Positions 1-64,000 of a DNA stretch of 64,000 nucleotides are shown here, piece after piece; positions within the stretch are counted from its first letter, which is position 1, and the number at the start of each line of letters is the position of its first letter. The position numbers and the translations under genes are program-made. This DNA is from Eledone cirrhosa (Eukaryota): contig OZ024742.1 in assembly GCA_964016885.1 (NCBI GenBank), positions 114,266,001 to 114,330,000 on the forward strand, in the 5' to 3' direction. The notes beneath the pieces were generated by a model. It saw only the letters and a program-made list of their open reading frames with translations. It ran no database searches and was not told the origin of the DNA.

Positions 1-272
1 GACCGGACCAAGAGGCACTCTACTCGGTTGGCGGACCTGGTGTGGGACTTGAAAGACAAAGGCACCCGTACGCCCTAAACTATGGTATCTTTCGGCATGC
101 TAATGGATGCTCGGCTGGAAATAGAAAATGTAGGTTATGCCAGTCCGAGGCCATGGAGATAGTCAGACTGAAGGATGATGCGGTCAACCTGAAATCGGAA
201 ATAATCATGACGTGCAGACACCAGAGTAAGTGCACACTCTCCGCTTGGAATCCACCGGGCAGCCCAAGCTAA
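1..272 (+). mobile_element. Penelope-like element, GIY-YIG endonuclease C-terminal fragment (frameshifted; runs off window start)
   Basis: Frame 1 reads DRTKRHSTRLADLVWDLKDKG, then ORF 42..272 reads ...GNRKCRLCQSEAMEI...VNLKSEIIMTCRH. This parallels the EN tail of the 1844-4787 element (TTLSGLIWDLKD...CNLCSEE...LNKKDELVTACKH). Confidence 0.8.
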
Positions 273-913
273 AGGCATGCGGCGGAGCGCACGCCGACCA
301 GAGCGGTGAAATGGGTTCAAGAGATCAGACACCATACCCTGTTGACTCTATATACTCTGTGGGGTAAGCCGAAATAACCCAGGATGCCTAACCGACTCTG
401 CATGTCATCCTAGGCAAGAACATCGCCTGAGCCGGGACAGGTTGACCCATATTCCATTGATATTAATACAAAGCCTTACACTAATAAGACATTATACTTT
501 AACCACAGTGGCATACTCCAGTATGGCCGGTTCACAACTCCCCCGCATGTGAATATTTTTAGTAGAGAGTGCATACTCTCCGTGTATTCCATTTTGTAAC
601 ACCTAATGTGTTTTCCGTGTACAGACCCATGTGTGCATCTCATACTTCACTTGTGTACTATCTCATATACGTACACGTTCCTTCTTTTTTTATATATATT
701 CTGCACGCATTTTCTATTTACGGTGTGCGCAAACTATTTACTGTAATATCATGAACGCCCATTATGTGGCTTTGCGTGAAAATTCCATTTGTGGATTGAT
801 CCATGTTCGCAACGTAACAACTTTCTCTGTAAACACATATAACTGGGCGCACCCTTTCATGTATAGATCACTGTGTATCTCTATGTGCCGTTATATGTAT
901 AGTTTTACTGTGT

Positions 914-1085
914 GGTGGATTGACAGTATCGGTAGAGGGTCGAACGCCATGCTTTGATGCAAAGAGTTACGGCCCTTGCCATTCTGAGTTCAAATCCCGC
1001 CGAGGTTAACTTTGCCTTTCATCCTTACGGGGTCGATAACATAAAGTACCATTAATGCTGGCCTTGTGCCAAACGTAGAAACAGT
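914..1085 (+). mobile_element. tRNA-derived SINE (multi-copy family in window)
   Basis: ggtggattgacagtatcggtagag (A-box-like), gagttcaaatcc (B box), then ctttgcctttcatccttacggggtcgataa...ggccttgtgccaaa...gaaac. Near-identical copies occur at 51435, 58952 and 62285, and in reverse at 25787 and 52830. Confidence 0.85.
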
Positions 1086-1620
1086 TATATGTATATTTTT
1101 AATATATTTTATACTTTTTTATATATGTGTATATACGTATATGTGTATAAATATATATGTATATATGTGTGTGTATGTATTTTCTATATATGTACATGTT
1201 TATAACAAGATGCATCCTTTCATGTATGACCCGTTGTGTATCTTTATATGACTTTGTGTGTATATTCTATTCATGTATATATATATATGAATTCATGAAT
1301 TTGTTGAGTCTAAACAGATTACATACGTAGTATTGTAGGTATGTGTGTGTGTGTGTGTGTGTGTGAGCGCGAGAGCGCTTGTTTGTGCGTATGTATAAAA
1401 CCGAAAAGAACACGCAGCCTTTAAACATTATAATGGACATAATGGCAGGACAAATTACGCTCGCTTGAACAATAATACTTCATCACCACACTATAATAGA
1501 AAGAATGTTGCTGAATCATGTTGATTTTAATTCATTGGTCCTTCGATTTAACTATTCCATTTCCGTTCATTGCGGACATTTTGGAGCAAGTTGTACGTCT
1601 TCTCTGTTTATTTATTTTAC

Positions 1621-1720
1621 CGAGCTTAACTTTGCCTTTCATCCTTACGGGGTCGATAAAATAAAGTACCAGTAATGTACTGGTAATTTGCTGGCCTTGT
1701 GCCAAATGTAGAAACAATTA
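1621..1720 (+). mobile_element. SINE 3' portion
   Basis: Matches the 3' half of the SINE at 914-1085. Confidence 0.75.
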
Positions 1721-1843
1721 TAGAATTATCTTCTTAATTTCATATGAAAGATTTTATTAAATTTATATAGATCATCATAGAAAGATCATTGATAGCTAAA
1801 ATATTATTGTATATATATATATACACACACTCATATATATATT

Positions 1844-4785
1844 TCCGACCGCACGGAACCCCTAGACCCACGGACAACATACTTCACACTGAAGGACCAT
1901 AAATCCGATTTTTACCGTAAACCCTCTATCAGGCTTATTAACCCAACGAAGTCCGACAGAGGGAGAATCAGCAAAAAAATCCTAGACCGCCTGATACCAA
2001 AAGTCAAGCAACACGCCCGACTTAGCCTATGGATCAACACCCAGGAAGTAATCTCATGGTTCAGCAATATGGAGGATAAACGAGACACTAAATTCATACA
2101 GTTCGACATAGAGAGCTACTATGCTTCAATCACCTTACCGCTACTTACTGCCGCCTTGGACTTCGCCGAAACACTTGTGCCCATCACCGACCAGGAAAGA
2201 AAAATCATCCTCCACGCCAGGAAGACAGTCTTACTCTTTGACGACTCTAAATGGATAAAAAGAGCTCCCGACTCACCCTTCGACGTCATCATGGGCGCCA
2301 CGGATTGGGCGGAGGTCACAGATCTTATAGGATTATTCCTAATAGCCAAACTCACCGATATGTTTCCTGCATTCGGTGGTGGATTGTACCGTGATGATGG
2401 GCTCCTTACCCTTAAAGGGTACAACCCCAGTAGTACAGATCGGGTCCGGAAACAATTAATCAGCTTATTCCGCGACTGGGGATTTAAAATAACCCTACAA
2501 ACGTCCCTGACCCGAGTAAACTTCCTGGACGTGAACCTCGACCTCGAAAACGACCTGTACAACCCATACAGGAAACCTAATGACAACCTGCACTACATCC
2601 ACCGCCGATCAAACCATCGTAGCAACATCACCAACAACCTGGTCAAAAACATCTCCCTCCGCATATCCCGTTTGTCAGCTAATGAGCGGGTATTCGATGA
2701 ACATCCGCCTTATTACAACCAGGCCCTCAAGCGGAGTGGTTTCCGGGAGGAAATATCCTACTGTCCAGCTCTCATTAGCGGAACGTAGGAGACACCGCCG
2801 TTCACGCAATGTAACATGGTTCAATCCTCCCCACAACGCAGAGGTGACAACTCCCATCGGGAAACTAGTATTTAGGCTCATTGAAAAACACTTCCCACTA
2901 CAACACCGCTACCACAACATAATTAACAAAAATACCATCAAACTCTCTTACAGCACTACACCCAACTTCGCACAAAACATCGTCTCCTCTAACAACAAAA
3001 AACTCAACCCCGATGGAATAAATAACCTAAATAGCAGGAGGTGGAACTGTCCGGATAGATCCATTTGCCTACTCGACAATAGATGCAGAGACCGTAATGT
3101 GATCTATCAGTGCAACGTGAGGACGGATACCTCCAACAGGCTTATATAGGACTAACCGCATGTGACTTCAAGACCCGGCTATACCAACATAGACATACCT
3201 TCCGAAACCCTGCCCGGCGTCACGCCACTACACTTTCGGGCCTCATATGGGACCTCAAGGACAACAACATCACCTATGATCTCACTTGGAGATTACTGTC
3301 CAGAGCCAATTCTTACACGGGAGGACGCCGTCCGTGCAATTTATGCTCGGAGGAAAGTTTACAAATGCTGTTTTCGACGGACCAACTCCTAAACAAGAAA
3401 GATGAACTGGTTACTGCATGTAAACATAGATTGCGTAGGACTTACCACGCCCTCAAACCCCATAATGACCCGGGGGGGGGGGGTACACTAGGGCTATAAT
3501 ACCCCACTTGCCGATTTTGCAATGGGTAACCCCTGCTTGCCAAGGGAGACGTAAGAACTTTTTATTCTTTTATCGCTTCCCTTATTTCCCTCTCCCCCAT
3601 CCCTCCTTAGTCCTTCTACCCCAGTTCTTCTTTGTCGGCGTCTTTTCTCGCCCACCCAAGGCTGCCCTTTGGCCCCTTGTAGCCTCAGTACACCCACCCC
3701 CTCCCCTAGTATATGATAGATTTGGCGGACTCCGCTTTTTATAGCAGTTGTGTTAGACCCCGGATACTTGCCCCCTTTTCCGACCGCTCCCCCTATTTTC
3801 CGTGCTTTCTATATTTCTTAGTGGCACTTATGCCTTATTTTCTCGTTTCAGTATTTCTTTCTTCTATTTTCTTTTGGGCGGCGTTGATTCTGAATTTATT
3901 TTTCCGTATTCTACCTTTACTTCTTACGAACTTTCATGTAGCTTGTATACGATCTTTTGTAGCGCGGCGGTACCTTTAGAGTTAGCATTAGTATATATTT
4001 TTTTCGGGACTCAGAATTATTATCTAGTACTAGTTTACTTTGCTGCACTGGGTGGTTGCTGGCCTGGTGCCCGTGATAGAAACCTTTATTATTTATTTCG
4101 TGGTAGTTTTTTTAGTATTTTGGCCCCATTTGTTGACACGTCACCGTATGATTTACGTACTTATACCTCTTAAAAGGGTCCTGCCTATTCCGTCCCACCT
4201 AGTTTATTTACTTATTTCGTTATTTCTTTATTTCTTTCTTTATTTCTTTCTTTCTTTCTTTATTTATTTTTCTAGCCTAACAATAGCTAGAGACTTAGGT
4301 CGTAGAACTAGCTTTTATAGTCTTTTTTCTTTACACTTATTCGCTTTTCATCACTCTCAGTATTTTTTCTTTCATATATATATTTTTTACACCCCATTGT
4401 TTTACCTACCGTTTCGACTTCCTCCCCCTCCCCAGTATCTTCTTTGACCTCATGCCCAGCTGTAGCTAGCACTACCAACGCATGATTTGGTCTACTCCAC
4501 CCCTCCCCTTTTTCTCCTACTGGCAGGTTTAGCCACCATCTCCCCTACAATCACAGAATTACTACTACCTTTTGACAATCACTTTGACCATATATGGAAT
4601 TACCCCTTGAGAAGCTCGGCTATTTAAATACCAGGATAAATTTTCATTTAGTCCAGAATTAGCCGTCGAAACGGCTTGAGCTCAGTGTCGGGGTCTTACT
4701 TGTTCCTATTACCCACTCTACTACGCTAAGTAATGAGTACTTTGGTGCGTTATGGTCCACCTGGTTCCTTACCACATTTCCTTCG

Positions 4786-4787
<2 letters not shown>
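1844..4787 (+). mobile_element. 5'-truncated Penelope-like retroelement (RT + C-terminal GIY-YIG, probably Hydra clade), frameshifted, with long 3' UTR and HHR
   Basis: The open frame from 1844 reads YFTLKDHK...RLINPTKS, FIQFDIESYY, MGA, GLYRDDGL, VNFLDV and YRKPND. After frameshifts it reads WFNPP, KLSYS, C..C...NVIYQC, AYIGLT..FK.R..QH and CNLC...CKH. It is flanked by (TA)n on both sides. The clade call comes from motif recall, not a tree. Confidence 0.9.
4602..4694 (+). ncRNA. Type I hammerhead ribozyme, U3-A8 core variant
   Basis: acccc-TTGAGAA-[stem II cggcta...tagccg]-GAAAC-ggcttgagctcagt-GTC-ggggt. Stem I is acccc/ggggt. A second copy lies at 28003-28096. Confidence 0.75.
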
Positions 4788-4816
<29 letters not shown>

Positions 4817-4819
<3 letters not shown>

Positions 4820-7800
4820 TCATCATCATCATCATCATCATCGTTTAACGTCTATCTTCCACGCTTGCATGGGTTCGGACGGGTGTTGTCCCATTTGAGG
4901 CAAGATTGGTTGTCTTGCTCGTATAGGACTGTCTGGTGGGTTTTCTACGGATGGATGCCCTTCCTAACACCAACCACGTTTACAGTGTGGACTTGGACGT
5001 TTTTACCGTGTTACCTACACGGCCACATTACAGCGTGGACTGTGTGTCTTTTTTGTCGTGACACCTACACGACCTCAATTATTTCGGACTGGATATTGTG
5101 GTACCAACATAACTTTACATTGAAAGGGTTAGTGTGGATGGGGTGAGGTAGTGGGATGCAGGTGTATTTTTGTCAAGAGGTCCCTACTGACTGTAGGTTT
5201 CCCTTTGTACTTAGGCAAGGCGGGTCTTTTGTATTACTGTGTAGCGCCAAAGATCTCGGTCCAGTGACATTGTCTTGGAGAGGTGTTAGTGTATGATGTC
5301 GGAATTTATCAAGTCATCCCAGGTTTTTCTAGATCTGCCTACTCCGTCGCTACCGCCTATTTTTATCGCCCTGCACTTTTTTATACAGCTGTCATCTTTC
5401 ATGCGCATCACGTGATCATACCAACGTAGTCTTCTCTCGAGTAAACAACATCTGATCGCTCTTATTCCTAATTTATCCCTTAGTTCATTTATGCTTTGCC
5501 GTCCACGTATATTGCTATTACACACCCAACTGAGCATGCAAGCTTCGTTTCTCTCCAGTCTGCGTATATCCTCTGCACACAATACCCAAGTCTCACTGCC
5601 ATGTAACATTGATGTTCGTATGCAGGCATCATACTGCCTGCCTTTCAATTTTAGAGAGAAAACTTTAGCGGCCAATAGTGGTATAATTTCTCTGAACTTT
5701 TCCATCCCGTTCTGACTCTAACTACTATACTTTCAGAGCACCCTCCACCGCTGCTGATTGTGTCATCCAGGTAACGGAAGTGTCCACTATTTCTATAGAA
5801 TCGTCTGTGCAATGGAATGAGCTAGTATTCTGTGCGCACTTGCTGCTACTTATTGTACCTGAGCACCGGCGACATATAACATCTATATTCTTAGTTAGCT
5901 TATCTGTGATCCCACTACACCTTCTATGCACCCATTCTCTGCATTTGGGACATAAAATGGAGTTTCTGCTTACTCATTTCCTACATACTGAGCATGGCCA
6001 TTCCCCAGATGGGACCAGTGCCTTATTTTCCTTCCTACAAACTAGAACTTTAGTTTTAGACAGGTTAATTTTAAGGCCTTTTGATTCTAGGCCATGCTTC
6101 CATGTTTGGAATTTTTCTCTAGTTCAGCCATTGATTCAGCTATGAACGTTAGATCATCTGCGTATAGCAGTTCCCATAGGCAGCCGGTCTTGAACTCCTC
6201 TGTTATAGCCTGAAGGGCAATAATAAATAGGAGGGGGCTAAGAACGGAGCCCTGATGAACACCAACTGTTACGCTAAACTCTTCACTATATTCGTTGTTA
6301 ATTCTAACCTTGCTGACTGTTTCTTTATACATGGCTTGTATAGCTCTCACAAGCCATTCGTCAACACCTCGTATTCTGAGAGCCCACCAGATAATGGGGC
6401 GTGGGACTCTGTCAAAGACTTTCTCCAAGTCAACAAAAGCTAAGTATAGCTTAAGTACGTCGCCTGTAGTTGTCGTACAATGAAAAGAGCGTATGTGGTA
6501 CTTTTACCTGACACAAACCCGAACTGCATTTCATCTAGATCAAGTCGCTCTCTGATTAGTTGCGATATTACTTTTTCTGTGACCTTCATGGTCAATTAAT
6601 TTAATGCTTCTATAGTTTGCCCTATCTAGGGCTTCTCCTTTACCCGTGTAGCAGTTAATGATACTTCTGCTACGCCAGTAATTCGGAACGACCCCATTCT
6701 GTATGACTTGGTTTACTATCCGGGTGACCATAGTGTGTCCCACCGTTTCAGATGCTTTCAGCATTTCAGCAAATATTTCTGAAGACCCAGCCGCCTTGCC
6801 TGTCTTCATATCTTTGATCGTCTTACTTATTATACTACCTTCAACTTACACTGCTGGTCCTTCTATTGGATCGACGTGTGGGAGACTTTCTTTCTCCCAT
6901 TTATTCTCCTCATTTAGTAGCCTTTCGTAGTGACACTTACAAGCTACGTTCTTATGAGCATCAGTGATGGCAAGTACACCATCATCATTAAGGACACGCT
7001 TCTCCCCGACAATATCAAGGTTTTCCTTGACACATTGCCTAGCAATCCTGGTCCTCTTACGAAGTACACTTGTCTCCTAGCTCCCCCCCAGCCCCTTGAT
7101 AGTCTTCTCTACTTCCCCCAACCCACCATACTTTCCAAGCCTGCTTTTTGGCCTTGATTGACTCCTCCACCTTACTGTCCACCACCAAGTTACTCTCCTC
7201 CTGCCTATAGATCTGTTCCAGCCTCAGATTTCATCTGTCGCCTTCGGCAGGTTAGCTTTCAGGAATCCCACTGTTCCTCTATATTGTACGACTCTAATTG
7301 CTCTTCCTTACTATCAAAAGCATCAAGTAATATGCTTTTAAATTTATTAATGGCTGTGGGATTATTTAGCTTCCATATTCTTCTCCCGAGGATAGTCCTC
7401 CTCTGTTGTTGAGTACGTCTTGACCTGACAATGAGGTCTCTGATTATGAGTCTATGTTGAGAGGTGCATTCTTCATGGGGGAGGGATTTAGTGTTTACAA
7501 CAGACACTCTGTCACGTCTTCTAGTAACGATATAATCTATCTGGCTGGTGTAATCCCCTGATCAAGTGATCAAGTGATTGTCTCATATTTTGAAGTTAGT
7601 GTTACAGATAGTTAGGTTATTTGCGTCACAGAATTCCAGGATTCTGGAGCCTTCCTCATTTCTAGTACCAAACCCATAGCCTCCATGGATTCTGTCATAG
7701 CCGTCACGATGTTGTCCAACGTGACCATTTATGTCGCCTGCGATAATTATGTAGTCACTGTCGGTTATTTGGGAGTTAGTGAGCATTAACGACTCATAGA

Positions 7801-8400
7801 ATATCTTTTATAACGCCAGGCAGTCCGGATTGGGGTGCATATGCAGATATTATCGTCACAGTATTTCTATTGAGAACAAGTCTTATTTTAATTATTCTGT
7901 CGTTCACTCTATTTACGTCTATTACCTTATCTGCCCACGTTTCTGCTACCATGATACCTACTCCACCCAGCCCATTGTCATTTCCCACCCAGAAAAGCTT
8001 ATAGCATCGTTTTTTACCCACAATGAATCTAGCAGACCCACCCCTCCAACTGGTCTCTTGAATACACCAAACATCGACCTCCTTACGTTCAAGCATTTCT
8101 ACAACCTCGTTAGAGCGACCTTTTAAGGTGCCTACATTCATTGTACCAACTCTGAATTTTGGATTGCGTTTGGAGGGTGGGAACGGTGGGACGCAGGGGG
8201 TGGGGGTGGCGATATGGGGTTATGTTATCCATCCGCGGCAGAAATATAGAGGAGTAGTCCTTGCATTCTCGTCCGGCAGCATGAGGTGAATTTGTCTTTA
8301 TCTTTGGCATTGTCACTCAGTGTCCAGATTTTTTACTTGTCAAACTCTCCAGAATTCCGTAGTCCATCCATCATATCGAAAGGCAACCAGGTCTAAACTT
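4817..8400 (-). mobile_element. RTE-clade LINE (APE + RT, PHD-like finger), degraded, with (TGA)n 3' tail
   Basis: APE motifs NVGTLKGRS..VEMLER..VDVWCIQET, SAYAPQ and IAGDINGHVG...GFGTRNEEG. RT motifs GVHQGSVLSPLLF and ELLYADDL. C-terminal ERRLRWY.HVMRM...GRSRKTW. The (tca)n tail at 4817-4843 adjoins the (TA)n tract. The 5' boundary is uncertain. Confidence 0.9.
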
Positions 8401-8496
8401 AATAAGTGATAGCATAGGCCGATGACTTATGATTGGTCCACGTAGTAATAGTGGTGAGTGGGAGGGATATGGGGTAGTTAGCGAGAAGGTATAAAT

Positions 8497-9180
8497 AAAA
8501 TCCTCGAATTTTGGGCATAATTGAACAAGCATATATGACAGTAATAAGAGAATAATTATGTGGATTTAAAAATACAAGAAGATTGTTCTGAACAATCAGA
8601 CAGAATTATCGAATAGCATTGATAAAGCAAAGGTTAGATTCTGGACGAAATGATACGGATAGATGAATGGACCGGGAACAAATGGAGAGAAGAGTAAAGA
8701 AAATAGCATTTGTACGTTACATTTCGTCGAGCGAGCGAGCAGCCTAGCCAGGAATAAGGGGTTGACGAATTCTGAGTTTCGTACTCGCAACAGTTTATTT
8801 TATATTTGGAGAGAGGGAAAGGGATTGAGAGAGAACCAGCAAGATATATGGGGGGGGGGTGAAGAATAGGATAGAGCGGAGAACGTTATTTTATAAAATC
8901 CTAGAATTTTGGCCATAGTTAAACGAACGAGAATTTTGGCCATAATTAAACGAACGAGAAGGTTTAAATCAAATCCTCGAATTTGGGGCATAATTGAACA
9001 AGCCTATATAACAGTAATGAGAGAAGAATTATGGGGATTTAAAAAATACAAGAAGATTGTTTTGAACAATCAGACAGAATAATCAAATAGCATTGAAAAA
9101 GCAAAGATTTGATTCTGGACGAAATGATACGGATAGTTGAATGGACCGGGGAAACAATGGAGAGAAGAGTAAAGAAGGTA
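8497..9180. repeat. Direct duplication (about 205 bp shared, about 475 bp spacing) upstream of the RTE LINE
   Basis: aaatcctcgaatt(t)tgggcataattgaacaagc...ggagagaagagtaaaga occurs at about 8498-8701 and about 8971-9176. A short internal tandem (agaattttggccata.ttaaacgaacg x2) lies at about 8903-8958. Confidence 0.7.
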
Positions 9181-9184
9181 AGTT

Positions 9185-9359
9185 ATTCCGGGTTGAATCG
9201 GAGGTAACCACAGTAAGTAAGGTACTCAATACATAGCAGAGTATAACAGTTTTAATATAGATGAGAATCTACAGGACTAGAATTGTTTCATTCTTTAGAA
9301 ATCATCAAGTGATTTTTAAAGAATGAAACAGTTCTAGTCCTGTAGAATCTCATCTATAT

Positions 9360-9360
<1 letters not shown>
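9185..9360 (-). mobile_element. PLE 3'-end fragment with degenerate HHR and fold-back
   Basis: Homologous to 13534-13670 (ccgggttga.tcgg...aaggtactcaatacat...ctacaggactag). Inverted repeat at about 9255-9300 / 9313-9360. Confidence 0.65.
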
Positions 9361-9425
<65 letters not shown>

Positions 9426-9599
9426 TGTGTGTGTGTATGTGTGTGTGTATTACCCGTACGATTAAACTATCCATAATACGAAATATTCACAACCTCTAAC
9501 TGGATTACCTATAACAGATTTGTTATACTTTGTTATATATATATATGTATATATATATATGAAAAGTGTAAGTTTCTACACAAAACGAAGGTTATAGAG

Positions 9600-12034
<2,435 letters not shown>

Positions 12035-12051
12035 ATATATATATATATATA

Positions 12052-14178
<2,127 letters not shown>

Positions 14179-14231
14179 AAAAAATAAAAAAATAAAAAAA
14201 ATATATATATATATATATAAATATATACATA

Positions 14232-14261
<30 letters not shown>

Positions 14262-14262
<1 letters not shown>

Positions 14263-14318
14263 GTAAGTATGTATGTATACGTTCATACATATATGTATAC
14301 AGACGTACAGTAGCATGC

Positions 14319-14357
<39 letters not shown>

Positions 14358-14808
14358 CATATACACATATGCATACAGGTACACATACACATATGCACGC
14401 ATCAGTTTAGCCGACGTTTATTATAACGCCTGCTTTGTTCGTTTGTTTGTCAACAAATCGAACAGCCTGAATTTATGCCATACGGTGTTAAGGCAACCAC
14501 GTCACCTTTTTGTTCAACACTGACACAGGAACGATGTACTAGTTTCAAGCTTGTTAGCTATCATCAGCACCGTTTACCCATCTGCCAGATAGTTGAACGT
14601 TCCAAAGTATATACTTTCCTTATGAAAATTAACGGCTGAGCAGCTTAATTTGCATATTGAGTGAGTTAAATCGGTCAGGCATACCGAAAACGATAAGTTG
14701 AAAAAAATGAAAACGAAATTTCATTTCTCACTCTTAGTATGGCACTTACTTAAATGTAAGTATGTATGTATACGTTCATACATATATGTATACAGACGTA
14801 CAGTAGCA

Positions 14809-14848
<40 letters not shown>

Positions 14849-15010
14849 CATATACACATATGCATACGTGGTTGCCTTAACACCGTATGGCATACATTCA
14901 GGCTGTTCGATTTGTTGACAAACAAACGAACAAAGCAGGCGTTATAATAAACGTCTGCTAAACTGATGCGTGCATATGTGTATGTGTACCTGTATGCATA
15001 TGTGTATATG

Positions 15011-15046
<36 letters not shown>

Positions 15047-15636
15047 TGCTACTGTACGTCTGTATACATATATGTATGAACGTATACATACATACTTACA
15101 TTTAAGTAAGTGCCATACTAGGAGTGAGAAATGAAATTTCGTTTTCATTTTTTCAACTTATCGTTTTCGGTATGCCTGACCGATTTAACTCACTCAATAT
15201 GCAAATTAGGCTGCTCAGCCGTTAATTTTCATAAGGAAAGTATATACTTTCGAACGTTCAACTATCTGGCAGATGGGTAAACGGTGCTGATGATAGCTAA
15301 CAAGCTTGAAACTAGTACATCGTTCCTGTGTCAGTGTTGAACAAAAAGGTGACGTGGTTGCCTTAACACCGTATGGCATAAATTCAGGCTGTTCGATTTG
15401 TTGACAAACAAACGAACAAAGCAGGCGTTATAATAAACGTCGGCTAAACTGATGCGTGCATATGTGTATGTATACCTGTATGCATATGTGTATATGTATG
15501 TATATATATATATATATATATATATGCATGCTACTGTACGTCTGTATACATATATGTATGAACGTATACATACATACTTACATTTAAGTAAGTGCCATAC
15601 TAAGAGTGAGAAATGAAATTCCGTTTTCATTTTTTT

Positions 15637-15640
<4 letters not shown>
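14262..15640. mobile_element. HHR-containing non-coding tandem element, family A (retrozyme-like), inverted + tandem copies
   Basis: About 1.3 monomers on the - strand (14262-14865), then about 1.6 monomers on the + strand (14867-15640), period about 482 bp. HHRs at 14530-14574 (-) and 15280-15324 (+). Flanked by (TA)n. Confidence 0.8.
15280..15324 (+). ncRNA. Type I hammerhead ribozyme (family A)
   Basis: aacggtg-CTGATGA-tagc(taacaa)gctt-GAAAC-ta-GTA-catcgtt. Predicted cleavage after 15317. Confidence 0.85.
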
Positions 15641-15714
<74 letters not shown>

Positions 15715-15716
15715 AC

Positions 15717-15750
<34 letters not shown>

Positions 15751-18700
15751 AGGGTCATAAAATTAAACTACCAATGTGTGAAACGAAATTTAAGTTTATT
15801 TGGTATCGTGCATAATTACAAATAGGAATAGTCAAATTTATATAATAATTTTGAAATCTTATCTTACCCATATAAAAACATGGTCCACTTTACTTGGTGT
15901 ACTTAATCTGGGCAAGAATCATTTTTCAAAAACATGATGCTCTGAATGTTTCAGAGCCAATAACTTTATGCAGTTTGTTATTCTTAATTTATTGTTTTCT
16001 TCTTTATACTCTTAATTTGTTGTCGTATATACAAATTGGTAGAATTCCAAAATATATTTGGAAGTGAAACTGTATTTAATTAAATTAACTGAAGAATATT
16101 TTCATACCATAAGAATAAGAATGTTACTCAATGATTATACATGTTGGTATCTTCAGGTATACCTGGCAATACCATTGCATATTACCTTTTTTTATATTCT
16201 ACTGTGAGGCAACAATTAACTGTAACTTCCCGAAATTTAAAGAATCAATGAGCAAAAGACTAGATAAGTAGTCTAAATCATGCACTGGTTCATACCAAAG
16301 AAGAAACATACTGTTTGACTACATCTTCAGCTTGTTGATCAATAACTATATTTATTCATGGCATTCATCTGCATATTATCGTGCAATATTGCTATTGTTG
16401 TTGGGATGTGTCTATGTAGTTGGTTTTCTGTCCTATCATTGGAGAGAAGTATTGTAACAAGGTATTCATTGTTATGTTACTAAAACCAGCCCTTCAGATG
16501 TTGTAAGCTAGCTGTACAACGTTCCAGATTATAAGCAATTTATTGTGCAAAATAATTAATAGTTACCATATAGTGTCGAAATTGCCCACCACTTCAATTG
16601 GTCAGAATCAGCATGGTATCTGAATAGAGAGGGCAATGAACGAAATCAATAATTTCAAGCAAGTCATTTAAAATGATACCCGAACAATTCTGCCAACTAT
16701 ATTAGATAAAATGTCTCTTGGATTTGGAGTACGTGCATGTTCGTTGCTAGTTCAAATACACGAATAATTTACCTTGCCCTTGCTTCTGTGTACGTCGATT
16801 AATTAAGCACTAAAGGATATTATAAGTTGTAGAATCAGGAGAGTTATATATATACTTGATGTCAGTACAACTGCGTCGTGATAATTCACAAAGTGAAACA
16901 GCTAATATTGAGAATAATAACATTCACCAAGTTAAAAATAAAATCAGAAAAGAATGAGAGAAGAGAAATTGACATATAGATCGTTAGAGAGGGTGAGGTT
17001 GTGAACAATAGGTAAGATATAGGGAGAGCATGTGACGCCCAAACTTATTCGCAGTCCAGTGAGTTTGTATAATTAAACTAATAAAACAAAATTATCTTCT
17101 TGTCCGAGGGAATGAAACAAAGAGCCAATTATATTGAACGAGTTAGGAATAAAGAGCATAATTTGAAAGTCTCTTTAAATATAAATGTAATTTTTTGACG
17201 TAAAACAATATGTAATCTAACAACATATCCCCCCCACCCGCCCCATTGTTACGGGATACGATTTAAATTACTTAAGTACTTGATTAGTACTTGCGTGCGA
17301 AAACTTAGGCTTTTTGCGGAGAGATGACTCTTCATTGAAAGTCATTCGAAGTGAAAATAAAAGGCAAAACCTATTTAGAGTTTCCGCCGATATATGCAGA
17401 TAGAAGAAGGCATAACATAACTGATTGAATTAAAAGTGCATGTGGGCATTACTCATGTAAACATATATTAGAAGATGAATCAATAAACATGGTTTCACTT
17501 TAATATTTGGTCTGACAGTCTACCAATTCAGGAATTGGAACAAAAAGCTTAGTAGGGAAACATGACAAAAAGAAAATAATCAAAATATCTACGAAAACCT
17601 TGACATTATTTTTTTTTTAATGGCACTAGCTACTCCTTGTTGGTATAACAAAGCAATGATCAGGGTGATGTTTTTACAACTTGATAATGTTTGTGATATT
17701 CATTTCGAAATTGGATTGTGTGGAAACAAAATAGTAAGTAATGCATATTTTGCTTTACTGAGTACTGCTAATTTCTTTTAACCATTCCATTTTCCCCTAA
17801 TTGTATGTACACAGTATTAAGATAAACAAACAACAAATCAATAAAGTTAACTCTACGCCTTTTAAATAACCGGCCATATTTCCTCTTAAATTGAGTCTCA
17901 CATATTTTATGAATCAAATATCCCTTCAGAACAAAAATAAGACTATGACTGGAGATCTAAATAATTTACGTCACTTTTTTCAAATAGTTTAAAAGTAATC
18001 TTAAAAAGTCAATAAACACGATTTTGCTTTTGGCTGAATACATTTTGCTCATAATAGCAGAGAATACAGCATCGAATTCAGGATTCTGAATAATACAATA
18101 GTTCAATATTGCTCGTACAATCTTAACAGAAATTGTGTACTATTACCGATATACTAATTATACAACATCTTTAAAAAACACCTTCGCCAAGTTACACATA
18201 ATTACAGAAGAGAAGTTAATTTGCATTCAATATATACAGAAAGTTTTGCAAGCTCCAGATGAGATAATGGGACTAGACAGAGTTTCAAGCGCCCGGATGA
18301 AATCACATTATTCTCCCAAAGACCAAACAATGTTTAGCGCGCTGCAGTGGTGAATATAATTGTCTAATCCTTTCAGATATTATTCTTCACATAAACTGAT
18401 GTTTTGAAACATATTTTCTGGCGGAATTTGGAACGTTACATTGGTTTGTCCAGCTAAACGATTACAAAAATGTGCATAATATTCAACAATAGTTGGAAAT
18501 AACCTTCAGATATCCGCATGAAGAAAATCACAAATTCATATTGTTAAAATACGGATTAAGCTTAAGAAACAACAAAGAGATCAATACCACCCATCAATTG
18601 CAAGCGAGCGACAAACGCAATACTAACAGTAACAGCAGGCAAGAGGATTATGTTATGCTATATTCACATTGACATTGTCGAATCCGTCCAATTTTGTGAA

Positions 18701-18894
18701 GAAAAGAATGAGTTATCGATGGAAAGTGATTTATAGATGGGATATTATGTAATTCCAACGAGATTTCCTTTTCACAACTAACATGGCAAAAAATATGCCG
18801 ACCCGCCTGGAAATTGGTGGTCCAAATACGAAAATAGAAACCACGTGGACATACACGAAAGACATCACCTACAGATTATTTCTTCTAATGGTAA

Positions 18895-19049
18895 AAAGAA
18901 TAGTGCTAGAAATGTATACAAAACTGTCTCTCTGACACACTGTATGTGTGTCAGAGAGACAGTTTTGTATACATTTCTAGCACTATTCTTTATATTTAAG
19001 TAACAGCCGTACTAAAAGTGGGAAATGAAGTTTCGTTTCATTTCCTTCC

Positions 19050-19053
<4 letters not shown>
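18895..19053 (+). mobile_element. Family A 3'-end fragment (18992-19053) preceded by a fold-back of about 45 bp
   Basis: tatatttaagtaacagccgtactaaaagtgggaaatgaagtttcgtttcattt matches the family A end. 18895-18940 is inverted at about 18946-18991. Confidence 0.7.
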
Positions 19054-19112
<59 letters not shown>

Positions 19113-19766
19113 TGAAGTAATTACAAAGCAGGGGCATTGGGAGAAAGTTAGTGTGTATATATATGTGTGTGTGGGTGTGTAGGTGTGGGTGTGTTTGTGT
19201 GTGTGTATGTGTGTGTGTGCGTGTGTGTGTACGTGTGTGTGTATTATATATTATGTATATATACACATGTGTGTGTGTATATATATATTTTTCCTACATT
19301 GATACACAGCCACAAACGCACGAACACAAGCACACACAAACAAACGCTCATATACTTCCATACACATATATTAAAAATGTATATCCTAGAAAACACTGAA
19401 TCAAATATTTCCAATAAATCACTTTAAATTCCAATATAAACCTTCGTAAAACTATGGTCGAAATCATAGTAAAGGTATATCATTTGGTGTTAAATCAGTT
19501 TAACAACGCTACATTTGTACAGAATGATGTTTAAAATTATGTTTTATGCTTGGGTAATGATTTATTATCATATATGTTTTAATGTTAATAAATTCATACA
19601 TGAAATTGAAAGGAAAATAAATCATGAAAGAATGAAATACAAAACCATTTCTATCATATATTTCAGATAATATAGCAAAGACATTGGTTACTTGAGTGAT
19701 ATAAGGATGATCTACTCAAGTACATAATTTGTCATAAATTTGCTGTGTTTCTCTCTCCCTCCATCC

Positions 19767-19797
<31 letters not shown>

Positions 19798-19821
19798 TCG
19801 CTCTCTCTCTCTATATATATA

Positions 19822-19871
<50 letters not shown>

Positions 19872-19876
<5 letters not shown>

Positions 19877-20712
19877 ACAGGAGGCTGGACTGGTTTTAAT
19901 CCTTGAAAGGTTTATTATACTATGATCATTTCAATGACCGAGTTCCATATGCATCCGGTGATATCAACAGCTATTGGAATATAACAAAGGAATATGTAAA
20001 ATACCATGGGTCCGAAAAATCAGAGACAGAGACAAAGAGGACGACTGACCAACTAGCTGCCTTCACCGCGCCAGTCGCCATCAAAATGATGGCAACTGAA
20101 TCTACTAATGACCATCTGGTGAGGGGCGAACGCTTATGATGCACTACCATCTCTCCGCCAAAGAGAAAGGGGAAGAAAGAAAGGAAGAAATAAGAAAAAA
20201 GGAAGAAAGAAGTCAGCGTAAGGGTCACACTACATTCATGCTAGAAAATGACGCGAAAAATGCTCCTCCAAAGATTCTATATTTAACAATGGCATATATA
20301 ATGGGTGTCTGTATGGTCTAATGTGTGAACCGAACATTGGAACGTTAAACTTATGTTACGACTTATAGGATGAAATTAAATTAAATTTAAAAAAATATCA
20401 AATTGCAAAATGATAAATTGAAAAATAAATTATTAGAAAATTAAAGGTTAAGGTAGCGAGATTTATTTAATGAACTTACAGACAAAGTCTTATATGAAAA
20501 CATTAATCTCGATAAGATATCAGGATGGGATATATAGTAAGATTTCGATTGTGAATCCAGCCAGCACCCCCCGAACCATGAGTCAGCCAGTTAAATTAAT
20601 TTTTCCGAGCACTCAAGGAAGGCTGAATTTTCCGAGTGCTCTCCACAATATTACACCAAGATTAACCATACGGAATGACAAATTATATCCAGTGGTGAAC
20701 CGACAAACCTAA
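19872..20712 (-). mobile_element. Probable PLE 3' UTR fragment between (TA)n tracts, with degenerate HHR at about 19915-19975
   Basis: The reverse strand reads atag-CTGTTGA-...-GAAAT-gatc-ATA-gtat. No coding similarity recognised. Confidence 0.4.
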
Positions 20713-20755
<43 letters not shown>

Positions 20756-20815
20756 ATATACATAATATGTATCTGTATATATATATATATATGTTTGTAT
20801 GCAAGTATGTGTGTG

Positions 20816-20866
<51 letters not shown>

Positions 20867-20868
<2 letters not shown>

Positions 20869-21338
20869 CAATATTAAATAAATGGAAAACTATATTTATA
20901 AAACCATATTTATTTCATTATATATATTTCGGGGATATCATATTAACAATATGCTATGCCTTCATCAGACAAAATACAATATAAACAGTTTTATAGATAA
21001 ATAGATTCGACATACCGTAATAAACACCGACTTCATTTGAAGAGGTTTACGCTAGCAGTTTACTGCTAGCGTAAACCTCTTCAAATGAAGTCGGTGTTTA
21101 TTACGGTATGTCGAATCTATTTATCTATAAAACTGTTTATATTGTATTTTGTCTGATGAAGGCATAGCATATTGTTAATATGATATCCCCGAAATATATA
21201 TAATGAAATAAATATGGTTTTATAAATATAGTTTTCCATTTATTTAATATTGTAAATATACTCCAAATATTTGTCGAGTGCTTTTATATCAGTTATAAAT
21301 ATTTACTAGTTGTAACCCAACAATTTTAAATATAACTT

Positions 21339-21341
<3 letters not shown>
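20867..21341 (+). mobile_element. PLE pseudo-LTR with near-perfect palindrome of about 190 bp per arm and an HHR in each arm
   Basis: Arms at 20867-21059 / 21062-21254. The HHR at 21146-21209 reads attttgt-CTGATGA-agg...ccc-GAAAT-atat-ATA-atgaaat; its mirror is at 20912-20975. Confidence 0.8.
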
Positions 21342-21390
<49 letters not shown>

Positions 21391-21397
21391 TATATAG

Positions 21398-21571
21398 GAC
21401 CCCGACGACTGAGCTCAAGCCGTTTCGACGGCTAATTCTGGACTAATTTAGTCTAGAATTACCCGTGGGGGTCCTACTCGTTCCTATTACCTACTCTACT
21501 ACTCTACTACTCTAAGTATTGAGTACTTTGGTGCGTTATGGTCCACCTAGTTGCTTACCACATTTCCTTCG

Positions 21572-21575
<4 letters not shown>
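21398..21575 (+). mobile_element. Short fold-back 3'-end copy of the 1844-4787 PLE family
   Basis: 21398-21450 is the reverse complement of about 4647-4695. 21451-21575 matches 4647-4787 with the HHR GAAAC/stem III deleted. Confidence 0.8.
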
Positions 21576-21619
<44 letters not shown>

Positions 21620-21627
21620 TAAAATAT

Positions 21628-23365
21628 ATGGAGGTGGCCACACCATTAGCTAAGATCTTCCTTTCCCTTATTACGAAGCATTTTCCCCCTACACATAAAT
21701 ATAGTAAAATGTTTAATAGAAATACTATTAAAATGTCTTACTCCACGGCTCCTAACCTTGCACATAACATCACAGCTTCAAATTTAGCTAAACTACCTAG
21801 CCGTAGGAACACGTGCAACCCTGTATTTAGTACTAACTGTAATTGTAGGAATCGGGTTGATTGCCCCCTATCCGGGAAATGCCTCTCTAGTAACATTGTC
21901 TACAAATGTAAGGTTGAAACACCCACGTCCCGTAGGGCCTACATAGGGTTAACTGCCAATAGATTCAAGCAGCGTCTTTACATGCATCCCATTCTTTTCG
22001 TTACCCTCTAAGAAGGAATATGACGTCACTTTCAGCTTATATCTAGAGTCTAAAAGACAACCACACCCAATATAAGTTACACTGGAAGAACCTAGCTAGG
22101 GCTAGATCATATACCGGAAATAAAAGACCATGTGACCTCTGCGCCGCTGAGGCCCTGGACATACGCTACGCCACAGACCACACCTTAAACAAAAAATCTG
22201 AGGCAATTTCGGCTTGTAAACATAAATTGCACAAAACGTTCCTGTATTACAGCCCCACGTTATACCCTAACGGATAGTACGATCTATACGTGGATATTTT
22301 ACGTCTTGATATGGGAGCTAAGTATATGTTATGTTTATACCATTTCTTATTTGCATAGGTAAGTATATATTACCCGTATGTTTTGTGAAGGTACGTATAA
22401 CTGCTCGTACGTATATTTGATTGTTTATGTTATGGCGTATAATTTTATATATTCTGGTACATATGGTTTGGCTATGTGTATACGGGAGTTTTGCGTCTGT
22501 GTCAGTATGCAGGTTCGTACGTATGTAGGGTGTGTGTATATGTGTATGTCATGTTTTGGTTGACTTACGTCTCCGAACATTCGTGTATTTACATGTAGGT
22601 ATGTGTGTGCGCTTGTTATATACGTATTTATTTATTTATATACGTTTATATAATTATTTATTTATTTGTATACACGCATACACACACACACATATTTATA
22701 TGTGCGTGGTTTCGTTTACCTATGGTAAGTGTTTTGCGTATGCTTGTGTATGTAAGTATTTGTTTGCGTGTATGTATTTATTTATTTCTATTACTTCTGT
22801 ATTGTATTTATTTACTTTGTTCTTAACTCTGTAGCGGAGATTCATTCGGTCTCCTAGTTAGCATTTTAGTCTACGACTTCTGCTATACCATTTACGTGGT
22901 TTTGTCTTTGCGTGCTATTATTCTCCACGCTCCACATATGACGTATTATCTTCGTTTTTTTTGTTTATTGCCAGCGAACGTCTCTATGAACCACCTAAGA
23001 GAACATTAGTCTACGACCTCTTTTATACCATAAACGTGGTTCTGTCTTTGCGCGTAATTGTTTTTCACCGCTCCTATTAATGACGTATTATATTCGTTTT
23101 TTCCCGTTCTTTGCCAGCGAACGTTTCCACGAGCCAAATTATCGTCTTCCTGTCTTTCTCCGGTTGCAACGTTTTTTGAAATATCCACTTCTGCGTTTAC
23201 AGATTGACTTTGTTAGTCTCAGAAGTTCCCGTTAAGCAGCGATTCTTTGCTTAAATTTTAATCTGTTATTTTAATAAATATTTGCTCTACGGTTCTTATA
23301 TATTTGATATACATGTATCCCTTATCGAGCCCTCTTTGGATTTAAGTCTTCAAATTTATTATTAT
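21628..23365 (+). mobile_element. 5'-truncated PLE (Hydra-like EN fragment + 3' UTR)
   Basis: FLSLITKHFPPTHKYSKMFNRNTIKMSYS...CNCRNRVDCPLSGKCLSSNIVYKC...AYIGLTANRFKQR, then frameshifted ...PCDLCAAE...LNKKSEAISACKHK to about 22275. The 3' end is shared with 11890-12010 and 42052-42100. Confidence 0.85.
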
Positions 23366-24306
23366 CCTAAACTGACAGTAGTCCGTTTAGTAATATTGTT
23401 GTCGTCGTGTTTTCGTTGGCAATCGTCTGTTTACGACAGTACAGCGCGGCTCTACTTTATTTAACTGAGATAAAACTTATATGAGCATGAACAGTAGATC
23501 ATTACGCATCTTCTGGCTTAAAAATATAGAAGTTTGGTCCAGCGGGAAAAAGTTTATAATCAAAGTTTACTGATAAATCTTGTGTTCAACATTGAGTAGT
23601 AAGCGTGACGCTAGGGGAGGTAATTACGAGGTAATTACAAGGGGAGGTATTCTAATATATTTCAAATTGTATTTTTAACTAAATTCATTTATCATAGTCT
23701 AATATCTTAAAAATAGGTGAGTACTCGACGATGATGACCCATGTCCCCGCCATGTGGAGGGGATGCTTAGGAGCCATCCAGATATCATGTGACCTTTTTT
23801 GGTTCGCGGTGTCCACATGATATCTGGATGGCCCTTTATACTAATTAGTCATGTATCTGCATAAAAATTATACCAGATCATTCTGATTAATGGCTTGAAA
23901 TCTTTTACAAAATTAGTATGAGCAACTAAGAGGTCATCAATAGAAATAGAATTACTTTTTCAAGTTTTCATGCACAGCATTTTTGGGGATTTTAAATAAA
24001 AGTTAATATCATAATTCTTATTTTGTATACCCACATTGCAGAAACATGACAATCCTATATAAAGGTCGTAGACAGCAGTATCAGTTTTTATCCGTAACAC
24101 CATTGAAATGTACAGGTTTCACCAATTCACTATTATGCACTAATCATCTCAAATGCATTCATGATTTACTAGCTTTGTCATTAAGCTAGTTGCCTCAACT
24201 AGATTGCAATTATACTCAAAAGAACTTTAAAATGTCAATCACTTGTCAGTAATTCACTATGATCTTTTAATTATTAGATAGTTGTTGCTTGCATTGCCTT
24301 AAACAA

Positions 24307-25480
<1,174 letters not shown>

Positions 25481-25786
25481 GTACATATATATACATATAT
25501 ATATACGTACATATATATACATATATATATAAGCAGTGAATATTTGGGTACGCGTATCCTTGTGTTTACCACTTTAATCTATGTGTTCGGCTGTGTGATG
25601 TTGGTAGCGGGGGAATAAGAGTTACGTATATAGATAACGTCTAAGAGATAGTAATAAAGTCTGGGCATACGTATGTGGTTATTATTCTTAACATTCGAAC
25701 GTTATCTACATCTGCTGCTGCTGCTTCTACTGTGGACGATGATGAGGATGAGGATAATGACGATGGTGATTATGATAATAATATTT

Positions 25787-25953
25787 TTTTCTACTTTTAG
25801 CACAAGGCCAGCAATTATCCAGTGCATTACTGGTACTTTATTTTATCGAGGCCGTAAGGATGAACGGCAAAGTGAACTAAGGCGGGATTTGAACTCAGAA
25901 TGGCAAGGGCCGTAACTCTATGCGTCTGACTCTCTACCGATACTGCCAATCCA
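25787..25953 (-). mobile_element. SINE
   Basis: Reverse complement of the SINE family (cacaaggccagcaatt...gggatttgaactcagaatggcaagggccgtaac...ctctaccgatactgccaatcca). Confidence 0.85.
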
Positions 25954-27232
25954 ATGATGGTGAATACAAAAGTTTTATGGTCATGAAGGTTTTTATGATG
26001 GTGGATTTAGTGGGAGTAACATGGTGGAGTGTAACTAGAAGAAGGATGACGCTTCTTAATTAAAAAAGCCCACCGAATAAAGCAAATATCTGACAATAAA
26101 TTTTAAAGAACAAACATTATTGACATCTCTTTTAATTGTTTGAATTTATATCCCCCACCCGTTCTCAATCTTTCTCTCTCTTTTTCTCGGTATTATCAGA
26201 TCTAAATGATTACATTTTTGCTATTACACCACAAATCAAATTTACATGCATACTAACAACCTTCCAGCTTTCGAACCGGTCTGTAGTAGGCTCAAATCTA
26301 TTCCTATGTCCTATATTTTAATCTGTCATTATGAACATTTTCCTCAGAATAAAGGATAAAAGTTTTTTTTTATATATTGCATATCTTTGCTGCAGTAGCT
26401 GCTTCTGTTTCTGTTAGTGGTGTTAATGCTTCTGTTTCTGTACTGCTGTTAATACTTTTGTCTTTGTTGCCGTTGTTCTGCTTATGTTGCGGTTATTGTT
26501 GCTGCTGTGGCCGCTGCTGCTGATATGTGTGTTGATGCTGTTAGTAATGAAGGTGACAGCATTGTGGTAGCGTCTGCACTAGCTGCTGCCAGTAAAATGT
26601 CTAACGCAGTAAAATGTCGTAGCCGTTATGTCGTATACTGTACTAAAGAGATTTAACACCTTGATAAAATATAAAAATTGGTTCATTTTCAGAGAGACTG
26701 CAACTATCAATTGTCTAAAGAATATTATTTCTTACGATTTATATTTAATTTTCTGCTCACGACGTTTCAATAGGTGATTGCATTCTGTAACGTAGTATTT
26801 ATCAGCAAACATTCAAATCCAGTAAGTTCTCAAAGATAAATTTTAGTCATGAAAACCAAAGTCTAATAAATTCACTTCACATTTATTATTCATGGCTTGC
26901 ACTCACTTATGTTGTTTGTGACCAGATATTTGACACAGTTCCATAGCTAATCAGTTGAAATATGTTAGTTACTATGTCGCAAAGATTGTGATTAAAATGT
27001 CTGACGTCAGTAAAAATAATGATATATTGTAATTACTAGAATATTTCGTAATATATTTTCACGATGATATCCCAACTGGCTCATGTGGATATGAGATAGC
27101 GACAAATTCAAAAATTACTTTCATAAAAATTCTGTTTTCTAATATAGTATACGCAATTCAGTTCGTGTAATAAGTATTTTTGCTGTCTCTATTGACAAAT
27201 GTTCTATAGCTGTTGATATATATATATATATA

Positions 27233-28106
27233 TAACGAAGGAAATGTGGTAAGGAACCAGGTGGACCATAACGCACCAAAGCGTTTGGGCGGGGTGGATT
27301 CTGAATTTATTTTTCCGTATTCTACCTTTACTTCGTACGAACTTTCATGTAGCTTGTTTTAGATCTTTTAGAGTTAGCATTAGTATATATTTTTCTCGGG
27401 ACTCAGAATTATTATCTCGTACAAGTTCACTTTGCTGCACTGGGTGGTTGGTGGCATTGTACCCGGAATGGAAACCTTTATTGTTTATTTCGTGGTAGTC
27501 TCTTTAGTATTTTGGCCCCTTTTGTTGACCCGTCACCGTATCATTTACGTACTTATACCTCTTAAAAGGGTCCTTGCCTATACCGTCCCACCTAGTTCTT
27601 TTACTTATTTCGTTATTTCTTTATTTCTTTCTTTACTTCTTTCTTTCTTTATTTATTTATTCTAGCCTAACAATAGCTAGAGACCTAGGTCGTAGAATTT
27701 AATTTACTTTACTTTTTTCTTTACACTTATTTGCTTTTCTTCACTCTCAGTATTTTTTCTTTCCTATATATTTCTACCCCCATTGTTCTACCTACCGTTC
27801 CGACTTCCTCCCCCTCCCCCTCCCCTGTATCTTCTTTGACCTCATGCCCAGCTGTAGCTGGCACTACCAACGCTTGATTGGGTCTACTCCACCCTCTCCC
27901 CTCTTTCTCCTAGTGGCAGGTTTAGCCACCATCTCCCCTACTAATTTGTAACCACAGAATTACTACTGATTTTTGACAATCACTTTGACCATATATGGAA
28001 TTACCCCTTGAGAAGATCGGCTATTTAAATAGCAGGATAAATTTTCATTTAGTCCAGAATTAGCCGTCGAAACGGCTTGAGCTCAGCTGTCGGGGTCTTA
28101 CTGGTT

Positions 28107-28108
<2 letters not shown>
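27233..28108 (+). mobile_element. 3' UTR copy of the 1844-4787 PLE with inverted 5' tip and HHR (28003-28096)
   Basis: 27282-28108 aligns to about 3873-4708. 27233-27281 is the reverse complement of the family 3' end (4740-4788). Confidence 0.85.
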
Positions 28109-28150
<42 letters not shown>

Positions 28151-28174
28151 TGTATATATAAATATATATATATA

Positions 28175-28229
<55 letters not shown>

Positions 28230-28232
<3 letters not shown>

Positions 28233-28650
28233 TAAGTTAAACATGTACATCCACATATGTATACTGAAATACTAGTATGCATATGAATACACACACGTAT
28301 ACATATGTAGATGTACCGAGTTTTTCACTGGTCACTTTACTGTGAGTGTCCAGCTATTCTGTATGTAAACACACAGACAAACCGGTTTTTAGAGTCATAC
28401 TGGTTTTTGAGGAAACACCTTTCCTCTATTCTCCAGAAAGCCAGACAAGGAATATTGAACTAGTTTCGATGTTGTTACATCTCATCAGCAATATTTACCT
28501 ATCTTCCGGCCTCTCTAGAGAATCGTAAAAGCACATATCGTTATATGCTTTTTCTATGAAAATTAGTAGTGGGCAGACTAATTTGCATAGAGCGTGAGTA
28601 CGTACCGGTTCAACGGAGACGATAAAAACAAATAACGAAACGAAATTAAA

Positions 28651-28655
<5 letters not shown>
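28230..28655 (-). mobile_element. Divergent family A monomer with intact HHR (28451-28495)
   Basis: The reverse strand reads aatattg-CTGATGA-gatgt(aaca)acatc-GAAAC-ta-GTT-caatatt. It retains the tatgcaaattag box (28581-28588) and the family A terminal motif (aacgaaacgaaatt). Confidence 0.8.
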
Positions 28656-28701
<46 letters not shown>

Positions 28702-28702
<1 letters not shown>

Positions 28703-29140
28703 AAAGTATGTACATTTGATAAAATATATACATCATCTCTTCTCCTAATGACCATAATCAAACACACAAAAAAAAACAATTAAACAAGGCTATAAGATTA
28801 AAAGGTACCTATGAAGAAACAATAGATAAATAAACGACAGCTATCTATCCGCGATCAACAGCTATAGAATATTTACCCACCATTTCTAATAGCACGGGAA
28901 AATCGATTAAATATATAGTCAACCATACACAATTAGTTATGAAATCAAAGTTAGAAGAAGAAATATATATACACATAGCAAAATTATGTTTCTACACCAT
29001 GAGGTTTCATTCGCTTTTTGGAAATATCCGATCAACGATAAATTCACGAGTTTTGAAATCATCAGGAAACAAACTCACTTGGAGGGAGATTTTTCTTAAA
29101 TGATCCCCGCCAGAAACTAATTCAAAATGGCTAAGAACTG
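28702..29140 (+). mobile_element. Degraded PLE fragment (same family as 51740-52340)
   Basis: 28750-28965 aligns with 51800-52010 (cataatcaa.cacacaaaaaaaaacaattaaac.aggctataagatt...). Confidence 0.6.
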
Positions 29141-29194
29141 TATATATTATATATATATGTATATATATATATATATTCATACATATACACATAT

Positions 29195-29876
<682 letters not shown>

Positions 29877-29880
29877 TATA

Positions 29881-29930
<50 letters not shown>

Positions 29931-29964
29931 TATACATATATATATACATATACATACATATATT

Positions 29965-30745
29965 CGCCCCACATGGCTGAATACGATAAATGTGATCTGT
30001 GTTTTTCGAATATTAATAATAATATTCGATTAGTTGGCAATTATGAAAACACCTTATTTTGTAAAACCATCTTAGTAGAATGAGTCCTTCATTCTTGGTC
30101 TTGTGTCGACATGTAAATAGAATTGGAGAGGCTAATGTTTGAACATATAGGATATTTTCTAATATATACAGTGACTGATCGGCCTGATTTTCATATTAGC
30201 AGACTGGCAGATCAGTTAGATCTACATATTAGCAGATCCACTGATCAGCCAATATTTGCATATCAGCAGACAGGCCAGTCAGTTTCCTGCATATGGATGT
30301 TCGCTGTTCATGGTTGAATGAAATAAATGCAATCTGAATTTTTTCGAATATTAATAATAATATTCGATTCGTTTGCAATTATGCATACAGCCACTTTGTT
30401 AAAGCCATGTCAGTAGAATGATCCCCTCATTATTGTATATGTGTTGGCATGTAATCAGAACTGCAGACACTAATGACTGATCAGCAAGTCTGCTAATATG
30501 CAAATCAGGCCGATCAGTCACTGTATATTTTATAAAATATCATATATTTTCTCTAGCTCTGACAGTTGGAAGATGAACAGTTAACCACACTGATGAAGGC
30601 TAATACCCTGAAACATTAGAATCTCCGGTTCTCTTTACATGCCAACACAAGAGCAAGAATGAGGGACTCATTCTACTGACATGGCCTTTTTCACAATTGT
30701 AAACGAATCGAATATTATTATTAATACACGAAGAACTCATATTAC

Positions 30746-30750
<5 letters not shown>
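29965..30750. mobile_element. HHR-containing tandem element, family B (tandem - copies, then inverted + copy)
   Basis: ttcgaatattaataataatattcg occurs at about 30005 and about 30343 (period about 338). The inversion is at about 30476. The HHR at 30583-30630 reads CTGATGA-agg(ctaatac)cct-GAAAC with a degenerate 3' side, and the - copy supplies cattagt-GTC-tgcagtt. ATGCAAAT lies at 30498. Confidence 0.65.
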
Positions 30751-30789
<39 letters not shown>

Positions 30790-31794
30790 GTAATGTAAAA
30801 TATTATAGTACAATAGAGTCAACAAAGATTCTAAAATAAGAGGAAATAGTTTTTACAAAGTGTAAATAATTATAAAATCCAAACAAATAAACAGAAAGAA
30901 AAAAGTTGATAAAATGTTTTAAAAAGTATGAGTATGTTTACGGAAAATGAATAATTCTAATTCTAATGCGAGTACCTGTGAATGTTTATATTAAGTTTAA
31001 GTTTACGGCCTTATCACAAGCTCCACGGACTCATCGCTCTCCAGTTCCCGGGATTAAAAAAAAAACAATAACAAAAACATTTTACACTTCCCAGAACATT
31101 CAAAATATGAAAAATAGGGGAATATTTCTTTGATTAGGTTCAAATTATTCCAAGTACTCACGATAGGGAATCAAATCCCGGCGTCTAAATCGTTAATACA
31201 AGGGATATAGGCGGCCGATCCCTGATGTAACCCATACCAGATAATAAGGGCAACCGATAGCAGCATTCGTGACACAATAGATCGTATTCACTCACAACGT
31301 TACATGCGGCTCATGGCAATACCAGTAACAAAAATACATGTAGCAACACTAACAAAGAACGCAATAGTATATAGTGAAATGTAGATGAATTATAACGGTA
31401 ATTGAATTAATCGAAGTAGATCACTGTATTAATAAGTAAAAACGTAAGCAATTAGTTGAAAGGAATTAATTAAATAAGTACGCAATTGGTATGGAGTCAA
31501 TATGGAATGCAATATGAAATATTCCAAATTCAAAATGAAATATTAATAAAAAATATACGTATTATGTGTCATAGTACATAAAACATAATAAGTAATACTT
31601 AATATAAATATCATAATATAGATGAATTTTAAAAGGGAAATAAATTACAAAGAGTGGATGATGATGACACTAAGCAAACGAATATAATTATTTGAAGAAG
31701 TTGCTAATTGATATTTAAAATGATGTACAACTACATAGGGACTATAATAAAATATAAGGTTAAATACAATGTATATGCCGCAACACATAACACC

Positions 31795-32073
<279 letters not shown>

Positions 32074-32768
32074 GAAATATATATATATATATATATGTAT
32101 ATGCATGTATACATGTGTATGAATATGCGCGGGGACATAGAAATAATCGAGCAGGATACCGATTGCACAGTTAAACCATTGGGAGTGACGGACCCTAGCC
32201 TATGTCAGGCTATTCTTGTCGGAGAAGGCAACTCAAGAAACTGGGATAACTGCAGCATAAAAGCTGTGGCACAGTAGTTACCCATGATGTTGATCTGTTC
32301 TTCTTTTCGGGTTTTAGCTACTGTCACCCAATGGGACTGGCTCAGTGCACAGTCTTTTCTCACTTAAAAAAAGATTCATGCCTAAGCATTGCACGATAGC
32401 AAGAATTGATAACTATTAATAATATAATATTATGCAATGGCCAAAAGCAATACGAGGGGACGGACATAACTATATATATACAGTGGCGGACTAGGTCAAA
32501 CAATGGTGGTTGCCAGGAGAAGAAGGAGGCCCACCTACATATAGATTACTATAATTTAATTGTTATAAAGACTAAATGATATATTCCAAGAAATAGATAA
32601 GTGGAAACAAAACAGTACAATCAAGTTTTTGCAGAAAATATCAATCCTTCTCCAATGGAGAATACGATGTATATTGCGAAATCCTTCCAGATACTTTCAA
32701 TAATGACCATCTGACTTACTAAAAATCTAAAAATATGCACGAACTCCCATATATATATATATATAAAC

Positions 32769-33640
<872 letters not shown>

Positions 33641-33656
33641 TATATATGTATATATA

Positions 33657-34379
33657 TAGAAAGATTTGAATGGATACAGTTTAGTTGAAAGGAATTTATT
33701 GACACGTGTTTCTATAACAGTTACATAACCTGAAAACAGCTGCTATCTACAAAGTATTATGCAGACAATCAATATGTCAATGTTATTATTTACTGTCATT
33801 TCATCAGAATAATATTACTGAGGCCCTGTTTGGTTTTTCTAGAGAATCTTAGGAGAGAGGCGTGAAGTTGTTAGAAGAATAGTTGAGGGAGTGGTTTTTT
33901 GATAGCAGTGAGAATTTTTGGTGGCAGTGAGTAATTAGATTCCCATCTGTTGTTTTGACATTTTTATAGAATATATTATTGGTTACTTTTCTAAATCTAT
34001 AGAGGGATTAGAGATAGTAAAGATATGCGTGGTTGGTTTTGTGTTTGCACTTAATTAACATTCAGACTTAAATTTCTTCTTTCCAGTGTACGTATCCTTT
34101 CACCCACGCATTCTCACACAAACATAATTGCACCCCTCTACAAAATACATATACTCACATTCACATAGTAACATGTTCATACTTACATACATATACACAT
34201 GCATACATATATATATACACACATGTATTCATGTACATACATACACGTTCATGTGTGTACATTTTCATACTCAACTTATCTTTATATACACACGTATAGA
34301 CACACACATATATACATACATCCTCTAGTCTATGGGTACATATATACATATACATATACATCCATATATATATATATAC

Positions 34380-34450
<71 letters not shown>

Positions 34451-35770
34451 AGCACTTTAATACATGAATACACTTACATCTAACTATACACATCAAACAT
34501 ATATATATATTTACTTATTTATATACATTTTCACATATATATATATATACTTATGGTCGCTTTTAGACACATTCATTATCGCATTTTTGCACCTATTCTC
34601 ATCAGCATATCTTTTCATTATTAGTGTGGTAATTTGAGGTTATTAATTTACATATATATGTTGAGAAGAAATTATTTTTATATTTTTCTAACTAGATTGA
34701 GGTTTATATAGTTAGGGGGATGTCCCTCTTTTTATGTAATATTCGGCTTGTAGTGGGAAAAAAGGGTTTTAGTTCGGTGACGGCAAAATAATGTTCGTTC
34801 AATTCTGTTATTCAGCAATTTCTTCTTGTGTGTGATTATGTAATAAATCTCAAGATTACACAATTTGCAGAAATTTTGTTCTCCTGGAAAAGCTTTGGGT
34901 TTTAGCTAATTTCTCCCATTTTAGGGTAAACTTTTGATCGCTATCCCTGAGCGTCCAAGCTTTTTCTGCTAAAGTTGTTACATTTCTTTGGCTCTGGTGT
35001 TTTATTGAGTAAGAATGCCTATATAATCAAGATTTAAACGATGTTGCCGTTGATCCTACGTAATACCACTCGTTGCTTCCGGATTTAATGGTACACTTAT
35101 AAATAATATTTTTTTCCAGGCAGTTATTGCCGAGGGGGCAGTCGTCACATCGGTGCAGTTACAGTTGTGTACGTTGGGTTTTCTCTGGAGTTGTATTGCG
35201 GACGAACTTAGGTGTTGTTTATTTATGTTCTGTAGTGTATTGTCTACTGTTTTTTTTGTGTTCTTTGTACTTAAGTTTTTATTGTTTTCGTTTAACCTTC
35301 TAGTATTGATCTTTTTTATGTGTTGTTCAAGGTTTAACGCTGTAGAGTATGACAGTCTTATTGTGGTAGGGTTTAGGATTTTGTGGTATTTGTGTGATGT
35401 AGGAACATGTCTCTTAATTATTTTAAAGAAGAGTACTGGTAAATTTGTACTAATGGAACTATTGTATTCGGGGTTATACCATAAGTACTCTTTGCATCGC
35501 TTTCTATTAGTTTTGTTTGTTGGTTTACTGGTGTGCATACTATGGTAGTAAGTGTGGTTTGGTGTTGCGTTATTATATCTACCTATGTGGGATTTATTTT
35601 GGGTGATTTGACTGTTCCCGTCTATATAATCTATTTTGTTGCTTTACTAAGGGCGTTATCGTAGTATTCGGCGTGTTCCTTAAATACTTGTATGTTAGAA
35701 GATAGACCCGAGATTCTAAGGGATATATTTTTAGGGATAGATATAATTATAGAGATGGGGTGGTTAGACC
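33657..35770 (-). mobile_element. 5'-truncated PLE (Hydra-like thumb + EN, frameshifted) with 3' HHR
   Basis: YLWYNPEYN...FFKIIKRHVPTSHKYHKILNPTTIRLSYS...CNC, followed by EN remnants to about 34770. Upstream remnant NISLRISGLSSN.QVFKEHAEYYDNAL. Confidence 0.8.
33696..33812 (-). ncRNA. Type I HHR with very long stem II insertion
   Basis: The reverse strand reads ttatt-CTGATGA-aatgacagt...(about 70 nt)...actgttata-GAAAC-acgt-GTC-aataa. Confidence 0.7.
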
Positions 35771-36119
35771 CAAATTATAACCAGTCAGTTCTTCGGAGCA
35801 TGCTGGTTATAATTTTGTATTGGCGATCGAGTAACGTGAAAACAAGCGAATAGCGATCTCTAGACCTACCAGTTCAGAGAAACAATTGTCAGCTTTGAGA
35901 TTAAAAACCTTTTTTGTATAGCAAACCATGTCAACCTTCTTTCCTGATTTATTATTACTCCAAGTGTTTACAACATAGGAATTACAGCATACCCGCAGCA
36001 TCACTATGAAAACTCCTTATTGAGTCAAAACAAGCCAAGCGTTGATATCATCCACTACCTGGAATACCATAACTGGACTATACCTAAGTGGACTGCATTT
36101 AACTATTATTTGTTACCCC

Positions 36120-36237
<118 letters not shown>

Positions 36238-36261
36238 TTATATATAAATATATATATTTAC

Positions 36262-37020
36262 ATATGGGAAAAAATGAAACGAAATTTCATTTCTCACTTT
36301 TAGTACGGCTGTTACTTAAATATAAATATGTATACGTACATAATAAGCTTGAAACTAGTACAGCGTTCGTTTGTCAGTGTGGAACAAATGAGCAACGATG
36401 GTTGATAGACAATGTACGGCTTAATTCGGGATGGTTGTTTACAAACACACAGAACATTTAAATAAATGTTCGTTGAATCCATACGTACATATATATATAT
36501 ATATGTGTGCATGCATGTATATATACATACTACTGTACGTCTGTATACATATGTGTGTGTACGTATACAGACTTATATTTAAGTAACAGCCGTAGTAAGA
36601 TTGAGAAATGAAATTTCGTTTCCTTTTTTCCGTTTATCGTTTTCGGTGCGCCCGGCCGATTAACTCTCTCGATATGCAAATTAGGCTGCTCAGCCGTTAA
36701 TATGCATAAGGAAAGTATATACTTTCAGACGTTAAATCATCTGGCAGGAAGGTAAACGTTGCTGACGATAGCTAATATGCTTGAAACTAGTACAGCGTTC
36801 CTTTGTCAGTGTTGAACAAATAAGCAACGATGATTGCTAGACACTGTACGGCTTAATTTGGGATATGTGTTTACAAGAACACCGAGCATTATCATAATGT
36901 TCGGTGAATCCATACGTACATATATATATATATATGCGTGTGCATGTATGTATATATATATATACATACTACTGTACGTCTGTATACATATATGTATGTA
37001 CATATACATACTTATATATA
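36262..37020 (+). mobile_element. Family A array: short inverted tip + about 1.5 tandem monomers (period 432)
   Basis: gaaactagta occurs at 36351 and 36783. The intact HHR at 36755-36799 reads aacgttg-CTGACGA-tagc..gctt-GAAAC-ta-GTA-cagcgtt. Confidence 0.8.
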
Positions 37021-37039
37021 CATATGTATATATGTGTAT

Positions 37040-37137
<98 letters not shown>

Positions 37138-37144
37138 GTATATT

Positions 37145-37216
<72 letters not shown>

Positions 37217-37275
37217 CATATATATATATATAAATACACATATATACATATGTAAATATATATATATATAAATAG

Positions 37276-37344
<69 letters not shown>

Positions 37345-37351
37345 TAACTTT

Positions 37352-37395
<44 letters not shown>

Positions 37396-37404
37396 TATAG
37401 ATAT

Positions 37405-37788
37405 TTAAAAGTTAAGCAGAAATATCAACAAAATGGGTACAGTATATGGAAGGGGTATATTAGATTAACGATTGATATAGCAGGAAGAGGGTCTTAGCGT
37501 TTCGGCGGCTAGTCCTTCATCAAAAGGAAAAATGAGAAATAAAATCGATTAGGGGACGGGCGTGATGGAATTGGAAAAAATCACTTCAGATAAAAATAAC
37601 AGTTCCATTCAGGTTTACATATCTTGCAAAACTGTTGGTACTGGCATTTTGTGTGCAATTTATTTTTTAGAAAAGTTGATGATGGAGCGCGTCTACCTGA
37701 AATCGAAAAAACAGCGTTTTGTGAAAATATCTATATTTGAACCCGTGCCTAAGCATGGGTGTAAGTGTGTGTGTGTGTGTGCATGTTT

Positions 37789-37851
<63 letters not shown>

Positions 37852-38190
37852 TGTGTTATTATACGTCCCTACGGATTTAAGAAGAAATGTGTGTGTATAC
37901 GTGAGAAAAGGGGTGTGTGTGCATGTAAGTATGAAGCTCTGAACAAAAGTATGTTAATATAAGGGTGTGTATGTGTGTATACAGAACAGTGAAGGGGAAA
38001 ATGGAGTGAGCATATATAGTGGGCCTGTATTAGTTGTAAGAGGAGATATTAATGATCATTAGAATGCGATAGGAATCTAGGGATGTAATAATGGACGGGA
38101 TATTAGAGAAATTGGGGAAGTGAGTTGATTCCAGGAGGGGAATAGGACCCAATGCGGTGAATCAGACTCTGTTCAGTCCTGGTGTGCATA
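37405..38190 (-). mobile_element. PLE 3' fragment (Neptune-like EN tail + UTR + degenerate HHR at about 37490-37527)
   Basis: RTEQSLIHRIGSYSPPGINS resembles the E..LI..LGT..P.GLN EN tail. The reverse strand reads TTGATGA-agg...cc-GAAAC-gc. Confidence 0.6.
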
Positions 38191-38197
38191 TATTTAA

Positions 38198-38237
<40 letters not shown>

Positions 38238-40450
38238 CGGGGACTGCGATGGGTACTTAATCATGGGATACTTGGAAGTCCAGATATATGAACAGTGCAA
38301 ATGAAAATACGGATTGAACTTCCACAAATATTTATCAGAGAATTGGAACCGCTACTTGGACAATTGTCTCATAATTTGGTCCCACACACTTGAAGAACTA
38401 AATGATTTCAAAATTGATTTAACGGCATCAATAACCACATCCAATTCACAATGTAATACAGCCAAGATCAACTCCCATTTCTGGACATCTTAATCTTAAA
38501 AAAAGACACAAATATCGAAACTGACATACACTACAAACCAACAGATTCCAAACAATACCTGCTATTCACCTCCAATCATCCAAAGCACACGAAGACGAAC
38601 ATTCCTTTTCACCTATCAAGAAGAATTTGCACAATTGTCTCCAATTATGAAAAGCGAAATAAAAGACTTCGAGAATTGAAGGAAATTCTACTGGAAAGAC
38701 AGTACCCACCATTAATAATAAATAATGGAATAGAAAGGGCTAAAGCAATAGGCATTGATGAATTACGAAAACAGAAACAAATTCAAGGTACGTCCAATAT
38801 TCTCTCATATAACTCAACACACAACCGAAGACATGCTGACATTATTCACAAGAACATCCCACTATTGAAACAAGACCCAAGAATGAAAAAAACCCTTGAA
38901 ACACAAAATAATCAAAAGCAAAAGACAACCGAAATCACTAAAAATATTACTCACCAATGCTAAATTACCTATCACAAATCCACAACCAACTGTCCAAAAA
39001 TGTGGTCGCTCTAATTGTGGAACCTGCACTCACCTCATTGAAGGCATCACATATACATTTCAATCAGGACAAAATGTTGCTGTAAAAACTCACTTCACTT
39101 GTTGATAAAAACATCTAGTTTATGTCATTAAATGTAAAAAATGCATTAATATTATATAGGACAAATTAAACTCCCACTCAGAAACAGAATGACAGTTCAT
39201 CGCCAACACTTACGAGATCCAATCACGAGACAGATACCACTAAGTGCCCTTCTAGACATATGTGCAAGTAATAAGACACCCACATTCCAAGGCTTCCCAT
39301 TTTACCTTTGCGCTGACAATACAACAGAACAAATACGAATGAATAAGGAAAATATGTTTATTCAAAAAGATGGACCTGCATTAAATATAGTTTAATATAC
39401 ATTATGTCAACACCATAACATGCTAACCATCCAAAGAGACACATGCATACACACACACGTAACACCTACTTTACAAAATAAAAGCCAGAACTAAATAAAC
39501 CTGAACATACGTTAATACTTTAACACCTTAACATGCTAACCCCACACCCCACGCACACATGACTCCCTCCCCCATTTCTACTAAAGGAATCATGTTCCTA
39601 CACACACACAAAAATATATATATTCCCTCCATCTTAACATGCTAACCTACCCCAACACACACATAACACCCATACACACACACACCTCCCTCCCACATCT
39701 CTACTAATAAAAGCATCTTCCTACACACATATACGCACACACACACACACAAGGACACAAATAAACATACATATCTCTACTTTCTTTATCTCAATAGAAA
39801 CTCTGAATTCTGACAAACCAGCGAACCAGCCATATTCACTGAACCAGAACAATTCTCCCCATCCCATTTCTCTGACCATTATCTTTTCTTTGGCACAACA
39901 TTCTCTAAAAGGCTACAAAATAAATTCCCAAATACGGGGGCGAAAATTTAATTAACTTGTTCACGTGACAGTCATAATTTCATTTATAATCCATCAAATT
40001 TACATTTTTTTTTTAAATCCTTCATGGGCCACTTTTTTAAAGTAAAAAGAAATTCAAACAAACTGGCGCGAAAGCTGATGTGCGTATTCGCGTGACTGCA
40101 TCAACCAACCAAATTTCACTCATGTATGAAGAAACAACCTGAGCCCACACACGCCACCCGTCCCATTTGTTTGAAGAAATGTGTAACGTGAACTGGCGCG
40201 AAATTTATTATACTTATTCACCAACGAATCAAATTACTTCTCTAAAAACCTGGCATTTCGATCCAATTTTTTCCATATAAAACAAGTAACGTTCAAAGAA
40301 CAACCAGATGTGAGAAAAACCACAGACACTCCATCTCAAATCTATTTTTGAAAAGCAGGAGAACTGCGAAACCGGTAAAGGAACCAAATAAATATATATA
40401 TTTAAAAAAAAAGACTCCAATTGCATTTTCGATTTCATCTTTTTTCCTTA
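38238..40450 (+). mobile_element. 5'-truncated Neptune-like PLE (RT-thumb-EN, multiple stops/frameshifts) with 3' HHR
   Basis: GTAMGT, MGYLE, WNRYLDNC..IW, IQFTM, LPFLDI, YKPTDSKQYL..SNHPKHTKTNIPF, KCGRSNCGTC, LVYVIKCKKC, YIGQ and RMTVHRQH. The coding remnant ends at about 39395. Confidence 0.85.
40341..40382 (+). ncRNA. Minimal HHR, U3-A8 core
   Basis: ttt-TTGAAAA-gcag(gagaa)ctgc-GAAAC-cg-GTA-aag. Confidence 0.7.
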
Positions 40451-40464
40451 TATATATATATATA

Positions 40465-41797
<1,333 letters not shown>

Positions 41798-42096
41798 GCA
41801 AACTTGACTGTCACCACACATTATGTACCTGGAGATTGTGAAAGCATGAAAGTACTTGTTCAATTAACACTTAACATTTAATATTCTATCATACTATTTC
41901 ATTATAATACCATTATCAATTTTAAAGGATTGTAAATAAAACGAGTAAATCAGACAAAGTTGGAATACCTCTTATTAATATAATCTTCTATACAGAATCA
42001 TACACACCTCTGTATATTTATCTATCTATCTATATATATATATATATATAAAGTCTAACGAAAGCAATGATTCTTTGCTTAAACTTTCATCTGTTA

Positions 42097-42167
<71 letters not shown>

Positions 42168-42529
42168 TGTTTTTTTGTTAAAATATATCAAACTATAATA
42201 ATTTAACAGCTAAATAAATATAGGGAGAATTAGGTTGTTACCAAAGAGCCAGAAGATTGACAAGTGGACCCTAATTATGAGTGATAGCTCTAGAAAATCC
42301 ACGAATCTCACCACATCTATTTAACTTTGATCTTGAAAGTCGGTTATTAAATATTAATTGTTTCTACTTTTGGCACATATTAATGTTCATTAGATATGTG
42401 TAACTGTGTCGGCAGCATAGTAAGAGGAATCATAGAGGCTGTTGTTGCTGCTCGAGTGCGTGGTTCCCGTTAAACATTTTTAGTTTGTTTCTATGGAATG
42501 AAAAATAATAACTGAAAAGACTACATGTA

Positions 42530-42605
42530 GGTCTCGACCAGGATTGAACCCTAGCCCAGGGACTCCACCGATTCTAGCACGTACTGCTACTGCACTGAGT
42601 CAGCT
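42530..42605 (-). mobile_element. tRNA-like SINE head / tRNA pseudogene
   Basis: The reverse strand reads gctgactcagtgcagtag (A-box-like)...ggttcaatcctggtcgagac (B box). Confidence 0.5.
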
Positions 42606-42989
42606 ACGAATATTTACTGAAAGTTCTTGCGCAGAAACATACATTTCGAAATGTTCAATACAAAATGATATGTATTTTTCAGCTGTTTCTTAATGTTATT
42701 GTTCCTACTTAAGGTCAACTTCAAAATCATTTGGATGTTCCATAAACTATATCCTCATTTTGTTTCTCCTCTATCTAGACTATATTTAAAGACTTAACTA
42801 AAGTCTTATTTTATTGCTGTATATATAAGCAATTTGGGCGAATTTGGGGATGTGTTAACGAGTTGCAAATTACATGTTATCATTTGATGAAATTAAAATA
42901 ACAAATAGAAACCAGAAGACAAGATGATTGACTGAGACTTCCTATGAGATGTATGGGGGTTGAAGGAGACGTTGTGATGGTCAGATTAA

Positions 42990-43208
42990 CCCTTTAGCAT
43001 TTAAACCGGCCATATCCGGCCAGAATTCTTTCACCTCTTTCTGTTCCAACTAGCTGTATCTGGTCGTTTATACTGATGTTAACGTATTGTTCTCAAAATT
43101 AATAATATCCAAATCTCATAGATTTGATATTTTGTGAGATAATTATGAGATATAGTATTTACCATGACAATATGATAGTAAATATAAAATAATGTAAATG
43201 TTGAAGGG
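42990..43208. mobile_element. piggyBac-type MITE with TTAA target-site duplication
   Basis: TTAA|ccctttagcattta ... taaatgttgaaggg|TTAA. Confidence 0.8.
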
Positions 43209-43707
43209 TTAAACTAATTGGCCTTTGCCGAAGAGAACATATATGAATGAAAATATAAAACAAAGTCAATGAGTGTTTAAAGAGTGTTTAAAATGTTATT
43301 GAGAGTGCAGTATGTTGTTGTGTAATGTGCTTGTAATAATGCCCATATACAGATCAGATTTCCCTAAGTGGCCTTTGGTGAAGGAATATTAAAAAAACAA
43401 GTATGTCATACCTTATTAACACTTCCCAAGACACACATCCAAATTCATTTTCTCTATATATACATCAACACAAATCTAAACTTTCGTTGAGTCTCTTTTA
43501 TATTTTGACTTTTATCTTAATTCTTCACTTAATGTCACTTAAGGAAATATCTTCTGGACATTTTTACAACCGCTTCCAAACCGACAACACATACTGCACT
43601 CAGCAAATATTTAAACACTCACTAATTTGTGTTATGATTTTATGATTTTATACAAGCCGTAGAAATTCGTATTTTATTTGGAATTCGGCCTATGTTTCCA
43701 ATGATAA

Positions 43708-43742
<35 letters not shown>

Positions 43743-43749
43743 TACATCA

Positions 43750-44727
43750 AAATTGGTACTATGACATAGCGATATATATATGAATGTATATATAGTGTAT
43801 TTCGCAATACACTGTATGCTTAATTAAAAGCATTTCGAAGACCTTACGCTATTGTTTTACAGTAGTGACAATCTCACTTACTTTAAATCTTCAGCAAACA
43901 GGGGGAGATAAAGCTGACAGAGCTCTGTTTCGTATTTTTGGTACTTATCAAAGCTAAGTACTCCACCTGTTTTTCAATTTCTGCTTGACCGGCAACCGCT
44001 CTGTATAATCAGTTCCTGATTATTACTAGAATTCATTAAGAATCAAACATTCATGATATTCAGCAAACAGGTGGGTACTTTGCTTTGATAAGTACCAAAA
44101 AGTAAAAATCATAGCTCTGTCAGCCTTATCTCCCCCTGTTTGCTGAACATTTAAAGTAAGTGAGACTGTCACTACTCTAAAACAAAAGCGTAAAGTCTTC
44201 GAAATGCTTTTAATTAAGCGTACAGTGTATTCCAAAATACACTATATATACATTCATATATATATCGCTATTTCAAAGCACCAATTCTAATGTTCAATGT
44301 ATACTTGACCGGCAACCGCTCTGTATAATCAGTTCCTGATTATTACTAGAATTATATAAGAATCAAACATTCATGATTTTCAGCAAGCAGGTGGAGTACT
44401 TAGCTTTGATAAGTACCAAGAACTACGAAACAGAGCTGTCAGCCTTATCTCCCCCTGTTTGCTGAAAATTTAAAGTAAGTCAGACTGTCACTACTCTAAA
44501 ACAATAGCGTAAGGTGTTTGAAATGCTTTTAATTAAGCATACAGTGTATTGCAAAATACACTATATATACATTCATATATATATATATATCGCTATTTCA
44601 GAGCACCAATTCTAATTTTCAATTTCTGCTTGACCGGCAACCGCTCGGTATAATCAGTTCCTGATTATTACTAAAATTCTATAAGAATCAAACATTCAAG
44701 ATTTTCAGCAAAGAGGTGGAGTACTTA
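43750..44727. mobile_element. HHR-containing tandem element, family D (period 320-325), inverted first unit
   Basis: cttgaccggcaaccgctc occurs at 43984, 44304 and 44629. The HHR at 43912-43955 (-) reads agct-TTGATAA-gta(ccaaaaa)tac-GAAAC-agagctct-GTC-agct. The copy at 44402-44444 (+) has an intact core; 44082-44125 is degenerate. Confidence 0.8.
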
Positions 44728-44739
44728 TTATTTCAGACA

Positions 44740-45540
44740 CGTGTGATGCTCATAGGACCCGACGCACACTGACCATGTTAGCTTTAACGATGTCATGTAA
44801 TTCCTGGTCAGTTGCTGGGAGAGAGATTTCAGTCGATTTCTGTCTATGGCATTTGAATTGATTTTATTAACTAACCAAATCAAAATGTGAGCATGTGGCA
44901 GCTCTTTTTTTTTTCGACGGTGAACAGGTCACATTTTACAGCCCAGAATACCTGACCCTTTTTGATTAAAGCTATGAGTTTAGCCAGTTTCAGTGCGAAC
45001 ACTCTGGCAATGAGGTCATGTCTGTTCGAATAATTTTGCCCAGGAAAATGTTCACGGTTTACATTCCGGTTCATATGTCTATAGCATTAATCTGTTATAT
45101 GAAGTGTTGTTTTTCGGTTTGTTATTTGCAAGAACCCGATTGAAAATGCCCCAGATAATCCGTATGTCAATACGGAGACGCTCAATACGGAACGCTCCAT
45201 TGCAATGTTGTCATATAGGAAGTGAAGAGCGACAAAGAGAGTAAAGCAGTTAAATTATAGAGAAGGGAATGATCATGATCGAGTTTTTGCCTTATTGTTG
45301 ATTGTTTTCAAATTAATTTACTTCATGACCTTTTCCTGACCAAAAGCAATAATTGTCTCGACTTTGAATAAAATCCGTAGGAAATTGTGGATGTGAATCC
45401 GGTACAAATCTTAACACAGACATCCTCAGATGTATATATATATTCCAATCATTTACACAAGTCCACCTTCTGTTATTTATTATAATATCTAACTTCGTAC
45501 TCGCGCCACCAACTACACAATCGAAGACGGTTGAGCTGCT
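44740..45540 (-). mobile_element. Degraded Helitron Rep (HUH) fragment
   Basis: PGQNYSNRHDLIARVFALKLAKLIALIKKGQVF.AVKC...TVE, then frameshifted ELPHAHILIWLVNKI...TEI...DQELHDIVKANMV. The extent above about 45120 is weakly supported. Confidence 0.75.
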
Positions 45541-45638
45541 TTACGTTGAGTACTCTCCATATTATTACATCAAGATTGACCATGCGGAATTGTCCAGTGG
45601 TGAACCTTCTAACCGAAATAAATATATATACATATATA

Positions 45639-45707
<69 letters not shown>

Positions 45708-45719
45708 CTCATGTATATG

Positions 45720-48512
<2,793 letters not shown>

Positions 48513-48883
48513 ATATGGGTGAGAAGAATACTGCTGGTTGCACATGGATAACATGTTATAAAATGAGTCCCTCATCAGTGATTTACCAAACGATCATGGG
48601 TATTTCATCGAATTAAAAATCATATACCTCACGTTGGAGCGATAATAACTAAAATAAGTTATTAGGACAATAGAAACGCGTAAAGCGAGTGAGACAAGTA
48701 AACAACACAAGGGGAAGCTAACCGAAGATGGAAATAAACACAAGCAACATAGTTATTCTTTCAGCATAAGCTGTGTGAATATATGAGCGAGTCAGAAAAC
48801 AGACCTTTTGCTATTGAATTCGGTGTTAGAAAGAATGAAAATCGTTTCCCCAGCGAACGGGAGGAAGAAAGAAAGGGAGAAAC

Positions 48884-48937
<54 letters not shown>

Positions 48938-51434
48938 TCGGTGAGACAAAATGTGGTCTTATTTAGTAGATGGATAGATGGCTGAATAAATATTTGGTAT
49001 AGTGTTTACGTGTGTGTGATAGTTAGTGTAACGCTGTTCTATATGCCATTACATTGTTGCTCTTCTCATAAATGTCATGAAAAGATGTATATTTTTGCGG
49101 AATGTGGTTTAAATGCAGAGGATGAATGATTTAGGTTATTTTGAGGTTCTAAATTCCTATATAAATCAACTTTGCATGGTAATTATCAATGCATAAATGA
49201 ACGGTATTCACTCCTAATTCAATAATAATGTTCTTATCTCTTATATGTTAATGAATGTGTTGATTTGTTATGTATGCAAATCGTATGTTTGTTTAATTCC
49301 CATGCTTACCATTCGTAGTGTTAAAATATCCCATGAAACTAGTTATAATAAGTGTTCGTTAAATCTTGAACGTTAATTTTAATTCATACTCTTTCTGGCA
49401 TAATATTATCTGAATAAGGAATGTTAAACAATAAAATACTTTCTGTTTACCTGTAACTTTATTCGGTGTCTCTAAATAATCTGTGAAAAATATGTGATAC
49501 ACTGCACAACAGAAATACTCAGCTTACTAAATTAGCTTGTTACAGTTGAACATTATATATTCAAGCCAAAACATGATGTAATATTAGCTCTCACGTTTCT
49601 ATGTCTGTCAAGTTTTGCCCTAAAAACTCAAACGGTGAGGAACTATCTATGCACACTATTGCGGGAATACATCTCATTAAAGCAATGATAAAAATGATTA
49701 CTTTTGTAATTAATGATTCCACAACTGTTCTGATGATGGAGCAAATGAATAAAAAAAAATGCTTCCGTTTATATTACAATCAAACGTATTTGCAATGAAA
49801 TTGTTTTATTTTTCCTGTTTTCTTTTGCCATGTAAAATAATGACATAGAGATAACAAGAGTGAATATTCTCCTTTGTTCGTTATTTCCCATTGTAATCAT
49901 ACGCATCATGCATCTTAAATGTGGCAAATCTGTATATACGTCCGGTACTACTGTTCAAATGTAATGCTTACTGCGTGTTCGCCTTTCTGCCTGCGTGAAT
50001 ACGTGCATGTGCAATTGGATGAATGCAAACGAATAATAGAAGACAGAGAGGAAGCAAACATGAAGGTGACGAATGAAATTTGATTAGACACAGCAGCATA
50101 TCCCGTCCCATCTAGTTATCTATATGAGAATATTCAACTAATCAATCGATGTCTTTTGAGAGGAATATATATGTTGATATTACTTACACACTGAAGTTTC
50201 ATTTGGTGTACTAAATAACCGTCACCAAGTAAATTTTGCAGGATGCTTAGAAATGATTGAAACTGCATAAAGTAATTTCTAAAGCATGAATCGTTGTGGC
50301 ATTTACTTCTGTGACTACGAGGCACATACGGACCTCAGTTGTTTTTTTTAAATTATAATAGTACATGGGTTCTCTGAGTATAATTCTGGTGACAAAAATA
50401 ACATTTACTATCTTCCATCAATTATTTACGTACATAATTTCCACTAAGTACTTGTATTATCTATGCCATTGGAATCCTGGAATCAGAATGAGGATGTAAG
50501 GTAAGGTAGCGTAATGATGCATATTATAGATAAACTATCACCGATTTGTTGAGAATAACAAAAATAAATAAATATAACAATTCGACTTAACGACTTACAA
50601 TTTCTTCATTTATGGCAACTGATTGAAAGACATATGCACAAATAATAACTTTAGAAATCTTATAGTCCAAATTCCTAAAATTCCCGGGGAAATTATACTG
50701 TTTATATGAATATGGTGAGATATGTTTTCGACCGTTGGAATTACAGTTTAATTTGATGTAATATAGAGTGGAAGATAATGCAAATAATTAGTTGCAATTT
50801 CCCAATCTACTGTATCAAATATTTACACACAACTAAGGAAGATATTTCAATATTTTAAATAGGTTTTAACAGATGACTTACACAATAACTGATCTGCTAA
50901 GCTACAGCCAAATGTTTACTTGTTTTGTCAAGCAGCTTGAATCAAGCTCTTGCAAATTAAAGAAGTCTTAAATATTTCAAAACCTCTAAAAATTATGGAT
51001 AATCATGAAAAAATGCATTAGAAGCAACGCCTGCAATATCATAATAAAATAACATAGGACACTGAAAGAACATGCCACTACACTACAACTACGGATAAGA
51101 CTACGAAAAATATGAAAGTGCTTGTATATATGTGTCTGCCTGTACATATATATGTTGATGATTCGAGGTCATTTATACTAAAGTATCTCATCGAGACTTT
51201 TAAGGAGCAACATTAAAAATATGCGTGTGACATAACAATTAATGGAAACGGGATGATTGAGTTATATTTTTCTTTATCTCAATATTTTTTGTTCATGCAA
51301 CTTTATGTTTACGAAATAACTCCCTGATGGCGTCATAACTGTTACATAACAATAATCATTGAAATATGTGTAAAAGCGATTGTATAGCAAAAATTAAATG
51401 AGTTAAATTCTAAACTGTTGACTTCTACTTCATT

Positions 51435-51621
51435 GGTGGATTGGTAGTATCGGTAGAGGTTCAGACGCTATGCTTTGACGCATAGAGTTACGGCCATTGC
51501 CATTCTGAGTTCAAATCCCGCCGAGGTTAACTTTGCCTTTCATCATTATGGGGTCGATAAAATAAAGTACTAGTAATACTCTGGATAATTGCTGGCCTTG
51601 TGCCAAAAGTAGAAACAATTA
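51435..51621 (+). mobile_element. SINE, near full length
   Basis: Same family as 914-1085. Confidence 0.85.
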
Positions 51622-51641
51622 TATATCTATTGTATATCTAT

Positions 51642-51677
<36 letters not shown>

Positions 51678-51739
51678 AGTATATATATATATATATATAT
51701 ATATACTATATATGTATATATATATATATATATATTATA

Positions 51740-52525
51740 AAGTATGTCCATAGAATCATTTGATAATATATATATACACCATTTCCTCTCTCAATTAGCA
51801 TAATCAACCACACAAAAAAAAACAATTAAACCAGGCTATAAGATTGAAAGGCACCTATGAAGAAATAGTAGATTAATAAACGACAGCCATCTATTCGCGA
51901 TCAACCGCTATATAATAGTTACCCAACGTTTCAATAGCACGTGGAAATCGATTAACTATACCGTCAACCATACACAATTAGGTATAGAATTAAAGTTAGA
52001 AGAAAAAAATGCATATACCAGGATGACATTTCTACCCTACGTTCGCTTTCGGAAATATCCTATCATGGATAAATTCTCGACTAGAGTGCGACAAAAGCAG
52101 CAACTTCTACGTAGGTAGCACCCCCAGACCGCCATAAGAATAAAAGAACACCTCAATACTAACGCTTCCTCATTTAAGAAACCCCTAGTGAAATGCAAAA
52201 ACACCGACGAAACCATAACAGCTAGGATAGAAACTAAAGAAAGAAACCTCAACAATCTTAGAATTAAGGAAGCACTAATTATAAACAAAACACAACCACC
52301 AATAAATAATAGACTAGGACGCAACACCCAATGTATAACTTGATAGAGCATCTAGCCCCATACTTACACCCTCCTCACACACATACGGACACACACACAT
52401 GCGCACTAATTGTCAACAATATCGTTTGCATTTTTATTCTATGTCCATACCTGCATTGTTTTGGCTTTACAAATTCAAACCTTTTTACCTCATTACACAA
52501 TGCTTCAAGTGAACTACAACTTCCT

Positions 52526-52528
<3 letters not shown>
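51740..52528 (+). mobile_element. Degraded PLE (Penelope/Poseidon-like GIY-YIG remnant)
   Basis: About 52080-52340 reads LECDKSSNFYVGST...IRIKEHLN...LRIKEALIINKTQPPINNR. Flanked by (TA)n. Confidence 0.7.
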
Positions 52529-52595
<67 letters not shown>

Positions 52596-52829
52596 CTGTG
52601 GGTGCGTGCGTTGTGTGTGTGAGTGGATGTGTTTGCTTACAAAGGCAATTAACTCTATTTACCTTGTAACTTTCGAAGAAATTAAATCTATGGAAATGTT
52701 TATATCAGAACCCAAAGTTTAGTTTCACTGATCTTTCTCGCATTTCGATAATCCACAAATTATCATTTCAAATCATCTGTGAAAGACACCATTAAATGAG
52801 GATGATGTTGTTGATAACGGTAATCTTAT

Positions 52830-53012
52830 AATAATTGTTTCTACGTTTGTTATAAAACCACCAATTATTCCAGTGAATTACTGGTTCTTTATTTTATCGC
52901 TACCGTAATGACGAAAGGCCAAGTTAAACTCGGCAGCATATGAAGCGATATTGTAAATGGGCGTAACTCTATACTGCAATGCATGGCATCCGACCCTCTA
53001 CCGATACTGCCA
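52830..53012 (-). mobile_element. SINE (diverged)
   Basis: Reverse complement of the SINE family, ending ccgaccctctaccgatactgccaa. Confidence 0.75.
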
Positions 53013-56000
53013 ACGATGAAGAAGAATATGATGATTTAAATATGAAATGAATGAGGTGAACCTTTTCAGGTTCTCATTGATTACTTTCAGATATTTCGTC
53101 AGTTTACGTGGCATCATTCCTATTTGATATTCTCCAACCTATGCATCGTGAATCCTCATATTTTAAGAGTCTTAGTTCAAACTATAGGTATTGTTCTGAC
53201 ATACAATACTGTTAGCAAAGCTGTGCCCTTACATATTTCTTATTGTATTTCGATTATATTAATTAGCGCAATGAAAATAGTGCTTACTGATCAGCATTAT
53301 GGGGAGAAGATCAATTACGAAATATATGCCGGCAATTTTTGCAAAAAAGTTTTTTTTTGTTCACTAGTGTATGCTACAATTCATAATATCGATTAATGTA
53401 TGATTAGAATGTATTTATATCATTAATTTGGTGTAATTTCTTCGTTTTTGTATCTTTTATATTATTATAACATTTTTCTTCTATGACATTTAGAATCAAT
53501 ATTTTCATAATTCAAAAAGTAGTTCAAATTGTTGTGTGACTCATACATAATTTAAAGGTCTAGTTTTATGAATAGATACTTTTTTTCTTTTATCAGAGAA
53601 CTATGTAATCTTTCAATTTATATAATTAAGAGAATGAAAAGTGATTATAACATTAATATCGATATTACTGTAAAACCTGATGATGGTGTTAAACTGATAA
53701 TGATATTAAATGCGATAATGGCATTTAACAAAGAGATAACAAAGTACTTTCTAGAAGTAAATACTGGAATATCTCCAAATAATTTATAAGTTAATGCTTG
53801 GCTTCTTTCAGTTGTTTTTTTTAGGAAACTTCAAGTCAAATATAATTGTCTATCAGACCCGTGAAAGATGTATGATTTCATTTTTTTTTTAATCGAATAA
53901 ATATTAGCCGAATTAGTGTTGTCTGAATCAGATTTCCTACACTCATCAACAATCTAATTCATATATTTTGAAGAGAATGTGCGCAATATTATTCAAATAA
54001 CCTAAAACAGTACCATTTAGTTAGAATTGTTTCATACCATATTCAATTAAGTAATATGCCCTACAAATAAATATAACTCTATTTAAAACAAAAAAATTGC
54101 GCTCAATTATGAAACAAATTGAATTAAAATGTTTTAAATAATAATGTAATATTTGCAAGATTTCTGAATGAAAATGCAGATTCGAAGGCATATATGTATG
54201 TAGGACACATCAAATTCGGAATACATCCGAAACAAAATTGCATGATTGAAACGTTTATACAAACTATTCTTCGAACTATTGAAGAACGTTTTTTTAATTC
54301 ATTTCAGCAAATGACTTGTATGACGAACGTTGTTTTTGTGTGTAAAATATGGAATCCTAGTCGCTTTGAAATAACATTAATCATAGTAAACCTCATTCAT
54401 TTAGGTTAATATTTTCTTCGTAACTGTAAATAATGTACATACCCTTCGGCATTTAGTTAGAATAATAATTCCTAACTTAAACCTTTTCAGTTGTATTTTC
54501 TAATCATAAGATTATCTCGATCAATGGTTTTTCTGGTATGATCATTCTATGTTTACGGTGTACATAGGGTTATATTATGTGAACCGTCATATCAGTATAT
54601 TGCAACTATGTTTTCATGTTAAAGATATTTAGCTACACATTTGATTTCATGTCATTTGATTTGAATAGAAACCTTCTGTGCCATAATATTTTCTCTGACA
54701 CATGACATAATAAGTCATTGCATATAAAGAGATGCACCGCATTACCTTATACATCCAGGTTGTAAGTATCATGATATAATAAATAACATAATTATTACCA
54801 ATTATAGGAATATACATTATGAATTCATATTCATCATAACGAGTTGTGTAAATGTTAGATTTCGTTAAATAAAAGACCTAATGTGATATTTTAGTTGTTT
54901 TTGTTTTGCATCAAGTCAAACATGTTCGAGCTAATCTCTGAAGAAAAGCTAATCTATGAATGCATAAACGAGTTTCATATACAATATAATGCACTGTGGA
55001 TGGACCTTGCACGTATATATAGTTATTCAATTGGCCCCATCAGGGTTCCCCTATTTAGTCATATAAAATTGAAAGCTCTATCACTATCTGCTTTATGTTT
55101 ACATTTTCTAAAATAGCACAATAATTAGAAATGCATCTGTCATGTCCATCCCACCTTAAATCTTTCTAAGATAATCGTGACGTGTTGGATTCAAAACATT
55201 TTCTGGACACATGAAATCTATCTCATTCAATTGTCATATTTCTCACATACACACACGAGTGCCACATTCCAACAACATCATTTATTATAACAGAATGCAA
55301 CATCGCAAATACATCTTAAAAGACATGCATGTCTTACAAAACAGTCACAAGACTGTGACCTGATTCCCCTGTTTATGGTTATGCTATTTAATAAACAATA
55401 TGTGTACAGCAACCTACTTCTGACTCAGACAGTCATACTGGGGTTCGGTCCTCTCAAGGCGGGCTTAACTTAACAGCTTGTCTTACGCATTTTAACTGAT
55501 GACAATGAGAGGAAGAATCATATATATATATATATATATATTTAGTTACCTACCTAGCTATGTGTGCTTACACACTTGTAAAAGTTATCCCCTGTGATCG
55601 TTTCATATGTTTATTTATATGTTCATCAATTTCTAGTTGTTATGAAATGCTCGGACCTATTCATTTGAATATTGGAGGTTATTTTACGGGTGATATGGCG
55701 CATGCCTTTCTAGCATGACACCCATAATTTTGATTTAGATTAAATTCATTTTGATTTATCTTAATTTTGTATATATATATATATATGGGGGGTATGCGTG
55801 TGTGGGGACGGGGGTTTGGGGTGTCAGTGTGTGTGTGTGTGATGGCTTTCCATACACTAGTATGTTACACGGCAATATTGATGTGCGTCAAGTTAGAAGA
55901 AACATTTCATTACAAATTCTCATGATATATGCAGGAATAGAAAATATTCATTGACGTTTTCCGTGTTTCTCTGGTGATCGCCTTGTATTGTGTGTCATTC

Positions 56001-56927
56001 GTGGAAATGGAGAATGTAGTTCATATATGCTAAAATGTTAGATTTTCAATAACACACATAATGGTAAGGTAATTTATTATCCCATTTAGATTTGTTTACA
56101 AATACTATACCTGTTCCGGTAATATTGAAATGTAATTTCTGGTTTCATTAATCAAATATCAGTTTTCAATAAAATTGATACCAAAGTTACATATATTATA
56201 TAGAAAGCTGATGCATGTAGATATCTGTTTTCCTTGTTCGAATTCAAATTCAGTCATCATTACCTGCATAATTTCTGAGACAATCAACCACAAAACTAAA
56301 AAAATAGAATCCAGATGCAACCTAGCAGACATAGCGCCAAGATAATTAACAGTACAGAAAGATTTAATCTGAGAATAATCTGTTTTTTTCATTGAGTCAA
56401 AACAAGGATTCATAGAACTAGAATTATATGATGAATCAATGTATTGTTGCATCCTATTCAGGAAAATTCTCGGCAAGAATTATCACCAAACATAAGGCGT
56501 CTACTGTTAACATTGGAGATTAAAAGTTTTCTCATTTCTATTCAAACAATTATATAAAGGTCTTTTCCATAGAGAGATTATTTTCTTACTTTACCTCATA
56601 AAACATTCATTATCATCAACCTGGTATAGTGACTAATATTGCGAACATTATTTTAATAAATAAGGAGTTATGCTCTAGATATGCTTGCAAATTAATAAGA
56701 GGGAGAACAGGTATGAAGCTTCTTAGAAGTTATTTTTTACACCAACATATGCGTATGTGTGATAGAGAGCCTGTGTATACTTCAATATATGAACAAAATA
56801 TGTCTACATAACCGCATATTTATATCATATTTGTACGGTGAATTTCAACGATTATATACATTATATTACAAACTAGACCTATTTCAATCTAACAAGTACT
56901 ACTTATAATTAAGCAGTGCATGATTCG

Positions 56928-57042
<115 letters not shown>

Positions 57043-57779
57043 CGTGTGGAGGGGTTGTGTGGCTGTGTGTCAGTCCCCCCCCACACACACACGTACGTGG
57101 GCACAAAGCACAAGAGGCATGGATGTTACATTCATCGTCACTGTATTTCATATAGAATTATAATACAAAAAGAAAGTGACACTTTGTTCGCGTTTATTTG
57201 TACACAATGGTATTTCCGTTGAATGTATCACTAAACGTATATAACTCAACGTGCAATCGTAAACAAATGCCGTTGATACCTATTACCGTCGGAATAAAAT
57301 ATGAATTATATAACCTGTTTAATTATTAGGAATATAAATATCGGTTAGGTTGTAAATTTAGAGGCGCTGGGAAACAATACACCGAACGAAAAAAACACCA
57401 AATAGAAACAAATGAATCCATTTTCTTTCCACTGCAGGCTAAATATCAGTGCTCTCTATTTTGTTGATGTACAACATTGCACGGAAATTAAAGGAATTGA
57501 TATTTCTAAAGGAAATTGAACATTAATTTTGAGATTCCTTACACACAGGAATGTCATTTCCTTCCAAAGCTTCTAATTATATTAATGATTAAAGGGGGTT
57601 GTGTAACAATGGAGTTGTTAGATTAGAATTGTATTGAATCATTTATACGAAGGATACTCTCATTTTGTGAGAGTGAATGCTTTTGTAATACTGTTTATCT
57701 GTATTAGTTACTATTGACATTGTATAGTACTCCCTCTTTATCACTCTCACATACACACCCAAACACAAACATATCTCTC

Positions 57780-57872
<93 letters not shown>

Positions 57873-57904
57873 ATATGAAAACATGGCGTGCTGCGTGGTT
57901 GCAA

Positions 57905-58141
57905 ATGGGTTACATATGAATAAATTTAGTCCTTCATCACTGGTCTTCCAGCCTTCATTGGTATTTCATCGCTTTAAAGATCATATATCTCCAGTTGGTG
58001 CGAGCAACGGCTAAAGAAAGTCGTTGGGACAGTCCCACCGACTTTCTTTAGCCGTTGCTCGCACCAACCGGAGGTATGTGGTCTTTAAAGCGATGAAATA
58101 CTAATGAAGGCTGGAAGGTCGCTGATGAAGGACTAAATTCA

Positions 58142-58148
<7 letters not shown>
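57905..58148. repeat. Inverted repeat with arms of about 120 bp between (TA)n tracts
   Basis: atatgaat.aatttagtccttcatca...gaaagtcg / cgactttc...tgatgaaggactaaatt.attcatat, centred on tgggacagtccca. Confidence 0.8.
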
Positions 58149-58193
<45 letters not shown>

Positions 58194-58530
58194 CTGCAGT
58201 AATTTTGAGGACCGGACGAAGACAAGTGACAGCTCACGACTAGATGGTCAGTGGGCAGATTTCAGTGCCCAGAACTGTGATGACGTCACAAACGAGTGAC
58301 CATCCGAGAGGACGCGCAAACAGGATGAAGACACACGATATAGACTCAGAAGATCGGAACCCATTAGAAATAGAACCTACTTTGTAACCAACAGACGTAT
58401 CTGAATAACTTGCGAATCAAGAGTCAAGTCGATGCACCAGAAATCGCGGCTCGAGCTGTTCGTCGGAGAAACATTTGTAATAGGCAATAGATTGAGTTCA
58501 GAAGCATAACTGATTCTTCGTTTTCCATTT

Positions 58531-58575
<45 letters not shown>

Positions 58576-58951
58576 ATGTTTGTGTGTGCGTGTGTGTATG
58601 TGTGTGTATATGGTGTGTGTATGCGTGTGTGAGTGGTTGTGGGTGTATGTGTGTCTGCTTTTGTGTTTATAGATAGACACATCACACACACACACACACA
58701 AACACACAAACACACACACATATATATATATATATAATTTGCACTAGCAACAACATAGCATTATGCAATATACTGAATATACTAAAGCATACATTATATG
58801 TTTACAAACAATACACACACGAAACTCGCGTTAACAAAATCCTATTTCTTCGTTTTTATGGTGTATTCTTTGTCTTTAGGTGTTAAGAATACCACACATA
58901 CCCAGATCTCGTTGCTATGTAATGACTGTTGTCTATTATTATTATTGTGAA

Positions 58952-59140
58952 AGGCGGTGGATTGGCAGTATCGGTAGAGGGTCGGACGCTATGCTTTCCA
59001 GCATAGTTACGTCCCTTAATAATCTGAGTTCAAATCCCGCCGAGGTTGACTTTGCCTTTCATCCTTACGGGGTCGATAAAATAAAGTACCAGTAATGCAC
59101 TGGGTAATTGCTGGCCTTGTGCCAAAAGTAGAAACAATTA
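58952..59140 (+). mobile_element. SINE
   Basis: Same family as 914-1085. Confidence 0.85.
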
Positions 59141-59829
59141 TTATTGTGAAAGTTTGCTTCGATTTCAAATCTTATAAACATCCCAATATATCGTACGTAT
59201 TTTTTACCTCCGATTCTAGCTGTTAATTTGAAGAACATGTTTGTCATATGGCTTTTGGCGAAAAATTAACCTACCTGGTCAAAATTATATAAATAGAAGG
59301 TTCGATGTTCTGTAGTGGATGCTTGCCACATAGTTTCTGTCTGGATGGGTGTTTTACTGAACTTTCTAACGTTATTGTCATTATAGCGAATCTGCGGTTG
59401 GGTTACAACTTTTCAAAATTCAATTAAGAGAAAACAACGAAATCCAAAAGCTACTAAGATATAGTGGGATCGTGTTCACATTTAATGGAAGGACATGGCA
59501 GCAAGAAATTTGAAATAAGACATAGTAGATTAGGGGAAATCCTGGTTTGAAACGTTATATTCGCAAAATAGTGAATGCTACATCTGGCAGCAATAATCTT
59601 AAAGCATCAGGTGTAATTCACCTAGAGATTATGGACGGGATAATAGTTTAAGATAATTTAACATAGAAAGAGAATCATTTTAACATCTTAACAGCACAAC
59701 TCAGAACAACAAGTGTGGCAACAGTATTTCTGCTGAAAGTTCGTAAACATTGGCGATAAATTGTCCAGTAACGGCTCCAGAGCAGTTTATATCTCGAGGC
59801 ACGGATTGAAATTCAGATTATTGCTGTTA

Positions 59830-60620
59830 TTAAATGTTAGGGCGTCGGATAACTTGCTTTGCATCATGTAATTATGGTTTTTTACCTTTTGAGTTCACAT
59901 CCCGCCGAGATTAGCTTTGACTTTCCTCCTTAAGCGGTTGATAAATTAAAGTACCAATAAGGCACTGTGTTCGATTTAATCGATTTTCACCTCCCCACAA
60001 ATTGCTGGCGTTGAGTCAAGATCAGACCTCATTATCCAAATAAGAAACCATTATCATTGCGTGTGTCAGATAAATGCTTATTTTTATTTGTTCAGCTCTT
60101 TACATTCTTATTTCAACTCAGACCGACGTTGCCTTTAAATTTCATCATTACAGGCCCCGTAAACTTCAGAAGCATTTAACGCATTGACGTCGAATTATTT
60201 AAATTTCCATACACCGCTGAAATTTCTGCAGTTGTGCATATATCAAAAATCCTTATTAGAAAGGTAGATTGCCAAAGTTGTTAGAGCGTCGAATAAATCT
60301 CTGAGTTTAAATCACGCCGGTGTTAGCTTTGCCATTTATCTTTAGGGCTCGATAAAATAAAGTACCATTAACGAACTGTGCTTGTTTTAATCGATATTAG
60401 CCTTCTGTCTAAATCAGAAAATCTGATTAGAAACATTCATCCTATAAATATTTGTATGGAAAGTGACATTTTCTTATTTCTTATTGTCCTTACAGACTGT
60501 GTTCAAATCCCACAAAGGTCAACTTTGGCGACGTTCCTTTCGAGATTGATGAAATAAAGTAGCAGTGAAGGAATTGATCAATTCAATTGGCATTGTCTTC
60601 ACCTAAAACACGCTGGCATT
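59830..60620 (+). mobile_element. Cluster of 3-4 old SINE remnants
   Basis: gagttcacatcccgccgag...gataaattaaagtacc (about 59890), gagtttaaatcacgccgg...tcgataaaataaagtacc (about 60303) and gttcaaatcccac...gatgaaataaagtagc (about 60501). Confidence 0.55.
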
Positions 60621-62284
60621 ATCTATTAATCTGTAATAATTATTAATACGTTTGTTGCTCAACATGATGTTGTGTCCTACGCTACTTTGTGTAGTCTGGT
60701 GTACAATAGAGAAAGGTTTGCCATCTTTACACAATGAGGAGCAAGAAGAATCCGGGACATTGCCCGGGATTTTGCACAGAATTATTGTACATATTTTTCC
60801 TCCCTAATTGGAAATATATCCTGTTGGAAACGTACTGATATATCAGTTGAATACATTGTTGATTTCCTAAATTCGGGTACCACAACAGCAGCGGCAGAGG
60901 GTAAACTCTCCAAAGTTGAGGTTGCCAGAGCAATTAAAGAGTTCAAATTATTCACGACTTTTCGAGAGGATGACATTAGGGCAGATATATCAGATGCCGT
61001 AACTAATCCACTCAATGGCCGATACATGTGTGCAGCATGTCTTCGATCGCTGGAAAGGCTCTAACGGAAAGGCAATCGGGAGGGACAATCTGAAATTTTG
61101 AAAAGTTATAAAGCAGAGACACTTCCAAATTTAAACTAATCTATCTCCTAAACCCGTCGGTAAACTATTCAGATCGTCAGAAAAATCTAGCTGACGATCA
61201 ATGTAGTTTTCACTCCGGAATTAGCAGGTAGTAACGAGAATTCAAACGGCGTCAGGTAGTTGAGAAACAGTGGGAATATTACCAAGTATCACAAACCTAT
61301 TTTGCGGACATGAAAATGAAAACAAATAGTTGTATTCCCCAGGTCCTGATGTAATTGTCCTTTTTCTGCAGTAGTATGGATTCAAAGGACAGTTTCACCG
61401 TGTTTTGGATTCTCTATACGAATACCAATTTTTTTCTATTTGTTCAATTTAGGCTAAATCGAAATTATTCAGTGGGCTAATGGAATCTCAAAATATTGCG
61501 TGTTTCCTCGCTCCTATTCATAATACCCATCAACAACATCAGTATACGCAACCGTATTGGAAATGGTATCAAACCGGTGTATGTACGATCAATCGACTGC
61601 GTTGCCATTTCTATGGGACGTCGGCCACTACACACGCGGAATAATACAGGAAACGCACCTTACGCCATTACGTACACATTTATAACAACACCATCAATAA
61701 CCCAACTGGCCAAAACAATTATCACTCGCATCAGCAGTATTTCCGAACCCTACGACAAAAAAGACTAACCACAAAACGAAAACACATTACAGCAACAACC
61801 AAACATACAGACACCGATCATTCTCTTAGTCTGCAGAGCAATTGAATAATTGATAGACGTTTTAGCACAAAGTAAGTATATTGAAAGTGGGGAAGATTTT
61901 AGGCACCACTATGTTCAAAGTTACACAAATCCAAATGATGGAGTGCATGTCTGTCGAGACATTCAAAAACATTTGGAAGATATCTTCAAAAGGACATGGG
62001 AGCCCCTAATGAAAAAAACACCAGTAGGATATTGCTTGAGATCTAAAAATAATGCCAAATAGACATGAAGATTGAAGCAACCGAAGCCCAACAGCACCGG
62101 AATGTAACCCCTTTTTTCAACACTTTTGGCAAACATGTGAACATAAGAAATTGTTTTAGTAGCAATAGTAGTAACAGCATAAGCAGCAAGAATATTATTA
62201 TTATTATTTGTGTGTCTTTGTATTGTACCCGACATGTCGGCTCGTGTGGCCAATAAATGAAATCATTATTGTTATTATTATTGA

Positions 62285-62475
62285 AGGCGGTGGATTGGCA
62301 GTATCGATAGAGGGTCGGAGGTCTTGCTTTGACGCATAGCGTTACGGCCCTTTCCATTCTGAGTTCAAATCCCGCCCAGGTCAACTTCGTCTTTCATCCT
62401 TACGGGGTCGATAAAATAAAGTACCAGTAATGTACTGGAAAATTGCTGGCCTTGTGCCAAATGTAGAAACAATTA
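62285..62475 (+). mobile_element. SINE, near full length
   Basis: Same family as 914-1085, with a (tta)n tail. Confidence 0.85.
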
Positions 62476-63416
62476 TTATTATTAGTAGTATTGGGTCTGA
62501 ACGGGCGTCTTTTTGCTCGCTCTCGTAAGTTTAATTATTTACCTATCAAAACTTATTTATTGAATGTTGTGTTGTCGTGTAAGGCATACAAGCCCTTGGA
62601 CTTTTCCCTGTGAAGGGGAAAGTATAACATTTAGGCCATTTGGCCCAAATATTTGAACTTTTTTACATTTTAATAAATTATCGAAAATAAAATAAAAACG
62701 TGGCTGAGCCAGGCCCCCCAGCGGTATGTCTGCGACAACGACGTAAATGTTAACGGACATTGAAACAACAAACACAACCACACACAATGTGAACAAAGAC
62801 AGCAATGATAACAACACTGAGACCTCTAATTTTGAAAAAAATGAGAGTAACAGCGACAACCAAGATACAGATAACAGAACAAATGCAACAACAATATCAA
62901 CACCACTAACATGAAAACAAATAGCGACAACGCCAACGGTAACAACACGAACTGAAACGAGAACAACGGCGGCACCAAATAGAGTGATAACAACAACAAC
63001 ACCAACAAGAACAACGACAACAACAACAAGGCCACCAACGACAAGAAGAACACTTTCGCTGCGGCAGCAGCCAAAAAGAGGCCATGCTTCAACATGCTTC
63101 AACAAACAAAGATGAAAAGTTGGCCAAGGCCCTCGTAGCACGAAGTGAAGATATACAAAAAGAAGGGGACATTTTTAAATCAAGCACATTTCGCGTGCCG
63201 GAGATTTGTTTCTGGGGAGAATGTGGCTCGATATATACAAAGAGATACGAGACAGCTCTCCTCAAGACGTGGGTACCCTGAACGTAAAACCCACATCAAT
63301 GCTTTTAAAGAAGTTCCCAAAATATAGCCCACCAACTATGGAGGTCGAAACACTTGACCTTAAGAAGAGCCAGGAAGGTAAGTAAACCTTTCCTCTCTCT
63401 ATTTAGCCTACCAACA

Positions 63417-64000
63417 TGTCCGTATTAAGAGTAGGAAGTTTAAATGTTCGAGGCCCAGGATCTTCATGAAAGCAGGGTAACCTGCTCAACGACCCCTGGC
63501 CTTAGAAATGGATGTAATTGCCGTCAACAGGACCAGTATTTCCGACACGCGCGCATTTGCCCCCATTTTCGACGACTATCAGATATTTGCATCGGTTAGT
63601 TGGTCGGGAATGGGTGGTGGGGTGGCAGTAATATTTAGGAAATGCCTGGATATCGAGGTAAGGTCGATCTTCCGTGAGCTATACGGGTGGTTGGTGGTCA
63701 CGGACTTAAACAGTAACGAAGGTGTTGCCTTTAGACTGGTGGCCGTCTACGCCCCTACTGGGGCAGGACGGCCGGACTTCTTTAGAGGCCTGGAAGCCTT
63801 TCTGGCTACGTCTCGCCCTTTACTGTTAGCGGGGGACTGGAACGGCTTTTTAGACGCACGCTGGGAATGTGTGGGAGTATCTGATAGGAGCGGGGGGTGC
63901 AAAAGTCTCAAGAACCTGATCAACCAGTTCCAACTCTCTGACAGGTACCGAATAGATTTCCCTAATGAGCCAGTGTGTACCTGGAATAACCGCATAGGGT
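63417..64000 (+). mobile_element. Tx1/L1-like LINE ORF2 start (APE endonuclease), degraded; continues past window end
   Basis: MSVLRVGSLNVRG...MDVIAV...GGGVAVIFRK...FRLVAVYAP...FFRGL...LLLAGDWN...DRYR...CTW. The upstream (ACA)-rich region at about 62690-63400 is probably a decayed ORF1. Confidence 0.8.

What the first reader, a model, noticed from the sequence alone, without database searches (positions are those of the whole stretch)
15190..15235. Octamer-containing box at conserved distance upstream of the ribozyme in two different families
Seen: family A has aatATGCAAATtaggctgctcagcc (15199, 88 nt before the CUGAUGA core). The divergent A copy has tATGCAAATtagtctgccca (28588, - strand, 100 nt). 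The otherwise dissimilar family B has aatATGCAAATcaggccgatcagtc (30498, 92 nt), plus three tandem variants at about 30185-30270. Known: ATGCAAAT is the POU/Oct site of snRNA distal elements, and newt satellite 2, an HHR tandem repeat, is transcribed from an internal snRNA-type promoter. Inference: these elements carry their own internal promoter, which ends up inside the next monomer after cleavage. An alternative is an RNA hairpin (atgcaaatta-ggctg-ct-cagcc-gt-taatatgcat).
Basis: partly seen in the sequence, partly recalled or inferred. Interest (0 to 1): 0.72.

Follow-up and report, generated by a model that had tools for sequence, protein, structure and literature searches.

The report
Ribozyme repeats carry host snRNA promoter
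Thousands of small hammerhead-ribozyme repeats in this animal genome carry, just before the ribozyme, a close match to the promoter box of the host's own U6-type small-RNA genes plus a TATA-like word, so they likely switch on their own transcription, although a review says such elements seem to have no promoter.

Summary
In detail: ATGCAAAT lies 88, 100 and 92 nt before the hammerhead core in families A, A' and B. The Oct-site reading does not. In this genome ATG(C/G)(A/T)AAT(T/G)AG sits at -76 to -78 of U6, U6atac and RNase MRP genes. It is therefore the 5' half of the host's proximal sequence element (PSE). The host's distal element is another motif, and an octamer occurs there in 1 of 20 genes. 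The repeat boxes add the YCA of the host U1/U2/U5 PSE and a TATA-like word at the Pol II-gene distance. The predicted start lies about 15 nt before the ribozyme core. Family H, found by the box alone, also has a hammerhead. In random DNA, 12 of 14 hammerheads lack the box. The box lies in imperfect hairpins, but the octamer stays fixed while the partner arm varies. Best reading: retrozymes with a captured SNAPc promoter that travels inside the cleaved, likely circular, monomer. Pol II is favoured over Pol III about 2:1. No RNA data were available, so function is inferred. Newt satellite 2 is the precedent.

The parts
15198..15220 (+). PSE-like box of family A: TATGCAAATTAGG (U6-type 5' half), then TCAG at box positions 16-19 (U1/U2/U5-type 3' half)
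   Evidence: (20.6 bits on a matrix built from five host Pol III promoters)
15240..15247 (+). TATA-like word GTATATAC, TATA starting 42 nt after the box start, inside a 16-nt palindrome
   Evidence: 15 of 15 host Pol II snRNA genes have a TATA-like word at 40-44, host Pol III genes at 46-48
15271..15272 (+). predicted transcription start (C|AG), about 30 nt after TATA; inferred, not mapped
   Evidence: host geometry; initiator context
15280..15324 (+). type I hammerhead of family A: stem I 15280-15286/15318-15324, core 15287-15293, GAAA 15308-15311, two-pair palindromic stem III, predicted cleavage after 15317; U.U at the base of stem II
   Evidence: exact 32-nt core 23,644 times in the genome
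15325..15640 (+). body of the monomer (strongly self-paired, internal TA run), ending in a hairpin and T7 run (15630-15636); the insertion ends at about 15640 in (TA)n, 38 nt before where the next box would be
   Evidence: z = -7.8
14258..14867 (-). inverted copy of family A (box 14655-14634, core 14567-14561) whose end is about 58 nt shorter: inverted repeat plus one-sided tail, as in Penelope-type insertions
28567..28589 (-). PSE-like box of family A' (TATGCAAATTAGTCTGCCCAC), followed by GCATATAA at box positions 40-47
   Evidence: 19.0 bits
28451..28495 (-). type I hammerhead of family A' (G10.1-C11.1, GUU triplet in this copy)
   Evidence: Rfam Hammerhead_HH9 36.5 bits, E 6.3e-6, below the gathering score of 52
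30497..30519 (+). PSE-like box of family B: U6-type ATGCAAAT plus ATCAGTCAC, identical to the PSE core of host U2 locus L002
30582..30632 (+). hammerhead of family B, degenerate in this copy; the family consensus has an 8-bp stem I and a GUC triplet
30170..30292 (-). four tandem ~33-bp PSE-like units of an inverted B copy (starts 30292, 30261, 30227, 30194)
36673..36799 (+). family A (subfamily A2): box, TATA-like word and hammerhead
40720..41051 (.). head-to-head pair of A2 copies (boxes 40846 on -, 40926 on +; both cores partly decayed)
41356..41482 (+). decayed A copy with ATGAAAAT box

Best explanation
The box matches the host's own snRNA proximal sequence element and likely forms, with a downstream TATA-like word, an internal promoter that SNAPc would bind, probably recruiting Pol II, to start transcription about 15 nt before the hammerhead core. 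Shown: the sequence match to the host U6/U6atac/MRP element, the U1/U2/U5-like YCA and spacing, the tandem and inverted arrangement of copies, and their stereotyped ends. Inferred: in a tandem array the transcript reads through the next monomer's promoter and hammerhead. The short-stem-III hammerheads cleave (for A probably as dimers). The cleavage-to-cleavage monomer, with the promoter near its 3' end, is circularised. A Penelope-type reverse transcriptase primes at the hairpin/T-rich site about 35 nt upstream of the promoter and copies round the circle into (TA)n sites. Each new copy then has promoter, ribozyme and body in working order. The confidence that the box is a working snRNA-type promoter for either polymerase is about 0.78; the number below is for the Pol II version.
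For: (1) Five top-ranked host Pol III promoters (three U6, U6atac, MRP) have ATG(C/G)(A/T)AAT(T/G)AG at -76 to -78, exact ATGCAAAT in 3 of 5. (2) A matrix from those five, built without any repeat, scores A 20.6, A' 19.0 and B 12.2 bits. Left-out host genes score 10.5-20.9, and 15 Pol II genes score -10 to -0.1. Three of 1.2 million background positions reach 20.6, and the sample holds three A boxes. (3) Box positions 16-18 are YCA in A, A', B, E/G and H (C17 and A18 invariant, positions 11-15 vary between families), as in host U1/U2/U5, and in 0 of 5 Pol III genes. B joins both halves at a spacing that puts the Pol II PSE about 4 nt nearer the start than the Pol III PSE. (4) A TATA-like word starts at 40-45 in A, A', B, E and H, at 40-44 in 15 of 15 Pol II genes and at 46-48 in 5 of 5 Pol III genes. 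(5) In insects the 3' half of the PSE sets the polymerase (PMC1761439). (6) Family H was picked by the box alone and has a hammerhead 99 nt on. (7) 12 of 14 hammerheads in 600 kb of random DNA lack the box, so the ribozyme fold does not need it. (8) One A' subfamily has a T5 inside the body, yet its copies still end at -34. H often has an interrupted T-run. One array has 30 listed units, which needs read-through or a circular template. (9) Newt satellite 2 uses an snRNA promoter and Pol II (as cited in PMC2220036 and PMC6765202).
Against: No RNA run was listed, so neither transcription nor a start site is shown. The 5' half matches the Pol III class; host Pol II genes lack ATGCAAAT. The host distal element is absent from all seven monomers tested (best match 3-5 mismatches of 13), and so is the host 3'-box-like word. 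The Pol III training set is only five genes. The Pol II genes were aligned on the YCAR word itself. On the Pol II core matrix only B (p 0.003) and A (p 0.009-0.016) score well; A' does not (p 0.14-0.21). E/G, D/F and I were found with octamer-containing patterns, so they say nothing independent about the octamer. The families probably share ancestry. The box and the TATA word both lie in hairpins, and one array has ATGCATAT, which perfects the hairpin at the octamer's expense. No partner reverse transcriptase was identified.
Confidence: 0.52

Rival explanations
1. Same captured promoter, but a type 3 (U6-like) Pol III promoter. The T-run about 35-50 nt before the next box is a leaky terminator, and the read-through fraction gives promoter-containing monomers.
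For: The 5' half is nearly identical to U6/U6atac/MRP and unlike the Pol II genes. A T5-T10 run lies just before the next promoter in the A, A', B and H reference monomers, and the 'long' ends of insertions fall there: 32 of 76 terminal A copies, 20 of 36 A', 9 of 27 B. Six of seven bodies have no T4. Family I (3 copies seen) has TATA at 47 and a G at 77 in two of the three, as U6 does.
Against: The TATA word is 2-6 nt closer than in any of five host Pol III genes, and YCA is the Pol II signature. T-run depletion is not significant (P 0.18-0.57 per monomer). A copies end 6-8 nt beyond the T6/T7, at a TAT microhomology with the target. A T5 inside one A' subfamily does not move its end. One B subfamily lacks the run.
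Confidence: 0.26
2. The box is a relic of an ancestral promoter or an arm of a hairpin kept for folding of the circular RNA, and the repeats are transcribed only by read-through from host promoters.
For: In most families the box can pair with a downstream arm. In a fixed register 76% of cells pair, against 24-47% for slid registers. Position 8 changes T-A to G-C in H and E2. The monomer body is strongly self-paired. A review states that retrozymes seem to lack promoters (PMC7761336).
Against: RNAalifold finds no consensus structure over 11 boxes, and covariation does not clearly exceed shuffles (29-169 of 500 reach it). The octamer C is unpaired in 7 of 10 rows yet invariant. Partners and registers differ between families while the 5' arm stays equal to the host PSE. 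Pairing alone does not explain the fixed TATA distance.
Confidence: 0.14
3. ATGCAAAT is a POU/Oct enhancer site as in vertebrate snRNA distal elements, acting on a separate core promoter further downstream.
For: It is the canonical octamer (recalled), exact in 37 of 43 distinct A copies that reach past it and 21 of 31 B copies. B has four tandem units, as enhancers may.
Against: An exact octamer lies in -400 to -100 of 1 of 20 host snRNA/MRP genes, and the host distal motif is different. Conservation extends beyond the octamer exactly as in the host proximal element (T before, G and often (T/G)AG after), and two host genes have ATGCTAAT or ATGGAAAT there. POU binding on top of SNAPc is not excluded.
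Confidence: 0.05

Closest known systems
Newt/salamander satellite 2 (Coats, Zhang & Epstein 1994; Cremisi et al. 1992; originals not held, seen only as cited in PMC2220036 and PMC6765202)
   Same: Tandem hammerhead repeat with an internal snRNA-type promoter; Pol II reported.
   Different: Here the conserved box is the host-lineage proximal element itself, with a TATA-like word and no host distal element. It occurs in at least five divergent families of one genome, apparently in two spacing classes. The newt promoter layout could not be read, so no finer comparison is made.
Metazoan non-LTR retrozymes (Cervera & de la Pena 2020, PMC7229834; review PMC7761336)
   Same: Type I hammerhead with short stem III, tandem non-coding monomers, GC under 45%, strong self-pairing, suspected Penelope partner.
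   Different: Monomers of 328-502 nt, at or above the reported range. The review says retrozymes seem to harbour no promoter; these carry a candidate one.
Schistosoma SM-alpha hammerhead SINE-like repeats (as described in PMC6765202)
   Same: Promoter precedes the hammerhead and ends up at the 3' end of the cleaved monomer; tandem copies needed.
   Different: SM-alpha uses a Pol III promoter (gene-internal A/B-box type, recalled); here it is a gene-external PSE+TATA type.
snRNA promoters of the insect type, PSEA + PSEB/TATA (PMC1761439)
   Same: Bipartite promoter; Pol II and Pol III classes differ in the 3' half of the PSE.
   Different: In this host the two classes also differ visibly in the 5' half, and the repeats combine the Pol III-class 5' half with the Pol II-class 3' half and spacing.
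Penelope-like element pLTRs (PMC4209133; bioRxiv 10.1101/2021.04.23.441226)
   Same: Hammerhead, tandem and inverted copies, one-sided tail, microsatellite targets.
   Different: No ORF; tail about 30-70 nt rather than 30-40; the PLE-like minimal hammerheads sampled here lack the box.

Membership tests
metazoan non-LTR retrozyme | type I hammerhead with conserved core | tested here: met
   Rfam HH9 below gathering score for A' only, none at gathering level; A has U.U and B A.A at the base of stem II
metazoan non-LTR retrozyme | short head-to-tail tandem repeats, GC below 45% | tested here: met
   monomers 328-502 nt, GC 0.36-0.38, an array of 30 listed units
metazoan non-LTR retrozyme | no protein-coding capacity | tested here: met
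   longest ATG ORF 50-68 aa on six doubled monomers; window ORFs are low-complexity TA-repeat readings
metazoan non-LTR retrozyme | expressed, self-cleaved and circularised RNA | not testable with these tools
   no RNA holder listed
snRNA-type (PSE/SNAPc) promoter | sequence match to the host PSE | tested here: met
   matrix from five host genes; A 20.6, A' 19.0, B 12.2 bits against 10.5-20.9 for left-out host genes
snRNA-type (PSE/SNAPc) promoter | second element (TATA/PSEB-like) at a host-like distance | tested here: met
   40-45 in A, A', B, E, H; not seen in the single G, D and F copies scored
snRNA-type (PSE/SNAPc) promoter | host distal element about 260 nt upstream of the start | tested here: not met
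   absent from 7 of 7 monomers; present with at most 2 mismatches in 9 of 20 host genes, so not universal in the host either
snRNA-type (PSE/SNAPc) promoter | SNAPc binding and a start site about 73-77 nt after the box | not testable with these tools
   needs ChIP/EMSA and 5'-end mapping
type 3 Pol III promoter (U6 class) | PSE-to-TATA distance 46-48 as in host U6/U6atac/MRP | tested here: not met
   A 42, A' 41-43, B 43-45, H 43; met only by family I (47, three copies)
type 3 Pol III promoter (U6 class) | T-run terminator after a T-run-free body | tested here: inconclusive
   run present before the next box, depletion not significant, exceptions in A', B and H
vertebrate-type octamer distal sequence element | octamer about 200-250 nt upstream in host snRNA genes | tested here: not met
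   1 of 20 host genes has an exact octamer in -400 to -100
vertebrate-type octamer distal sequence element | adjacent SPH/ZNF143 site and POU binding | not tested
   no matrix or binding test run
Penelope-mobilised non-autonomous element | inverted truncated copy with one-sided tail, microsatellite target | tested here: met
   two end classes in A, A' and B; followed by (TA)n in 54 of 76, 31 of 36 and 14 of 27 terminal copies
Penelope-mobilised non-autonomous element | shared 3' end with an autonomous PLE in the genome | not tested
   no partner element was searched

The most novel reading that the evidence does not exclude
A whole radiation of circular-RNA retroelements is self-sufficient for transcription because each RNA circle carries a hybrid, possibly extra-strong SNAPc site: the U6-type 5' half joined to the U1/U2-type 3' half. 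Within one genome the families have split into Pol II-spaced (A, A', B, E/G, H) and Pol III-spaced (I, perhaps D/F) classes. This has scattered roughly 20,000 or more snRNA-type promoters through the genome. It may be the general answer to how animal retrozymes are constitutively expressed: a lineage-specific PSE missed because PSEs differ between animal groups.
Probability: 0.33. Interest if true: 0.8.

Novelty: new variant of a known kind. Interest (0 to 1): 0.63.

Why it matters
Animal retrozymes are abundantly expressed as circular RNAs, and a 2020 review says they seem to have no promoter and rely on read-through (PMC7761336). This locus gives a base-level candidate promoter, a predicted start and two opposed polymerase predictions that one set of experiments can decide. 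It also gives a recipe for other animals: compare the repeat with that species' own U6 and U1/U2 upstream DNA. As by-products it defines this host's PSE, TATA spacing and distal element, which could help in building U6-driven guide RNA tools. It also offers natural hybrids for asking which PSE bases select Pol II or Pol III.

Tried and rejected
A DNA similarity search of the own genome with the A box+ribozyme gave nothing because common words are skipped; exact patterns were used instead. Rfam at gathering level: no hit; at E-value level one sub-threshold hammerhead among many TA-repeat/miRNA chance hits. RNA search: no RNA holder listed, which is no evidence either way. Two lays of contig runs cannot show starts or ends; they only showed that the window's boxes equal the majority letters in run X1. 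My first hammerhead scan was too strict and missed family H; it was rerun with looser stem III rules. T-run depletion as proof of Pol III: not significant. Host distal element and 3'-box-like word in the monomers: not found. Consensus RNA structure over the box: none. Not in the promoter set: 14 dispersed U6 hits and 7 of 8 U6atac loci, which have no box and look like promoterless retrocopies (inference), and U6 array units with an insertion between promoter and gene. Look-ups of earlier scan findings returned nothing. The primary newt, schistosome and Lunse papers are not held, and the supplement of PMC7229834, which may hold retrozyme sequences bearing on generality, could not be read.

Full report
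1. Observation. The three boxes are at the quoted places, 88, 100 and 92 nt before CTGANGA. The window has 13 ATGCAAAT against 6.9 +/- 2.3 in shuffles; eight belong to these repeats and five show no CTGANGA in the ~100 nt after them. The window lies in G000 (3.0 Gb, 1,796 contigs). The family A ribozyme core occurs 23,644 times exactly, 0 reversed. A 21-nt word of the B box occurs 616 times. Octamer + 75-105 nt + hammerhead core with the main A type excluded occurs 9,333 times against 6 reversed. Among A copies chosen by the ribozyme core only, 43 of 69 distinct upstream sequences reach past the box, and the other 26 are truncated or did not fit my anchor. Of the 43, 37 have the exact octamer, three ATGCATAT and three single changes. 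In B, 21 of 31 aligned copies have it (counted by eye).

2. The elements. Monomers are 328-502 nt, 36-38% GC, with no ATG ORF over 68 aa, and the A body is strongly self-paired (z -7.8). Each has a type I hammerhead. A and A' have a two-pair palindromic stem III, the kind reported to cleave as dimers (PMC4209133, passages). Rfam gives only a sub-threshold HH9 hit for A'. Copies lie in tandem arrays and head-to-head pairs in (TA)n. Their ends fall in two classes. After de-duplication by context (approximate), A has 32 long, 33 short and 11 other ends; A' 20, 15 and 1; B 9, 14 and 4. The long end lies at a hairpin and T-rich run about 35 nt before the first box unit. In head-to-head pairs such as the window's, one side is long and the other short. 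This is the inverted copy plus one-sided tail described for Penelope-like elements (bioRxiv 10.1101/2021.04.23.441226, passages). They fit the metazoan non-LTR retrozymes (PMC7229834, passages and Discussion).

3. What the box is. I fetched host U2, U6, U1, U6atac, MRP and U5 loci. The three top U6 loci, the best U6atac and the only MRP have ATG(C/G)(A/T)AAT(T/G)AG at -76 to -78, with TATA starting 46-48 nt after it. Fourteen dispersed U6 hits and seven other U6atac loci lack it and look like retrocopies, and several U6 array units have an insertion in the promoter; these were left out. Fifteen distinct U1/U2/U5 promoters lack ATGCAAAT. They have a YCAR word (mostly ATCAGT) near -57 and a TATA-like word near -31. 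Their distal element, shared with U6, is ATTA(C/T)CTCCCTT near -260 (at most 2 mismatches in 9 of 20 genes). An exact octamer lies in -400 to -100 of 1 of 20. So in this host the octamer letters are the 5' half of the proximal element. A matrix from the five Pol III genes scores A 20.6, A' 19.0 and B 12.2 bits. Left-out host genes score 10.5-20.9 and Pol II genes at most -0.1. In 1.2 million background positions 3 reach 20.6 (the sample holds three A boxes) and 25 reach 12.2.

4. Geometry. With the Pol II YCAR placed at box position 16, as B's own sequence dictates (ATGCAAAT...ATCAGTCAC, the latter identical to U2 locus L002), the Pol II PSE starts at -71 to -74. All 15 genes then have a TATA-like word at 40-44 (looser pattern than for Pol III). 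The repeats have YCA at 16-18 and a TATA-like word at 42 (A), 41-43 (A'), 43-45 (B), 43 (H) and 40 (E). In an alignment of 11 boxes the invariant columns are T-ATGCA.AT, G10, C17-A18, one T and A.ATA of the TATA word. A pyrimidine|AG lies at 72 in A and A', which gives a predicted start at window 15271. In insects the 3' half of the PSE sets the polymerase (PMC1761439, Introduction and passages), which by analogy favours Pol II. Against this: the 5' half is Pol III-class, and on a Pol II core matrix only B and A score well.

5. Independent checks. Scanning 600 kb of random genome for the box turned up family H, which proved to have a hammerhead 99 nt downstream. A pattern covering H, E/G and I has 1,392 matches, 0 reversed. 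A hammerhead-only scan of the same 600 kb gave 14 hits (0-1 in five shuffles). Two have the box; the other 12 are mostly minimal GAAATATATATA types and a long-stem-III family. The box is therefore not general to hammerheads. E/G, D/F and I were found with octamer patterns and are not independent for the octamer. The families are probably related: A and A' align at 67% over 160 nt, A and B share little beyond the box and core, and A and B share TGGCAG before stem I. A rough total of boxes is 20,000 or more (9,333 plus about half of 23,644; an estimate).

6. Hairpin rival. The box can pair with a downstream arm in most families, with different partners and registers. In the A register 76% of cells pair, above slid controls, but covariation is within reach of shuffles (29-169 of 500). 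The eight octamer pairs show one double-sided change, and the octamer C is unpaired in 7 of 10 rows. RNAalifold finds no consensus structure. In favour of structure: position 8 shows T-A versus G-C between families, and one array has ATGCATAT, which perfects its hairpin. I read this as a secondary constraint from a folded RNA.

7. Polymerase. For Pol III: the 5' half, a T5-T10 run before the next box in four families, and long ends at that run. Against: TATA is 2-6 nt too close; T4 depletion has P 0.18-0.57 per monomer; A ends lie 6-8 nt past the run at a TAT microhomology. One A' subfamily has an internal T5 without a shifted end, one B subfamily lacks the run, and H often has it interrupted. 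The T-rich hairpin is then more simply the reverse-transcriptase priming signal (inference). Family I (three copies) has TATA at 47, T|G at 77 in two of them, and a T6-T8 run just after the ribozyme, so a Pol III-spaced class may coexist.

8. Mechanism. Shown: sequence match, geometry, arrays, ends. Inferred: SNAPc binding, start site, read-through, cleavage, circularisation, and rolling-circle reverse transcription by a Penelope-type enzyme that puts the promoter back in front of the ribozyme. No RNA run was listed, and contig lays cannot show starts.

9. Known and new. Newt satellite 2 has an snRNA promoter driving Pol II and schistosome repeats a Pol III promoter. I saw this only as cited in PMC2220036 (passage) and PMC6765202 (passages); the originals are not held. 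[quoted passage not shown] Searches for hammerhead + satellite 2 + octamer + promoter, hammerhead + proximal sequence element + retrotransposon, hammerhead + tandem repeat + SNAPc and U6 promoter + proximal sequence element + mollusc returned no paper. Searches returned listings, none describing this by title or abstract start; PMC13652810 (passages) mentions SNAPc only as a gene. The library lacks most subscription papers, and one relevant supplement was unreadable. That ATGCAAAT is the POU site, and the A/B-box nature of the schistosome promoter, are recalled. Verdict: a real feature and a new variant of a known kind. The promoter is likely (about 0.78), the Oct reading unlikely, and the polymerase open with Pol II ahead about 2:1. 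Interest 0.63.

Noticed in passing
L320:1500-1640 (+), L321:1015-1155 (+), L322 (-); also L236 and L238: Hammerhead family I (and perhaps D/F) has U6-like spacing (TATA at 47 in I, core at 104-107) and a T5-T8 run right after the ribozyme. It could make a short ribozyme-only Pol III RNA, or the run may be a decayed stem extension.
   Followed up: partly
L051, L052, L063-L068, L092, L003 at -234 to -272: Host snRNA distal element ATTA(C/T)CTCCCTT shared by U1, U2 and U6 genes; not an octamer. Its binding factor is unknown to me.
   Followed up: partly
L057, L058, L060, L062, L094 (U6 array on C19): Several U6 array units have a ~190-nt insertion inside the TATA word, with a TATAAAATGTTGTTT duplication, pushing the PSE to -270; probably silenced.
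   Followed up: no
L063-L073, L001-L003, L224-L230, just after the RNA ends: A host 3'-box-like word AAAA(A/T)(T/C)CAGA follows U1, U2 and U5. Family B has a similar AAAAACTCAGA just before its short end.
   Followed up: partly
window 14130-14175 (+) and 13630-13670 (-); L115, L123, L157: Another hammerhead family (C) with a long palindromic stem III and no box, often as inverted fragments.
   Followed up: partly
L115, L123, L146, L147, L148, L161: Minimal hammerheads with GAAATATATATA and long stem II, typical of Penelope pLTRs; candidates for the autonomous partner's ends.
   Followed up: no
L117 (-) 2895 and L076 (+) 272; L146, L147, L165, L172, L186: Two further repeats carry a PSE-like 5' half (TATGCAAATGAGG; TATGCTAATTGGG) with no hammerhead seen in the next 140 nt.
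   Followed up: no
family A, window 15294 and 15307: The most abundant family has U.U (B has A.A) instead of the usual G10.1-C11.1 pair at the base of stem II; whether it cleaves is untested.
   Followed up: no
L076-L088, L096-L102: Many dispersed U6 and U6atac copies lack promoters and sit next to TA microsatellites or other repeats, one (L099) beside an inverted family B copy: likely retrocopies.
   Followed up: no

Follow-up and report, generated by a model that had tools for sequence, protein, structure and literature searches.

Young hammerhead-bearing repeats in Eledone cirrhosa are probably non-LTR retrozymes, with a covarying RNA fold and Penelope-like insertion ends

The window analysed here is a stretch of 64,000 nucleotides of Eledone cirrhosa DNA (contig OZ024742.1, positions 114,266,001 to 114,330,000). 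At 28229-28652, on the minus strand, it holds a 5'-truncated monomer of a repeat that we refer to as family B. The monomer runs from about position 272 to about position 229 of a 466-nt unit, across the cut site of a hammerhead ribozyme, and is without the 3' strand of helix P2. Its 3' end coincides with a fixed end site (site 1), and its 5' junction carries three additional bases (28653-28655). A target-site duplication is unreadable, since (TA)n occurs on both flanks. No open reading frame of at least 120 aa was found in the copy, and its linear fold has a z score of -5.0. Its parts and flanks are:

28109-28228, unstranded: (TA)n target tract at the 3' end of the copy
28245-28316, minus: H4, a long AU-rich hairpin kept in families A and B, with two double changes
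28394-28426, minus: hairpin H1 (28426-28409) and the 5' strand of the long-range helix P2 (28400-28394)
28428-28523, minus: extension of stem I (28523-28506 with 28444-28428), closing the predicted circle
28435-28506, minus: canonical type I hammerhead (core pattern and Rfam HH9 model)
28495-28489 and 28457-28451, minus: hammerhead stem I, AAUAUUG and CAAUAUU
28488-28482, minus: hammerhead core CUGAUGA
28481-28468, minus: stem II region with UAACAA loop
28467-28458, minus: GAAACUAGU-U element (GAAA plus the palindromic ACUAGU)
between 28458 and 28457, minus: predicted cut at a GUU site
28527-28552, minus: hairpin described in the first-pass annotation as lying upstream; a shorter counterpart is found at the same place in family A
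28554-28590, minus: hairpin, a conserved block with the octamer ATGCAAAT in its 5' arm
28656-28698, unstranded: (TA)n tract at the 5' end of the copy

The pattern CUGANGA..GAAA occurs 14 times in the window, as compared to 2.4 expected by chance. The ribozyme of the family B copy has the hallmarks of a canonical type I hammerhead, i.e. CUGANGA, GAAA, the A15.1-U16.1 pair, an H17 other than G, a helix I of 6 bp, a helix II of 4 bp, and a short helix III with a palindromic loop. No Rfam match reached the gathering score across the window. At lower stringency the best match of the copy was Hammerhead_HH9, a low-copy motif of amniotes, over the whole model (36.5 bits, E 1.1e-7, cut-off 52). With HH9 (RF02275, clan CL00010) it shares a 6-bp stem I with an internal loop, a 4-bp stem II and a 6-nt loop 2, whereas its helix III is reduced to the palindrome. 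The unpaired UAAYAA (loop 2) and GGUAWA (bulge) are common to families A and B, and both align with the HH9 loops. Position H17 was U, C or A, and never G, in all 292 cores from fetched loci (144 B and 148 A), and the palindromic helix III ACUAGU was found in 142 of the 144 B cores and 146 of the 148 A cores, in loci that were largely found via the core itself. A GUU cleavage site is poorer than GUC or GUA; the window B copy, like the B1/B2 subfamilies, has GUU, and family A has GUA.

The first-pass annotation had derived compensatory changes from a comparison of this ribozyme with two family A copies in the window. The stem I and stem II region it quoted is indeed present on the minus strand (28495-28451), and the family A stems at 15280 and 36755 (cores from 15287 and 36762) are as given there. 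As for stem II, it is correct that the sequences differ with pairing kept. In register, however, the stem comprises four positions, GAUG/CAUC in B versus UAGC/GCUU in A, on either side of a UAACAA loop common to both, and the base of the stem in A is a U.U mismatch that had been left out. Two of the pairs are true double changes. Across family A the stem II base is U.U or C.A, the latter in subfamily A4.

Helix III is unformed in the predicted fold of the monomer. A palindromic helix III is described as hindering cleavage of monomers, tandem copies folding as an active dimer (PMC4209133), and the same dimer behaviour is described for axolotl retrozymes, one family with U.U in helix II among them (PMC7229834). 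By analogy, and judging from the predicted folds, self-cleavage, which the first-pass annotation had taken as a functional property of the family, is likely as a dimer in tandem transcripts. A point against is that in one study of Xenopus only one of nine retrozyme dimers predicted to be active underwent cleavage in vitro (Li, Clavereau and Pollet, bioRxiv 10.64898/2026.07.22.740005). Efficient cleavage in cis by the solitary window copy appears doubtful on the same model, as it has a single ribozyme with a GUU site and a helix III reduced to the minimal palindrome, and the copy is probably a dead-end product.

Whole-genome searches placed the copy in a large repeat class. The pattern CUGANGA-N10-24-GAAACUAGU was found 40,658 times genome-wide and its reversed control 23 times, and roughly 40,000 ribozyme cores amount to a sizeable repeat class in this genome. 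Exact B-type cores numbered 9,305 (control, 0). When the genome was searched with the window copy, 13 of the 28 matches listed were 96-100% identical over the full query, and a second group among them was about 89% identical. B units measure 466-470 bp and occur in head-to-tail arrays of up to about 31 units; one array holds 30 complete monomers that are 98.1-100% identical to the commonest one. Across families the unit ranges from 427 to 493 nt with a GC content of 35.5-36.9%, and copies within subfamilies and arrays are 97-100% identical. Subfamily A1 is very young (99% identity) and A2 older (93-95%). A search for cores with a C/A base gave 1,444 matches, of which the first 100 were mostly A4, and a search for further lineages with different G-C stem II types gave a single match. 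Family A is represented in the window by three insertions:

14258-15644, two inverted arms: family A1, ends site 1 (left) and site 2 (right), hammerheads at 14543-14567 (minus) and 15287-15311 (plus)
36266-36960, plus: family A2 with a short inverted arm, hammerhead at 36762-36786
40468-41700, unstranded: older family A insertion, inverted arm and tandem units, hammerhead at 41014-41038 (plus)

The copy at 28229-28652 had been described as a divergent member of family A, barely alignable outside the ribozyme. Judged by its close relatives, up to 99% identical, it is instead a young member of a separate sister family and not a decayed family A copy. Families A and B are collinear along the whole unit at about 60% identity (0.59-0.63, versus 0.49 and at most 0.51 for shuffled sequences), and 173 of 521 columns are invariant in an end-to-end alignment, made on sequence only, of 14 full natural monomers from five subfamilies. 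The family had also been called old. In sequence terms this fits the A/B split, to which no date is attached; the copies themselves are young. Near-identical B sequence was found in contigs under three organism labels (four runs, the kind of contig being uncertain) and hence gives no date.

Within the alignment, RNAalifold predicted 77 pairs, 22 of them with a double change. With a structure derived from B1 alone, 86.4% of the cells were paired, as compared to 26-50% when the structure was slid along the alignment, and double changes were seen in 20 of 126 pairs. Because the rows of the alignment are related, covariation was assessed lineage against lineage. The majority row of one lineage was folded, pairs with a probability of at least 0.8 were retained, and the letters of the target lineage were permuted 20,000 times within each pair type. 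The two directions of a comparison are non-independent, and for groups of two members the tie was broken by a third row from another subfamily. From B12 to A2 there were 15 double changes in 102 pairs against 4.4 expected, and 15 against 5.9 in the opposite direction; the corresponding figures were 15 against 6.4 from B12 to A1, 12 against 5.0 from A1 to B12, and 17 against 5.5 from B12 to A4 (p<=1e-3 in each case). Subfamilies A1 and A2 differed by 6 double changes against 0.5 expected in one run (from A1 to A2, p<=1e-3) and 5 against 0.8 in the other. The comparisons from A2 to A4 (one double change) and from B12 to B3 (none) were not significant.

The excess persisted outside the parts that had been singled out earlier. 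With the ribozyme and the upstream hairpin removed, there were 9 double changes against 2.3 expected (p 5e-5), 8 against 3.9 (p 0.02), 9 against 4.0 (p 0.004) and 7 against 3.4 (p 0.03). The clearest helix outside the ribozyme is P2, whose strands lie about 225 nt apart, with 98% of cells paired and two double changes. The upstream hairpin is less clear. It had been quoted from the plus strand and is longer in B than in A; none of its 11 pairs is doubly changed with the B1 structure, and two of four are in the RNAalifold register. Since its pairing is kept via a change in length, its covariation depends on the alignment. Several helices are without a pair-by-pair register (38-79% of cells paired). 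The circular folds of B1, A1 and A2 have z scores of about -8 to -9 (15 shuffles each); for one older A4 copy the reverse strand gave a marginally better fold. Changes private to single copies were mostly pair-breaking (21 of 21 in A2, 14 of 20 in B1/B2), and from B1 to A2e 16 of 30 single changes broke a pair. G.U was not clearly above A.C between families (9 versus 6, 11 versus 10), an asymmetry that is uninformative. Thus the proposal of selection on RNA structure in the master copies has held up with 12-17 Watson-Crick double changes against 4-6 expected, 7-9 of them outside the ribozyme, although the example of the upstream hairpin has become dependent on the alignment. The comparisons, informed by about five lineages, support the view that RNA structure has been under selection in the master lineages beyond the parts first named.

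The ends of the insertions were mapped for 26 B insertions sampled within the first 31 Mb of contig C1 and chosen by core pattern alone. Of 43 arms, 41 ended at one of two sites, unit position 228-234 (approximately; site 1) or 301-303 (site 2), in BLAST coordinates in which as many as 4 bases match TA by chance. Almost every arm end abuts (TA)n; one B insertion (L083/L242) is flanked by (ATC)n instead. Among 17 two-armed inverted insertions, 15 had one end of each kind, none had the same end twice, and in the remaining two one arm ended elsewhere. The same arrangement, at homologous sites, was seen in all five two-armed insertions among 17 family A loci. The two sites bound a tail of about 70 nt in B and 57 nt in A, so placed that one end of an insertion carries the extension and the other does not. 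The 5' ends, in contrast to these fixed ends, were scattered. Four of 43 lay within 21 nt past the cut site (about two expected), which does not single out cleaved linear RNA as the template. A seeming concentration of 5' ends at unit position 272 proved to be a query-end artefact and was absent from the pattern-picked sample. The tail and the inverted 5' copies match the pattern described for Penelope-like elements, PLEs (PMC8557442), and an anole PLE has been described as using two internal start sites, with both target strands extended (PMC11167929). Together with 5' truncation, partial tandems, an inverted 5' copy and a microsatellite target, all of which were observed, the ends amount to a Penelope-like 'tail' signature and give good genomic evidence for PLE-type mobilisation.

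In one insertion of about 20 B units in two opposite arms (L240, C1:30,831,600-30,840,900), 18 complete monomers are without a single difference. This would be a very recent event, unless the assembly has been smoothed, and 18 identical monomers are what is expected from repeated copying of one RNA. Shared variants were present in all of the other five arrays examined, two of which share minor variants across both arms; this favours multimers over monomer circles as templates, or else conversion or DNA exchange at a later time.

The reading that we favour, with a probability of roughly 80%, is that family B is a non-LTR retrozyme, i.e. a type I hammerhead within a 466-nt RNA that is predicted to be highly paired, likely cleaves itself as a dimer and is likely copied into (TA)n by the enzymes of a PLE. 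Its cycle could proceed as follows. Arrays would be transcribed through several units, and two ACUAGU palindromes would pair, completing helix III and releasing monomers, which a host ligase could circularise. A PLE protein would then nick both strands of a TA tract, and reverse transcription would begin internally on the RNA, from site 1 for one strand and from site 2 for the other. Joining of the two cDNAs at their far ends would give the inverted arms, and long runs round the circle, or along a multimer, would give the arrays. If fold-keeping masters alone leave offspring, families would come to be separated by double changes and single copies would decay.

An alternative that we consider improbable is that B derives from a PLE, is non-autonomous and is copied from a multimeric transcript that stays uncut, the fold serving binding and priming by the reverse transcriptase and the ribozyme being weak, protein-dependent or dispensable for transposition. 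Insertions do extend across the cut site, where 5' ends are not clearly concentrated, variants are common to both arms in some arrays, and GUU in B1/B2 and the U.U or C.A base of stem II in A would suit a weak ribozyme. Moreover, ribozyme mutants of the anole PLE are described as inserting normally, cleavage needing protein (PMC11167929). Nevertheless, the core, the palindrome and the unpaired loop bases have been kept across lineages 40% apart, with H17 remaining A, C or U, the identical 18-mer fits a single circular template, and in coral, mussel and axolotl circular RNA is formed from retrozymes with this architecture (PMC7229834).

Far less probable still is an origin of the double changes by template switching or conversion between the arms of inverted repeats, in the absence of RNA selection and with the arrays as DNA-level satellites. 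Such a process might produce the nearly perfect palindromes H4 and H6, the lack of a clear excess of G.U over A.C, and the semi-periodic shared variants of some arrays. Double changes occur also in short or distant helices (P2, stems I and II), however, the unpaired catalytic bases are invariant, and the fixed ends together with dispersed young copies show retrotransposition. We find it hardly credible that A and B have no more than a hammerhead module in common, or that B represents the terminal repeat of some intact PLE: about 60% identity is modest for AT-rich sequence and the comparison with PLEs covered three families, but the alignment is collinear above the shuffled baseline, the helices follow one another in the same order, the end sites are homologous, pure arrays extend to about 31 units, and no consistent PLE ORF is joined to A or B in 138 loci.

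In the same genome, at least three PLE families are present that we take to be Neptune-like from their linker motif and the published description, with ORFs of 784-786, 785 and 713-714 aa; two of them have many intact ORFs of 784-786 aa. Fragments of these families gave no Pfam match. Compared with A and B, the three families shared no sequence beyond AT-rich simple sequence and neighbouring separate insertions, and no homology of A or B to their untranslated regions or pLTRs was found. PLE fragments near A or B copies, inspected at eight loci, were mostly separated from them by TA tracts, with no consistent junction. Young Neptune-like copies in the window are:

1841-4786, plus: young Neptune-like PLE copy
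27284-28108, plus: young Neptune-like PLE copy, an end fragment whose tail faces that of the window B copy over a single (TA)n tract

This young family has an ORF of 784-786 aa, a tandem unit of about 3.5 kb, a tail of about 79 nt and no canonical hammerhead. A second young Neptune-like family (L313 on contig C8; in the window at 35059-35643, minus, and 40300-40450) has a 785 aa ORF that occurs in many identical copies, and its terminal repeat contains a hammerhead-like core. In L169-L170 (C1:91.48-91.49 Mb), a PLE coding piece of about 53 bp is tandemly arrayed at the 5' end of a four-copy PLE insertion.

Other hammerhead-like cores in the window, with a longer stem II and most of them in inverted pairs, are located at 12218-12246 (minus), 13141-13169 (plus), 20927-21194, 30590-30613 (plus), 45829-45875 (minus) and 48147-48193 (plus). 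The pair at 12218-12246 and 13141-13169 flanks a GIY-YIG fragment at 12215-12730 (Pfam PF01541, E 5.6e-4, below cut-off). Other PLE families are the likely source of these cores, which would be their pLTR ribozymes. At 5286-8219 (minus) lie endonuclease and reverse transcriptase pieces of a fragmented non-LTR element, RTE-like by eye.

A tentative extension, possible but on the doubtful side of even, is that the covarying scaffold, P2 and the adjacent hairpins, serves as a landing pad recognised by shape. The helper would then need no sequence likeness to the retrozyme. It could be a dimeric Neptune-type reverse transcriptase whose subunits start at site 1 and site 2 on opposite target strands and roll round the RNA circle, laying down up to 20-30 units per event. 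As very young copies occur in the same genome as intact PLE ORFs, both the helper and the recognised RNA shape would be testable with the in vitro PLE assay (PMC11167929).

The retrozyme class itself is known, and we regard A and B as new members of the non-LTR retrozymes. Tandem hammerhead repeats, and compensatory changes between their families, have been described before (PMC7229834; PMC4209133). The metazoan non-LTR retrozymes (Cervera and de la Pena 2020, PMC7229834) share with A and B the tandem low-GC repeats, the type I hammerhead and a self-paired predicted circle, and in axolotl likewise two families occur in one genome, one with U.U at the base of helix II. The A/B unit of 427-493 nt is at or above the 150-450 bp range given there. 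In contrast to that set, both A and B have a palindromic minimal helix III; expressed circles were seen there and are a prediction here. The fixed double 3' ends and inverted arms were not found described in the parts of that paper that were covered. Vertebrate retrozymes, presented by Li, Clavereau and Pollet as PLE derivatives, likewise occur as monomers, dimers and multimers together with PLEs, and the A/B unit is within their range of 51-972 bp. They have been linked to PLEs through co-occurrence and through pLTR homology (TE matches in 24 of 57 Xenopus families), whereas for A and B the link comes from insertion anatomy, with no homologous pLTR among the three Neptune-like families.

PLEs themselves, including Poseidon PAc in vitro, share the two internal start sites of reverse transcription that bound a tail, the extension of both strands, AT-rich or (TA)n targets, 5' truncation and inverted arms (PMC8557442; PMC11167929). 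A and B differ in having no ORF and a longer tail (about 70 and 57 nt, compared to 30-40), and their two-armed insertions mostly pair site 1 with site 2, whereas PAc in vitro is described as having no strand difference in start site. In the open-access literature on cephalopod or octopus hammerheads and retrozymes, covered mostly by title, we found no description of the A/B families or of retrozyme tail ends, and the main text of an octopus repeat annotation (PMC13282606) is without mention of hammerheads. Mobilisation of retrozymes has so far been argued from co-occurrence and homology. Here two diverged lineages reveal which helices are kept, and the insertion ends map two likely start sites of reverse transcription.

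The longest non-catalytic block common to A and B contains ATGCAAAT. An snRNA-type promoter has been reported for newt satellite 2, as cited in PMC2220036, and an internal promoter of this type was considered for A and B and rejected: no exact octamer was found upstream of 14 distinct host U1/U2 promoters, the best scores of the retrozymes (-5.7 to -0.7) fell below the median of random windows (0.8), and the host proximal element was not matched. The host U1/U2 genes (L175-L222) themselves share a proximal element upstream, with AATTA at about -92 and TCAGT at about -58, and, farther out near -255, a CCCTT motif rich in pyrimidines.
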